From assembly GCA_030295235.1 (NCBI GenBank), contig AP026164.1, positions 682,001 to 746,000 of the forward strand: DNA of 64,000 bases, read 5' to 3'. The position numbers were made by a program, and so were the translations under genes. This document shows positions 1-64,000 of the stretch, piece by piece. The notes below the pieces were generated by a model. That model had not been told where the DNA came from. It made no database searches and saw only the letters and a list, made by a program, of their open reading frames with translations. The stretch's first letter is position 1, and the number at the start of each line of letters is the position of its first letter. The DNA is from Fistulifera solaris. Lineage: Eukaryota.

Positions 1-463
1 GCTTCTTCCCAAACTTCCCTCTAAGCTTTCGACGGTTGTAACGGCCAATGAAGAAGACACTCGACCTTCTGCTCTCCGCCCCCTGTATTCTATGTTATCA
101 CCGGCGGAATGGTCCAAGTTGTTGCTTGCGCGTGTTTTCTCGCAAGCTATCTACGAAAACGATAATTCAGCCAGTAGCAGTGATAACTTGGAAAATTGCC
201 TTATTGGGTCGTTGCTTCTTTTGGACGATGCAACTTTGTACCTGCCAGAAGTGGAGGAAGCTCGTTTGATTCGCGATTTACGAGCAACAGGTGCCGCTAC
301 TATCTTGACTTCGAACCGTTGGGCACTTGGTCGTCTTGCGGATCAGATAGTTGTAATGAGGGATGGAGCTATCTTGGAATGTGGCACGCATGCGGAACTG
401 CTGAGTCGAGGACCGCAACAATCTCTATACGCTGCAAAGTGGCGTGCTATGACGTCTCAATAA
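1..463 (+). CDS. ABC transporter C-terminal nucleotide-binding domain (5' truncated, degenerate motifs)
   Basis: Frame is open from base 2. Degenerate signature LSPAEWSKLLLAR, Walker B-like LLLLDDATLYL, and typical ABCB tail ADQIVVMRDGAILECGTHAELL..LYAAKW. Confidence 0.75.
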   Translation, partial: LLPKLPSKLSTVVTANEEDTRPSALRPLYSMLSPAEWSKLLLARVFSQAIYENDNSASSSDNLENCLIGSLLLLDDATLYLPEVEEARLIRDLRATGAATILTSNRWALGRLADQIVVMRDGAILECGTHAELLSRGPQQSLYAAKWRAMTSQ

Positions 464-735
464 AGCTATTACGATTCAGATTGACTTCTGTCGATGAACG
501 AAATACCAATTTCTATCATTAGAGCATTTGCTGAAAAAGTAGCGAAGAAAGTACTTATCTTGGAAAGTGGCGCGCATGCGCAACTGCCGAGTCGAAGACC
601 TCAACTATCTCTATACGCTGCAAAGTGGCATGGTGTGACATCTCAATACAGCTATTACGATTCACTTTAACTTCTGTCGATGTACAAAATCCCAATTTCT
701 ATCATTATAGCATTTACTGAAAGCTAACGAGGAAT
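370..735. repeat. Diverged ~186 bp tandem duplication of the ABC gene 3' end and 3'UTR
   Basis: tatcttggaa..gtggc.cgcatgcg.aactg...ctatacgctgcaaagtggc...ccaatttctatcatta starts at 370 and again at 556. Confidence 0.9.
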
Positions 736-739
736 GGAG

Positions 740-1573
740 TTAAAAGGTAGCCTCTCCGTCACCATCCACGCTTATATCATTGTCAGAGTCGTAATAATTC
801 GTTGTGTAATCTTCAACTTCCTCTTCGTCCATGTCTTCGAGTTCTTCGCCAATCTCTTCATCTTCTTCTTGTAGTTGTTCGTCCGTAGCTTGTATTTTCT
901 CTTCTTCCGCCAAAAGATCCGTCAAAGTCTTCCGTTGTGGATTACGTGCCTCACGGGCGGATTCGAGTTGTTTACGGGTGCTCAATAACTCCGCTGGAAA
1001 ATATCGTTCATCGGTGGCTAATTTGCTGTACACCTTTTGCCTTTGTATAGACGCACTTGTTACTGTGTCAAGGACTTCTGTTTCGTTCTCATTCAATTCA
1101 TTACTGCTCATAGGATTAATTCCCTGGTGACCGCTCATGGACAAAAGCACATTTTGATCTGGTGCGGTTCGTATTGTTTGTTGGCCGTATCTAGCGACAT
1201 CGGTCATGGGATTCTGCTGCACAAAATGTGACGATTTGTTCAATGCTTCAAAGATCTGTCGCTGTTTTTGTATCATCGAAACGACAGTAGCTGGTCGCTT
1301 TGCTATAACAATTTGTTGTGCTTGTCTCAATTCTTCTGCTTCTTCTTCTTTTATCACAAATGGGTTCAAGGATGTCGGATGAGCCGCATCGTTGCCAGAC
1401 GACTGCCATAAAATATCCGGATATAAAGAAGGACGAACAATTTCTTGTATCGACATCATTTCACGATCATTGTCTAGACCAGCTTCTTGCGCTGACCGCT
1501 TGAGTAATAGCTTGGACTGAGACAACGGGCCGGATCCTCGTCCTCTGCCACGACCTCGACCGCGACCGGACAT
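740..1573 (-). CDS. RPC31: RNA polymerase III subunit RPC7/Rpc31-like
   Basis: N-terminal MSGRGRGRGRG, central YFPAEL, and acidic tail ending DYTTNYYDSD...GEATF, as in Rpc31/POLR3G. Confidence 0.75.
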   Translation of the reverse strand: MSGRGRGRGRGRGSGPLSQSKLLLKRSAQEAGLDNDREMMSIQEIVRPSLYPDILWQSSGNDAAHPTSLNPFVIKEEEAEELRQAQQIVIAKRPATVVSMIQKQRQIFEALNKSSHFVQQNPMTDVARYGQQTIRTAPDQNVLLSMSGHQGINPMSSNELNENETEVLDTVTSASIQRQKVYSKLATDERYFPAELLSTRKQLESAREARNPQRKTLTDLLAEEEKIQATDEQLQEEDEEIGEELEDMDEEEVEDYTTNYYDSDNDISVDGDGEATF

Positions 1574-2470
1574 GCTTGCAATCGATTTTCTCTTCGAGAC
1601 AATGTACCTTTCCAACGGCTACTATTAGATAAGCTGCATGTTTACTTAGTTTGCTGATAATTAAGAAAGAAAAAAAGGTCGATTGGTTGGTTACAAATGA
1701 AGGACAATGCCACAATTGTGTAATTCTTCGGCCAATTTTCGCTTGGTTTCAAGGCAACCACCGATCTGGGCGCGATCGGAACGTGGTGAAGAATAGATCC
1801 GCCTGTCCTTCGTTCCGAGATCGACATTAGTGACTGCAAATGAAAATCATTCCCGTTGAAAGGTCGTCGTCGATACCGGTCCATCTTTAGTATAAGATAA
1901 GGTGTGAAACGATTTCACTCTATTGTAGATACACCAATACCGCTTGAATGGCATGCGCGCAGTTCGTGTCAAACGCTGACGTCTTCTCTCGAAAGGAGAT
2001 CGCCCCTCCGTTCGTTCAATTGCAAAAGGATCCGAACTTCAAATCTTGGCGTGTCCCTTCTTGGAAATTTCTTCGTCTTCTTCTTCTTCCTCACCTGCTT
2101 CACGACTCTCCTTGTGTAGCAAAAGACAACAAAGAGTTGATAAATATTAACTTTGCAAAGGTATGTTTGAGGGAGAGCCATGCTGCTAGAAATTTCGCGT
2201 TCCTATTTGCGACAGAGCACTTGTTCGTTGGCGAGAACTACGTTGAATCTCCGCTCTTTCGCGAGTGTTGACGGTTTCGTCGTTCCGCCAGACCATGAAC
2301 ATGCTCTTACTCTGGAGCGCTAAAGAGATAGAAGGCTTTCCTTGAGTATGTAGTGGCTTGTCTATAGTCTAGCACATAATGAGAACGCTCACATTTGTTT
2401 TCTTTCTTCTGGATTGACCTAAATCAAATTGGCTGCAGATTTCATTGACAACGACGACGACACTTTCAAC

Positions 2471-3007
2471 ATGAGCGGTTTATGGGCACGTTACAACAAG
2501 ATGCTGGATGCACAGCCTCTTTTGACAAAGGCTTTAACTTCCTTAACTGGCTTCACTTTGGGTGATGTTTTGGCCCAAAAATTCGTCGAACCGACCGACA
2601 AGCCGTACGATTTGATGCGAACTGTGCGATTGGGAAGTTTCGGCTTTCTCATTCATGGTACCACAGGACACTACTTTTACGGCTTTTTGGATGGAAAGCT
2701 GCCGGGAACGGCCCCGATGACTGTGGCTACGAAGGTCGCTATTGATCAGACTATCTGGAATCCTATTTTCGGTCTCATGTTCTTTGGTTACCTCAACTTT
2801 GTCGAGGGCAAGAGCTTTGAAGATTACACCAACAAGATCAAGGCGGATCTCAAGACGGCGGTCATGGGATCATGGGCAGTTTGGGTCCCGGCTCACACAA
2901 TCAACTTTGCCTTTATTCCTCCCAGTCAGCGACTGCTCTACATCAACAGCATTCAAATCGGCTACAATGTTTTCTTGTCATTCTTGGGAAACAAAAAGGT
3001 AGAATAA
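2471..3007 (+). CDS. Mpv17/PMP22 family membrane protein
   Basis: PLLTKALTS..GDVLAQ, KVAIDQTIWNP, W.VWVPAHTINFAFIP..QRLLY..YNVFLS motifs. ATG at 2471; putative 5'UTR intron 2161-2438. Confidence 0.9.
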   Translation: MSGLWARYNKMLDAQPLLTKALTSLTGFTLGDVLAQKFVEPTDKPYDLMRTVRLGSFGFLIHGTTGHYFYGFLDGKLPGTAPMTVATKVAIDQTIWNPIFGLMFFGYLNFVEGKSFEDYTNKIKADLKTAVMGSWAVWVPAHTINFAFIPPSQRLLYINSIQIGYNVFLSFLGNKKVE

Positions 3008-3395
3008 GCGAGACCATAAATGGAAGAAAGAGATTTTTTTGTTGATTAAATGCCGTTCTTTGATTTGTAACGCGTGGTTCGCTTCAAGCCAGATGATCGA
3101 TTTACTTGACGTTCGTCGCGTTCTATGCTATGCTACAAGCCTAATCGCTGCTTTGAACGATCGTCGTCTGGTACAACGCGTAATGAATTCCAAAGGCTTG
3201 CGTCTAATCGTTGTAAGCTACACGACGTCGGTATTCCTTTGAGAAGGCGGGCGCTAGGCTATAGCACGTAGCAACACTAACGGAGAAAAGGCAAACAAAA
3301 GTTCTCGAGAAAGAGAAAATGATTACTTCTTTAGTGAATTCAGCCTTCCGATGTCGAGCCTTGATCTGTCAAAGCTGCAGTCGAGAGATTTCGTA

Positions 3396-3623
3396 CTAGC
3401 CGAAAGCAGCTTTTGCCATATTGACGTTCTCGTTGTCTTTTACAGTCTTTCTCGTGACTTCCTTTCGCTCTGCTTCGCGTTCATTGATTTTCTTAAAGAA
3501 TTTTTCTTCATCGGAAGCTCCTGGAGTAAAGGCAGTCTTGAGTGATTCCTTCGTCTCGCGCTCTTTCTGCTTTTCTGCCTCCTTCTCCTTGTTCTTTTTG
3601 AGGAAAAACATCATATCCGCCAT
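3396..3623 (-). CDS. Small lysine/glutamate-rich hypothetical protein (75 aa)
   Basis: ATG in accATG context; charged helical composition MADMMFFLKKNKEKEAEKQKERE. Confidence 0.5.
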   Translation of the reverse strand: MADMMFFLKKNKEKEAEKQKERETKESLKTAFTPGASDEEKFFKKINEREAERKEVTRKTVKDNENVNMAKAAFG

Positions 3624-5347
3624 GGTAAAAGATGTGTGTTGTGCGAAAGGAAGAAGAACGATACGGGGATTGTGCAGGTGCCTTGCAAGTGTGAGCAATG
3701 CAAACACGTTGTGTTTGTTTTGTTTTTGCTTGTTTTTTGCCTTTCTTGGCTTGTGAAAAAGCGGACTAGTTTCTTGAGCAGCTTGTCCCTATCATGATGA
3801 CCCGTAACTATGACCCATTTTGCACCTTGCGCGGTGAGGTATGCGTACACAATTCACAGAAAAATTAAACAAATTAAATGCTTGATGTTCTTGACCTTTG
3901 ATAAATAAAAAGCACCCAGCAAATTAAAAATGCAAGGCAACGCCCTAGTCGTCATCAAGAACATATATGACATGATCATTTTATAGGTCTTAAGAAGATC
4001 CGGGACTGCAACTCGATCGAGTCACAAGTCACAACATGTTCCCGCCAAATTTCGAGATATAGTGCGAATACCGTTTCAAACGTTTTCCAAATCACAATCG
4101 TGACTGGAAAATTAGTCGTGGTGTCCGTCTGCCTACACTTTGAGACTATACTTTGTATTTAAGGTTCAACTCACAGGATCCGTTTCGACGCAAGCTATCG
4201 AGGTGTTGCGGTTCGAGTAGAGTAGATAAATAGTACGAGTAATAAGAACATCAAAGCCACTGAACTTGAACATACACTTCGTGCTATCATTTGTGGATCA
4301 ATTTGTTGCCGTTTCAATCGTTTCGGTGATTAGATCGTGATTGAAATCCAGTCGTGGTGCCGGAGCGCATACACTTTGAGATCATAGTGCACAGTGAATG
4401 TTGCATTGAACGCAGCGACGGACATGCCACGCGGTGCGGAAAGCGGCAAAAACTTTTCCGCAACAAAAATACATCATCATTCATCATCAATCATTATCGA
4501 GATACCAAGAGCATAACAGCGCCGATGACAGCATGTTTTGCAGTTAGTACGATGCTCTGTCAGTGCGTGATTGTAATTCGGTAGCGGAAATCACAAGCGC
4601 AAGAGCATTATCGTTGAAAGTTTCGCTTTCGTCACAACGTCCTAATCTTCGGCCATCGTTCATAAAAAATGCTTCTCCCTTCTGTTGCACTTTGGTGTTA
4701 AACTCTTAAATTGAACCTCGGAAGGGACAGATGCTTGCTTGGCAAAAACAGTGAGCCAGCCGCCCCTTCAACGCATTACATACAGTCAACTTACACTGAA
4801 GAAGTCTGCACCATAGGACAATGGAAGCTGTCTCATTGGTGTAGGTCACAAGCAGCGAACGCGACTGCTTAACTGCGCTTTCTAATCGGAGGATTTTTTC
4901 TGAATAGGTAAGAAAGGAAAAGTGACTCGAGCTCCAACACAGAAAGTAGTAGTGAAGGATGTGAAGGCTCGTTTCTTTCATGAGAATGATGATCACCAAA
5001 TAAAACACAATGATAGGTCGTCCGCTACAATGGACGACAAACTCTATGGTTGACTCTGAAAACAGCCTACTTTCGTCTGCGATCTCTTTAACTCCTTTGA
5101 CTCATTCTATCTTTCTCTCTTCGAACACTTTTAAACATCATAGGAGATTGAAATATGAACCCCAACACGTTCCAGGGTGTGCTATGAGAAATATCATTAT
5201 CTAAAGTATCAACCGATGATTCCAAATAGTAGCGATTAGCGCTGTCTACGCACAGGCGCTGCCTCTGATTACATTATAATCATTATGTAAATCCAAAGCA
5301 AATGTAGATGAGCTACAACCTTTGCATTACCTAGGCTATGATTTTCA

Positions 5348-5896
5348 TTAGCGTCCAAAGGTCGTAGTCAAGAAAGCGCGACCAAGAACGCCGGCTCCGA
5401 ACATATAGAAGTTACAAACTGAAGGGCTGGCATTTTCATCAATCGGCAGGTTTTCTACCGGAAGAGCCGAGACACAGAATATGTAACGGTGAGCGCCATG
5501 GCCGGGAGGAGGAGCCGAGCCGACAAATCCGGAAAAACCCGCATCGTTCTTTAACATTTTCGCGCCTTCGGGGAGATTTGATCCGTCCGCATTTCCAGCG
5601 CCGGTTTGCAAGGAAGTTACGTGCGCTGGAATATCATACATCACCCAGTGCCAAAATCCCGACACTGTGGGAGCGTCCGGGTCATAACAGGTGACGACGA
5701 ACGACTTGGTACCCTCGGGAGCACCTTCCCAAGTCAGAGAGGGTGAAAGATCTTCACCTCCTTCGACACCGAAGGCCTTGCTCAGCTGAGGTCCAGGCAT
5801 GGTCGCTCCGTCCGCAATGTCGGTTGAAGTAACCGTAAACGAAGCGGCGCTGGGCAGCGAATCGTAGGTATTGTAGCTGAATGGCGCGTCCGGCAT
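5348..5896 (-). CDS. YbhB/YbcL-type PEBP (Raf kinase inhibitor-like) protein
   Basis: SPSLTW, YDPDAPTVSGFWHW, GSAPPPGHGAHRY motifs; intronless. Confidence 0.92.
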   Translation of the reverse strand: MPDAPFSYNTYDSLPSAASFTVTSTDIADGATMPGPQLSKAFGVEGGEDLSPSLTWEGAPEGTKSFVVTCYDPDAPTVSGFWHWVMYDIPAHVTSLQTGAGNADGSNLPEGAKMLKNDAGFSGFVGSAPPPGHGAHRYIFCVSALPVENLPIDENASPSVCNFYMFGAGVLGRAFLTTTFGR

Positions 5897-6165
5897 GGTA
5901 ACGATGATGGTTTATTTTATTTATAATGAAAAAACATAGAGTGATGAATCAAAGCAATAGAATCGCGATGACGCAAAAATCGAAGTGCAAGGAAGTTGGC
6001 GGAAAAGGCGGCGAACTGCCAACCAAGTGCGGTTGTGTCGCACCGACGATAGTAACGGGCTTGTTGCGCTAGCCACGTAGATAAACACCTTCATGAAGAA
6101 ATTGAGTACAACACATAAACAAGGTAACGTTTCGTATCCAAAAGAAATAAGAGTAATAAGGGGAT

Positions 6166-7925
6166 CTATGGTACAATATCTATAGTATCATAGCGCTGCA
6201 AACGTGCGGACTGGGATCTCAGTCCTTTGCGCGTCTGGAAGGGTTCGGAAGTCCATTGCTTCGTTGTCGCAGCTCGGTCGGACAAATTATAAGACGATGA
6301 ATGTCGGGAATATTGCTTGCGAGTGCCCGATTCTGTTTGAACATTATTGGAAGATGATGTCCGGCGTAATCCGAGTAGTGAAGATGTTGCTGTCGCAACG
6401 GTGGATTCGTCCAACGTACTGTCGTCTCTTGCTATTATAGGTGTCTTTTTCCGCGAAGACGCGGCGGTGGATGCCACATTTTTGTTGGGCGAAAATCCGT
6501 AGCAACAAATGTCGCCCAGAAATGTATCGTCCAAGCCGCACAATAGCGAAGAAAAAAGCGGTTGGCGCGGAGACTTTGCGACAAGAATGCGGCGAAGCGT
6601 AGCCATGATTCTCTCTCATCTCAGCTACTTCATACACCAAAATGTACGCTTGCTGAGCGAGAACAGTCTTGATATCGACCCGATCAACGACGCTGTCGTT
6701 GCACTGGAACCATTCACCTGCGTGCTTGCAGAATGCAATGTAATGTCCGGAATCGCAGGAAGTACCTTGATGAACGAGCAGAGCCACCAGTTCGTAAGGT
6801 GGCGGCTTAGACTTGTTGACTTTCGACATGTAAGAACCGATCTGTAGTCGCTCCGCAAAGTGAATATGCTTGTTGACTCGGATCAATCGGCCGTATTCAT
6901 CAAGAGCAAACCGTTTGAGATGGCAAACCAGAATGGAGGGAGCCGTGGCCAAACGTAATGCTTTCTTAGCGGGTCGCTTGAAACCGCAGGGTGAACAATA
7001 GACTTGGTTATCACCATCCAATATTTCTGAGGAGGTGAAGTCTTTCAAAGCATCCGTCAGGGTCTTGACATGTGGCTGATCAATATCCAGTGACAGATCC
7101 ATATATCGGTCTCTTGTATTGCTCGGACATTGGCATCCTGGCATGTGACAGTCGACTCCAGTAAACCATCGAACAGACTGCTCAATTTTCTATTCTGCCC
7201 GTTCATCACAAGAGTCGACAAGAGTGCGCGAAGAAACTCGTGCGCATCTTCTTGTTGATACGGACGGAGGCATGGTGACAGTCGATCGGGATGTTTAGTG
7301 ATCGCCCCTGGGTTGACAACCGGGTTGCTTCCCCAAACTCGGATGGACGATAGCATGTTCATCCAGTCCGACGACGAAGAAGAAGTGAAGGCTCCTCTTT
7401 TTCTTGATGAAACTCCACCGTAATGGCTTTCAACTCTCGTGTCAGCCACCGGCATTTGTCTCGGAGTGCTCGATCATGGCGTTTCCGCCGCCTGGAACTA
7501 GTGTCATCCCGAGCATCTCCATCATCACTGGTTATGCTCTTGGTTTCTTCTTCGAGTAAAGTAGGGTTTGATGAATAGCGACGGAATATTTTACTGGCGG
7601 CAGGGTCTACTAGGGCATGTGTCAAAGCGGTGGAGAGCAGACATTGTAATACAGCGTTGGCGTAGCACGTGTTACCAACATTGAGAAGACCTTTTGGTTT
7701 ATGAATCGATTCCTCCAAATGCTTGGGAAGCGTAAATACGGATGTGCTGGTATTAGCACTGGCTACGCTTTCTCCACAATGATAATGGCTAGGATAGTGA
7801 GTCGTCTCGTGATAATCTTGTTGATCATCGCCGGCCATGGAGAAACGAGGAGGAGGATATAAAACACTCTCTTGGCGCCCTCCTCGCACACCGTATTTCG
7901 GTCTTTGTTGCGCCATTTGTTCCAC
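6166..7925 (-). CDS. Ubiquitin-specific protease (peptidase C19, USP36/42-like); split by frameshifts
   Basis: Cys box GLLNVGNTCYANAVLQCL, QQEDAHEFL, HLKRF, and His box HQG..DSGHY..WFQCNDS across consecutive ORFs. Confidence 0.88.
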
Positions 7926-8673
7926 AGTATCACAAACAATGACAAATAAAACAAGAGGAATTGACTTTTAACGGCGATAGGATGCAAACGACAATTTCCA
8001 GCAACGTTTGCCACGCCTCACAGAGATTGTCTTTTTGTTGCTTATCCCCCTCCGATCGTCAATCACAATAGCACAACGTTGGCAAGTATCTTTTTCGTTG
8101 AAGGTACATACAACTTCGTAATGAGCAGAGAGCACTATCGGCATGTGATAATTCCTCCTCTCTCTTTCTCTCTCTTCCAGTGGAGTGGCGTGTGGCACAT
8201 ATTTATGAAGGAGCAATGGGGGTCGTTGGGTCTAGTCTCAAAACGTAATTAAATTTTTTCGATGAGAATCAACGGATGTGCCTTCTTAAATAATGAAATT
8301 ACTTAAAGAGAGAAAAATCAAATTTCCTAAATCGAGTTTCGCCAACTAAAATCTGCACCACCCTTCATTTAGCGATTACAAATTTGGTCATTAAACGTAT
8401 GAGTACTATGGGGGGAGCGGCGTGTGTGCTCTCAGTGCTCATGACTTCTTTGTATTTTCCCACGTTATTCTTCGTGTCGCACTGTGGGTCGCGGCGGAGA
8501 ATTTGTGACAAGAATACCAGGTTAAGGTTCAAGATAACCGAGTAACTTGGTGCGTGATGGAAAGAAATACGGAGTACTACGTAATAATGATCGATCATGA
8601 TCGCGATCACGCGTCACGCGTTCCATTCCGACAACGCCATTCAACGTTATTACTATAAAGTATCAATTAAAAC

Positions 8674-9555
8674 ATGACGAGCTCGGCATTACTCCGACTC
8701 CTTCATATATGGCGTCCAGAGCTTCCGGAAAGCAGTGATGGCCGGCCTTTAGCCACCGTCGTGTCACATTTTGTCCATTTTCCGTACGACCGGCTGCCTT
8801 CCAACACACTCGTGGCCGTCCTGATGCGGCCCGAAGTCGTTCTAGGCTTGGTAATCGTTTATCTCATGTCCAAGAAAATACTCAAACTGGCGATGAAAGT
8901 AACGGGATTCAGTGCAGAGAATTCGGCGTTTCAGTTCTTTATTGCTGCACACAATCTGGGGTTGGCTGTTTTTTCGGGCGTCTGTGCCTACAATTCGTGG
9001 CCGATTGTCATTCAACATCTCGCTACACGAGGACTCATAGCTACCTATTGCGACACGGATGGATCTTTGTGGGGAGAGGGTGGATTGGGAGCTTGGGCGA
9101 CGGTGTTTTATATATCCAAATACTACGAATTCGTCGATACGTGGATTTTGGTGTTGAAAGGAAAAGAGGCATCCTTCTTACAAGTGTATCATCACACGGG
9201 GATTGTATTGGCAATGTATGGTGGTGTCGCCAGTCAATCGGCGTGGCTTCTGTTTGTGGTGTTGCTGAATAGTGTCATTCATACTCTCATGTATGTTTAC
9301 TTCTTCATCAAGACCATTTCTCCGAACACGGAAATTAAAGCCGCTCGCTACCTGACCATGGCGCAGATAGGACAGTTCTTTACAGGAATTGGCTGCTCCG
9401 TAGGAGTGCTATTCATGGGCAACCGTTGCGATACCCAAAGTTCTCGGGCTAGCCTTCTTTTTTTGCATATTTATGGATTTGGTCTGATTGCTCTCTTTCG
9501 GGCGTTTGCAAAAAGAAATACAAGAAAAACTAACACGACGTTGAAAACTGAATAA
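8674..9555 (+). CDS. ELO/GNS1/SUR4 fatty acid elongase
   Basis: SKYYEFVDT, FLQVYHH, LNSVIHTLMYVYF, LTMAQIGQF motifs; Lys-rich C-terminus. Confidence 0.92.
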   Translation: MTSSALLRLLHIWRPELPESSDGRPLATVVSHFVHFPYDRLPSNTLVAVLMRPEVVLGLVIVYLMSKKILKLAMKVTGFSAENSAFQFFIAAHNLGLAVFSGVCAYNSWPIVIQHLATRGLIATYCDTDGSLWGEGGLGAWATVFYISKYYEFVDTWILVLKGKEASFLQVYHHTGIVLAMYGGVASQSAWLLFVVLLNSVIHTLMYVYFFIKTISPNTEIKAARYLTMAQIGQFFTGIGCSVGVLFMGNRCDTQSSRASLLFLHIYGFGLIALFRAFAKRNTRKTNTTLKTE

Positions 9556-9576
9556 TTAGTTTCCTAGCTAAAGCTG

Positions 9577-10743
9577 TTATTGTTGTCTTCTAGCTTCGAT
9601 CGCGCGTTGATCGACTTCCCGTTGTACAATTCGTCCAGGTTCTCGTAGATCCGGAGTGTTGGTCTTAGGGACCAAAATTTGCAGGTCGGAAAAGGATTGA
9701 AGTGACTTTTGGGTAATGGCATCTATCACAGCCCAATCGTTGGGATAGCACCGTTGCAGGTATCCAATGACCTGCGCATTGTAGGTCAGTGGTTTCAAGT
9801 AGTAGCCCATGGTGGCAGTATCGGGGACGCTTTTGGTATCCTGAGAGAAGGAGTTATTGTGAGTCAAGTCCAGAGTCGAAACGGCAAATCATCGTAATTC
9901 ATTCATAACGACCAACCTTGGCAAATCCATTCACCAAAACGACAGCTTTGCAAAGTTTCGCTAGTTGCTTGGCATTCTCGTAATCACTTTGCACACAAGG
10001 AGCGACAACTACGCAAACATCTGTCTTTTTGATGTTTGTTGGTTGGAAACCGCTTTTGAAGGAATGCACGTTGGTTGTTACATTCTTGGCCTTTTGTGCG
10101 AGGTTCATCGACGCGGCGGCACTGGTGATGAGCCACGTGTTGGGCCCCAAAATGCCAGCAATCGATTTGACGAGCTTGGAACAGAAAGCTAGATTTGCCT
10201 TTTTGTGTTATCGCCGGTATGACGGCAGCGTGAGGAACTCCTCGTTCGAATAGGGGTAAAGTAGTCAAATCGATCATGACGGACTTACATCATCTACTTG
10301 GTTCGCAGAACGCATGGATCCGTCTCCTAACTTATTAAGTGATCCCAACGGAGGAAACTCGCATTCAATCAGCGGAAAATCTTTAGTTTTGGGCTTGGAA
10401 ATCGCTGCTTTGATAGATGAAATGGCTTGCTTGTCACTGTTTGCGATCGATCATGGTGAGGATGACAAAACAACAGTAATGAGAAGAGAACGAGTCCTAC
10501 TAGTCTATCATTTCTAAAACGTCATGCTGGAACGTACCGAGCGGAAATAGAAGATGGAATGATTGTGCCACTTCCGCCTGCAGCAAACAAAGTGTCCAAG
10601 AATTGAGCTTGCAGTGTAGTGTCGGTGGGTCGTCGACTTTTCGCGAATCGGAAGTCCGTCCTTGGTAATCCAAACGACGATACGATGTCAAAATTGCATA
10701 ACAGAATGAATGCACCAGCCAACGTAAACAAATATTTTGGCAT
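9577..10743 (-). CDS. DUF1995-like protein, probably plastid-targeted (4 exons)
   Basis: Splicing three GT-AG introns gives signal peptide VSS-FGL, then LIECEFPPL, VVLVNG, YYLKPL..GYLQRCYPNDW. Confidence 0.65.
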
Positions 10744-10914
10744 CCTTTTCTCTAGCTAGGTGAATTGTTGGGTTACCATCGACGATATCGAGTTGATAAA
10801 GCAACAAAACATTAAAGTCTACCAGTACTTGTACCAGGTGTACCAGGTATTTCCCGATGAAATTTGGTGCGCTTTGACCCGTGAATGAATTGATTCGTAA
10901 CCTGACTATATTTA

Positions 10915-11015
10915 CAGAAATTCTGGAAACGGTCTATTTTATCCTACAAAAAATCTGTACTGTAGACATTCCAGAAATTCTGGACACGGTGTATTGTATC
11001 AAACAGAAATCCTGT
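10915..11015. repeat. Two diverged 57 bp direct repeats, each starting with near-palindrome CAGAAATTCTGG
   Basis: cagaaattctggaaacggtctattttatc at 10915 and cagaaattctggacacggtgtattgtatc at 10972. Confidence 0.75.
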
Positions 11016-11391
11016 CTATGTTTTAACTGCATCAAGGGTTTTGAGTAGGGTGCCTACGTGAATTTCAGTAGACATTTGAAGCGTTGTATCTTCTCTCTTT
11101 TCAGCGTTTTTTCTTACTGCAAATGAGCGATGTTGATGATGCAAGGGTTGATGGCATCGCAGTCAAAAATACCGGGTACAAGGTACCCGGCAAATGGATG
11201 GTGTCAATTGAAAAATATCCGGGTTTTCCTCTGTCGACAATAATTAATTACGTGAAATGCACGTAGACATGACGTTTCGAGTTTTTCGCTTATTGGTTTA
11301 TTTTCTGCATGTTGGTGAATTTCGATGATGATTTCGACGCAAATCAGACCGTGAACTAGAGTGTTGCTTGTAGCAGGAAAGAGAGACACGC

Positions 11392-11695
11392 ATGATGATC
11401 GTTTCGCTTACTAAACTCGTCGCGGCAACCCTCACAATTCTCATAACGACACTAGACGATTGTGTGTGGTTAGTACCCTTTGTCGCGAAACCAAATACTG
11501 CATTTTGTCATGGGAGTCTGTTTGTCGTAACGCTGACGAGCATGGCCATTCTCGTCACTGGAGCAACTTGCTTGTTTTCCAGTCGCTTGCCGGTTTCGGA
11601 ATTAGTTTTGCAGGGGACCGGGGCGCTCCTATGCTGGTTGCTGGCAGGATATCTTCTGCATCGTTCTCTGGAAAAACAAAGAAGACGACAACAGC

Positions 11696-11726
<31 letters not shown>

Positions 11727-12090
11727 GCAATCTTTTGAGCCAAATGAAGAAGTTCCTCTCGTTACGCCGCCCAGCAGTCAAGTTAGTGCCATTGATGACG
11801 ACGTCTCACAACCATGGATGGTTGTAACACTGACATTCGTTGGAAGTCTCGATGAGATTATGTACTTTCCCGGACTTTTGCTAGGACAATTATTTACAGC
11901 ATGGGAGTTGTGTCTGGGTGCATGTTTGGCGGGATGCATCATGCTCCTTGTGGTGTTGACTTGTCTACGACAAAGTCAACCTTTGATGAACTTTCTGGAT
12001 CGTATCCCATTGTACGCTGTTGTAGCCGTCTTTGCGGTTGTTATGACAGTGCAATCAATTCAGGAATGGGGGTCTGAAATGCGGCATTAG
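11392..12090 (+). CDS. CadD-like (LysE superfamily) 6-TM membrane protein with polyQ loop
   Basis: Two 3-TM halves starting TTLDDCVWLVPF and GSLDEIMYFP, resembling CadD TNIDD/GGDN motifs. Confidence 0.6.
11689..11730 (+). repeat. (CAA/CAG)14 microsatellite encoding polyQ
   Basis: Read directly from the sequence. Confidence 0.95.
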
Positions 12091-12815
12091 CGATCGAGCG
12101 CTGACAAGAGAGACGAAGACAGACTGAAGTGCTTGTTTGTACGAGAGGACGTGAAGGAGCCAAGAGACATCAGGATGTATTCGCAATTTGCTTTAGTGAT
12201 ACGAAAGGGTTTCGGCAAAAAACGACTTATTAGTTACAGACTACTCAAAAGTCCTTGTAAGGCTTCCCGTCAATTGATGAGCTAAAGCTATAAGTCACTT
12301 GATTGATATACTTTGAATGAAATAGTAAGGTTTGACTCGTGACGGAATGCTTTTCAACTTTCAACCGCCTTGAACAAGGAACGCAACCAGCACCGTACGT
12401 AATGATATATGAACTCTGAACCTTTCTGCTATTGCTGTGTAAACATGGTCCATAAACGTTTCCACGGCTGCGATTTTCAGTCATGAGTCACGACGATCCG
12501 AAACTGTTTGCTACCTCACCTGTGCATTCGTTTCACGAGCTTGGCATGCTACATCTTGTTTTCCAAGCGATTTTAATAATTTCAGCATCATTTACAACTC
12601 ACGCCTCGATTCCCAATGTTGGAAAATGTGCTATTTATTTGCATTGGTATTTTCTATAGCCTTAAGTGTTGTCTTGTGACGACTGCGTGTCAGTCCAGGT
12701 CAGTCCGAAAAGTTTTTTTTTTGACAAGGGGTTGTGGGGAGTGGGATTTTTGAGAATCCATAGACTTATTTCGGACTTTACTCTAGTCGAATTGCGAAAA
12801 TTTGAAAATATCAAA

Positions 12816-13158
12816 GCGAACGACGAAACGCGAAAATTATTGAGAATGGTATGGTGACTGGTGACGTACCATGAAAATATGGGCGTGTCGTGTTTTCACT
12901 TGCCCAGAAAATATGGGGGTGTGGTGTTTTCACGTACCCAGAAAATATGGGAGTGTGGTGTTTTCACGTACCCAGAAAATATGGGAGTGTGGTGTTTTCA
13001 CGTACCCAGAAAATATGGATGACTGGTGTTTTCACGTACCCGTAAAATATGGGCGTGTGGTGTTTTCACGTACCCAGAAAATATGGTGTTTTCACGTACC
13101 CGGAAAATATGGGCGTGTGGTGTTTGTGCGAACGACGAAACGCGAAAATTTCTTGAGA
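12816..13158. repeat. 34 bp minisatellite (~8 units) flanked by a 23 bp direct repeat
   Basis: Unit TGGTGTTTTCACGTACCCAGAAAATATGGG(A/C)GTG spans ~12865-13125. GCGAACGACGAAACGCGAAAATT occurs at 12816 and 13128. Confidence 0.92.
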
Positions 13159-13498
13159 AAGACCCTTTTGGCGTCTGCCCATCGCTCACTTCACTCGCGA
13201 GCAATAAAAATCCAAAAAAGCCAACAAGGTCTACCAGCATGGAGTGGTTGCCGAAAATTCAATTGTTGTTCGTATAGACTGTCTTAATAAGTTCTTGGCG
13301 TCTATACTAGCAACCATTGAATGATCTGTTGAGTTCAGAAACCTTTTCATCCACGTTTTCTTTTCCAGTGTATCCAATTCAATGACCTTGCTGTTTCGGT
13401 GGTCAAGCATCACATTACAAACACAGCACGCATTCTTCATCAACATCATGGACACCCCATCGTCCTTCCTGTGATGGTCACTTGCCCCCATCGTTTGC

Positions 13499-13580
13499 CC
13501 AGAAAATCTGTGTGTTTGAAATTTCAGACTTTCCAGAAAATCTGTGTGTTTGAAATTTCAGACTTTCCAGAAAAATCTGG
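13499..13580. repeat. Second 34 bp tandem repeat (2 full copies plus a partial)
   Basis: CCAGAAAATCTGTGTGTTTGAAATTTCAGACTTT twice, then CCAGAAAAATCTG. Confidence 0.9.
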
Positions 13581-13773
13581 GGGACGTCTTACGTGCAATG
13601 AGGAATTATTCCCTTATCATGTCCTTACCAGGTAACCTTACCTTTTCCGCCTATCACGGGCGCTGCCACAATCGCATTGCATGAGTACACTTCTGCGGCA
13701 TCGCACAGCAATACCTTATTTCATTTGATATTTTTTGTTTTTACAAATTGCAATGATTGTGATTTAACGTTCT

Positions 13774-14957
13774 ATGATGAAGCTTCTTCTTCTTCTTCTC
13801 ATCTTGTGTCCGGCTGTAACGGCATGGATACCCCGAAAGGACCCGACACGGGAGAAAGGGTGCACTTATCTTCAGTCGTCCTCGTTGGAGACGAACCATC
13901 TTCTTGGCACTGATTCTTATACACCAGTCTTTCATTTCTCCCGACCCGAGGCCCTTGAGATGATGGGTCGTCTCGATGATGCGATCATGGGAGGTATCAG
14001 TACCAGCAGTCTGGCTTTTTTCTTCCGACGGCTTTACCCGATGGGGCGGGGTATGCCGCACCGATGGTGGAGGATTCTGTGGCTTTCGTTCGAACCCATT
14101 TCGTCAACCTCTTCAAGTGGCCGATGCCGACGGATTTTATCTCATTGGTCGTCTAGCGAGTGATCTGGAACCCGAGAGGCGAGTGTGGAAATTCAGTACC
14201 CGAACCAAACCGGATCGTGGGGAAGTCGTTTATCAGGCACCGTTCTCGTTTCCCAAAAATCAGTCGGCTTGGCATCGTGTGAATATACCGTTTGACGACT
14301 TTTGTTTAGTTCGCGGTCCTCGTATCGTGCCGAATGGTCCTCTTCTGAACACGACCGGAGGTATCTATCAAGTTGGAATGACCATGAGTAAGTTCGTTTT
14401 CGGAACCAATACCACCGAACTGACCGATTTTCGGGATGGATTCTTTGAGGTCCAACTCAAGGAAATTGGCTTATACAAGCGGCAACAACAGTTATCTAAA
14501 AACGAGCTGATAATAAAATCGCCACAAGTTCTTTCCGAGTCGGAGTTCAAGAAGCAACAGCCGCTGATATTAAAGCTTATGGTTCCACTCTTTCGTTTGC
14601 TGTTCTCTGAGTCAAGGTAGGACCTACATTTTTTGAACTGGTCGTTGCGATACTTAGTTGCGCTTACTCGATTTTCGTTATTTGCAAAGTCGACGTCGTA
14701 AATCGGCCATGAGACATTTGAGGGAGCGTCGAGGACTTTCCAGAGGTCGGGCCATTTGGTTGGGCTACGCAATCGAGCCAAAAGCGTTGGCCTTGTCAGA
14801 TCCCCTGATCACCACGATTTCCATTCTTGCAGCGGATTCTCTGAGAATTATTCTGACAATAGCTATTCGTCTTGTTGTGCAGTACCCACTCTTTTTGCTC
14901 GGGAAGGGAATGCGTGTTCTCCGTCGCGAAAAACGAAATCCAGCCACGAGCTTGTAA
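13774..14957 (+). CDS. CIA30 (complex I intermediate-associated protein 30) domain protein with signal peptide
   Basis: RLDDAIMGGISTS, GGGFCGFRS, YQAPF, VNIPFDDF motifs. Signal VTA-WIP; frameshift near 14020; intron ~14617-14689. Confidence 0.75.
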
Positions 14958-15023
14958 ATAAGGTTGTGCTATGATGTTTTTTAATTAGCGGTTATAAGAG
15001 ATTGCTGCTGTGGCTAAGTCAAA

Positions 15024-18000
15024 CTACGGCGCTTTCTTTAAATTCCCCTTGTTTGCTGTAGATGACGAGGGATTGACTCCGTTGTAATTAAAGGGGTTCA
15101 TCCCGAACGCTTGGGGATTGAAAACAGGTCCTCCCGTGTACGTTGGTAAATTAGGAGGAAATTGTGAGACGGGGTTACCATTCAATCCGCCGCCGCGATT
15201 GTAGTTTACCCCATAGCTTTGGTTGAAAACATTAAAACAGTACGGATTGCTGTACGGGCCAAAGTTGATCAATCTATTGCTGTCCTGTGTCTGTGTAGTG
15301 TGGACGCTTTGTACCCCACTACTGCGTTGGCTCGTCAGGGGTGCCAGCGGGTTTGCACTATTGCTAGAGCGCGCTGGAGAAGCCCCCGATGAGGTATGCG
15401 ATTGTCCCACCATAAAATTGTTCAATGACGGAGTCATGCTTGTATTCTGCTTGATTGTATCGGGCTGGGGTGAGCTCGCGGTACCGGGATTCGATGCCTG
15501 TCCATTGATTGCGCTCAACAACAAATCCAAGCCATTCGAACTGGGTTGTTCTTTACTGGTCTGGTCGGCGTGTTCATCTGATCCGACGTCCCCTGTAAGT
15601 TCCTTCGAGTTCTTTGCCTTGCGATTGAAGGGTCTAACGCGCGATAAATTGTCGAGGTTGAGCCATTCGCTGAGTTGTGGGTTTATCCGAGGAAAATGGA
15701 ACAGAGCACGTTTGCCCTTCTCGGTCTGTTCAATTTGCTCGACAACGGCCACGTTCCAACGAAGTGCCCCCTCGCGATGAACATCATAGACATCTGAAAA
15801 TATCGAAATTAGGGTGGCGATCCGGAATCCTGGCAACACTTCGAAACGTAAGCGAGATCCTTACCACCTTCTTCCATTGTCTCCACGTCCACTATTGTGG
15901 GACATCTAGCAGTCTTTAGACTAAAAGCACTGTTGGGCTGCTGGTTGGTCCTCGGCTTGTATGGCTTTATTTTGTTTGTATCAAAGTCGCACCACTCGCT
16001 AACGGGTGGGTTCGTTCTAGGAAAGAAGAATAAAACGCGCTTCCTGTCTTCCGTAAATTCAGATTCTTTTACTACACCAATGCTATAACGCATCAGACTG
16101 TCGCGGAAAACATCAAAAACATCTGCCACATTCAAATTAAGATGACGATTCAATTTAGTCGTAACAACGTCGAACTGTATTCAAATTACTTACCACCCTC
16201 TTCAATAGTCTCCGCATCTACAGTAGAAGGGCACCTAGCTGTCTTCAAACTGAAAGCGCCGTTCTCTTTATTGCTTCTCGGCTTGTATGGCTTGATTTTC
16301 TTTGTGTCGAAATCGCACCATTCGCTAACCTGCGGGTTTGTCCGAGGGAAGAGGAATAAAACGCGCTTCCTGTTCTCAGTAAAATCAATTTCTTTCACCA
16401 CTCCAATGCTAGACCGCATCATACTAGCGCGGTAAACGTTGAAAACGTCTTCAAGCGATCAAAGTAAGTCGGTCCATCTTAAAACTTTGCAAAACGTTCG
16501 AAAAATTTTGCAATACTTACCGCCTTCTTCGATAGTCGCAGCATCTACAGTGACGGGACACCTTGCAGTCTTAATACTGAACACACCGTTCTCCTTGTTG
16601 GCTCTCGGCTTGTAAGGTTTAATCCTATTCGTATCGAAGTCACACCATTCGCTTAGTTGTGAATTCGCCCGCGGAAAGTGAAATAAAACGCGCCTCCTGT
16701 CCCCAGCAAACTCAATTTGCTTTACTACACCCATGCTAGCCCGCTTGACACTCTCGCGGTATACATCAAAAACATCTTGAAACAACGGTTTAGTCGCGCA
16801 TTCTCAGATTCTTTAGTGTCTGGACGTAATCGTTACTTACCACCCACTTCGATTGTCTCTTCATCCACAGTTTGGGGGCACCTTGCAGTCTTTAAATTGA
16901 AAGCGTTGCTCGGTTGCTTGTTGGCTCTAGATTGATAAGGTCTGATTTTCTTTAAGTCGAAGTCATACCATTCGGTGATCTGGGGATTCGCCCTAGGGAA
17001 CCGAAACAAAACGCGTCTTTGGTCGTCCTTTACTTCAGTTTGCACAACTACACCCGTGCTAGTCCGCCTGATGACATCCCGGTACACAGCAAAAACATCT
17101 TTATAGAAGGCAATTGTTAGTTCCGAACGTCAAACAACAAAAAACCCAAGATTACGTCACTTACCACCAACTTTCATGCTTTCATATTCCACAACAACGG
17201 GGCATCTAGAATTCTTCAAACTGAAACCGTCGACAGAATCTCTGCTCTTTCGAGGTCGATGAGTTCTGATTTTTCGACTGTCGAAATCGTGCCACTCACT
17301 GACATTAGTCCTCGGAAAGTGAAATAGAATGCGCTTCCTTTCTTCATCGATGTCTAACCGTTCTACCACACCAACACTAGCACGCGCATCACCATCGCGA
17401 TAAACGTCGAAAGAAACTTAACGTGAAGGAGAAAAAGGTAAGCCAACATTTCGTTCCAGGAAATGATAGTCAAGTTACATACCACCAATCTTGATGTCCT
17501 TTGGATTGACGACGGAGGTAGCATTCGCTTCTTGCTGCCCGATTGTGTCGTAATTGTCGCTTTGAGTCTGCAGAATGGAGTGCTTTGCTTTCTTGGGGAC
17601 ATGTGTGTGCAGCCGAGCTATTCTCTCTGAACCAAAATCAATCCACTCGTCAAATTTTCTTGACAGCTTTGGAAAATGAAATTGAATACGTTTGATTTTA
17701 CCCGAGAAATCGACTTTTGATACGACACCGACTTCATATTTCTCCTTATCATGTCGACGAACGTCAAATCGAGCTGAAAAAACACATAATTAGTCTGTTT
17801 GAGTAAAAACAAAAATTGAAAGGTGAACGTACCTCCAATAGTAAAGCTTTTTTTCGTCAAGAGGTGACGCACTACTGTCTCGTTTTCGCTTCTTTATAGG
17901 AGATCCCTCCACTTTGCCATTCGCATCGACCAGGGAGTCGTTAGCATCCCAATCATCTTCAGGAGCATCACAAGAGTTCGCAAGAGGATTCCAGATGTTA

Positions 18001-21000
18001 TCCTTACAGTAAAATTTCTCAGGCAGTAAGTCCACATCCACATGCCAAGGAATCTTCCGCCATTTCATGCAGTCAGCGCTCTCGCACTGTACCCACGTAG
18101 AAACAGCTTGAGCTGGACGTCCTCTATCAACCGACGAAAGAAGACCACCCACAGAATTTCTCGCTGCTACCTTTTCTTCGGCATCAAGCATATTCAGTAC
18201 ATCATGAATGTTTGACTCGTCACCTGTGACAAGAAAATCTAAAATAGGCGACCCAAATGGTTGCATGCAGCTATTGTCCAGCTTCGACAGCTCTTCACTT
18301 TCTACGGTAAAAGCCTGTCGAATTTCTTCTGGCCACGGACTACCCCTTTGGAATGGATCTTGAAACCATTCGATCAGACGCGGCCGTACCTTTGACTCGT
18401 AAAGGGTCTTTTTCTCTGGTTTACGCCTGCGTTTTGCAATGGAGCTCCTCCAACAACCGTCGATTGAAGGGAGCATAACACAGCCTAAAAAGATCAGGGA
18501 GGCCTTGCTTTTGACCTATACCTCCGTTGTACCATTGCAAGAGTTGAGACAAAACGTAGTCACCTTCGTACCTCACTGTTACACTAGCAACAATGTCATC
18601 GGGTCGACATATCATAGTAGAGTTCTTGTCTTCAAATCTCCTCTCACATATATTCTCGTTCTTTTCATCGGTGATTCTTGAAGCATCAACAACCTCATCG
18701 ATAACAGACAACGGTACGCTATTTCCGATCTCTCTAGCGTAAACGTCGACAGGGCTTGACTCGAGAGGTTGGTACGCTTTCATGGTGAAGAAATTACTTG
18801 TGTGAGCATAGAGAAGAAGCGCATCTGCAGCAGCCTGCAAGGAAAATCTTTGATCGTAATGCAACAACCATGACGAATTTGCAGGGCTTCCGCACGTTTT
18901 CCTAGGTGCACCTTCCTCATCGTTCTTGTGGTTTGACTCGCCTGATCCCTTGTCGCCAATCATATTGTTACTCCCTGATTGAGATTCACTATCCACAGGT
19001 ACACCGATAGATTCCTCTGTCACAACGGCTGGTAAGACCGTTTGGATGTCTCTGGTAATAGCATTGCCACTGGAAACGACGGCAGGTTTGATGACGTTCC
19101 TTTCTTCGGGCGGCAAACCATTATTCTTCCCTTTCCTTAGAATCTGATAGCTCGACACACCGCTTTCATTCTCGACCGAGAAATCTTTTTCCTCGCTGAG
19201 AACGCCAATGGGCGGAGGGCCGTTATCGTCACCGCTTCGGACATCCTCATCAGACAGATCCATATGGTCTGTGGGCAACACAACCGCATTTTCGCCTCTA
19301 TCCGCAGCTCCTTTCGTCAACGACCTTGAGCGACGAAACTCCCTGGCCATATCCTTCAGTTCATCCAATATAATTTCGCGCATATCCAGTAAAGCATTTT
19401 TTAGCTGAAGTCTGCCTTCGATGCCTTTTGACGAAGACGAGCCAGAAACTGTCGTTTCTATTGACGGATCCCTGAAATCTGCAAGAAACGCATACTTCTC
19501 CTTTCGTAACTGATCTAGTCGTTCAATCAATGACGGTCTGGAGGACTGGGCTTCCCTTGCAGAGCGTAGCAGCGTTTGAACTGCCCCCATTTCACTACTC
19601 CACATCCAGTTCACAACGGCTTCATCCGACAATAGAGAAATGGGAGCGTGAATAATTTGGCGCAAAGTCTGCAAATCTGGAGCCGATTTGCCTTCCGTTG
19701 ATGCCTCTAATACACCCTCTCGATGACGGTCCAGTACACGCCCAACTCTATTGAGGCTTTGCGTTAATTGCTGAATGCGTTGCTCCATGGCTGAAACACC
19801 TTCAGCGTCGGCATCTTCAAAAGATATTTTGGACGAAAACAACACATCTTGAATATCTGGACCACCAAAACGTTTTTTCATTCCTTTGTCTCTCTGTTGA
19901 CTTGACTGAACTTTGGACTTGCCGCTCACTTCAGCGCCATCTCGTTTCCGCAGATCCTCGCTCAAAAGCCAAACTTTCTTTTTTTTCCTCGTACTCCGTT
20001 TGTGCACGCTTCTTCCATATATTTTTCTTCTCTTCACTCATCTTCTGCCATAAATTTGAAGCCAACTTTTTTACCGCGCCTTTGAGCTCCAAACCACTCA
20101 GTGATTGGTACACAGGATCTTTTCTTAAAAGAGATAGCAAATAAGTGTTTTCAACTCTCGAGTAACAGAAAAAAGCAGGCTCGCGTCCGGGAGGTTTAGA
20201 CGTCTGCGAAACAGCTATTGCCGGGTCCTTTTCTTGACGAGCCGATGACAGGTGATCACAAATCAGCGAAATTGGCAACGCTCTTCTTTCATACTCGATA
20301 TACCGTAGAGTGTCTGCAACGTAAGTTTTGAGCCAAACTGGAACCAAATCCAACGAATCCATAAGCGAGCTCTTGCCCCCAATAGAAAATTCTACGCGAC
20401 GATTGACACTTATTGCACCAAAGGCAGCCGTGTTGAAACCATGATTTCGCAGGACTCGTTCATCGTCATCTGACATGACTTGCTTCGTCGACCCCTTTAC
20501 CAGATTCGAAAATCTTGTAGCAATCGGTGCGTTTCTGTTCAAGACTTGCTGATAGCAATCGGCGGTCGCGAAATGCAGAAACGACCCGCGACATTTTCCG
20601 TAGCCGCACAAGCACACCGCGGATTTGTATTCATTCAAAGATTCTGTTACTGCGTGGTAATCAAAGGTCAACTCCTCGCCCATTTCAAGTTCACGAAGTG
20701 TTGTCATTGCCAAACACAATTCACCATTCTTAGCTGCTACTCGCACCTCGCAAGTCGGGTCGCAGCTGTGTGAGAGAGAAGAACCGTAGCCAGCCTTTCG
20801 GGACGCATCAACAAACAGTAGACCATAGCCACGAGGATCAATTTGAGGCCGCTCTAGGGCCATGTTGTAAAAATCTGGTAAAGCTGGCTTGAGATTCTTC
20901 CGATCTTGCGTCATCGATATTGCATCCATTTTCTCACCCCATCTCCAAGATGGATAAAGCTCTCCACGGTAGAAAGTTACCAACCTGTTCGCATCAACTT

Positions 21001-23677
21001 GCTGGCTTAGTAAGACAGACCCATGACCTTTGGGATGAATCCGAAAAAATTTGGTCCGAGACAGGATCGAGCCTGTCGTAACTCAAAAGCCGCAGCCTTC
21101 AACCAAGGAGGTGACGCAGCTTCAATTTTTCTGCGGAGAGCAGCACCGAGAATGGTTTGCTGATCACTTTGATCTTGGCAAGGAGCATCGAGAGAGCATT
21201 CGTCATTTTCGTCATTCAGAGGCAGCCCCTCTAAGAGTTTGGCAGCATTCCTAATATCCTGTGCGTACTCGACAGGACATGCATTGATCGCCGGCAGCAA
21301 CCATTTTTCAACAAATTGAAGCGAAGTGCGTGGATCGAATTCAATTTGCAGGCAAGCCGTGATGTTACGCCGGGTGTAGCAATCGATGCCCCAGACAGGT
21401 TGCTCAACAATTTCTGGAGGAGCTTCACTTTCCAACGACTCGTCTTTCGTCGCTCCGTCGTTCATACTTTCATGATTTTCGCGCCTTTTCCAGTTCACGC
21501 TGCTTATTTCTGCTTGGCTCAGTACCTGCTTTTCTGTGAGCACTTTGTCTTGAACACCGATCAAAAGCGATTGCATTGACGCTACAACTTGTGCACGGGT
21601 TACTCCATCATCCGCCGATAAAGCAAGAGCCGCTTGTCTAACCTTGTCTCTAGATTTCCCGTTTAATGCAGTTTCATCAACAACAGACTTCATCCAAGCT
21701 TCGCTCTGGCCGGTATCGTCATAACGATAAGCAAGACCAACAAAACTATCCTTCAAACTTGTTTGTCGCTCGTAGATTGCGATTTCTTTGTCTACCTTCG
21801 AAAGGCCGTCACAAACAGTGTCGGCTGACAATCTTTCATATAAACGTTCGGGAAAAGGGCCTTCTCGATGACTTTGCATCGCTGCCTCCTTGTTCTCGCT
21901 ACGCTCTATAGCAGCTAAGAACTTGTGTACGCCATCTGCAATGGTCATTTCTTGCATCTGCTTACGTCCTGTTCGTTCAAACGCTTGAAGCATTTGCTGA
22001 AACGATATTATAAGGCCAAATCGTTCATTCCGCAAGCTCAATTTTTTCGTCACCCCACTTACCTCTTTTATTTTATTCGCTGCTGCAGTCATTGAAAATG
22101 AATCATTTTGATCGTCTGACTCCCGGTCTATTGCTGTGTCGCACATGGCCAAGACATCGTCGCGAAACCGATCCCAATTAACTCCTAGAGGATGCTTAAC
22201 TCTCGAATTAGGCTGACGCTTCTGAGTTTTCATTCCACCAGTTAGGTAATATCGGCGGGGTTTCTTGTCTAAAGTGTTGTAATAATCTTCCATAATATAA
22301 AAGCGATTGTCTTCCTCAACCTTCTCGCGATTCAAAACATAAAACCCTAGCTCCATGCGCCGTCGAATCATTTTCCAATTCAAAGGAGGAAACTCTGAAA
22401 GGTCGGGAGATGAATCGCCTTTCTTGTCATCAGTCGCTCTTTTAGACAAATGAGGACTGGAAGATTTGACCTCTAATGGTTGCGGAATCGACTTTGTTGG
22501 TGGCAGTGACGTAGATTGAGCGCCTGTCCCACTTTTTTCCGAAAGAATATTTTCTGGTGCACTTTGTCCGCTACCCTCCAATTTGGGAATGACATGAGCC
22601 GTAACATGCGACTCGTCATTTGCACGGTTAGGGCCACCCGCGCTGTCGTCGTCGTTGCCATTATCAGGATCTTCATCCGAGAAAAGTCTGTACTTATCCA
22701 CTTTTTTCTCCAAACGATCGATGATTCTCTCAAACTCTCTGCGGTGCTTCTCGTAAAGATCAAGCGCATGTGAGGACTCATTGGCATCCTTATTCGAACG
22801 AATTTCTTGTGCGTTCTGCTTTGCTTTCGGAACACGTTTCTCTTTTGTACTGGTGTGTTTTTCCTTTACAGCGCTTTGCTTCTCCTTCGCACCACTTTGT
22901 TTTCCCTTTGAAATACCTTTTCTTCTCCTTTGTACCACTTTGCTTTCTCAAATCAGTCACTTTCTCTATCGTGGATCGCTTTGGAAGACTTCTCATGAAC
23001 GTTAAAGGCCGTTTTGTTTCCTGAGGAGCATTCTCCTGTTCCACTTTAATTCTGGCATTTGAAACTTTTTCATGCTCCTCCATCGCTTGTTCAGGTTTTA
23101 CTGGTTCCTGGCTAGACCTGTCAGTGATACTTTCTGCTATCTTCTTGCGTTTCTTATCATCGTCTAGCTTTTTGGCGTCCTCTTCATATGATTCGGGTTT
23201 CCGACGCTTCCTGCTATTTCGTCGTCCTGAATTATCATCGATCATACCTTCCGCGGATGCAGTCGTGTGAACCAGATAGTCTCTTTGAATACGTGACGTT
23301 TTGCCTCCTTGAATGATCCACTCTACCGTATACAGTTGCTCGGTCGCACCGTCGGAAGCCTTATCGTCTACCTCGACAATCCGTCCCAACGATTTGTCGC
23401 GGTCTCGAAGACATTTCATATTCTGTGCACCCCTGGAGTATCAAGTAAGAAAAAACATTCAGCGAAAAAGAAAGAAGCTGAAACATTCATTTACGATAAC
23501 TACTTACACTGTAGACACTCGCACGAGATCTCCCCGTCGGAGAATACCCAAGAGCTTATAATTGTTTGCCGGTGCACTGACGTTTATCTGATTCCCACTG
23601 GACGCGTTGTTCGCAGAGCCAACGAATTTGCTATCTGATTTATCGTCATTGATCGTCGCCTCATTATTGTTCTCCAT
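15024..23677 (-). CDS. ATXR3: Large ATXR3/SDG2-like SET-domain histone lysine methyltransferase with bromo-like, HMG-box, zf-CW and seven C-terminal Tudor/chromo-barrel-like repeats
   Basis: WGIDCYTRRNI, GELYPSWRWGEKMD, PDFYNMALERP, SHSCDPTC, ELTFDYHAVTES, post-SET CLCGYGKCRGSFL match the ATXR3/SDG2 signature. zf-CW WVQCESADCMKWR..FYC..NSC. Assembled over several introns and frameshifts. Confidence 0.82.
15650..17773 (-). repeat. Array of seven homologous domain-encoding exons
   Basis: Exons 17483-17773, 17165-17416, 16841-17098, 16521-16775, 16194-16448, 15865-16122 and terminal exon from 15793. Each encodes approximately FDV.R....(G/A)VV.....R.LFHFP....EW.D(F/L)D. Confidence 0.9.
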
Positions 23678-24781
23678 GATAGTCGTCAAGGTGGACTTGA
23701 TGCATGCGTTATAGTGTCGGTCTTAATCAGCAATGCTGCGTCGATTGATGTCGTTCTTTCTCTTCTCGTTCGTCCGATACAGAGCAGCCAGAGCAACCAA
23801 CGAGCCAATGATTCGATACTTATAGTATTTTGAGAGCAATCGTTACTTATTTGGCTTTATTAGGAGCGAAAAGAAATGACTTCCTCACCTTACTTTCCTT
23901 GGACGCAGCAAGTTGCGGACGATTTTTTTTGTGTTAGCGAAAAGAAGGGGCGCGCCCAAGCGGGAAAGGACGGGGTGACAATATTGTCACCGACTACGAA
24001 CAGACGTCGATTTGTGTCGCTTCGAAGTTTACTATCTTGAGAAGTGAAGGAGAATCTTTCTTAGTGACTGACTCAACTGATTTTCAGTCCCGTAAGTAAT
24101 CGATCACCGATCGCAATCATAGTCGAATGCAGTGCTTCGCCCTCACAGAACTATTCATGATCCGTACCAGCTAGACATTACAAAGCAACTATAGTTAGTC
24201 ACATTCGTAATGGCTAGTTGCTGCTGATGAATTCCTCAGTATGAATCACGTCTCTTGTCATGGCTCGGGCTTGACTGAATTAAGTCCAGTCATTCATCGA
24301 TCGCATTTAGTCCAATGAATGACAGTATTAAAGAATTATTGATAACGCGGATGATACCTGGTTTCACGTGATAGGTGGCTCCACGGCGTCATATATTGAT
24401 AGATAAGAAGACTTCGTCTTGCCCTTTTCGATTAGGAGTAATCATGATTCTAGGAAGACTTTCCCAAACATCCGGTGTGGTCATGACAACTTCTTCATCG
24501 AAAAGCATTCGAAAATGTTTTCCGCGTCTCTCAATAAAATATCCGTTACCGTCGCGTCACAGAAACAGAGAAAGCTGAAAAAGAGCTGCCGACTCAACAA
24601 TCGAGTCGACAGAAATCCTGAAGCTACAGGTCGACTAGAAAAATTTCTCTTAAAACTGACTTTCAGAGCAATTAATAACAATGGTAAGTCATGACGTCTG
24701 TCTTTATATTAGCTGCTTCCGAAAGATTGAGCACTTTCGATTGGTCATTCATTCCGTAAGCTGACCCCAATATGCAGTGTC

Positions 24782-25126
24782 TTAGTAAGGTAGGTCGCTC
24801 GCAATTTCCGCCGTTTCCGAGAAGAATCCTACCCATACCAAATAGAGCATGGGGATTGAAATGATGAGACTGAAAGCGGTCATTCCAATGAGTTCCGCAT
24901 TCATAATTTCCTCATTCTGTTTGTTCAAGTCCAGCATCTCTTCTCGAGTCATATCTCGACTTTCAATGAAGCTTAGATCCTCTTCTTCCTTCTTGTTTCT
25001 GTTGAAAATACCGAGAGAGGTTCCCGACGATGTCCGGCACAATGCCGAGCGAGGCTGCACAACAAAAGCACTGGCAGACGCAATAGCCAAAAGGAGGGTG
25101 ACGATACTAAGGATTGCTCGTGTCAT
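24782..25126 (-). CDS. Small plastid-targeted single-TM hypothetical protein
   Basis: Signal peptide ending ASA-FVV (ASAFAP motif), Ser/Arg transit peptide, C-terminal TM helix. Confidence 0.7.
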   Translation of the reverse strand: MTRAILSIVTLLLAIASASAFVVQPRSALCRTSSGTSLGIFNRNKKEEEDLSFIESRDMTREEMLDLNKQNEEIMNAELIGMTAFSLIISIPMLYLVWVGFFSETAEIASDLPY

Positions 25127-25460
25127 TTGGGATATGTCAGCTTGCGCTTGCTGATTGGGATACTTTAGTTCGTTGACTAGTCGTTTGTAAGACAACAAAG
25201 CAAATATTACCAGGTAGCTCCAAGTCAGAGTCGATGTTGTCGTTTTTTTGTTTTGTCGGATGTGTTTGCTGACAACACGAGCCTCTGACTCTGATGACAT
25301 CTTTCTCATCAACATTGTATCACCAAGCGGCACCCATTTCGATAGAATGTGAGTACCTGTAAGTCTTCAAGCCTTCCGCGTTCGCACAACAGCGCTTCAT
25401 TTTTTTTTGCGAGAAAAAACTCTTCGTTTCAAGCCCCTTGATGAATAAAACAACGTCAAG

Positions 25461-27437
25461 ATGACTGCATTAGAATTGAATAAGCCAGTGCATCCCATGG
25501 TCTCGGTACCCGAAGCAATCCGCATCGTGTTGCACGAAACGGCGCGCATTCTCTTGTCAAATTCCCGTCCCACGGAATGCGTCAAGATTGACGCCCAGAG
25601 TGTGCGGAATATTGTCAACCGAACTCTAGCTGCGGATGTTATTCAAAGAGAGCCTGGTTATCCACCCTATCGTGCTAGTATTATGGACGGTTTTGCAGTC
25701 TCGTCAACCTCCCCGCAGACCAAATACCAAGTTGTCGGGAAAATTTTGACGGGCGATTCGCATTTGGCAACAATTACAACAAGTGACGATCCGCCCGCTC
25801 ATTACGTGACGACAGGCGCTATTGTTCCCGACCAGTACGACTGTGTTGTTCCCATCGAAGAATGTCAGCTAGTGAGTGACGGAGCGTTCGTCATTGTTCA
25901 AAAAGAATCTCTGGTCAAAGACAAATGGATACGGCCGCCGGGCTGCGATATACCAGGCGGATCGATAGTTTTAAAAGCGGGGCACAAGATCGACGCTGTT
26001 TCGTTGGGTCTCTTACTCCAGTCGGGTGTACAAGAAGTCGAACTAGTGTGCCCTTTGGTCGTTGGTGTTCTCTCTACAGGCAATGAACTCGACGTGAACG
26101 ACACCTCTACCACCGATCATTGGGCAGAGCGACAATTAGGAAAAATTCCCGATGTCAATCGCCCGATGCTGCTCAGCTTACTCGGCGATACTTGGGGTGC
26201 GTGCTGTCGAGTGGTAGACCTCGGTATTGCTGTAGATTCGGATAGACATCAACTGGCACGTGTCCTTGAAACTGCTTTTCTAGATTGTCATGTAATAGTA
26301 ACGACTGGGGGTATATCTGTAGGGGAAACCGATATTGTCGAAGATGTACTTGTAAACGATTTAAAGGGACGTTTGCATTTTGGGCGATTGCACATGAAGC
26401 CAGGAAAGCCGACGACGTTCATGACTTTACCAGTGGAGAACGAGAGGGATCGAATTGTCTTTTGCATGCCCGGAAATCCTGTGAGTGCTGGCGTATGTAC
26501 ACACTTATTGATCAGGCCTTGTCTTGAGCTGTTGTTCCATGGGCCTGCTTCGTCTCCCGACAATAACGGTGATAGTCTCGATGAACAAATTCGTAGGACT
26601 GTTGAAAATGCATGGATTCACAGTGAATTCGAAGCTCAACTAACGCATGATGTAGCACTGGACGTGGAGCGCCCCGAATACGCGCGTGTCGTTGTGCGGA
26701 GACGTGCATCGGGCATTTGCCAGGTTTCTACCACAGGAGTGCAAAGAAGCAGCCGCTTGATGAGTATGCGAGATGCGGTAGGTCTTATCGTGCTCCCACA
26801 AGGTTCCAAAACGCGGCCCAAAGCTCTGGCCGGGGAAACATATCTTGTGTTGCAAACCGACCATTGTAACAGCTCCTTAGCCCCAATAACTGTCCAATCC
26901 TCTCGACACTTATCAAAACCATCCAAATCTTTTTCGGTTGCTGTTGTTGTTCTATCATCAATAGAAGCACAAGCAGAGAGTGCCGGTGCTGAAAGGATGA
27001 GTGAGCTGGCTGATCGGGTCGCTTATGCTTTGAGTGGATCGAAAAGCGGATCTGTCACCACGATTAAGTGCGAACAATACGAAGGTCCAATTGATGAATC
27101 ATTCAAATGCTATCTAGAGGACAAAGGTAGGCAGGCTGATTTTGTGGTCGTCCTTTCTTCAACATCCAAAGGTTCTTTCCGACGACACTCAGCTGCAGCA
27201 GCCTACATTCGTAGCATTCTGACCAAGCCTGCAGACAGCATGGCCTTGCAAGTACGCCGAGGGTCAGCAGCAAAGAATAATGGATCTGCGATTTTTGAGA
27301 CTGTAATTGGGTACTTTCCCGTGAACGAGAAAGGTTTCCTTGTCGTACTGTTGGCGGAAATGGGTCTCGAAGGAGGTCTTGGCAATGTCAGGGGGCTCCT
27401 CAAACATGCGATCAAAATAGCCCGTAATAAAGAATAA
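25461..27437 (+). CDS. CNX1: Molybdopterin molybdotransferase Cnx1/gephyrin-like (E domain plus degenerate G domain)
   Basis: PPYRASIMDGFAV, VLSTGNEL, TTGGISVGETD, MKPGKP, PGNPVS, QRSSRLMSM motifs. Confidence 0.88.
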   Translation: MTALELNKPVHPMVSVPEAIRIVLHETARILLSNSRPTECVKIDAQSVRNIVNRTLAADVIQREPGYPPYRASIMDGFAVSSTSPQTKYQVVGKILTGDSHLATITTSDDPPAHYVTTGAIVPDQYDCVVPIEECQLVSDGAFVIVQKESLVKDKWIRPPGCDIPGGSIVLKAGHKIDAVSLGLLLQSGVQEVELVCPLVVGVLSTGNELDVNDTSTTDHWAERQLGKIPDVNRPMLLSLLGDTWGACCRVVDLGIAVDSDRHQLARVLETAFLDCHVIVTTGGISVGETDIVEDVLVNDLKGRLHFGRLHMKPGKPTTFMTLPVENERDRIVFCMPGNPVSAGVCTHLLIRPCLELLFHGPASSPDNNGDSLDEQIRRTVENAWIHSEFEAQLTHDVALDVERPEYARVVVRRRASGICQVSTTGVQRSSRLMSMRDAVGLIVLPQGSKTRPKALAGETYLVLQTDHCNSSLAPITVQSSRHLSKPSKSFSVAVVVLSSIEAQAESAGAERMSELADRVAYALSGSKSGSVTTIKCEQYEGPIDESFKCYLEDKGRQADFVVVLSSTSKGSFRRHSAAAAYIRSILTKPADSMALQVRRGSAAKNNGSAIFETVIGYFPVNEKGFLVVLLAEMGLEGGLGNVRGLLKHAIKIARNKE

Positions 27438-27742
27438 GAAGATGTCAGATTCATCGTAGTTTATTTATGATAAAGCACTTGGGTTGCGATTGGCATCGCG
27501 TTCCCATTCTTTAGGCTGACAACCCGTACAAATGTTCTAGTCACGACTGGGTTTGAGTCCCGAGGCGTGATTCTATCATTTACAAATTTTCGTCTCGAGA
27601 CTTTTGCTATTACTTGGTATGCTTTGTCATTCTTTTTCAGTGAAAACTTCCTTATATTTTTTCTTCTGTATTATTAATCTCGCAAGAACTAGGATTCGTG
27701 AATTGAATTGAGGAAAGTTCATAAGAAAAAATAGTCTTTGGA

Positions 27743-28356
27743 ATGGCGGAACAAAATAATAGTGATGAAGATCAGATGAAAATTCTATTTCCAACCGGCA
27801 TTGGTCAATCCAGCGGAGAGTGCACCGTCTTGGTACAAATAAATCCTGAAGACGCATCAACTTTGGACTTTACTGGCGCAACAGGAGCGATAGGTCGGTT
27901 AGAGGCCGACGATACGGGTGGTACGTTGGAAGATTATGTCGTCATTTTTAAAGTTGGAACGACCTGACAGTATCTTTTCTTTGCGCAGTCAGTTTTGATT
28001 TCAAGGGAGTGCAATACAAAGGAAGATTCTTCCCGACCGCTACGACTATGGTCCTATCCGTTGTGAATGGTAAGGAAAACTACTTAAAAATAGATGGCAT
28101 CGCGGATGATTTTTGCTATCTCGAAAAGACCGGCGACGCATTAAAAGGGTTTGATGCTCAAGCCGTGGGTAATCTGAGTGGTTATGACGTACAAGATGAA
28201 GACGTCAACCGTTACATCTCTAGTTCGGGAAATCATGAAGGTGCACCCCTTCCTCCTGTGCAGAAAAGTGAAGTGCCGAAATCGCAGGCGAAGCGGTCGA
28301 TAACAAAGAAATCAAACACGGGTTCCGCCCATAAGAAAATGAAACGAAAGAGCTGA
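27743..28356 (+). CDS. BIN4: BIN4-like protein (topoisomerase VI accessory subunit), 2 exons
   Basis: After removing intron 27921-27988: LDFTGATGAIGRL...FDFKGVQYKGRFFP..T..V...KIDGIADDF, resembling the plant BIN4 core; basic C-terminal tail. Confidence 0.6.
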
Positions 28357-28571
28357 ATCCCTTCGCTTTGGTTAAGACTTCAACGGAAAAGTTTTATACT
28401 AACTTGTGAATTATGTGATAGATAAATAATATCATGTATTGTTTAGAACGAATATGTCAATTCGTCGAAATTCGAATCATTGGCCGAAAGAAATAAATTA
28501 CAGAAAAACAAAAAGTACTTGCTATTACATTAGATATCATGGATTTACAATAATGAATAAATTTATCTTTC

Positions 28572-30778
<2,207 letters not shown>

Positions 30779-31328
30779 TTACTACTTGTCGAACACCGTT
30801 GGGGTAGATTTTGTGAGCAGAGCTGAGTGTTTTTCAGGCGGTGTAATTCTGTGATCGCTAAAACTATCAGCAATCCACTGTCGCTAACCGTATCTATTTT
30901 TATTAAGGACACTTTTCAACGGCGATTTCGCTTAAGTGTTGGGTCCCTCTCACGGAGTAGCTTTTTTTACTTAATCCGTACCTCATCGCCAACGCTTGCG
31001 CAGGATTTTACTTAGCGCACCTCAAAGTTACATATAAGAAACGAGAACCATTACGACAAAAATCTTTTTGTTTAACGGGTGCGTTGCGTGCGTTGGCTTT
31101 GGGATTGGGAGGCATTCCAATTCCAAATTCCAAGGACGATGCAGATTAGGGTGCTCGTTCAGGGTCAAGGATAGAGAATAGAGAGATCATCAGAAGATCA
31201 TGGAATACTAAATCGTCGCAAATAAAAACACCATCAATACAATAACGTTACAAAGGATGGCAACATCATGACGGTAGTAGCCTCAACTTATGAGGAACCA
31301 TAGGGAACGAAACGTTCATTAGCCTGCA

Positions 31329-31952
31329 ATGCCCCCAACTTTGACCGGGCTACTCCGAGTCGGTTTGGTGGGAAGTGGCAATCGCCAACTTTTTGATTGC
31401 CGACGGCAGATCAGGCATCTCAAAAACTCTGCAAATCTCCCCGTAGTCGAAGGAAACATTCCACGGGGCGGAGAAGGACTCGCCGTGGGCCAATTTGCGG
31501 ATACGCGTCGAATTTTTTCGTCGAATGATATTCGTGACTTTGCTAGAATTATTGGCGATTACAATCCCTTGCATGAGTCGCTGGATACACGTCGTCCTTC
31601 CGGCCAACTATCTGATGTATTGAACGGTCACCCGTTGATAAAAGTAGACGAGAACGGAATGACGAAAGAAGTGGTTCATGGGATTTTGTTGTCGAGTCTT
31701 TTTAGTTGCATTTTTGGGACCTTAATTCCTGGGTCAGTATATCGAAGCCAAACGCTTGATTTTCGTCGGCCGGTTTTTGTTGATGAAGCAATTCTTGGTC
31801 GAGTTCAAATCATAAATATTGAAAAGCAGCGAAGACTTGATGGACTGATTGTGCGATGTAGTACTTATGTTTTGAAAGATGACAAGGAATGCGTTCGAGG
31901 GGAAGCCGAAGTGTGGATTCGTCACGGAACAACAGCAGAAAAAGACTTGTAA
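31329..31952 (+). CDS. MaoC-like hotdog dehydratase (HTD2-like, probably mitochondrial)
   Basis: FA.IIGDYNPLH, VVHGILLSSLFS, PGSVYRSQTLDF..PVFV motifs; Arg-rich N-terminus. Confidence 0.85.
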   Translation: MPPTLTGLLRVGLVGSGNRQLFDCRRQIRHLKNSANLPVVEGNIPRGGEGLAVGQFADTRRIFSSNDIRDFARIIGDYNPLHESLDTRRPSGQLSDVLNGHPLIKVDENGMTKEVVHGILLSSLFSCIFGTLIPGSVYRSQTLDFRRPVFVDEAILGRVQIINIEKQRRLDGLIVRCSTYVLKDDKECVRGEAEVWIRHGTTAEKDL

Positions 31953-32062
31953 ACCAGAATAGACAACATAAAAATGAACGGAGAAACTTTATTGAACTAT
32001 TGGCATGTTAAGATTGACGCGAGTTTACATTGTCGCGCGTCGATCGGAATCGTTTGAGTACT

Positions 32063-32628
32063 TTACAACCCGAAGGGAAGATTGATCTGTCCCTTCTCGT
32101 TCAGCAGAAAGTATTGCGCGTGAACAAACAGGATCATCACCATTGTCCAGACTATTGAGCATCCCAAAAGGAGAATTTCATTAGACTGGTCTACTTCGTC
32201 GCTTTTCTCCGCCATGTTTGGGCCGCAGTTTGTGTTCGTCACGAAAGAAACACTCTGCATTTGGGGCACATCCATGTGTGACTCTGCGAGAGACTCGCGG
32301 ATAGATTGCGCTACGTATTCCAGTCTCTCTTCTTCTTCCATCATATCATCGTCTTCATAAGACAAGTAGGCTTGTGGCTTCTTTGACGGTTTAGTACCTG
32401 AAAGATGACTTTTTGCTCCATTCTGATAAGTTTGGCGTTAGGCGCATTGTTGGGTGACGACAGTTGCAGAAGAGGTGAATCTTCATCACCGTTCACTTCA
32501 TGTATTGATTGTAAGATTGAATCAGCATGAAGACTCATGCGTCGGATCTCCAAGTCAAGCTCAGCAATTTCTCTCGACGATTCGGAATCGTCATCATAAA
32601 GTTCTTGTTCGTTTCTGATGTCCGACAT
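32063..32628 (-). CDS. Hypothetical acidic tail-anchored membrane protein (frameshifted)
   Basis: MSDIRNEQ ORF overlaps a second ORF ending in a single TM helix (ILLLGCSIVWTMVMILFV). Confidence 0.45.
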
Positions 32629-34018
32629 TCTACCAATATTAGTGTTGCTAAGCAGAAAATTATTCAATTTAATGTGAGAATGAACGTCCTTCTTGACAAA
32701 GATGAGAGATATGAAAGACAGAAGGTTGATGCAGTTCTTGTTGCTCAAAAACAAAAATAAATCGTCGAGCGTCATGCGTCTTGTCTGCTGTCCGCCCGGC
32801 GTCTTAATTGGTACTTTCCCTTCTATTGTCCCGCCAATTTCGCAACGCATGTTTTGAGCGTTTCAGCGATCGAGGTGTCAACTGTCAAAATGTCTATAAT
32901 GGTCACCACAAACTAAAGTTTCCAACCACAGCACTTGCTTTGTAACTCCTTATCCATTCTCGTCTGACGCAGTTTCAATATCTTCTCCCGACGCGATGAG
33001 GCCATTCTAAAACTTAGAGAAAAATACTCCCAAGATGGCGGCGAAAAGTATTGCTACGAATATAGTTGCATCTGCAGCCTCTGCGCTAGCCCCTAGCTAG
33101 CGCTTTCCAAGTTATACTCATGCTAAACTAGACAGCTCAACTCCACCGATAAGCAATTAGTCTATTAAAATTCTGAAAGTATTGCAAGCAGCAAGTATTT
33201 GGTTCTTTAAACAGACTGCCGTGCTTTTTCTTTTGCTAGATGCTGTCTTGGGTGATCTTTATTTCTGCTGCCGGTAGCAAAAGGCTACAAAAAATGTAGG
33301 TCTAAACCCTACCATAATCTATTTGATGCAATGAATTTTTTGAATGGTGCACTAAAAACCCGTTATATTACGCCTCTCTAGCGAATGCAAGTCCCCAAAC
33401 TAAGTTAGGAGTCTTTTCGACCAGTACAAGCAATAAGAGATTCTTGCCGGGATTCTCTTTTGTTACTGTTCCTTGCTTTCCATGTTTAATTCTTTGACTC
33501 CAGTCACTCTGGTCGATAATCAACCGAAAGCCAACCGCCAACGGCAGTCCTGCCAAGATTTTTGTTTATACAAGGTACACAGTGACTTTTCAAGGACTTT
33601 CTTACTTTATTGAGTGATTACAAGTCAAGGTAGAAGGTAGACGTAAGAAAGTGGTGGTGATTGGTGATTGGTGATGGTGATGTGTGTTGTCTGACTGACG
33701 GACGCGAGGACCTATGTATTCATATTAAGGTCGCCATCATTTTTCTGAACGGACGTGACATGCTTAAGTAACTTTGCCATGGCCGACAAAAAAGGAGGTG
33801 CGCCTATTTTTCGATAGTGGAGTGTTGTATTCAAGATTTTTGTCAGCATAATTGTCCCAGCACCAGGGACCGGTACCAGGTATTGTTGCATTTCAAAAGA
33901 CGGAATGGGCCTCATCTCTCTCTCTCTCTCCCACAGACTCTGTCCATCAACGAAACAACTTTGTTCAAATTGAATACGATCCGTTCCTGCCTATTTCGAG
34001 TTCCGATAAAAGTTTTCT

Positions 34019-35134
34019 GTGATAATGGCACACCGACTGCGACAGCGATACCAAGCACTTTCACCCAACATCTTTACTGACATCGATTGTCAGTTGAGCA
34101 ATGATCCTCCAGTAGATGGAGAAGCGCAAGAACTATCTTTATGCAATATTCAGCAATATCGATGTCAAGTGGATGTTGACGACGTTGATGAGTTGCTCGT
34201 ACAGTACCAATACGAAATATTCTTGAACGAGGATGCAGTCAACCAAGATTTGGTCAGGGAATATTTGGAAGAAGCCATGCTGCAGCGTTTAGCCAGCCGG
34301 ACAGGAACGATGGAATGTGATATCATTGATCGAGGTATTTTCTCGAATGTATTGGGCGTAAATCGAGCGCCAAATGATATATTCGATTCTCGCTTTGATG
34401 GCTGCATGACACCTCCAATGGAAGGCACCATCTGCGTGTCAATGTTGGGAGGATCCACGTTTTTTGTACCATCGACCAATCGCTCTGAGAGTGATGATAA
34501 TGCATTAGTGGCAGCGGCGGTGGAATTTATTCGTTCTGAAATGGAAAACGACGTTTACATCCGGTCGGGTAGTATCGAAAAGGTTGTTTTTGTGAATCGC
34601 ACCGTGGCCGTGAATGATGTACTAGCTGGTGATACGACAATACCAAGAGAGAGTGGACTGGAAGCGGGAGGGAAAGCAGGTGTTGCACTGGGTACAACGC
34701 TTTTTCTTTTACTTGTACTGCTACTTCTTTTCCTGCTGACCAAACGGAACCGAAAGCAAGCACGAGTGCTGGAAGAACCAGACGAAGAAGAATTTACTTA
34801 CGGCGACGGTTCTCTAGCAAAGAAAGATTCACTTGCCTTGAAGGCACGGCAGATGGGTGTCGCACAGACACCACCGCGCAAAATCATTTCCAAAGGCGCC
34901 GCAGTCACAACGCCGGAAACTCCAGAGAGTGATATATCCTTCGACGAAAGTCCTAAGAATCAGAAACAACCAAGAGCTTCGCCTTCTTCTATTATGGCAC
35001 AACCACGTAGCGAGAGGCGTAGCCAAGCAAACATGTCCTTCGCTGCAAGTAAATCAGCAGCAGCAGAAGCTTTTGTGCACCTAGAGAGCTTTCAGCACCA
35101 TCCTATATCGAATCATCACCAGTCGCAAATGTGA
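34019..35134 (+). CDS. Hypothetical type-I single-pass membrane protein (both ends uncertain)
   Basis: Cys-containing ectodomain, TM GVALGTTLFLLLVLLLLFLL, KRNRK stop-transfer, Ser/Pro-rich cytosolic tail. Confidence 0.65.
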   Translation: MIMAHRLRQRYQALSPNIFTDIDCQLSNDPPVDGEAQELSLCNIQQYRCQVDVDDVDELLVQYQYEIFLNEDAVNQDLVREYLEEAMLQRLASRTGTMECDIIDRGIFSNVLGVNRAPNDIFDSRFDGCMTPPMEGTICVSMLGGSTFFVPSTNRSESDDNALVAAAVEFIRSEMENDVYIRSGSIEKVVFVNRTVAVNDVLAGDTTIPRESGLEAGGKAGVALGTTLFLLLVLLLLFLLTKRNRKQARVLEEPDEEEFTYGDGSLAKKDSLALKARQMGVAQTPPRKIISKGAAVTTPETPESDISFDESPKNQKQPRASPSSIMAQPRSERRSQANMSFAASKSAAAEAFVHLESFQHHPISNHHQSQM

Positions 35135-35530
35135 AAAGTCTTGTGATGCCAGTAGCTGGTTCAATAGCTCCAGCGGCTTCAGAAGATAGCGATACTGCGG
35201 CTACAGCGGCTGATTTTGGTCAGGGTTGTTGCGCACATAATTGCGTAGATTTTAATTTCTTATAGCAAAGACGAGCTAGTGTGCACGTTCAATAGACGAC
35301 CTATCCAAGATTCAGTCATGATCGTGACTGACGGATAAATAATATAGGGTCGTCGGACGAAGGACAGAATGACATCCAACAAGAAAAGCGAAGAAAAATT
35401 CCGGCCACTTGTGATGAAAACGTGCAATTGCGATTTATTCGGAGTTTAGCCTTCATTATTCGAACCATCTTGGTAGTTCTTGCTAATAATTTATAGCAAC
35501 AAGCTAACTTCACAAACCAAATACCCCGTA

Positions 35531-37035
35531 ATGTCTTCTGAAGCACGTAAGTTTGATAGGAGGAGTCGGCGTAAAGAAATGATTGTGTCCCTCGCTCATC
35601 GCACCTCACTTTCTTCGTTCCGCGCAATGAATGCTCTGACTGAATACAGCCACTGGAGCCCGTGGTAGCCTTTTTGGCGCAGGGGGACGTTTTTCTGGAG
35701 GAACTGACCCGATCATGGAGAAGTTCAACGAGTCTTTATCCTTCGACAAGCGCATGTGGGCGCAAGATATCCGTGGAAGTATCGCGTACGCGAAAGCGAA
35801 TATCAAGACAGGGATCCTTACGCAAGAGGAGGCCGACCAGATCGTCGCAGGTCTCGAACAAGTTCATCAAGAATGGGCGAACGGCACGTTTGAAGCAAAA
35901 CCTGGTGACGAAGACATTCATACAGCTAACGAACGTCGACTCACGGAACTTATCGGCCCTTTGGGTGGCAAATTGCACACGGGTCGCTCTCGCAACGATC
36001 AAGTCGCGACCGATACTCGCTTGTGGACGGTAGATGCAGAAAAAGATATTTTGAAAGATCTCAAGGAACTCCTTCTAGTCGGAGCTCAAGTTGCCCGTGA
36101 AAATGTGGATATTCTCATGGCAGGGTACACCCATCTGCAACCTGCTCAGCCGATTCGTTACTCGCACTGGTTGTGCAGTCACTTGGCTCCTCTTGTGCGC
36201 GATGCCCAGCGTTTGCAGGAAATTATTCCTCGGGCGAATCAATGTCCTCTCGGATCGGGTGCATTAGCTGGAAATGCGTTTGGTGTGGACCGCGAGTTTC
36301 TGGCACAAGAGCTCGGCTTCGGTGCTGTGACATCCAACTCTTTGGACTCTGTTTGCGATCGCGATTTTGTTGTCGAGTTTCTTTTTGGAGTACAATGTTG
36401 CACACGCATTTCAGTCAATTCGCTGAGGATGTCATCATAACGAATTTGTTGAGAGGTGTCGAGATTAGTGACGCGTATGCTACCGGGTCGTCACTCATGC
36501 CTCAAAAGAAAAACCCCGATGCTTTGGAGTTGCTTCGTGGTAAGGCTGGAGTAGCATTAGGACGAGCAGTAGGCCTTACAGCTACCCTAAAGGGACTCCC
36601 GCGTGCTTATAACAAAGATCTGCAGGAAGACAAAGTTCCGCTCTTCCAGGCGGTCGACACCGTGAAAGATTGCATTGCGATTGCCACGGGCGTCATCGCA
36701 ACTATGAAGCCTAACCCAGATATGCTTATGAAGGCTTTGTGTCCAGAAATGCTAGCGACAGATTTGGCAGACTATTTGGTACGAAAGGGAGTGCCTTTTA
36801 GAGAAACTCATCATATTAGTGGTGCGTGCGTTCGCTTGGCTGAAGAGCAAAAGATTAGCTTGGATAGCTTAACTCTTGAGCAGCTCCAGGCAATCGATGC
36901 TCGCTTTGAAGAGACGTGATGAAAGTTTGGGATTACGAAATGAGCGTGGAACGCAAAAGCTCGACTGGAGGAACAAGCAAGGACTCTGTGTTAAAGCAAA
37001 TCGCTGATATTGTTTCATTCGCCGAGAATCTGTAA
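35531..37035 (+). CDS. ASL: Argininosuccinate lyase
   Basis: GGRF, EDIHTANERRL, HTGRSRNDQ, GYTHLQ, GSSLMPQKKNPD, YNKDLQEDK. Intron 35547-35649; frameshifts near 36385 and 36915. Confidence 0.95.
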
Positions 37036-37073
37036 TCAATGACTTTCTTATTTTATCATTCTAGTCAACCTCT

Positions 37074-40000
37074 TTATTCGATTTCGATGACATCAACTAT
37101 CTCGCCTGATTCTATTGCCATTTTATGAACTGAATGTGTTGGCAAAGACGCTGCTGCTACATTCTTGCTCAACAGTAAACCCTTAAAGTAGTCCGCGAAC
37201 ATCGGTTCTTCTACGAATATGAATTCTGTTGCCCCATGCTGCAATTGACTGCGGATAAACCGAAGCAAGCCCTCTGAGTCTGGAGCGATCGGGAATCGAA
37301 CGCCGTTCACCGAAGCAAATATGTCACCAACACTTGGCTTGGAAAGTTCTGCACCTGGTGATACTTTTGATACAACAATGCGTCCCTTGTAGTTTTCGAT
37401 GGTTAGGCCCAGGCTTGGTCCTTTCAAAATAATTCGATATGCCCGGCACGTTTCACCACAAAAGCTGTATCGCGAATCGATAGCGCTGGGTGACGCTGAA
37501 CTCTTGTCTACTTCTGTAGCAGCTACCTTTTATCCTCCTCTTCATCATCGGATAATGCAATAGCATCATCTTCTGTTTGGCCAGAGTGTTCTTTTGTGGG
37601 GCTAGACTTCGGCAAAGAATCAGCATTAAGGGGCGCAGGTTTCGCATTGCAAAACTCTTCGTTCAAATCCTTAAAAATAGTTTCTGAATCAGGAGCGACT
37701 TCGTCGTCATCGGCTGACACCTGCAACATCCTTTGCTCTTCGTCACCGAGCATTTCGATATCATGAACGAGATCAGAATCAAGCTGTAAAAAATCTTCTC
37801 CCGATTCGGCATCATATAAAAGATCTTCATCTTGACCAACATCGAGGCCCTGAAAATGATCATGCAGCTCCTTCACTGTGTGGTAAGTCTTATCCACAAC
37901 GAGTTTATGGTTTTCCTTTCCTTCTACGAATTCCCCGAGATCGGTAAATTTCTTCTCGATCAACCTCCACAATATATCATCAATAGTGCCGCGCGCAACA
38001 AAATAGAGGCATTGCACACGAGCCTGTTGGCCGATACGGTGACACCGATCCTCTGCTTGAATCATTATAGCCGGAGTCCAGAAGAGTTCAGCGAACCACA
38101 CCGTTGATGAGGCTGTTAAGGTCACAGCGACGCCTGCTGCCGTGATGCCGAGCAATGCAATCCTCGTCGTAGGATCAGTCTGAAAAATTTGAATTTGTTC
38201 TTGCCGTTGCTTCGGGTTAGTGGATCCATCAATTCTTATGAACTTATATTTACCATCTGACTCTCGATTTGATAAATCAGCCAAGTCCCTGATTGCGTCC
38301 AGGACCGATAGGTGGTGAGCGAAAATGCAGAGTTTGCCTTTTGTAGGGTCGTTCAACCAACGCTTCAGAATATCAACTATTATTGGGATCTTAACCTGAC
38401 CGGTCCTTTCATATAGTCGTGCTAGAACTCTTGTCCTCTTCGACTCATGTTGGTTCGTGTGATTCTGCCCGAATCGTGACGCTATTGCATCCATGCCTTG
38501 CTTTAATTGGGATTCGATGCGGCTATTGAAATCAGATTCCAGTTGCATTTTGAGAAATTCGTATCGGTCTTGTGACAACTGGTGGACTACCTGATTAAGG
38601 GTATTTTGAATACGAATTCGACCTTCCATCTCGCTCCGCTCTACTTGAGCTTCAAGTGATTTAATGGCATCCTGTATTTCACACTGCACTGGCTCGGTAC
38701 TTAAGCCTCCACCAATCGTTTGGGCGTTATTGCTTGTATTTGGACCAGTTAATGATAAATGATGCTCGATACGAGCAAGTTGTCCAAGTGTTCCCTTTCC
38801 TTGTCGAAGCTTAGCTAATAGGTCCTTGAATTCTAGTTGCTCATTCGGGCCGAGAACTTGAAAGCTTGCTTTCTCACGAAGCTTACGAGGAAGAGACTTC
38901 AATATATCTGCTTTCAGGCGGCGTATCATGACCGTCCCCGTTAACATTGTATGAAGTTCAGCACTACTTTCGGCATTCCCGTTTCTCACGTACTTGTCAA
39001 CAAAAGCAGCTTCGTCATCCCACCACCCGTGTCGCTCGGTGCCCAATATAAGTAGCTGCGGCCAAAGCTCGGCGGGACGAGCGAGAGCAGGGGTCCCAGA
39101 CAACAAAACACATCTTTTTGTTGCGGTAGCACCGGGAGCAAACGCGAAGTGCGCTTGCTTGATTTGTTTTTAAGCATGTGTGACTCGTCGACAATAGCAC
39201 AATCAAACATTCCAGGAGTGATCTTCCTGCTCTCCACAAGAGTCGTAACAAGTCCGTATGAGCAAATGATAACTTTGGTAGACTGTGGGGGAAAATTTCG
39301 TCTTTCGATGTCGAAAGATCGTTGATTTGCGACTGTGAAAGACTACTATTGTCATCATGAGAGTTGTCGCTGTCTTTACCGAGCCAGAGCAAAAATTCAC
39401 TTTCCCAATGATACCGCGCACTGCTGGGGCAAAGGACTAACAGCGGCCATTCCTGAAAATATATGCTCATGCTGGCAATTGCTTGAATGGTCTTCCCTAG
39501 GCCCATGTCTAACAAGGGTTGTAGTGAGCATGTAGTCATCTCTGGCGAAGCTCGGAAACAACGACTTACCGTCCGCAATCATGGCCCTGCCATCCTTGCT
39601 TAAAACGAAATCTACACCGCCTCGCTGAAAGGGTGCAAGAGCCTTTGCTAAGCGGAGAGGTAAGCCTTTCTCTTGCAGCTGCTCTGCTGATGGGTACCCC
39701 TGAGCCTGCCTTGCTCTTTCCACAGACGCCACATGAAGCTGATGCTGCGGGATGCCCTCGATAGAGGTCAGTGGATCGGACTGCAGGAATGAAGCAAAAG
39801 CTAAAAGAGTGTTAGAGCGTCCGGTCATATTGCTTCTTTTTTAAAAGCAACGTACCGTGATAAGCACCCAGGGGGATTCTCCATTTTCCACTCCCATCCG
39901 CGTCGTGTTCGTACACTGCTTTGCCGTGCTCCCTTGAAATAGCTTTGATCGACGCACGAAGCCCTGCTATAGGTGTTGGATTCTTACCAAACTGCACCGG

Positions 40001-41560
40001 TAAGCCAATGATTGTAAACTCGTTCACGTTCAAAAGTGAAAGGCGAAATAACCGTCGTTCATTTTTGGGTGACTTTTGTGGACTCGGAAGAAGTTGGTTC
40101 CATGTAGGCGTAAAATTATGAAATTCTAGGTATTCCGGAGTGTTCAGAACAATCGAGTGAGGACGCTGGTGCGGGACTACTGGAAGCCTAGCGGACCCTA
40201 TCGATAGGCCGCCATGATTTGTGACAGGCATTGGGGGTCTATGACCAGGAGGTTTCGAGAAAGGCCCTGGTTGTGGCTCTATCCTTGGACGCTTTCTAGC
40301 CAACGAATCAGCCGGCGCAATATCTTCTATGCTTCCCTCACCGCTATCTGTGTCATCGTCCACGGAAATGATTATATGATCGTCACTCTCCGTCGACTTC
40401 ATCTGAGACTCTGCAGTGAAAGGTTCTCTGTCTTCATCGGCTATTCCTTTGTTATGCACTTCATTCTGAAGAGTGTTCTGACCGTCGACTCCCAGTTGCC
40501 CAGATACGTCATGCTGTGTAGGACATGACGGTGGACTGTTCTGCACATCCAACAATGCAGCTTCTTGTACCATCGGGTCGTCGTAGCTGTTCTGATGCTC
40601 CATGGGAATAGAATCTGTGTTGTTCTGTTGATTTTCCATGATTTCACTGTAGTCGATCTCGCCAATCAGAGGAGATTTGGTTTCGGGCGTATTCAAGGTT
40701 TTTTGTGGGTCCTCTCCTATATCCAATAAGGCCGCCTCTTGCACCATTAACGGATCTCCATAAGCAGGCAGTTCTTCACTCTGTACGGTGCTCGACGACG
40801 CTTGCCTTAGAGCTTCGGTATCCTCCTGATGAACCAAAGCCCGTACGGGCACAGATGAAATCGGCGGTGTAGCTTCTTCGATTGTTTCTACGGCACTATC
40901 ATGGTTCGGCATGGCATCATCGAGATCAGCTCTTGAGACCTGACCTAGGTGTTCCTTAGAGGCGGCATCTTCCGTCGGTAGCGCTAATTTCGTGCCTGGT
41001 AGTTTTTCCGTCAACGTTTCTTTGCCTTCCGCGAACTGTTCATCCTGAGTAGATTTCGTAGTATACTGCAATGTCGTGACTATATTCGAGTGGATAGGGT
41101 CTTGATTATTGTCGGCCGGGGATGCAGGAGTGAACGAGTGTTCTCCGATTCGTGCGTTCTCTTCCAATGTGTTCATCTTGGCGGAAGCAGACGGAGATGC
41201 TTCTATTGCAGATGTGTCAACGTGTATTTCTGTAACAGTAGGAGGGACAACCGCTGATTTCTCAATGAGAGAGTCGCTTATTAGTTCGGATTTTCCACTG
41301 GTTAGGTCCTCGGCTATAGCAACATGCACTATTGCCGGAATGACAGTATCTTCATTGTCGGCAATGTCTGTTACTTGATCTGTAACATCTGGTTTCTTCG
41401 GATGAAGCTGTAAAAGAGCTGATTCTATCGGAGCAACAGGGACGTTTATAATGGCTTCGGCGGGCGTCTCGCGAATAGCCGTTCCGGATGATTCTTCGCC
41501 CTGAATAGCGGTATTATTAGGAAGGACCTCCGCGACCGGTGTATCTGTATTCGCATCCAT
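37074..41560 (-). CDS. SMARCAL1: SMARCAL1/ZRANB3-like SNF2 helicase with HARP-like domain and C-terminal PDZ-like domain
   Basis: PFQRGGVDF, IADDMGLGKTIQA (across an intron), VDESH, LSGTPALARP, RIDGST, FAELFWTP..QAEDRCHRIGQ. Confidence 0.85.
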
Positions 41561-42290
41561 TTTCTCAATTCACGTGTTTCAGATTTAAAAAATACGTAAA
41601 ACACTCGTCTTGTAGCCGATTCAACAATAATCCCGCTGCGTGTGGTAGCAAAAACCAAAAATTGTTGTGTTGCTTTAATTTAGCGATTCGCTCAGAGATT
41701 GTAAGACGGAATGCTTCACCGAGCACAATCAATGAAACGGTATCGTTATGCAAAGGAAATACGTCAAGAGAACTAGGAGTTCACGGTTTTCAAAAGCCAG
41801 GTTCAAGGATCAAATGATCTTCCTTTGCAACAAGGTCGTACTCGTGCGAATGATTGCGGAAGGAGATGAATGAAACAAAGATAGTCAGTACCGCTACGTC
41901 TATCGTCTATAATAATTCATGTAGGCGAAATAACAGCGACAAATTGCAATATAGCTATCAGTACCGGTTACAGCAAAGTGGGTCGAACCGCGTTGATTTT
42001 CGGGGGAGGTTTAGTGCTTGCACTTTAGTTCCATACGTTGCGATGAGAATAATAGAACAGCGTGACAGCTGACAACTATTTTTACCCCGTCCTTAATTTT
42101 TTCATTACAAAGTATACAAAAACAATAACAAAGAAGCCTTGAACGCGAAAGAGAGGTAGCGCCTGCTCATGACCCACTCGCATTGCTCGCATAGAATACA
42201 CATTTAATTGCTCCATACAGAAGACAACATATCAAACTTTTTGTTATCAATCAAACGCAATCACAAAAATATTTCCCGCACATTCTCAAA

Positions 42291-42842
42291 ATGGTCAACC
42301 CCAATTCTAACGGCCCCATTGCTGAAAACGCACGGCAATTTCAGGATCAATTGCACAGGCTCTTGTCTAAGCTGACGGATACAACCGATTTCATTAAAAA
42401 TTGGCCCGAAGCCAAAGGTGGCGACGGGTCCATGCACGTCGAACGGACCAGCCAACTGATTACTAAGATACATACAACTGTGAAAATGCTACAAAGGGTC
42501 GAAGGATTCTTACAGAAAGATGCGGCCTTGCGCGAAACGTTCCTGCAGTGCCGCATTCCGTTGGATCTGTTGGATATGCTGGATTCCAGCAAAGTGAATC
42601 CGGAGCTATTTGCACGAGGACTGCTCCGCGAAGCGCTGGGACAGCTGGCGGGGTTGAAGCGACGGAAATTGGCTCTGGAATTGCTGGGTGGAGCGATCAC
42701 ATCTGGGATCACAGGTGTCGCACCAACACAGGCCTCGGAGAATGAGCCGTTAGTAGACGAAGAACAAACAATGAACGACGAGAAAGACGGTTCGAAGAAA
42801 AGAAAAAATGGAACAACTGGAAGACGGTTTACACGGAGATGA
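42291..42842 (+). CDS. MED10: Mediator subunit Med10/Nut2-like
   Basis: RIPLDLLDMLD...NPELFARGLL followed by a helical LKRRKLAL segment, matching the Med10 IP.E....ID.G.NP pattern. Confidence 0.65.
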   Translation: MVNPNSNGPIAENARQFQDQLHRLLSKLTDTTDFIKNWPEAKGGDGSMHVERTSQLITKIHTTVKMLQRVEGFLQKDAALRETFLQCRIPLDLLDMLDSSKVNPELFARGLLREALGQLAGLKRRKLALELLGGAITSGITGVAPTQASENEPLVDEEQTMNDEKDGSKKRKNGTTGRRFTRR

Positions 42843-43696
42843 TGTCGATGCGGATACAACAACGCGAAAGAAAATTAAATTAGAACACGAGAACGAACCG
42901 GCGCCTTGAAGCATTACCGGACGTCGGCGTTAGAGAAACTATTGTGGTTATTGTTTTGATTTAACTACGCATACTCTGTAATATGATTTACGCTAGCTAC
43001 CACCTGTGCAAATGCTTGTTTTTGCAAAAGGTTCCTTCATATAAGGATAACGCGAAGACGATCATTTCCGCATCGATTTCCAGGGCTAATTTGCACCCTA
43101 TTTATCATGAACTATTTCAACAATATTGCTACTTCGCATCCGATAGACGTTAGTTATCTTCATCTCGTGATCGAAACGCAGAAAAGGGTGCAACGCTTCG
43201 ACAGTCTACGTGAATTTCGCGTACCGGTAGGGGCCGTAAGAAATTTATCGATGTTTGGGGAACCCGGAAGGGAACCTAGCTAAACGAGTACCGGTACCAG
43301 CAATGTAAAATGTAAAGTAATCGTTACACATAGTCACACCGTTTCACACAAAAAGGATGCTTAAATCCTCATTGCGCGTCAATAAAAAATTTGTACTGTA
43401 CGAGCGCCGGAGTCCAAGTCCATTGTCCATTCGAATCTTCGTGAATTGAATCTTGAGAGATTCACTCACATCGAATTCTCCGATGACGAACGAAAAGTAC
43501 ACATTCTTCCAGTGTCAGAGAACGCTCTCTTTCTTCCATCCACTTTTTTTGGAAACATTTCTTTCTCCCCCTTCTTTCGCCCTTCACCAAAGACCAAAGT
43601 CGTGAAAGTGACGAGCGACTGCGTCATAAAGTTATGGTTCAAAGAAAACATCCCCACAAGACACTCCTCTGTTTGCAACTAAAGCCTTACTAAAAC

Positions 43697-45589
43697 ATGA
43701 CGATTGATTTTCATCTTCTTGAAGATAAGGACTCGCGGCGGCGATTTATGGAAGTAAACGGCATTTCTACGAATGATGTAAGCAGCGATCACCACGATCG
43801 CAGGCGGCTTCGTCATCATCATCATCGCCATCCTGTTGCGCATGAGTCATCGGAAGACAAGTTCGGTAAATTAGAAATAGCGCAGGAAAACGACTTTTGG
43901 GCGAAGCAAAAGAAAATGGAACACGACTCAGAAGCCAAGGTGGCGAAGCAACATCGGAAGCGACAAAAACTCATGCACGAACTCTACCAGGATTCGGGCA
44001 TTCATCAGGACAGCATTCATGGATTGATGATCGATGCTGGTTCCACGGGGAGCAGACTACATGTGTATGAGTGGAAGCCGCGTGTGCTCAGTGACCCAGA
44101 TGATATCGCGGCGGCTGTAGCTGGTGATTACATCAGTGTCCCGGGAACGGAGTCGAGATGGACCGATCGATTGCGACCTGGTCTTGATACGTTTGCTAGT
44201 ATTCAAGACGATGATGAATTACGTCAGGCAGTAAGAGACTACTTGCAGCCTCTTTTAGAGTTTGCCGAGACTGTGCTGCACGAGAAACGGAATAAGTTCG
44301 GAGAATATCCCATCTTTTTGCGAGCAACGGCAGGAATGCGAATCTTGAGTACGGAAGACCGTGCCCGTGTCATGGAAGCCGTACGTAGCTCGTTCCGTGA
44401 CAAGACTTATTCGCCCTTTGCTTTTGTCGACGAGCAGGCAAGAGTCTTGTCTGGTGAAGAAGAGGCTATCTATGATTGGACCGGGGTCAATTTTTTATTA
44501 GGGAATTTAGTCGAACAATCTGCTGGAGCTGGTTCCGTGGTAGAACCCACGTTGACGCACGGTGCCTTAGACCTCGGTGGCGGTAGTACGCAGATCGCGT
44601 TTTTCGAGCCGAACGGCGATATCATGAGCAACCTTTTCAAGCTGCAGATTGGACAAGCCAAGCATTGGAATCTTTACGCGCACAGTTTCCTCTTTTATGG
44701 GATAAACGAAGCTATTGCGAGATTTCATTCGAGGCTGATCGCCAACAAGACTGTGGAAGAGCGTCTTGTAAAGGGAATTCACAATCCTTGTCTTCCAGGA
44801 GGGTCAGAGCAACAAGTGCGCACTGACATTCACGTGAAACACGACGGGCTTGAAATTTGGGAAAGTGAAGATGCCAGCGCCAGCGCAGTTAGTCACGCCA
44901 TATTAAGGAATGTAAAGGCCCATGGAGATGTGGATCAGTGCTTTGAAGCAGCGAAAGCTCTCTTGCATCTAGAAAAGAATGATTGGTGCGAATTCGCTCA
45001 CAAAGGAGATTGTTCATTCGCTGGGATATATCAGCCTGCGCTTCCAATCCAAAGTCCAAACTTTGGAGAGTTTTTAGCCTTTTCGAATTACTATCATGTT
45101 TGGCAATTCCTTCACTTGCCAGACAAGGCGTCGATAACGCAGCTTGAGCAAGCCACAAGACATGCTTGCTCCTTATCAAAGGAAGAACTGATTGTATTTA
45201 ATGACGGCATAGTGAGTGAAGACGAACTAGATAGTTACTGCTTCAGGTCGGCCTACGTTTACCAATTACTTCGACATGGCTATGGCTTCAAAGATGAAGA
45301 TTCTATCAGAGCGACTCGAGTTGTTGCTGGGCATCAGGTTGGATGGTGTGCGGGCGCTATGCTGTACGAAATAAACGCCATGCCTTGGAAGTATGTGGAG
45401 CAAAAGGTTGACATGGTTAGCGCGACAGCTATACCAGAGATCTCTGCTGTAATACTGATTGGTATCTTTTCGATGCTTTCGCTTCTTTTGGCAATTTTCC
45501 GTCTTTCTCGGCAAAGACGTCAATTTCTTAGTGAATATGAATGCCTCGTGGCGAAACAAGAAAGCAAGAAAATGTACGATAGTTTGTAG
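43697..45589 (+). CDS. GDA1/CD39 family NTPDase (apyrase)
   Basis: ACR motifs IDAGSTGSR, ATAGMR, GEEEA, DLGGGSTQ, GW; C-terminal TM helix. Confidence 0.93.
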   Translation: MTIDFHLLEDKDSRRRFMEVNGISTNDVSSDHHDRRRLRHHHHRHPVAHESSEDKFGKLEIAQENDFWAKQKKMEHDSEAKVAKQHRKRQKLMHELYQDSGIHQDSIHGLMIDAGSTGSRLHVYEWKPRVLSDPDDIAAAVAGDYISVPGTESRWTDRLRPGLDTFASIQDDDELRQAVRDYLQPLLEFAETVLHEKRNKFGEYPIFLRATAGMRILSTEDRARVMEAVRSSFRDKTYSPFAFVDEQARVLSGEEEAIYDWTGVNFLLGNLVEQSAGAGSVVEPTLTHGALDLGGGSTQIAFFEPNGDIMSNLFKLQIGQAKHWNLYAHSFLFYGINEAIARFHSRLIANKTVEERLVKGIHNPCLPGGSEQQVRTDIHVKHDGLEIWESEDASASAVSHAILRNVKAHGDVDQCFEAAKALLHLEKNDWCEFAHKGDCSFAGIYQPALPIQSPNFGEFLAFSNYYHVWQFLHLPDKASITQLEQATRHACSLSKEELIVFNDGIVSEDELDSYCFRSAYVYQLLRHGYGFKDEDSIRATRVVAGHQVGWCAGAMLYEINAMPWKYVEQKVDMVSATAIPEISAVILIGIFSMLSLLLAIFRLSRQRRQFLSEYECLVAKQESKKMYDSL

Positions 45590-45698
45590 GTTCATTTTGT
45601 AATAACGTTTTCATTAGAGCTTGTTGTTCGAATATGGTATGAAGCATTCATGATAGACCTAGGCCGCTGTAGTATTCTTTCCTGTAACTCATTCTAGA

Positions 45699-47753
45699 TT
45701 ATAATGCAGCCGTATCTGCACTGGGTAGTGAATCGGCATTTTCCGGAATCTTGCTGTCCGGGATAGCTTGTGTACATGTTTCGGTCGCATGCCTCCACCA
45801 CCGCTGTGAAGAGCGAATCTGCTTTCCGCCAAGTGCGTGTCCCATCCCTCTAAACAAGAAGCTTACCCTAGCAACGAAAACTGACATTTAAACAAGATGA
45901 GCGATATTCGTAAACGACTACAGGGCGGATTTGAACTTACTGGCAGAATCCGGAATATTTTTTAGGCTGTTTTCTTTCATGAGTGACTCAAAGTAATGCT
46001 GTGGCGTCGCGAAGCCCAATTCAGCGCCTTCCTGATCGCTGTCAAAGAAAATTTTCCCGTACTTCACCAGCATTTTATCATCGTCGTCTCGTTCCAACGA
46101 AAAACCAAGATCTCTCATGGCGGTAGCAATAATAGAATCATCGCATCCTTGGCCTATAGCTGCTACTATGCGCGACAATTTTATACGCTCTTCATCGGTC
46201 AGTCGCCTAGTTTGACCATAATCAATGAGACCTAGACGACCATCATCTAATCTCAAAACGTTTCCGAAATGGCAATCCCCATTGAATATCCCATCTTCGA
46301 AAATTTGCTTTCCATGGACGTCAACGAGAAGTTTCACGTATCGACGACATTTTTTAACCAGAAACTGCAGTCGAAGCTTGCTGAACCAACCCAGAGATTG
46401 TAAAATTTCCATGCTTCTTCCTTCCCCCGAGATCACTTCCTTCTTCCGCTCCGCCAAAAATTCAGTCGCCGTTCGCTGATCACCGAAAGCAGCATGGAGA
46501 TCTTCTTGGATAGCTGTTATTAGTTTGGGTCCATTTAGCATTTCCATAACTAAGACTTCTTTGCAGCAGAGGCTCGTCAACGGCTCCGGAACGCACACTC
46601 TGTCTCTGTAGGGTGAGTTCATCAGATTCTGTCGAACCTGCGTCAAGGAGGCTGCTTCATTATTGTAATCAAATTCAGTCATAACTCGTCTTTCCAGCTC
46701 GTCCAAGATGCCATGCCACTGAGGAAGTGCCATCCGGCAAAGCCACCGAAAGACCTGAAAATCGTGGGCAAACCTCGCTTCGGCACCTGGGTGCATCACT
46801 TTGATGGCAACTGTTCTGCCCCCAGCATAGTTATGATCGTTTTGAAGCTTTTCGAACCATTTCTTACTCAAAACAGCCTTGTGTACTTGACCTATACTAG
46901 CTGATCCAAGGGCTTTCGACTCGATGCTATCTAAAACATCGTCCATGTCAACGTCGAGCGATTCCTTTAACGATTTAGATATTATTTCTCTTACACTTTC
47001 GATGGGCCACTGCGGAATGCTATCCTGTAGTGTCTCAAATAAATCCGTGTATTGATGTGGCATCATGTCGGGTCTAGCAGAAAGAACCTGTCCTATCTTA
47101 GCATATAAACCACGAAGATGAAGAATCAGATCTAAAGCTGGCTGGGCGTAGCGATCGTGCAAGGCCGTATAGGTGCGTTCCCGTTCCTCTTTGGTAGATT
47201 GTCGCATTCGTTTTAAACGCCATTGAGTGTGCATATAATGTCCCACAATGGGACCCGCGTGCATCCAGAAGTATGTAGCTCGTTTCAAGGGTTCTGAAGA
47301 TCTTGCTTTTACAAATAAGGCTGCTGACAGGAAAAGCGCCGTCTGCGGCCCAGAAATGAATCGCTCATAATTTTTCCATTGTAGCGGAAGGCCCATGAAA
47401 GCACCCTTCCATTGATTTCTCTCTAATTTGGTCGGAATATCGCCGAGCTTGATTAGTGATTTCGGGTGGATTTCTTTCCAAAGAGCATCACATTTGGCCT
47501 TGACTTCCGACAGTAAAGAGTCCCTTGATTCCGTGACAACACTTTTTGTTTCCTGCTGTCGGATCACTACATTTTCGATGGCAGAAGAGCTGTTTGATTT
47601 TATTTCAGAACCGTTTGTCGAGGGTAAAGCTGCATCTCCGACTTTGATGATCGGGTTCTCCCACAACTTCAGCACGGTCGGATCCGCTACGAGCAAACTC
47701 CATCTTGAACTCAAAATAAGGAAATGTAACGTCCAACGGATCGCACACACCAT
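45699..47753 (-). CDS. ABC1/ADCK (UbiB) atypical kinase with signal peptide
   Basis: KIGQVLSARPD, SASIGQVHKA, VAIKV, EFDY..EA, GDCHFGN, LIDYGQ. A short 3' intron joins to FVARVSFLFRG. Confidence 0.9.
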
Positions 47754-48458
47754 TGCCAATTGAATGAAGAAGAAGGAAAGAAGATTGTCGAGGTGATGAA
47801 GGAGAGTTCACAGTTGCCAGCTCCCTCACATTTCCTCTACCAGTTAAGCAACAAACACAAGAAAACAGAAAACCAAACAAAAACGAAAGCAAAAAAGTTG
47901 ACACTGCACTCTGGTACGGTACTTGTACTGTACCCAGTACCGATACCGGCACGGCACCGTCGCCCGCAGTAGCGGAGAGACGACAGACGAAAGTATCGCA
48001 CATAAACTACTACTGTACGTAAAGGATCATTTCCTACACTACTACGTACTTTCTACGAAGTCTGTCGTAGCGTCGTAGCTCGCTGCGTACTCTCACCTCT
48101 ATTGTTTGCATTGGCCCCGCAAAAAAGGCAGCCACATAATGCAGATCGCGAACAAGCAAAGAAGACGTACTTTATTTAATAAACGAGCTAAATGATTCAA
48201 TAATGTTGCAGTGTCACAATGCGAAAATACTTCGTTGCTGAATTCATGCATAATAGCAATGATGGTATTGCATTTAGCCGAAATGGAATAAATAAGCGCG
48301 TGCCGACCCCTATTCCGCAAACCCGCGAACTGGTTTCACTTTTGTTTCCAATCGGCCACAATTTAGTGCTTTCACGATCATTTGCTTGCAACTTGCAACA
48401 TTTTCTCGACGTGAAATCAAAGGTTACATTACAGAACAAGGTTATTATAATATTTATC

Positions 48459-51101
48459 ATGAAGTTCTCTGCTCTGTGCAAACTGGCAGTTCTGTCGGCG
48501 TCCTTTTCGATTGGTCATGCCGCGAAGACAGCTGAGTACCTATCAGGCAAAACCAACAGTTTGGCAGAGGAAGACGGTATGTTTTGGGGACGCTTTCTTC
48601 AATCCGAAGGAAGTATGAGCGTTCCCCGAGATGAGGCCTGTGATATTGAGCTTGAACAGACTTGCGTCTTGCAAGGGACGGACCAGCCTTGTGTTGACAT
48701 TCAAGGAGAGGAACGACTTCAATGCAGCTGCGATGATTGCGCACGAGAGCTCCGTTTTCGCTACACAGCTACTCCATGCAACGGATCTCCTGCTTGCATT
48801 GATTTCGGCGCGCTTCCGCCATCTTCTGCGCGCATTAGTGTCACGGCAGGGGGGACAACGTATTTCAATGCGGACGTCAGCGCAAACACAGACTTTGTCA
48901 TCACCAACGCAAATAGCTGCTTGCCCGACACATTGGCAGTTTTCGTGACTGATCCTAGTACCAACACAGCGAGTCAAGCGGTTACAATCACAACAAATTG
49001 CAACGCCAATGGTATCACGTTGCTTGAGGCATTCGGAGCTGTGGTATTCTCAGGTTACTCATGCTCCCCCAGCGACGTTCATAACTGTTTCGTGAACGGA
49101 GAATGGGACTTCTGTGCTAACAATATAGGAACAATCGATCTAACTATGACAAAGCTGGAAGTCAACGTCAATGGGGCTGTCATCGATCTCATTAGCGGCG
49201 TTGGAGAGGAAGACCTTGAGCTCCAGCCTGGCGAGGAATACTGCGCTGATACGACGACTGAATTTTTGCTTTGCGTAAGCGGTGTGTACGAGGTTTCGGC
49301 AGTTGTGGAAGCTGACGATACCTCTGGCATTGGATGCGAGAGCGAGCTCAATGTTTCTCTCCCTATTTTAGTCGGACCTCCTGTCCCAGTGCCTGTGCCC
49401 GTCCCGGTACCTGTCCCTCTCCCCGCCCCAGTTCCCGTCCCACAGCCTACACCTATACCTGACAGAACACCTGCACCTACCACGGAGTGCAATCTTTTCG
49501 TTGCGGCAGAATGCACCATTCAGTCTGGTCAGTTCGAAGGTTTCTTGTGCGAGTCTCCGGGTATCGGAATCGAGCCGTGCCTCCAACGTCCTACTGGTGC
49601 CACCATGCTCTACAACGGTGGAGACTGCAGTCAGAGTGATAACCGCCAGTTCCTCAAGTTCACTTGTGAGGACTTCGGCGACGGTCCTCCTACGGAAATC
49701 GGAACAGAGTCTTGGATCGTCGTCACTGATTTGACAGGCCAGATCGTGTACCACGAAGATTTCGTCGCTGTCGGAGATAACTACTTCCTCCGCACCCCTC
49801 CAGACCAAGAGCGCTTTGTGCCTGATCAGATCATCAACATCTACAGCTCGTCGGATGCCACCGAAGCTACCTTGCTTCAAACCATGCAGTACCACAGTTC
49901 CTGTTCCAGTAATCTCGAGTTGAAGAACCGCTTCGGAGCCAGTCAACTCGTGGAATTCGTCAATGACCTCCAAGGTAACGTGACGTGCTTTAACGATGCC
50001 AACTTTGGGTTTGACATCGTTGTTCCAGTTGGAATTGAAGGCGATGCTGCTGAAATTATTGCACTCACCGCCAATACCAACTTTGCTGGTTTCCTTGATT
50101 TGAGTGACCAAGTTGCTGGCCAGATCGTCGAACCGGGTGGCTCTATTTCTGCTAACATCGTGACCACCTTCGACTTGACGACTCGTCAAAGATACACCTT
50201 GTTGATTCAAGTAGTTGCGTCTGCCATTCCCTCTGGTACTGTTTGCACAGGTACCAACTTTACCGAGTTCTTGGCCGGCAACCCACCTCCCATCGATAGC
50301 ACAACGACAGCACCTACTCGTGGTCCGACTGTATCTCCTGCACCGACCCCAGACCCACAAACTACAGCATGCAGTGTGGAAGGAGAGTTGGTTTGCCAGA
50401 CCCTTGATGAAACCGACCGCGTTTTCAGCTTTTGCGATGACATTGGCAATCCTGTCGACAGTGTCTGTGGCGAAGATCTTGAGGCAACTGCCCTTGGATT
50501 CCGCTATAACGGAGGAGCTACTTACCCCGAGTCTGCTTGGATCACTCTTGCTGGTGGTCGTACTGGAACAATCATTAGTCAGCGAATCAACGTTGGTGAC
50601 CGGATTTATGCAGAGGGTGACTTCCGAGGCGAAGCCTTCGTTATTGTGAGCGCATTGAACGCTGGAGGTACTGGCCCCGGAGATCGAATCGAGCAGTTTG
50701 AGTTTGACACTAATTGTAGGGTGGGCGAAGAGGTTCTACGTTTGACGGACATCTACGGATCTCTTGAGCTCACCGACTACCGCAATGCCCTTGGTCGAAG
50801 ATCCAGCGTCAGCAACGTTAGAATGCAGTACTTCGTCCGAAACTTGGAGGGCTTCCCAATGATCGCCGAAGATGCCTTTGTTGACAGCGATTTCCAGATT
50901 CTTGTTTCCGACTACATCCCGGACCCGACCGAGATCGAAATTGGCCCAAGACAGCGTGTTATCGTGCACGAGGAGACTCGGGAAATTGACTTCGGTGCTA
51001 AGTTTGCCAACAATGCCAATTTGAGTTTCGCTATGAATGTGACGGGACGCGGCGAGCTCAGCTCGATACCTTGTTTTGACGAGTCCGATTACACCTTTTA
51101 A
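48459..51101 (+). CDS. Secreted Cys-rich modular protein with PV linker (copy 2, paralog of 28572-30748)
   Basis: Signal peptide MKFSALCK..GHA, EEDGMFWGRFLQ propeptide, three related modules ((F/L)(R/-)Y....C ... C...L...(F/Y)G(A/S)). Confidence 0.88.
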   Translation: MKFSALCKLAVLSASFSIGHAAKTAEYLSGKTNSLAEEDGMFWGRFLQSEGSMSVPRDEACDIELEQTCVLQGTDQPCVDIQGEERLQCSCDDCARELRFRYTATPCNGSPACIDFGALPPSSARISVTAGGTTYFNADVSANTDFVITNANSCLPDTLAVFVTDPSTNTASQAVTITTNCNANGITLLEAFGAVVFSGYSCSPSDVHNCFVNGEWDFCANNIGTIDLTMTKLEVNVNGAVIDLISGVGEEDLELQPGEEYCADTTTEFLLCVSGVYEVSAVVEADDTSGIGCESELNVSLPILVGPPVPVPVPVPVPVPLPAPVPVPQPTPIPDRTPAPTTECNLFVAAECTIQSGQFEGFLCESPGIGIEPCLQRPTGATMLYNGGDCSQSDNRQFLKFTCEDFGDGPPTEIGTESWIVVTDLTGQIVYHEDFVAVGDNYFLRTPPDQERFVPDQIINIYSSSDATEATLLQTMQYHSSCSSNLELKNRFGASQLVEFVNDLQGNVTCFNDANFGFDIVVPVGIEGDAAEIIALTANTNFAGFLDLSDQVAGQIVEPGGSISANIVTTFDLTTRQRYTLLIQVVASAIPSGTVCTGTNFTEFLAGNPPPIDSTTTAPTRGPTVSPAPTPDPQTTACSVEGELVCQTLDETDRVFSFCDDIGNPVDSVCGEDLEATALGFRYNGGATYPESAWITLAGGRTGTIISQRINVGDRIYAEGDFRGEAFVIVSALNAGGTGPGDRIEQFEFDTNCRVGEEVLRLTDIYGSLELTDYRNALGRRSSVSNVRMQYFVRNLEGFPMIAEDAFVDSDFQILVSDYIPDPTEIEIGPRQRVIVHEETREIDFGAKFANNANLSFAMNVTGRGELSSIPCFDESDYTF

Positions 51102-51351
51102 CTGTTATGATTTCCAAGGGGGAGAAAAAGTCGGCATGCGACCATCTTTCAGGCGCGGCTGGGTTACAATTCTCCCATAAAGTAAATTGTCTAAAAAACA
51201 CTTTTTTTGGAATTTTTCCGTCTCTAGTAGACTTTGCAGTAAAAGAAGGACGCCCTTTGCTCGTGCGTTAGATTCAGCTTTCGCTTGGAAAATGTTCCTT
51301 TGATTATTTTCATTGTATCTTTAACACTCATCTACTTCAACGCCGGACTAT

Positions 51352-52866
51352 TTATAGTTCATCTTTGAAGTACATGTCATTGATTTGGTCTTCTTCAGGA
51401 TCATCGTCGACATCACCATCGTCTTCATCATCTCCAAACACAGGCTTGACAGTATCGCTTTCAGCGCCGTTGACAGGCTCCACGTCGTCCATTATTTCCG
51501 AAAGAGGAATGTCTTCGTATGTTTCTGAGGGTGCATCCTTCCCATCCCACGGTTCAGTATCCATTACTGGAAACATGTAGGGTAAGACTTGATTGGATGT
51601 GGCTCCGCTTGCAACGGAGTGCAGATAAGTAGAAATCCCTTTATCACTAAATGAACCCTTAAACACCGAAAAAGCGGTACGATCCAGCGTAAAGGTAACG
51701 AGAGCAGGAAATCCAAAGTCGAGTTTCATGGCATCTTCCATATTTGGCTGAGCACCCGCTTCAACCCATAAAAAGGAGTACGTACTCCCCCGAAAAATGG
51801 TTTGCATCCTTGTTAGGAGCTCGATGTACTTGAGCCTACCGTGTGCACCGCTATCTGAAATGTGTGGTACAACACCGATGACGCAAACGTGATTGTAACC
51901 TCGACAATTCCTTTCGAGCGACTGCATTCCAAGGACTTGTTCCACCTGTTTCTTTTTCCCTGTCTTATTGATCTCTTTCAAAACGACAGCGGCTATTTCA
52001 TTACCCACACGGTCTCCGGTATACTTATAAGCATTTTCGTGTGACTTTTCACCGCCTGGGAAAATCATGATAGTTGGAGTACTCTGAATGTTGTAGGTTG
52101 TGACCAGATCGGGCGCTAGCTCCAGATTGACCCAGACGGCTTTTGCGGACTCGCCTACTAAACGAGATCCTGTTTCCTCAAATTGTCTCTTTAGCTTTCG
52201 ACTGAATTTGCAGTTGGGTCGGACGAACGCCACGACGACGACATCCTCGCTCTTCATTACGATATCGTCGTAGTTTGAAGCATCGGCTTCAATGTTCGTG
52301 CTACTGAATTTGGGTTTCGTATTGGATTCGTAAAGTTTCTTGCGTCCTTTCCGAGAGAAACTGTCGTGTATTTTTCGCTCGTCTCCCGTCCCCAACACAT
52401 TTTCGGAGCGACGGGTGATGGTCGTACTAGCTGCGAGCAGCATTTCTTCTAGAATCTTTTCCGGATCTCGTGCGTAGGGCTTGTCTTTGTCGTCTGCCAG
52501 AATAATATAGGACGGAAGGGTATCGAGGCCATAAGTAGCAGCAAACTGATTCCCTTGCGGCGTGGTGGCTTCCATGACCGCGATTTTGAAGATTCCTTTG
52601 ACAACTCGAGCGAGATCTTTCCACGTTGGCGCGAGCATGTCACAGGCACGACAGTCTTTTTCTCGGTACAATTGAATCGCCCATATTTCATCTCCTCCTA
52701 AAACTTGTTTCTTAAAGTCGTCGTACGAATCAAATTTTACGACATCTGTATCATTTTTGTAGGACGTCAAAGCATCTGTCGTTCGAAGGCTGAGAAAGAT
52801 CGTCAGAAGGGATAAAACCAACTTGACACCAAGAAAAGTATTTCGTCCAGTGTCGTCGATTGCCAT
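51352..52866 (-). CDS. Protein disulfide isomerase PDIA6/P5-like, ER-retained
   Basis: Signal peptide, two thioredoxin domains (CRAC, CKFS), P5-like LPHI/GFPAL region and EPWDGKD, C-terminal KDEL. Confidence 0.85.
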   Translation of the reverse strand: MAIDDTGRNTFLGVKLVLSLLTIFLSLRTTDALTSYKNDTDVVKFDSYDDFKKQVLGGDEIWAIQLYREKDCRACDMLAPTWKDLARVVKGIFKIAVMEATTPQGNQFAATYGLDTLPSYIILADDKDKPYARDPEKILEEMLLAASTTITRRSENVLGTGDERKIHDSFSRKGRKKLYESNTKPKFSSTNIEADASNYDDIVMKSEDVVVVAFVRPNCKFSRKLKRQFEETGSRLVGESAKAVWVNLELAPDLVTTYNIQSTPTIMIFPGGEKSHENAYKYTGDRVGNEIAAVVLKEINKTGKKKQVEQVLGMQSLERNCRGYNHVCVIGVVPHISDSGAHGRLKYIELLTRMQTIFRGSTYSFLWVEAGAQPNMEDAMKLDFGFPALVTFTLDRTAFSVFKGSFSDKGISTYLHSVASGATSNQVLPYMFPVMDTEPWDGKDAPSETYEDIPLSEIMDDVEPVNGAESDTVKPVFGDDEDDGDVDDDPEEDQINDMYFKDEL

Positions 52867-53448
52867 GCTGTGATCGGATCAAAGTTTTTCTACCTATTAC
52901 AACGAGAAGCTGGTGATCTTTAACTATCAAATGCGAAAGATACGAACAAGGGAGAGTGATACCGTACTTGTACCTGAACGTTCCGGGCTCCACGCGGTCA
53001 TCGGAAAAGGAAAAGTTCAATGGCAAAGAAAGGAAACTGGCATGGATCCAGGATATCGTGACGCATGACTGTTGACTGCACTGACCCCGAAGGAGTGCCA
53101 AAAAAATAATGGTGAGGCGGTACTTGGTGCCAGTACTTTACCGGTCAACGTTAAGTTTGCTAAATTTTCCTTATGTACGATACAAGGCATAAGCTAAGCG
53201 TGGCTCAGTTGGACAATAATTCTTAATGTACTGTCTAATGGACAAGATATCCGTTGCTAATTCAACGGTACTCAAATCGTATTGTTGAAACTTGTATTTT
53301 TGGCATTTAGAGAGTATTGCACATGCAAAATCCGAATACGGCGAAGCTTCGGCTTTTTTTGAGAATGACGAATGACGACCAATGGAATGAATACACGATT
53401 GATCTATTTCATTTTGGTTTATTTATTTGATAAAAGCCATCGAGAACC

Positions 53449-55164
53449 ATGGTGTTCCGACAAGGTACTTTGCTGGGGCTAGTCCAGTTGGTCCTCTTCG
53501 CAGCCGCCGATACGTCGGCGTTCTTTGGAGGAGCCGATCATCAGGACTATCTGGATTGGGTGAATGAAGTTGGTTCGTCCAAGTACACTGGGTCATCCTT
53601 TTACCCATGGACACAGATAACACGCAAGGTCTCGCGGTGCATTGGAGTCTCGAGGAAGAATACATTCATTTGGCAATCGCCGTTCGGGCTACGGGATGGG
53701 TAGGCTTTGGTCTTTCCGAGAATGGTGGGATGGAAGGTGCGGATATGATGATCTTCGAGACGGCCAATCCAGACAAACTCATGGATGCTCACGTCAAAGA
53801 CGAGCGCGTTCCCGTACCCGACAAATGTCACAACTGGCATTTGGAGGAAGCGCATTTTGCGGAGGATTCTGGATTTATCATTGTGGAATTTCATCGTCTG
53901 TTGGATACGGGGGATACACAAGATCACCGTATTGTTAATGATGGACTCTTGGAACTCCCTGCTTCGCTCATTGTGGCAGCCTGGGGTGATTCCCCAACAC
54001 ATGCTTATCACGGGGAACAAAGGGCACGAGGAACGATTCGATTTTACAACAATGAGATTGATGGAGAAGAAGCCTTCGCCAACATCATGAAGCAGGAATC
54101 CATCGGCTTTTTTTGAAATGAAAGGCGAGAATCATCCCATTCCGAATGTTGATACTGAATATTTTGATTATTGCTACTCGTGGGAGGATCTCTTGGCTCA
54201 GGGTGTTCCCGCCGAAAAGTTTTCTGTCGTCGGCTTTGAACCAATTCTCGATGCCATTGAACATCTTCACCATTTCACTCTCTTCGGCTCCTACGAGCCC
54301 ATGAATGGAGAGCCATGTTCAGCTTTTGCCGATCACTTGGACCTTATATACGGATGGGCCAAAGGAGAAGATCCGGCCGCTCTTCCACTCGATGTAGGAC
54401 TTTACATTGGACCTGGTACCTATCAAAGTTTCCGTTTGGAAATTCACTACGACAATCCTCAGCTGAAAGAGGGTGTCTTGGATAGCAGCGGTGTCAGATT
54501 TTATTACAGCGAAAAAATGCGCCCGGTCGAACTTGGATTGCTTCGTCTCGGTGATCCGATCATTTCCTTGGAAGGCCAGCCCGTCGGCGACGGCTTGACC
54601 CAGCACATTTTCGACTGCCCTTCAACTTGTACCGAGACCATGCTAAAACAAGAAGTCACGGTTCTTCGTGAATATTTGCACATGCACTATGCAGGAGCTA
54701 CGATGCAGAATGAACTCATACGTGACGGTGAAGTCATTCACACGGGCACCGTTGACTACTTCCGGTTCGACCAGCAGGGTAACCAACTTGTGAAGCAAAT
54801 GCCGTACACCGTCCAAAAGGGAGACTCGTACAGAACCATTTGCAACTACGACGACAAAGGACGAAACGCTACGTTTGGATTTTCGTCTCAAGAGGAGATG
54901 TGCATCGTGTTTATCATGTATTATCCTAAGCAAATCCTCTTCGACTTCCTCCCCTGGGTATGCGCTGTGGACGTCGGCTTTGCCTCCTGTGAGACAACCC
55001 ATGAAAGCAAGCAGATCGAGGCTCTACCACGTCGCTTCGGAAGAGAGCTGGAAGAGTGCCCCGAAGACAAACCGTTAACGGTGACCACCTCGGGATCTCC
55101 TTCCTTGGCTGGTTTGACAACCGTCGTGGCAAGCGTTGCCGTGGTCGTAACCCTTCTCCTGTAA
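53449..55164 (+). CDS. DOMON plus copper type II ascorbate-dependent monooxygenase (DBH/MOXD1-like)
   Basis: GWVGFGLSENGGMEGAD (DOMON), HH, EIHY, DSSGVR, HMH, EEMC; hydrophobic C-terminus. Frameshifts near 53600 and 54115. Confidence 0.9.
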
Positions 55165-55508
55165 AAAATGAAACAACGTAAAATAAGTAGCACAAGTTAA
55201 TATAAACAAACGTATTGTCGGTAGGTATTTGTCTGTATGTCGAAATCGTCTATAAGGTTCGAGAAGTAATTTTGATTTCTTGTAGTAAGATGAGAAAGAA
55301 GAGGCCCGCGTGTTGCTAGGTGCGGGTCGGCGGATTGTTACAAATTGTTGTGTTTGACGAGATTATCGGGTTATCAGTTTCAGTGATAAAATGCAACGAC
55401 GCATAGCACACCAAACTAAGCCATTTGTACAACTTTAGAATCGAACATGACAATTGACGCTATTTAGTTATGAACTTGGAGTGAAAGAACAAAACGGAAA
55501 ACGAAGAA

Positions 55509-55562
55509 ATGTTGTCGGCCAAATCGTCCCTTTGCAGGTCCGACTTGACGTCATTACAACCA
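55509..55562 (-). promoter_or_regulatory. Candidate SECIS element in 3'UTR
   Basis: AUGAC-gucaagucg-ga-ccu(gcaa)agg-ga-cgauuuggc-CGAC: UGAN/NGAN core, 9 bp helix, apical minihelix. Confidence 0.7.
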
Positions 55563-55612
55563 GTCGACTCCGTTGCGAGGCAGTTTCACTCAATGAAAAT
55601 TGCGCCATCATC

Positions 55613-56551
55613 TTATTGTAGACTCGCAGTAGAGCCATTCATGGCCTTGACTGCTGTATCGATAACTTCGATCATGTTTGCGTGTGACGCAGTTGAAGGG
55701 TCGTAATGCGCAAACAGAGTTTTGGGTCCCTTGAAAACGAATGTTCCTCCTTGTATGAAAGCTTGATCTTGCTTCGGAGGTATGAAAAACGCTGCGAAAT
55801 ATCACAAATAAAACGGAGTTTGCCCGTTGATTATTATTTTGCAGCAAGAAGCCAATCCAAAAAACGCAACGGACTTACCTTTATTCCATTTCGATAAAAC
55901 TTGGCCAAGTTCTTTCATGCCGCTTGGTTTGGTAAACCTGTCGACGAAAGCAAAAGGTGTTTCGATGTTGAAGAACGTTCGATCGACACCACGACGAAGG
56001 CGAATAGCATCATAGAGAACATTTTCTGGATCAACAAACAGCAGATTTTCTGCGTCTGGAATCTCCAAGTGCTCCGCAAGAATCTTGCCTTTTTCTGGCG
56101 TGCCGATCGAGACGAATACCAAGCCGACACCTTTCTGGTCGAGTTCATGCTTCCTCTTACTCCATTGCAGCATGGACTCTTGACACAAGGGTCACCCCAG
56201 CGAACGAAAAAATACCACAATCGAAGTTTCTTTCCGTGGACGATCCGGTTCTCCTAGAATGTCATCAATCGTCACGCTCTGTCCTTGAATGTTGTATATG
56301 TTCTCGTTACGAAGAGACTGCCTAATGTCGAAATCAAGCTTCATTTCTTCCGGAGGATCCCCTGAATATCGTACGGAGTCGCCACAGCCACAATCCTCTT
56401 TTGCCAAAGCCATCGACACAAGCTGATGTTTCGGTGGTGTGCAGGATGTACTTTTCGGGGCGTAGGAAATCACTGAGAAAGAGTCCACGAGTTTGAGGCT
56501 CGCAAGCGCACAAAGCAGCGGCGCCAGTACGCGAAGTCTTGGCAGTCTCAT
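55613..56551 (-). CDS. AhpC/TSA (peroxiredoxin-like 2, SelU-like) selenoprotein with in-frame UGA; plastid-type presequence
   Basis: VVFFRSLG-UGA(56192-56194)-PLCQE, then VSIGT, LFVDP...YDA, QGGTFVF..AHYD. Intron 55792-55878; signal VDS-FSV. Confidence 0.85.
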
Positions 56552-57437
56552 TTGACGCATACGCTAAGCAGATTGTTTTGTCTATTGATTTGTAATAATA
56601 TGAATGATCTCTCCGTCGCAGCATACCTTTTTGACAGAGTGGGCGCAACGAAAGAAAAGCTTTCCGAAGTCGTTTGTGACGATGACGTAGCGACGCGGAA
56701 TGTTGCGACATCGAAGCGTTACTCGCCGACGCTCGAAGACGCAGACTGCGCTAACGTTACGTTACGTTACGTAATATTCCTACAAATTAACCTCCATTCC
56801 TTCTGCAAATTTCGTTATAATCTCTTGTTATCACAATGAAAATTAGACTACATCATTTGACAAGAACAAATAGTTTGATTCATGACGTTGAAATTCTTTG
56901 CTGATTGTTGACTTCTACCTGACTATGGACGAAAGTGTAAGCGTCATCCTACCACGACTGCATTCAGTCATGAAACACTTCATTTTCTTGCGTACGACGT
57001 ACGACACACAAAATTATGTTTTGTACGTAAAAAGCACGTAAAACATGATTCTTCCCCATCAACAACACGACACATCCGAAGCGGCCTAATAGTCTCTTAA
57101 CATGTACTATTGGGGTATACGGCATGTCCGACGAATGAGTTCGAATCATTTTAAATCCATAGGAGTGAGTGGAGCTCGGGTTTGAAATACATACAACCTG
57201 GATCACGACGTTTACAAAATGGGTTACTTGAGTTGCTATTTGCCATATAGTAAAAGCCGCGTAAAATTGCACCCTATTCTGACCAACATCGACTAGTCCA
57301 CTTACAAGGGAATGAAATGAGTTACCGACTAACACCAGCATCCCTAATTTGAAAGTGCACTTCTCCGCTTACTCTGGCATCCACCTTAATCAAGCCAAAA
57401 AACCATGAAGCTGTGCAACTATTCATATCCTGTTCCA

Positions 57438-58070
57438 CTACTCATGTATGGATTCCCACTTTCCATCCAGACACGCAAAGTCCGGGTCACGCTTCTCCTC
57501 CGAATATCGAGTCGGCCAATGTCCGCAAAAAGCGACGCATTCTAGTGGAGCCCACCAATTTCCGTTTCCTCCTTCGGAAGGGGACGTCGACGACGTCCAT
57601 TGTGAGAATGGTACTTGACACGGCTCACACTCTTTCCACCATTCCCTAGTGACGGGATCGTCCGAAATTGCTTTCATATCCGAGGCAAACAACTCTTGTT
57701 CTTCTTTGGGTGTTGGAAATCTTAGATAGCGTTCGTAAAAGGTCCAGTGTCCGATCCACTCAAAGGACTGGTACAAGGTTGAGTATTCTTCGTGATAGTA
57801 AATGGAGAAGTTGCGGATGTTTGATTTGTACATTCGTTCCAACACCGCTTCCCATACATTATCGTGCAGCTCCCGGTACTGCTGATACTTTCCTATTCGT
57901 AATCGTATTACAGCCGCATGTCGACGAGGGGCGGGCAGTCTGCCTCCGCCACTTTTTCTCCCCGTGATTTTGTTTGCTTTTCGCGCTTCTTGCAGCGCAT
58001 AAACAGCGACTGCTGTCCCCAGCGCCGCTATCGTACAATAAGCGGAGAATCGATAAGACAATGACGGCAT
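57438..58070 (-). CDS. L-rhamnose mutarotase-like (RhaM/DUF718) protein with N-terminal anchor
   Basis: YRELHDNVWEAV, NIRNFSIY, DPVTREWW..CEPCQ motifs. Confidence 0.8.
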   Translation of the reverse strand: MPSLSYRFSAYCTIAALGTAVAVYALQEARKANKITGRKSGGGRLPAPRRHAAVIRLRIGKYQQYRELHDNVWEAVLERMYKSNIRNFSIYYHEEYSTLYQSFEWIGHWTFYERYLRFPTPKEEQELFASDMKAISDDPVTREWWKECEPCQVPFSQWTSSTSPSEGGNGNWWAPLECVAFCGHWPTRYSEEKRDPDFACLDGKWESIHE

Positions 58071-58542
58071 TGTGCACGAGACAGCAACTCAATATGGACA
58101 ACAAATGATTAACGTTTCGATTATGATGCGTTGTTGTTGATCGGAACACGGAAAATTCGTCGAAGAAGAGCGTCATTTGTCTGCTTTCAAATGTGTCGCA
58201 TGAACATTAGTATCCGGCACTGAATTTTTAGCATATTGAATACCGGACCGCATTGTGTTCCATAGAAATAAACAGACAAAGTTGAGACTGTCCCACTGAA
58301 TGTTCATGACATGGATGACACGAGAAGCTCGACCCTTGCCTTCAAAAGATCCGATCCATCCGAACGACATTATTATTTGCATTTGCAGCCGCACTGTCTT
58401 CATTCCACTTTATAGATCATCATCTTGGTTCTGTCGATCTGTTTAGACTTCTTATCTTGATAAATAAAAGGAAGCGTTCAGCACTTGGTCGATACATTAC
58501 GACTTGGAGGCAGTCAAAAACGTACTTGAATCACGAAACTCG

Positions 58543-59958
58543 ATGGCACGTCTCTCTCGATTCATCTTTGCCTTTATCATTGCCGAGTCTTTCGCCTTTG
58601 CAACACAATCGAAAGTCCCCAAGGTTTCTCCAGCCTACAAATCTCTCTCGTTTCTTCCGCAGCAAGCATCAACTCGTGCTCAAGAAATGTCGGGTGTTTT
58701 ACGCATTCGAGGAGGTGGCCCTGTGGCGGCCGAAGTATCGCCTGCCGCTCCTGCCAAGAAGATCCGTATCACGGCATTTGATTCAATGCGATTCTTCCTC
58801 ATTGCCGTTATCGTCTTGGGTCATTTCATCAAGTTCGCCAATCCTTCCGATTTTGTCTTTAAATTCGTGAGTCAGCACAACATCGCTGTCGGAGCTTTCT
58901 TCGCTCTCAGTGGATATGTTACGGCGTACACCTCCACCGAGTTGGGCAAACGAGAACCTTCGCCCAAGCTTTTGGAAACACCCAAACAAAAGTGGGTTTT
59001 GTCTCGAATTTTCGGATACTATCCTCTTCATTTGGTCACGCTCCTCTTGTTTTCTCCCGTCTTTTTGTATGCCGACGTCACCTACAATGGCTGGATGACA
59101 ACTGCCATCAATGGCTTGATGTCAGTGACAATGACGCAGGCGTGGTTTCCGATGCATGCGGAGGTGTGGAATGCGCCGACCTGGTATCTTTCGGCTTTGA
59201 GTTTCATTACGGCACTGATGCCATTCGGTCTGCCGTCGATCGCCAAGATGAACAAGGCGCAGCTTCGCAAGACGGCAGGCTGGTTGTTTGCGACTTTGAT
59301 GTTGCCAAAGTTGGGTTATCTGCATGACTTTAACTGTTGGTCGGTTGTGGAAGGGGTCATCAATCCCAAAGCGCATCCTAACTTGGCTTTATTCAACTTG
59401 CTTCGATTCAGTCCGCTCTACAACGCCGCCGAAGTATTTTTGGGAATCGTTGCGTGCCGACTGGTCATGCTCGACAGTGATCCCGACGAGAAGGAAAAGA
59501 AAGTCAAGACAAATGCTCTCAGTACCTTGTTTCCCATTGTGTCTCTTGTCGGCTTTAGTGCTTTGCGCGGTTTGGACGTCATTCAGTGTAGCGAGTTCGT
59601 GGCGCGTCATTTGTTCTTTGTGCCCATGTTCTTACGCCTTCTTATGGCGTGTCACCGCAATACGGTGAATAACGTGTCGGATTTGACTTGCACGATTTTG
59701 TCGAACCCGTTATTGGTGTGGCTCGGTAATTTGGCCTTTCCCATTTTCATCGTCCACGGACCGATTGGTCAGATTTTCTTCAAAAAGCTCATTGCTACCA
59801 AGCTTTTTGGTGGAGTGCTCATGGGACCCACGAATTTCGCAGCCTATTTGGCGGCAACCGTTGGAACCGCCTATATTTTGCAAAAGACAGTGTTGCAGAA
59901 CAAGGCAGTGTCCGATTGGTCGAACAAAGCGGTAAACAAGTTGTCAACGTGGATGTAA
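58543..59958 (+). CDS. Acyltransferase-3 (OafA-like) multi-TM protein with bipartite presequence
   Basis: FDSMRF..IVLGH, FFALSGYV, WNAPTWYLS, LGNLAFPIFIVH; signal SFA-FAT and LRIRGG. Confidence 0.85.
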   Translation: MARLSRFIFAFIIAESFAFATQSKVPKVSPAYKSLSFLPQQASTRAQEMSGVLRIRGGGPVAAEVSPAAPAKKIRITAFDSMRFFLIAVIVLGHFIKFANPSDFVFKFVSQHNIAVGAFFALSGYVTAYTSTELGKREPSPKLLETPKQKWVLSRIFGYYPLHLVTLLLFSPVFLYADVTYNGWMTTAINGLMSVTMTQAWFPMHAEVWNAPTWYLSALSFITALMPFGLPSIAKMNKAQLRKTAGWLFATLMLPKLGYLHDFNCWSVVEGVINPKAHPNLALFNLLRFSPLYNAAEVFLGIVACRLVMLDSDPDEKEKKVKTNALSTLFPIVSLVGFSALRGLDVIQCSEFVARHLFFVPMFLRLLMACHRNTVNNVSDLTCTILSNPLLVWLGNLAFPIFIVHGPIGQIFFKKLIATKLFGGVLMGPTNFAAYLAATVGTAYILQKTVLQNKAVSDWSNKAVNKLSTWM

Positions 59959-60597
59959 TGCACCTTGCTCGCTGCTCTTTCGTGGAGTCACCTAGTTCAA
60001 ACAGTTAATTTCAAATGTAAGATATTACACCAGGCTATGAGTCTATAAGCGTCGATATTCCCTCGGAATGTGGTTGATACGCGGCCGCCGATCATCCGTA
60101 TCTCAGAGAATAGGGCGGTGAAACGAATTGGGAGTCTGTGATGTACCCTCTTCGCAATTTTTCGAGATAAAACTGCCTTTGAGAAGTTCTTGTTCCCACT
60201 CACAACATTTTTTTAATGATGTGTTACATTGAGAAAATCGTTCCGAATCGGTTGCGCTGGATCACATACTTAGTCAGTGCGGGTGGGAGAGTTTGTTAAA
60301 GGTGGCGGAGTGATGTTACTGTAACAATAACATTAAGATAAGCAAGTAACCAATGATAGGACACAGATGTTTGATTAGTGACCGAGTATTGATGCACAAC
60401 CGTCCCGGAATCGTCTTATCTTAATGATATAAGGCGTAGACTTTAGCGACAATTCCCGGGACTGCATCCCGTTTGAGTCACAAAGTTCTACACTTTATCG
60501 TATAATTCACATGTGGGCCGTGGACGAGGAAAAAACTTTCCCCATCGTCTTCATGCATTCATCTTATCATCATCATTACTTTCCGTTGTAGGTGACA

Positions 60598-61965
60598 ATG
60601 GTCAATCGAATGATGATATCTCGCGCGTACAATTCAGCAAGCTTCCTGAAGAATCGAACAGTCTTTTTTCAAGGACGACGCTGCAAGTCTTCTGACTCAT
60701 CCGCTCGATTGACTTCATCACTCGAATCTGCCAACAGTTTTTGGCTTTCCCTGCGACGTAGAGCAGCTATTGCTTTGACGCAGACCCTCAGTGTTGATGA
60801 TAAGAAAGATCTCTTAGAAAAGATTGGAGGAAAGCAGCTTTTGCAACCTGAGACATTGGAAGATACGCGCCTACAACAAGAGGACGATTCCCTTTCACTC
60901 AAGAACAGCATTGCCGAAGCGGTAGCACAGGCGAGAATGGAGGAAGCCCAAAGACAAGAAAAGAAGTGGGAGAAAGATAGAGAAGCTATACTACAAGAAG
61001 CAGAGAAAGCGGCGATGGAACGAGTTGCGAGTCAGTTAAGGATCCAGAAATTCAATCAGTGGCAGCAAGAGGTGGGAAAAGCAAAGACCTCCTCAGTAAT
61101 GGAAAGAGTCGCGGACAAGGATGCGACTCAAGAAGAGACGCAAAGCGAACAGGAACATCCAGTTCTTGGCATGGCGTACGCGAGTTTGGGCTACAAGAGC
61201 GTTCACTTGGTGTCCGCCAAGGACTTGGCGGATATTCCAGTTTGGGAAAAGCAACGAATTTATCGGCATGATCGTGCGAAATCCATGGCACAAGATAAAA
61301 TGAAGACCATGAAACTGGGTATGCCAGGCGTCATTACGCTTTATGAAGTAAGTGCTATCTATCATACCGCGCAGGGTTGAAGTTGCGTTGTTGCCGAATA
61401 ACTGACAATCCTCTTGCTCATAGGATCGCGATGGAAAACTAAGCATCATTGATGGGCAGCATCGTGTTGGCATGATGTCTTTACTGAACGAGCAATCCGT
61501 AGAAGGGCTCGACCTTGACAGTGTTTTAGTGGAAGTTTACAAAGAACTCCCTGAATACGGAGAAGATCACGCGAAAGATATCTTCTTGGAGATTAACAAA
61601 GCGGAACCAGTCAAACTGCTAGATATGCCCGGCGTCGCTACGGCCAAAGATCGCACTATCATTAACAGAGGAGCACAGCTATTGATGGAACGCTTTCCGA
61701 GTATGTTTAGTCCGAGTCAGAAATGTCGTGTGCCAAACTTGAATATTGATAATCTCCGAGATGCACTTTTGCGGCTAACGTCATAAAGCGACACAGTCTA
61801 ACAAGTGCTCCAGCTTTGGAAGCATGGCTCCTCGAGCAGAATGCCAAAATGGAAGTGAAATATCAAAGTGATGAAGCGAAGAAGACTGTATCCGTAGCTG
61901 CCTTGACGAAAGCCAAAACACACAGTTTCTATCTTGGCTTAGACTCGAGCTGGTACTACCATTGA
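60598..61965 (+). CDS. DGQHR (ParB/Srx-like) domain protein with coiled coil, probably mitochondrial
   Basis: Removing intron 61348-61423 gives GVITLYE-DRDGKLSIIDGQHR; then IFLEINKAEPV, CRVPNLNIDNLRD. Frameshift near 61770; Arg/Ser-rich presequence. Confidence 0.72.
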
Positions 61966-62034
61966 GTTTCTTTTTTTTTGTAAATGACGATTTATTTATA
62001 GCTGTTTCTATTAAAATCATGTCAATTTTTTACT

Positions 62035-63689
62035 CTATAATAAAACATTGGATGATCTATGATTCAGAATATCGTCACCGGTGCTTGGTATGCTTTGGGG
62101 AATCGGTGAATGCATTTCCAGATTGTCGGAAATACTGGAATCGACTCGAGTCATTCCGTGACGCCCGCTACTACAACATCCTTTCTTTCCGGTAGCTGTC
62201 ATGTACAATATTGCCCCCAATCCCACTGTTGCCATGCTGAATAGGTAAGTTGTCCACGATGCGAGTAATAAGACTGCAACAGTCATAACAAGAGTCGGTG
62301 CCAAGAATATAATGCACCCAGTCGTTCCAAAAGGAATTTTCCAGGGTCTATGTATATCGGGACGCGTAATGCGCAATTTGATAAAGGCCGCAAACTCGAA
62401 AAGGAGCGATATTGAGTAATTGAAATTGAGCATTTCAATGAGATGGTCTAAGTCTGTTACACCCATCACAACAATCACCGCTGTGCCGAGAAGAATGCCG
62501 TACGTTGGGGTTCCGTAGCGCGATCGTGTTGCAAAAATAGACGGAAGAAAACCGCGTTCAGCCATTCCCAGTATTTGAAAGGCATCCGAGGACAGTTCGG
62601 CTAAAAAGAGCGCAACGTTGCTGATTCCCGCGGCAAAATGGTCCAATCGCCCAGCCACTGTCCAACGACTTCACTGGCGACTCGACCCAGATATCCATCC
62701 ACCCAAGCACTTTGTGGAGCATCGGAAGCCCCCAACGCCACTAGAAGAGGAACAAAGTATCCCGCAGCCACAAGAACGAACCCCCACATCATCCCTTGTG
62801 GGAAAATCTTGCCCGGATCTTCGACGTCGGCCGACAAGCACGCGGCGGCATCAAACGAATTGAGATTCCAAAACAAATTGTTGATGAAGGGTCTCCACAA
62901 AACGCCTCCCCAAGTAATGCTGTCCCAAAACGATGTCCCGACGTCGTCGGCTACGACTGTTTCCGTGGGCATTTGAAACCATCGACTCGGATCGACTTTG
63001 AACGCCCCGACAATCGTGAGTATCATGAAAGGACTCATTGCGACGAAACAAATGGCAATGGCCATTTTTCCAACAACATCGAGACCCAAGTAGTTGACAT
63101 AAGCCAACGAAATGGAAATACTCGACAAGAGACAAAATCGTATGACGGGATGTCGGACACCACCGGCTTCCGGTGCATCGGAGTCCACGGGCTGCAGTAC
63201 TTCTACCACATAATCCAAGAACAAGACGGGATAGATCGCATTGTCCGTCGCTCCCGCAATCCAATTAAGATACCCCGAAATCCATCCCGCCATGGAACCA
63301 AAGGCTTCTTCGACCCACGCGACACCGCCGGACGATTCGGGAAAGGCTGCTCCCAATTCGGCCGTAATCGCCGCTTCTTGCAACGACCACAAGAAAGGCA
63401 TGATCAAAAATCCCAACAGTGTGTAAAAATTACCCGCTGATCGAACACTGGCTTCGACACCAAAGGGTCCTCCCGAGACATTGTAAAAGACAATGACGGC
63501 GAGGGGCAGAACACCAATCTTTCCGGGTAAGCCGTGGGGATTGTGTGGTGTTGGCAGGGCGTATTCGTCATCGAAGGCTGATTCCAGGTTGTCGCTATTG
63601 TGGATGAGATCGGATCGTTCTTCTTCTTGTGACAGCGAGGCATTGTGTGTCTCGGCAGACACTACGGAAAGGACGGGTTCGTCCTTCAT
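62035..63689 (-). CDS. APC-superfamily polyamine/amino acid transporter (PUT/RMV1-like)
   Basis: FYNVSGGPFGVE, ITAELGAAFP..GG..WV, DNAIYPVLF, FWNLNSFD, ELSSDAFQILGMAERG. Frameshift near 62640. Confidence 0.9.
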
Positions 63690-64000
63690 TCCTTTTCAAA
63701 ATAGAGATACAAAAAGACACCCAGCAAGTTGCAGCGCGTACAGATGAACTCAACAATTCAAAACAACAAAATTCGCTGCAAAGATGCAAGATCGGTGGTC
63801 TGACAGGGTAGTTCGTTGAATGCAAACACAATGACAACGACGGCAACGATGAATAACGCGCAAGCAAGCACGAAACGCAAAAGGTGTGTCCTTGTGTCGT
63901 CTGTTTCGGAAATTCCGAACCATCGAGCGAAGTTCGTCACAGTACAAAACGTGCGTTGTACGTTGGAGAAGCGTAGTATAGTCTACTTAGTCGTCTGGCC

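Follow-up and report, generated by a model that had tools for sequence, protein, structure and literature searches.

The window, a 64-kb stretch of the genome of the diatom Fistulifera solaris, contains on its reverse strand a gene for a SET methyltransferase of the SDG2/ATXR3 type, in which a zf-CW finger and a tail of seven repeats follow the catalytic part (Table 1). The window is colinear by tblastn with a 2685-residue protein from Fistulifera solaris (P0160, GAX16939.1), with residue 1 at 23677 and residue 2685 at 15027. A SET domain followed by an SDG2_C region is the arrangement that marks the SDG2/ATXR3 type, and the gene has both in this order. The zf-CW scored 59.7 bits against a Pfam cut-off of 27.5, which places it within that family, and phmmer matched it to the CW domains of MORC3 (E = 3.9e-9) and ZCWPW1 (E = 2.1e-8); the cysteines and both tryptophans of the CW are conserved in the alignment to MORC3. 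The repeats lie in the 3' third of this single gene, and H3K4 activity of the product is predicted by analogy with its family, as the plant ATXR3/SDG2 was assayed as an H3K4me1/2/3 methyltransferase (PMC12744764).

Table 1. Features of the SET methyltransferase gene in the window, from the 5' end of the gene; X2, X3 and X4 are runs whose contigs lack the introns.
Feature	Position	Strand	Evidence or remarks
Whole gene: SDG2/ATXR3-type SET methyltransferase, zf-CW and seven-barrel tail	15024..23677	-	Colinear tblastn with P0160
SET domain	20657..20890	-	Pfam PF00856, E = 1.5e-9, residues 65-142 of ORF 19934-21082
SDG2_C, first part	20243..20620	-	Second part at 18718-18840; Pfam PF19633, E = 1.7e-12 and 3.1e-9
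zf-CW finger	17955..18098	-	Pfam PF07496, E = 2.8e-16
One extra base relative to all four runs	17848	.	In a T-run; left out in 4/4 runs
Intron 0 (59 nt), between zf-CW exon and repeat 1	17774..17832	-	GT..AG; joint 17773/17833 in X2, X3, X4
Exon E1 (291 bp), repeat 1, ancestral-type barrel and long linker	17483..17773	-	Exon layout, alignment, AF2, tree
Intron 1 (66 nt)	17417..17482	-	GT..AG, phase 1, contig joints
Exon E2 (252 bp), repeat 2	17165..17416	-	Exon layout, alignment, repeat profile
Intron 2 (66 nt)	17099..17164	-	GT..AG, phase 1, contig joints
Exon E3 (258 bp), repeat 3	16841..17098	-	Exon layout, alignment, repeat profile
Intron 3 (65 nt)	16776..16840	-	GT..AG, phase 1, contig joints
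Exon E4 (255 bp), repeat 4	16521..16775	-	Exon layout, alignment, AF2 model
Intron 4 (72 nt)	16449..16520	-	GT..AG, phase 1, contig joints
Exon E5 (255 bp), repeat 5	16194..16448	-	Exon layout, alignment, repeat profile
Intron 5 (71 nt)	16123..16193	-	GT..AG, phase 1, contig joints
Exon E6 (258 bp), repeat 6	15865..16122	-	Exon layout, alignment, repeat profile
Intron 6 (71 nt)	15794..15864	-	GT..AG, phase 1, contig joints
Terminal exon E7, with the barrel of repeat 7 (about 15615-15793) followed by a 196-residue tail rich in S/N/G/P and the stop codon	15024..15793	-	

Three runs from a single study, X2, X3 and X4, carry the label 'RNA?', and their contigs skip all seven introns of the array exactly; contigs of the fourth run, X1, continue through the introns. 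That X2 to X4 are transcript runs is our guess from their intron-less contigs, as no run is recorded as RNA. A single contig joins exons E3, E2 and E1 to 150 nt of the zf-CW exon. These joints, together with the colinearity of P0160, place the array, the zf-CW and the SET domain in a single gene and a single transcript, as an earlier note on this DNA had assumed. Two further introns were seen as contig joints (21997-22062 and 23432-23506), and the last 2.8 kb of the gene holds seven of the nine introns observed. This structure corrects the public annotation, where the gene is broken up in at least one related assembly: the SET/CW part is modelled in truncated form, some fragments consist of one exon each, and the terminal exon has a model of its own.

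The exon layout proposed in the earlier note was recovered in full: six internal exons of the lengths in Table 1 and a terminal exon follow the zf-CW, and every intron is GT..AG, 59-72 nt long and splits its codon after the first base. Our alignment of the seven exon products also gave essentially the same repeat consensus. The shared junction had been written as ..GG G|gta; this holds for the nucleotides (..GGT G|gt) but not for the protein, where the split codon (A, V or D) comes after a single glycine. In the window as written, the extra base at 17848 shifts the zf-CW exon relative to the reading frame of repeat 1. Both P0154 and P0160 read through from the zf-CW to repeat 1 in frame, making intron 0 phase 1. 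Similar single-base differences occur at 19979 (left out in all four runs) and at 18487 (left out in X1). A 37-nt intron was considered as the cause of the frame shift near 18487 and rejected, since one base is missing there in X1 and the relatives continue without a break.

AlphaFold models, profile matches and a fold search all identified the repeats as barrels of the Royal family (Tudor/chromo-barrel/MBT-like), the assignment that the earlier note had made. In AF2 models of repeats 4 and 1 (R4 and R1), five strands were formed by residues 2-6, 11-23, 26-32, 41-45 and 51-53, with pLDDT values over residues 1-50 of 92-95 and 95-97, respectively; the linker modelled alone reached 51-70. A profile of the seven repeats searched against the PDB retrieved Tudor-1 of PHF20L1/PHF20 in eight of nine matches (best E = 0.0014), and a profile of the wider family retrieved Royal-family domains in 30 of 31, the best being L3MBTL3 at 4e-4. 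Sequence matches to solved Royal domains were marginal but consistent, with E values of 4e-4 to 0.03. The ten best structures in a VIA-align search of 48,161 chains were all domains of the Tudor, chromo-barrel or PWWP type, the highest Z being 7.1 (rmsd 1.6 over 51 residues), and the R1 model superposed on PHF20L1 Tudor-1 with an rmsd of 1.4-1.6 Å over 54 columns. The fold scores were middling, none reaching Z ≥8, as is usual for 55-residue barrels, and Foldseek gave no match at E ≤0.001 for the R1 or R4 model. None of the seven repeats reached a Pfam gathering score: R1 scored 13.0 bits against the 20.8 required for Tudor-knot (PF11717, E = 0.1) and 12.2 against 22 for MBT (PF02820), and R2-R7 had no match to either. 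Two homologues, P0009 and P0003, passed the MBT threshold of 22 with 25.7 and 23.9 bits. The leads from a protein-atlas look-up, all below 0.9, were Tudor-knot/MBT, MSL3 chromo-like, Spin-Ssty and PHF20L1. The repeats combine a five-stranded, strongly bent, SH3-like barrel of about 55 residues with a detectable sequence relationship, the features by which the Royal superfamily is recognized.

PHF20L1/PHF20 Tudor-1 (PDB 6l0x, 3q1j, 3sd4, 2eqm) scored best by sequence, whether the query was the repeat profile or R1 alone, and its five-stranded barrel superposes with an rmsd of 1.4-2.0 Å over 53-54 residues (Z 7.2). The two share an H-F...D-E-W core motif and a tandem arrangement, although PHF20L1 has two copies to the seven found here and PHF20L1/PHF20 is a reader subunit of an acetyltransferase complex, whereas the array forms the C-terminus of a SET enzyme. 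The MBT repeats of L3MBTL1 and L3MBTL3, which also comprise tandem barrels in one chain, provided the top match of the family profile, in an alignment covering only about 30-40 residues of the barrel core. The best fold matches were chromo-barrel/Tudor-knot domains (MRG15, MRG2, Eaf3, MOF, Esa1, TIP60), with Z 7.4 and rmsd 1.6 over 51 residues for MRG2 and Z 7.0 for MRG15. Tudor-knot, which Pfam describes as having RNA-binding activity, was likewise the top sub-threshold Pfam match of R1; these domains are single-copy and occur on acetyltransferase-complex proteins.

The association of zf-CW and barrel extends beyond this gene. Among 34 homologues scanned, all 17 that bear a zf-CW have a barrel 23-84 residues after it; in the window gene, repeat 1 lies about 40 residues after the zf-CW. 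Nine of ten long homologues of the diatom-type protein carry the module at the C-terminus, and the barrel module is also found on homeobox and CXXC proteins. About 150 representative proteins carry a module that the Pfam models miss in the repeats of the window itself. Arabidopsis SDG2/ATXR3 and a Nannochloropsis homologue likewise have the SET domain and SDG2_C region; plant SDG2/ATXR3 is not known to carry a C-terminal zf-CW and barrel module. ZCWPW1 and ZCWPW2 have a zf-CW followed by a PWWP domain, that is, a CW finger adjoining a Royal-family barrel as in the window protein, although PWWP features are absent from the latter. The Tudors of SETDB1, a SET writer with its own triple Tudor array, were among the fold matches of the repeats. 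The number of barrels, their order and the catalytic family differ between the window protein and both ZCWPW1/ZCWPW2 and SETDB1. In the literature outside subscription journals that was searched, an SDG2-CW-Tudor array had not been described for a diatom.

We then compared the repeats with each other and with their homologues. The seven exon products are 30-73% identical to repeat 4, and even the most distant pairs are significantly similar by BLASTP (R1 vs R4, E = 2e-15; R7 vs R1, E = 6e-11). At the nucleotide level the array exons share 53-76% identity, and Tandem Repeats Finder detected no DNA-level tandem repeat in 14900-18000, the copies having diverged too far. When the 64-kb window was searched with a profile of all seven repeats, no further copy emerged (next best E = 0.31). 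In a phylogenetic tree R2-R7 formed one group (SH-aLRT 99) and R1 clustered with the copies of all other species, in keeping with its description in the earlier note as the most canonical repeat; the sequences indicate that R2-R7 are a derived, lineage-restricted subfamily. P0160 carries the same seven repeats, which pair with those of the window rank by rank at 82-96% identity. Of 150 representative homologues, 138 have one copy, 11 have two and one has three. Serial exon duplication, as had been suggested, accounts for these data: the exon is symmetric (phase 1-1), intron phase and position are shared, lengths are multiples of 3, and introns at the same position flank the single-copy domain in distant relatives. 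At the metagenome locus L001 the same phase-1 acceptor precedes the domain, and many homologue fragments end at the same glycine with intron read-through. An R1-type alignment found five metagenome loci, including L001, where the downstream stretch is too short to count repeats; an R3-R6-type alignment gave 93 pattern matches against metagenome contigs, of which none was confirmed. The expansion to seven copies in one lineage represents a clean, dated case of domain-array growth by symmetric-exon duplication in a diatom.

Loss of cage residues, described below, is the sole observation that would fit recent, neutral exons decaying without a function of their own. Among R3-R6, however, barrel dN/dS was 0.05-0.22 with synonymous sites saturated or nearly so (dS >1.2), and the 30-residue linker after each barrel was as constrained as the barrel itself (dN/dS 0.08-0.23). 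Identity between introns has fallen to shuffle level, every exon is spliced into the transcript, and each copy has its orthologue in P0160. Decay is contradicted by all of these data and is extremely improbable; instead, the copies are old and evolve under purifying selection. The constraint on all seven copies and their one-to-one conservation also bear on the suggestion in the earlier note that cells tune valency by making isoforms with fewer barrels. The internal exons could indeed be skipped in frame, being symmetric and multiples of 3 in length. However, the array junctions in X2-X4 are the seven consecutive ones, an odd E6/E5 contig in X3 skips no exon, and no exon-skipping junction was present among the listed joints of these contigs. 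As contigs drop rare isoforms, this is weak evidence against such tuning, an idea that we regard as very unlikely.

The earlier note had further proposed that the array is a reader of methyl-lysine or nucleic acid. Under the classical form of the first proposal, each barrel would have a working pocket and seven pockets would read methylated nucleosome arrays. The fold favors this, as do the nearest relatives, every one of which is a methyl-lysine reader. The PHF20L1 cage consists of Y24, Y29, F47, W50 and Y54, of which Y24 could not be mapped onto the repeats. In the alignment, the residues at Y29/F47/W50/Y54 are E/F/L/F in R1 and S or N/F/A, T or I/V, I or L in R2-R7, so that two of the four mapped positions are aromatic in R1 and one in each of R2-R7. 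The phenylalanine at F47 is invariant in all seven repeats; Y29 and W50 have an aromatic counterpart in none, and Y54 only in R1. In R2-R7, S or T takes the place of the acidic residue that precedes E-W, which is D in 86% of the family, and the window residues aligned with the MBT cage of L3MBTL1/L3MBTL3 are not aromatic either. Royal domains use three to five aromatics (bioRxiv 10.1101/2020.04.29.069500). R1 also has an aromatic at profile position 12, as do R6, R7 and 90% of the 133 family members, and could thereby reach three. At position 5, R2-R6 carry Y or F, and aromatics adjoining the mapped positions could rebuild a pocket. Judged from the alignment, the repeats would not form the cage of a methyl-lysine reader, with three to five aromatics and an acidic residue. 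With only one or two of the four mapped positions aromatic, classical methyl-lysine reading appears unsupported, least supported for R2-R7, and we consider it unlikely.

Lacking most of the methyl-lysine pocket, the barrels probably tether the enzyme to chromatin in another way. Net charge is +3 to +6 in five of the seven repeats, +2 in R2 and 0 in R6. Since the cage is mostly lost and the barrels are mostly basic, the mechanism that we infer is not one of seven methyl-lysine pockets; with moderate confidence, we suggest a multivalent, mostly basic tether to chromatin or nucleic acid on an H3K4-type writer. The catalytic part is followed by a conserved two-part module, a zf-CW and then a Royal-family barrel (repeat 1). 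Tandem duplication of the barrel exon, bounded by phase-1 introns, in the lineage of Fistulifera solaris produced repeats 2-7, which became a distinct subfamily, all expressed, spliced constitutively in the contigs seen and maintained by purifying selection. Recognition of the histone mark may fall to the zf-CW, perhaps with repeat 1, and the chain of barrels may raise avidity for RNA, for nucleosomal DNA or for some other repeated surface of chromatin. PHF20L1 offers a precedent: its single Tudors bind nucleosomes weakly, and the tandem pair binds DNA cooperatively with a sub-micromolar KD and without methyl selectivity (PMC13285377). Targeting of histone writers in diatoms is little known, and a zf-CW with a divergent Tudor-like barrel is a concrete, testable module.

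Alternatively, the barrels without a cage, together with the conserved linkers, may serve as a rod or as a platform on which partner proteins dock, for example subunits of a complex, or may mediate self-association, with no direct contact to chromatin. The linker is under purifying selection as strong as that on the barrel yet is modelled with low confidence alone, which fits a segment that folds on a partner, and the number of copies, seven, does not differ between the window genome and that of P0160. However, no partner is known, and the module invariably follows a chromatin-reading zf-CW in the zf-CW-bearing homologues; its presence in homeobox and CXXC proteins also suggests a link to chromatin or DNA and not to a single enzyme complex. 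We therefore find such a scaffold rather unlikely. For the basic tether, the linker constraint is unexplained and the absence of net charge in repeat 6 counts against it. A more elaborate version of the tether, which we offer as speculation and think unlikely in its entirety, would make R2-R7 an offshoot of the Tudor fold specific to this lineage, without a cage and no longer reading methyl-lysine. Six or seven weak basic barrels would act as a clamp that fastens the H3K4 writer to nucleosomal DNA or to nascent RNA, the zf-CW would read the product of its own enzyme and drive self-reinforcing spreading, and exon skipping could trim the barrels under some conditions.

In the basic-tether reading, the low-complexity tail at the end of the protein may add further weak contacts, such that all parts together would hold the writer on chromatin. 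This tail and a short Leu-rich motif encoded by E7 are conserved in five relatives (P0007, P0008, P0152, P0153 and P0160).

The repeat array lies on the minus strand, where the zf-CW exon is followed by six internal exons and a terminal exon (listed below). It is the C-terminal third of a single SDG2/ATXR3-type methyltransferase, because the open reading frames upstream encode SET (E=1.5e-9), SDG2_C (E=1.7e-12 and 3.1e-9) and zf-CW (E=2.8e-16) domains by Pfam, and P0160, a Fistulifera solaris protein of 2685 aa (GAX16939.1, named as a hypothetical or 'CW-type domain-containing' protein), runs colinear with window positions 23677 to 15027. The CW finger in the window matches the CW domains of MORC3 and ZCWPW1 and shares their conserved Cys residues and two Trp. 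In these two proteins the finger reads H3K4 methylation. Plant assays identified the SDG2/ATXR3 family as H3K4 methyltransferases (PMC12744764). Of the nine introns observed in the gene, seven fall within its last 2.8 kb.

Exons E1-E7 of the array, the repeats R1-R7 that they encode, residues at the four mapped cage positions of the profile (13/33/36/40) and calculated net charge
Exon	Position in window	Strand	Length or remark	Repeat	Residues 13/33/36/40	Net charge
E1	17773..17483	-	291 bp	R1	E/F/L/F	+6
E2	17416..17165	-	252 bp	R2	S/F/T/V	+2
E3	17098..16841	-	258 bp	R3	S/F/A/I	+4
E4	16775..16521	-	255 bp	R4	S/F/A/L	+4
E5	16448..16194	-	255 bp	R5	S/F/T/V	+4
E6	16122..15865	-	258 bp	R6	S/F/T/V	0
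E7 (terminal)	15793..15024	-	ends with stop codon	R7	N/F/I/L	+3

Donor and acceptor sites placed by script reproduced the internal exon lengths read in the earlier note. All seven introns (59, 66, 66, 65, 72, 71 and 71 nt) are GT..AG and split a codon after its first base, immediately 3' of a Gly codon; the phase 1 claimed for every intron extends to intron 0, between the zf-CW exon and E1, once an extra base at 17848 is removed. In an 85-column alignment the seven exon products are 30-73% identical to repeat 4 and give essentially the consensus already proposed, and even the most distant pairs are clearly related by BLASTP (R1/R4, E=2e-15; R7/R1, E=6e-11). A search of the window with the seven-repeat profile retrieved no eighth copy (next best E=0.31). 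Tandem Repeats Finder did not detect the array at the DNA level because the copies are too diverged.

None of the seven repeats was called by Pfam, where R1 alone gave sub-threshold matches to Tudor-knot (E=0.1) and MBT (E=0.23). Against solved structures, the seven-repeat profile returned nine matches, eight of them to Tudor-1 of PHF20L1/PHF20 (best E=0.0014), and a 49-sequence family profile returned 31, 30 of which were Royal-family domains (L3MBTL3 MBT at 4e-4, PHF20L1, Eaf3, MOF, MRG2, Esa1 and L3MBTL1). The top six matches of R1 alone were all PHF20L1 Tudor-1 (E=0.022-0.033). These E-values are marginal, and the content of the matches is uniform. AlphaFold2 modeling of R4 and R1 predicted a five-stranded barrel with pLDDT 92-97 across the first 50 residues, followed by a linker of about 30 residues at low confidence. 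Foldseek ranked PHF20, PHF20L1, RBBP1, TIP60, MRG15, MRG2 and MOF at the top (E at least 0.03), VIA-align scored the MRG2 chromodomain at Z 7.4 (rmsd 1.6 over 51 residues) and PHF20L1 Tudor-1 at Z 7.2, and when 48,161 chains were searched independently of Foldseek the top ten were all Tudor, chromo-barrel or PWWP domains (best Z 7.1). No fold search reached Z 8, and every score is individually not strong. The assignment to Royal-family barrels is secure because sequence and fold searches agree, in line with the Tudor-knot/chromo-barrel kinship first proposed.

The earlier note had also cast the repeats as methyl-lysine or nucleic-acid readers, and the methyl-lysine part of this proposal is not supported. 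The cage of PHF20L1 Tudor-1 comprises Y24, Y29, F47, W50 and Y54, with D23 (bioRxiv 10.1101/2020.04.29.069500; PMC13285377). HMMER alignments place Y29, F47, W50 and Y54 at profile positions 13, 33, 36 and 40. Unlike in PHF20L1, the equivalents of Y29 and W50 are non-aromatic in all seven repeats and that of Y54 is aromatic in R1 only, which leaves two mapped aromatics in R1 and one in each of R2-R7. In the wider family (143 domain segments taken from the 150 listed homologues), aromatic residues are never common at position 36, and roughly one third of the segments have F or Y at position 40. On this evidence, the canonical cage appears to be absent, with caveats: Y24 is unmapped, and aromatics occur at position 5 (Y or F in R2-R6) and position 12 (90% of the family, as well as R1, R6 and R7).

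A single transcript encodes an SDG2-type SET writer, a CW finger and seven expressed, conserved Royal barrels lacking the canonical cage. We propose that the CW finger, possibly with R1, would recognize the mark, and that the chain of barrels would bind with avidity to nucleosomal DNA, to RNA or to some other repeated surface. The repeats are mostly basic (pI 8.9-9.7 in five of six full repeat exons). A precedent for avidity is the tandem Tudor pair of PHF20L1, the closest solved relative of the repeats: single Tudors bind nucleosomes with a KD of 10^-4 to 10^-3 M, and the pair binds nucleosomes and free DNA equally, at about 5-8 x 10^-7 M and without methyl selectivity (PMC13285377). The array may instead be a true multivalent methyl-lysine reader or a protein-docking scaffold.

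Another alternative is that exon skipping may tune the number of barrels in each isoform, as first suggested from the symmetric exons. Four public runs from one study (X1-X4), whose kind is our guess, cover the stretch, and we compared their contigs with the window over 14500-24500. We infer that X1 is genomic and X2-X4 are transcript-derived, because X1 contigs continue across introns (one is gapless over 16991-17982) and contigs of X2, X3 and X4 omit the seven introns precisely as predicted, each gap having CT..AC ends when read on the plus strand. One X2 contig links E3, E2 and E1 with 150 nt of the zf-CW exon; therefore the array belongs, as supposed, to the gene that carries the zf-CW and does not form a gene of its own. 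Apart from an odd X3 contig at the E6/E5 junction, no non-consecutive array junctions are listed in the X2-X4 contigs, which drop rare variants. That contig (16123-16199) is not an exon-skipping form.

At the end of exon 5 the X3 contig has four other letters, equivalent to two synonymous differences, and thereby matches the end of exon 4 exactly; possible sources are an allele, gene conversion between repeats and a chimeric assembly. Within E3 (16923-16979), six transitions in 57 bases occur in X2, X3 and X4 contigs and not in X1, and may reflect expression of another allele or of a homeologue in X2-X4, or a repeat-induced misalignment. Three frame breaks in the window are explained by one surplus base each, at 17848 and 19979 (missing in all four runs) and at 18487 (missing in X1); the relatives P0160 and P0154 read uninterrupted through these positions. 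Single-base indels between window and runs lie at 14802, 17458, 17848, 18487, 19979, 21046, 22041, 22918 and 23868, three of the nine disrupting the frame of the methyltransferase gene. These indels are probably homopolymer errors in the assembly or differences between strains.

P0160 carries exactly seven contiguous repeats (1894-2504), with splice joins as predicted from the window and 82-96% identity between repeats of equal rank (97% in the SET region). In a tree of 57 domain copies over 60 columns, with many forks unresolved, R2-R7 of the window and P0160 grouped with copies from a few close relatives, P0001, P0002, P0005, P0007, P0008 and P0151 (SH-aLRT 99). Each window repeat paired with the P0160 repeat of equal rank (support of at least 95 for five of the seven pairs), and R1 fell among the copies from all other species. 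The symmetric exon evidently predates the expansion, because a phase-1 intron also precedes the domain in a metagenome locus (L001, 49% identical) and many homolog fragments terminate at the same Gly with intron read-through; this agrees with the serial exon duplication initially suggested. The duplications are old: intron identities among copies (0.50-0.67) are at shuffle level (0.56 +/- 0.04), and synonymous sites are at or close to saturation. The copies are constrained, with dN/dS of 0.05-0.22 among R3-R6 in barrel and linker alike.

The seven-repeat profile retrieved 152 proteins at E <=0.001 among 1.84 billion representatives. The domain is present once in 138 of the 150 listed, twice in 11 and three times in one; these counts are lower bounds because many homologs are single-exon fragments. 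Pfam found zf-CW in 17 of 34 homologs scanned, and SET with SDG2_C in nine of ten homologs of 1,700 aa or more. The widely conserved unit is a CW-plus-barrel cassette, because the barrel follows zf-CW by 23-84 residues in all 17. The module is joined to Homeobox_KN in P0083 and P0096 and to zf-CXXC in P0063, which suggests a mobile chromatin-targeting module. In these three homologs the cassette comes with a short SDG2_C-like stretch, and partners other than zf-CXXC are three or four Homeobox_KN domains, an HMG box or a WW domain.

The Royal fold and arrays of Tudor or MBT domains are well known, including on SET enzymes, and the protein is already public as a hypothetical protein. In the literature searched, we found no description of the cassette on diatom SDG2-type enzymes, of a cage-less derived repeat subfamily or of its sevenfold expansion by symmetric-exon duplication; these appear undescribed.

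After R7, the protein ends in an S/N/G/P-rich tail of 196 residues (15027-15614, minus strand), which has 15% S, 13% N, 10% each of G and P, and F and Y at scattered positions, and which may be a low-complexity interaction region; a short Leu-rich motif is conserved in P0007, P0008, P0152, P0153 and P0160. Public models split the gene of a close relative into P0154, P0152, P0159 and P0162, all on one 43,004-bp contig: a 1476-aa model stops after repeat 1 by intron read-through, and the others are single-repeat models of 84-92 aa and a separate terminal-exon model. Elsewhere in the window, intergenic period-34 tandem repeats (12864-13125, 7.9 copies, 83% match; 13499-13579, 2.4 copies, 97% match) lie upstream of a plus-strand gene at about 13768-14960 with a 73-nt intron (14614-14686). 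In a plus-strand ORF (11374-12090), 14.3 copies of the trinucleotide ACA (11688-11730) specify a poly-Q run, and the ORF listing includes a minus-strand ORF at 29939-30778 with a long Pro-Val/Pro-Ala dipeptide repeat.
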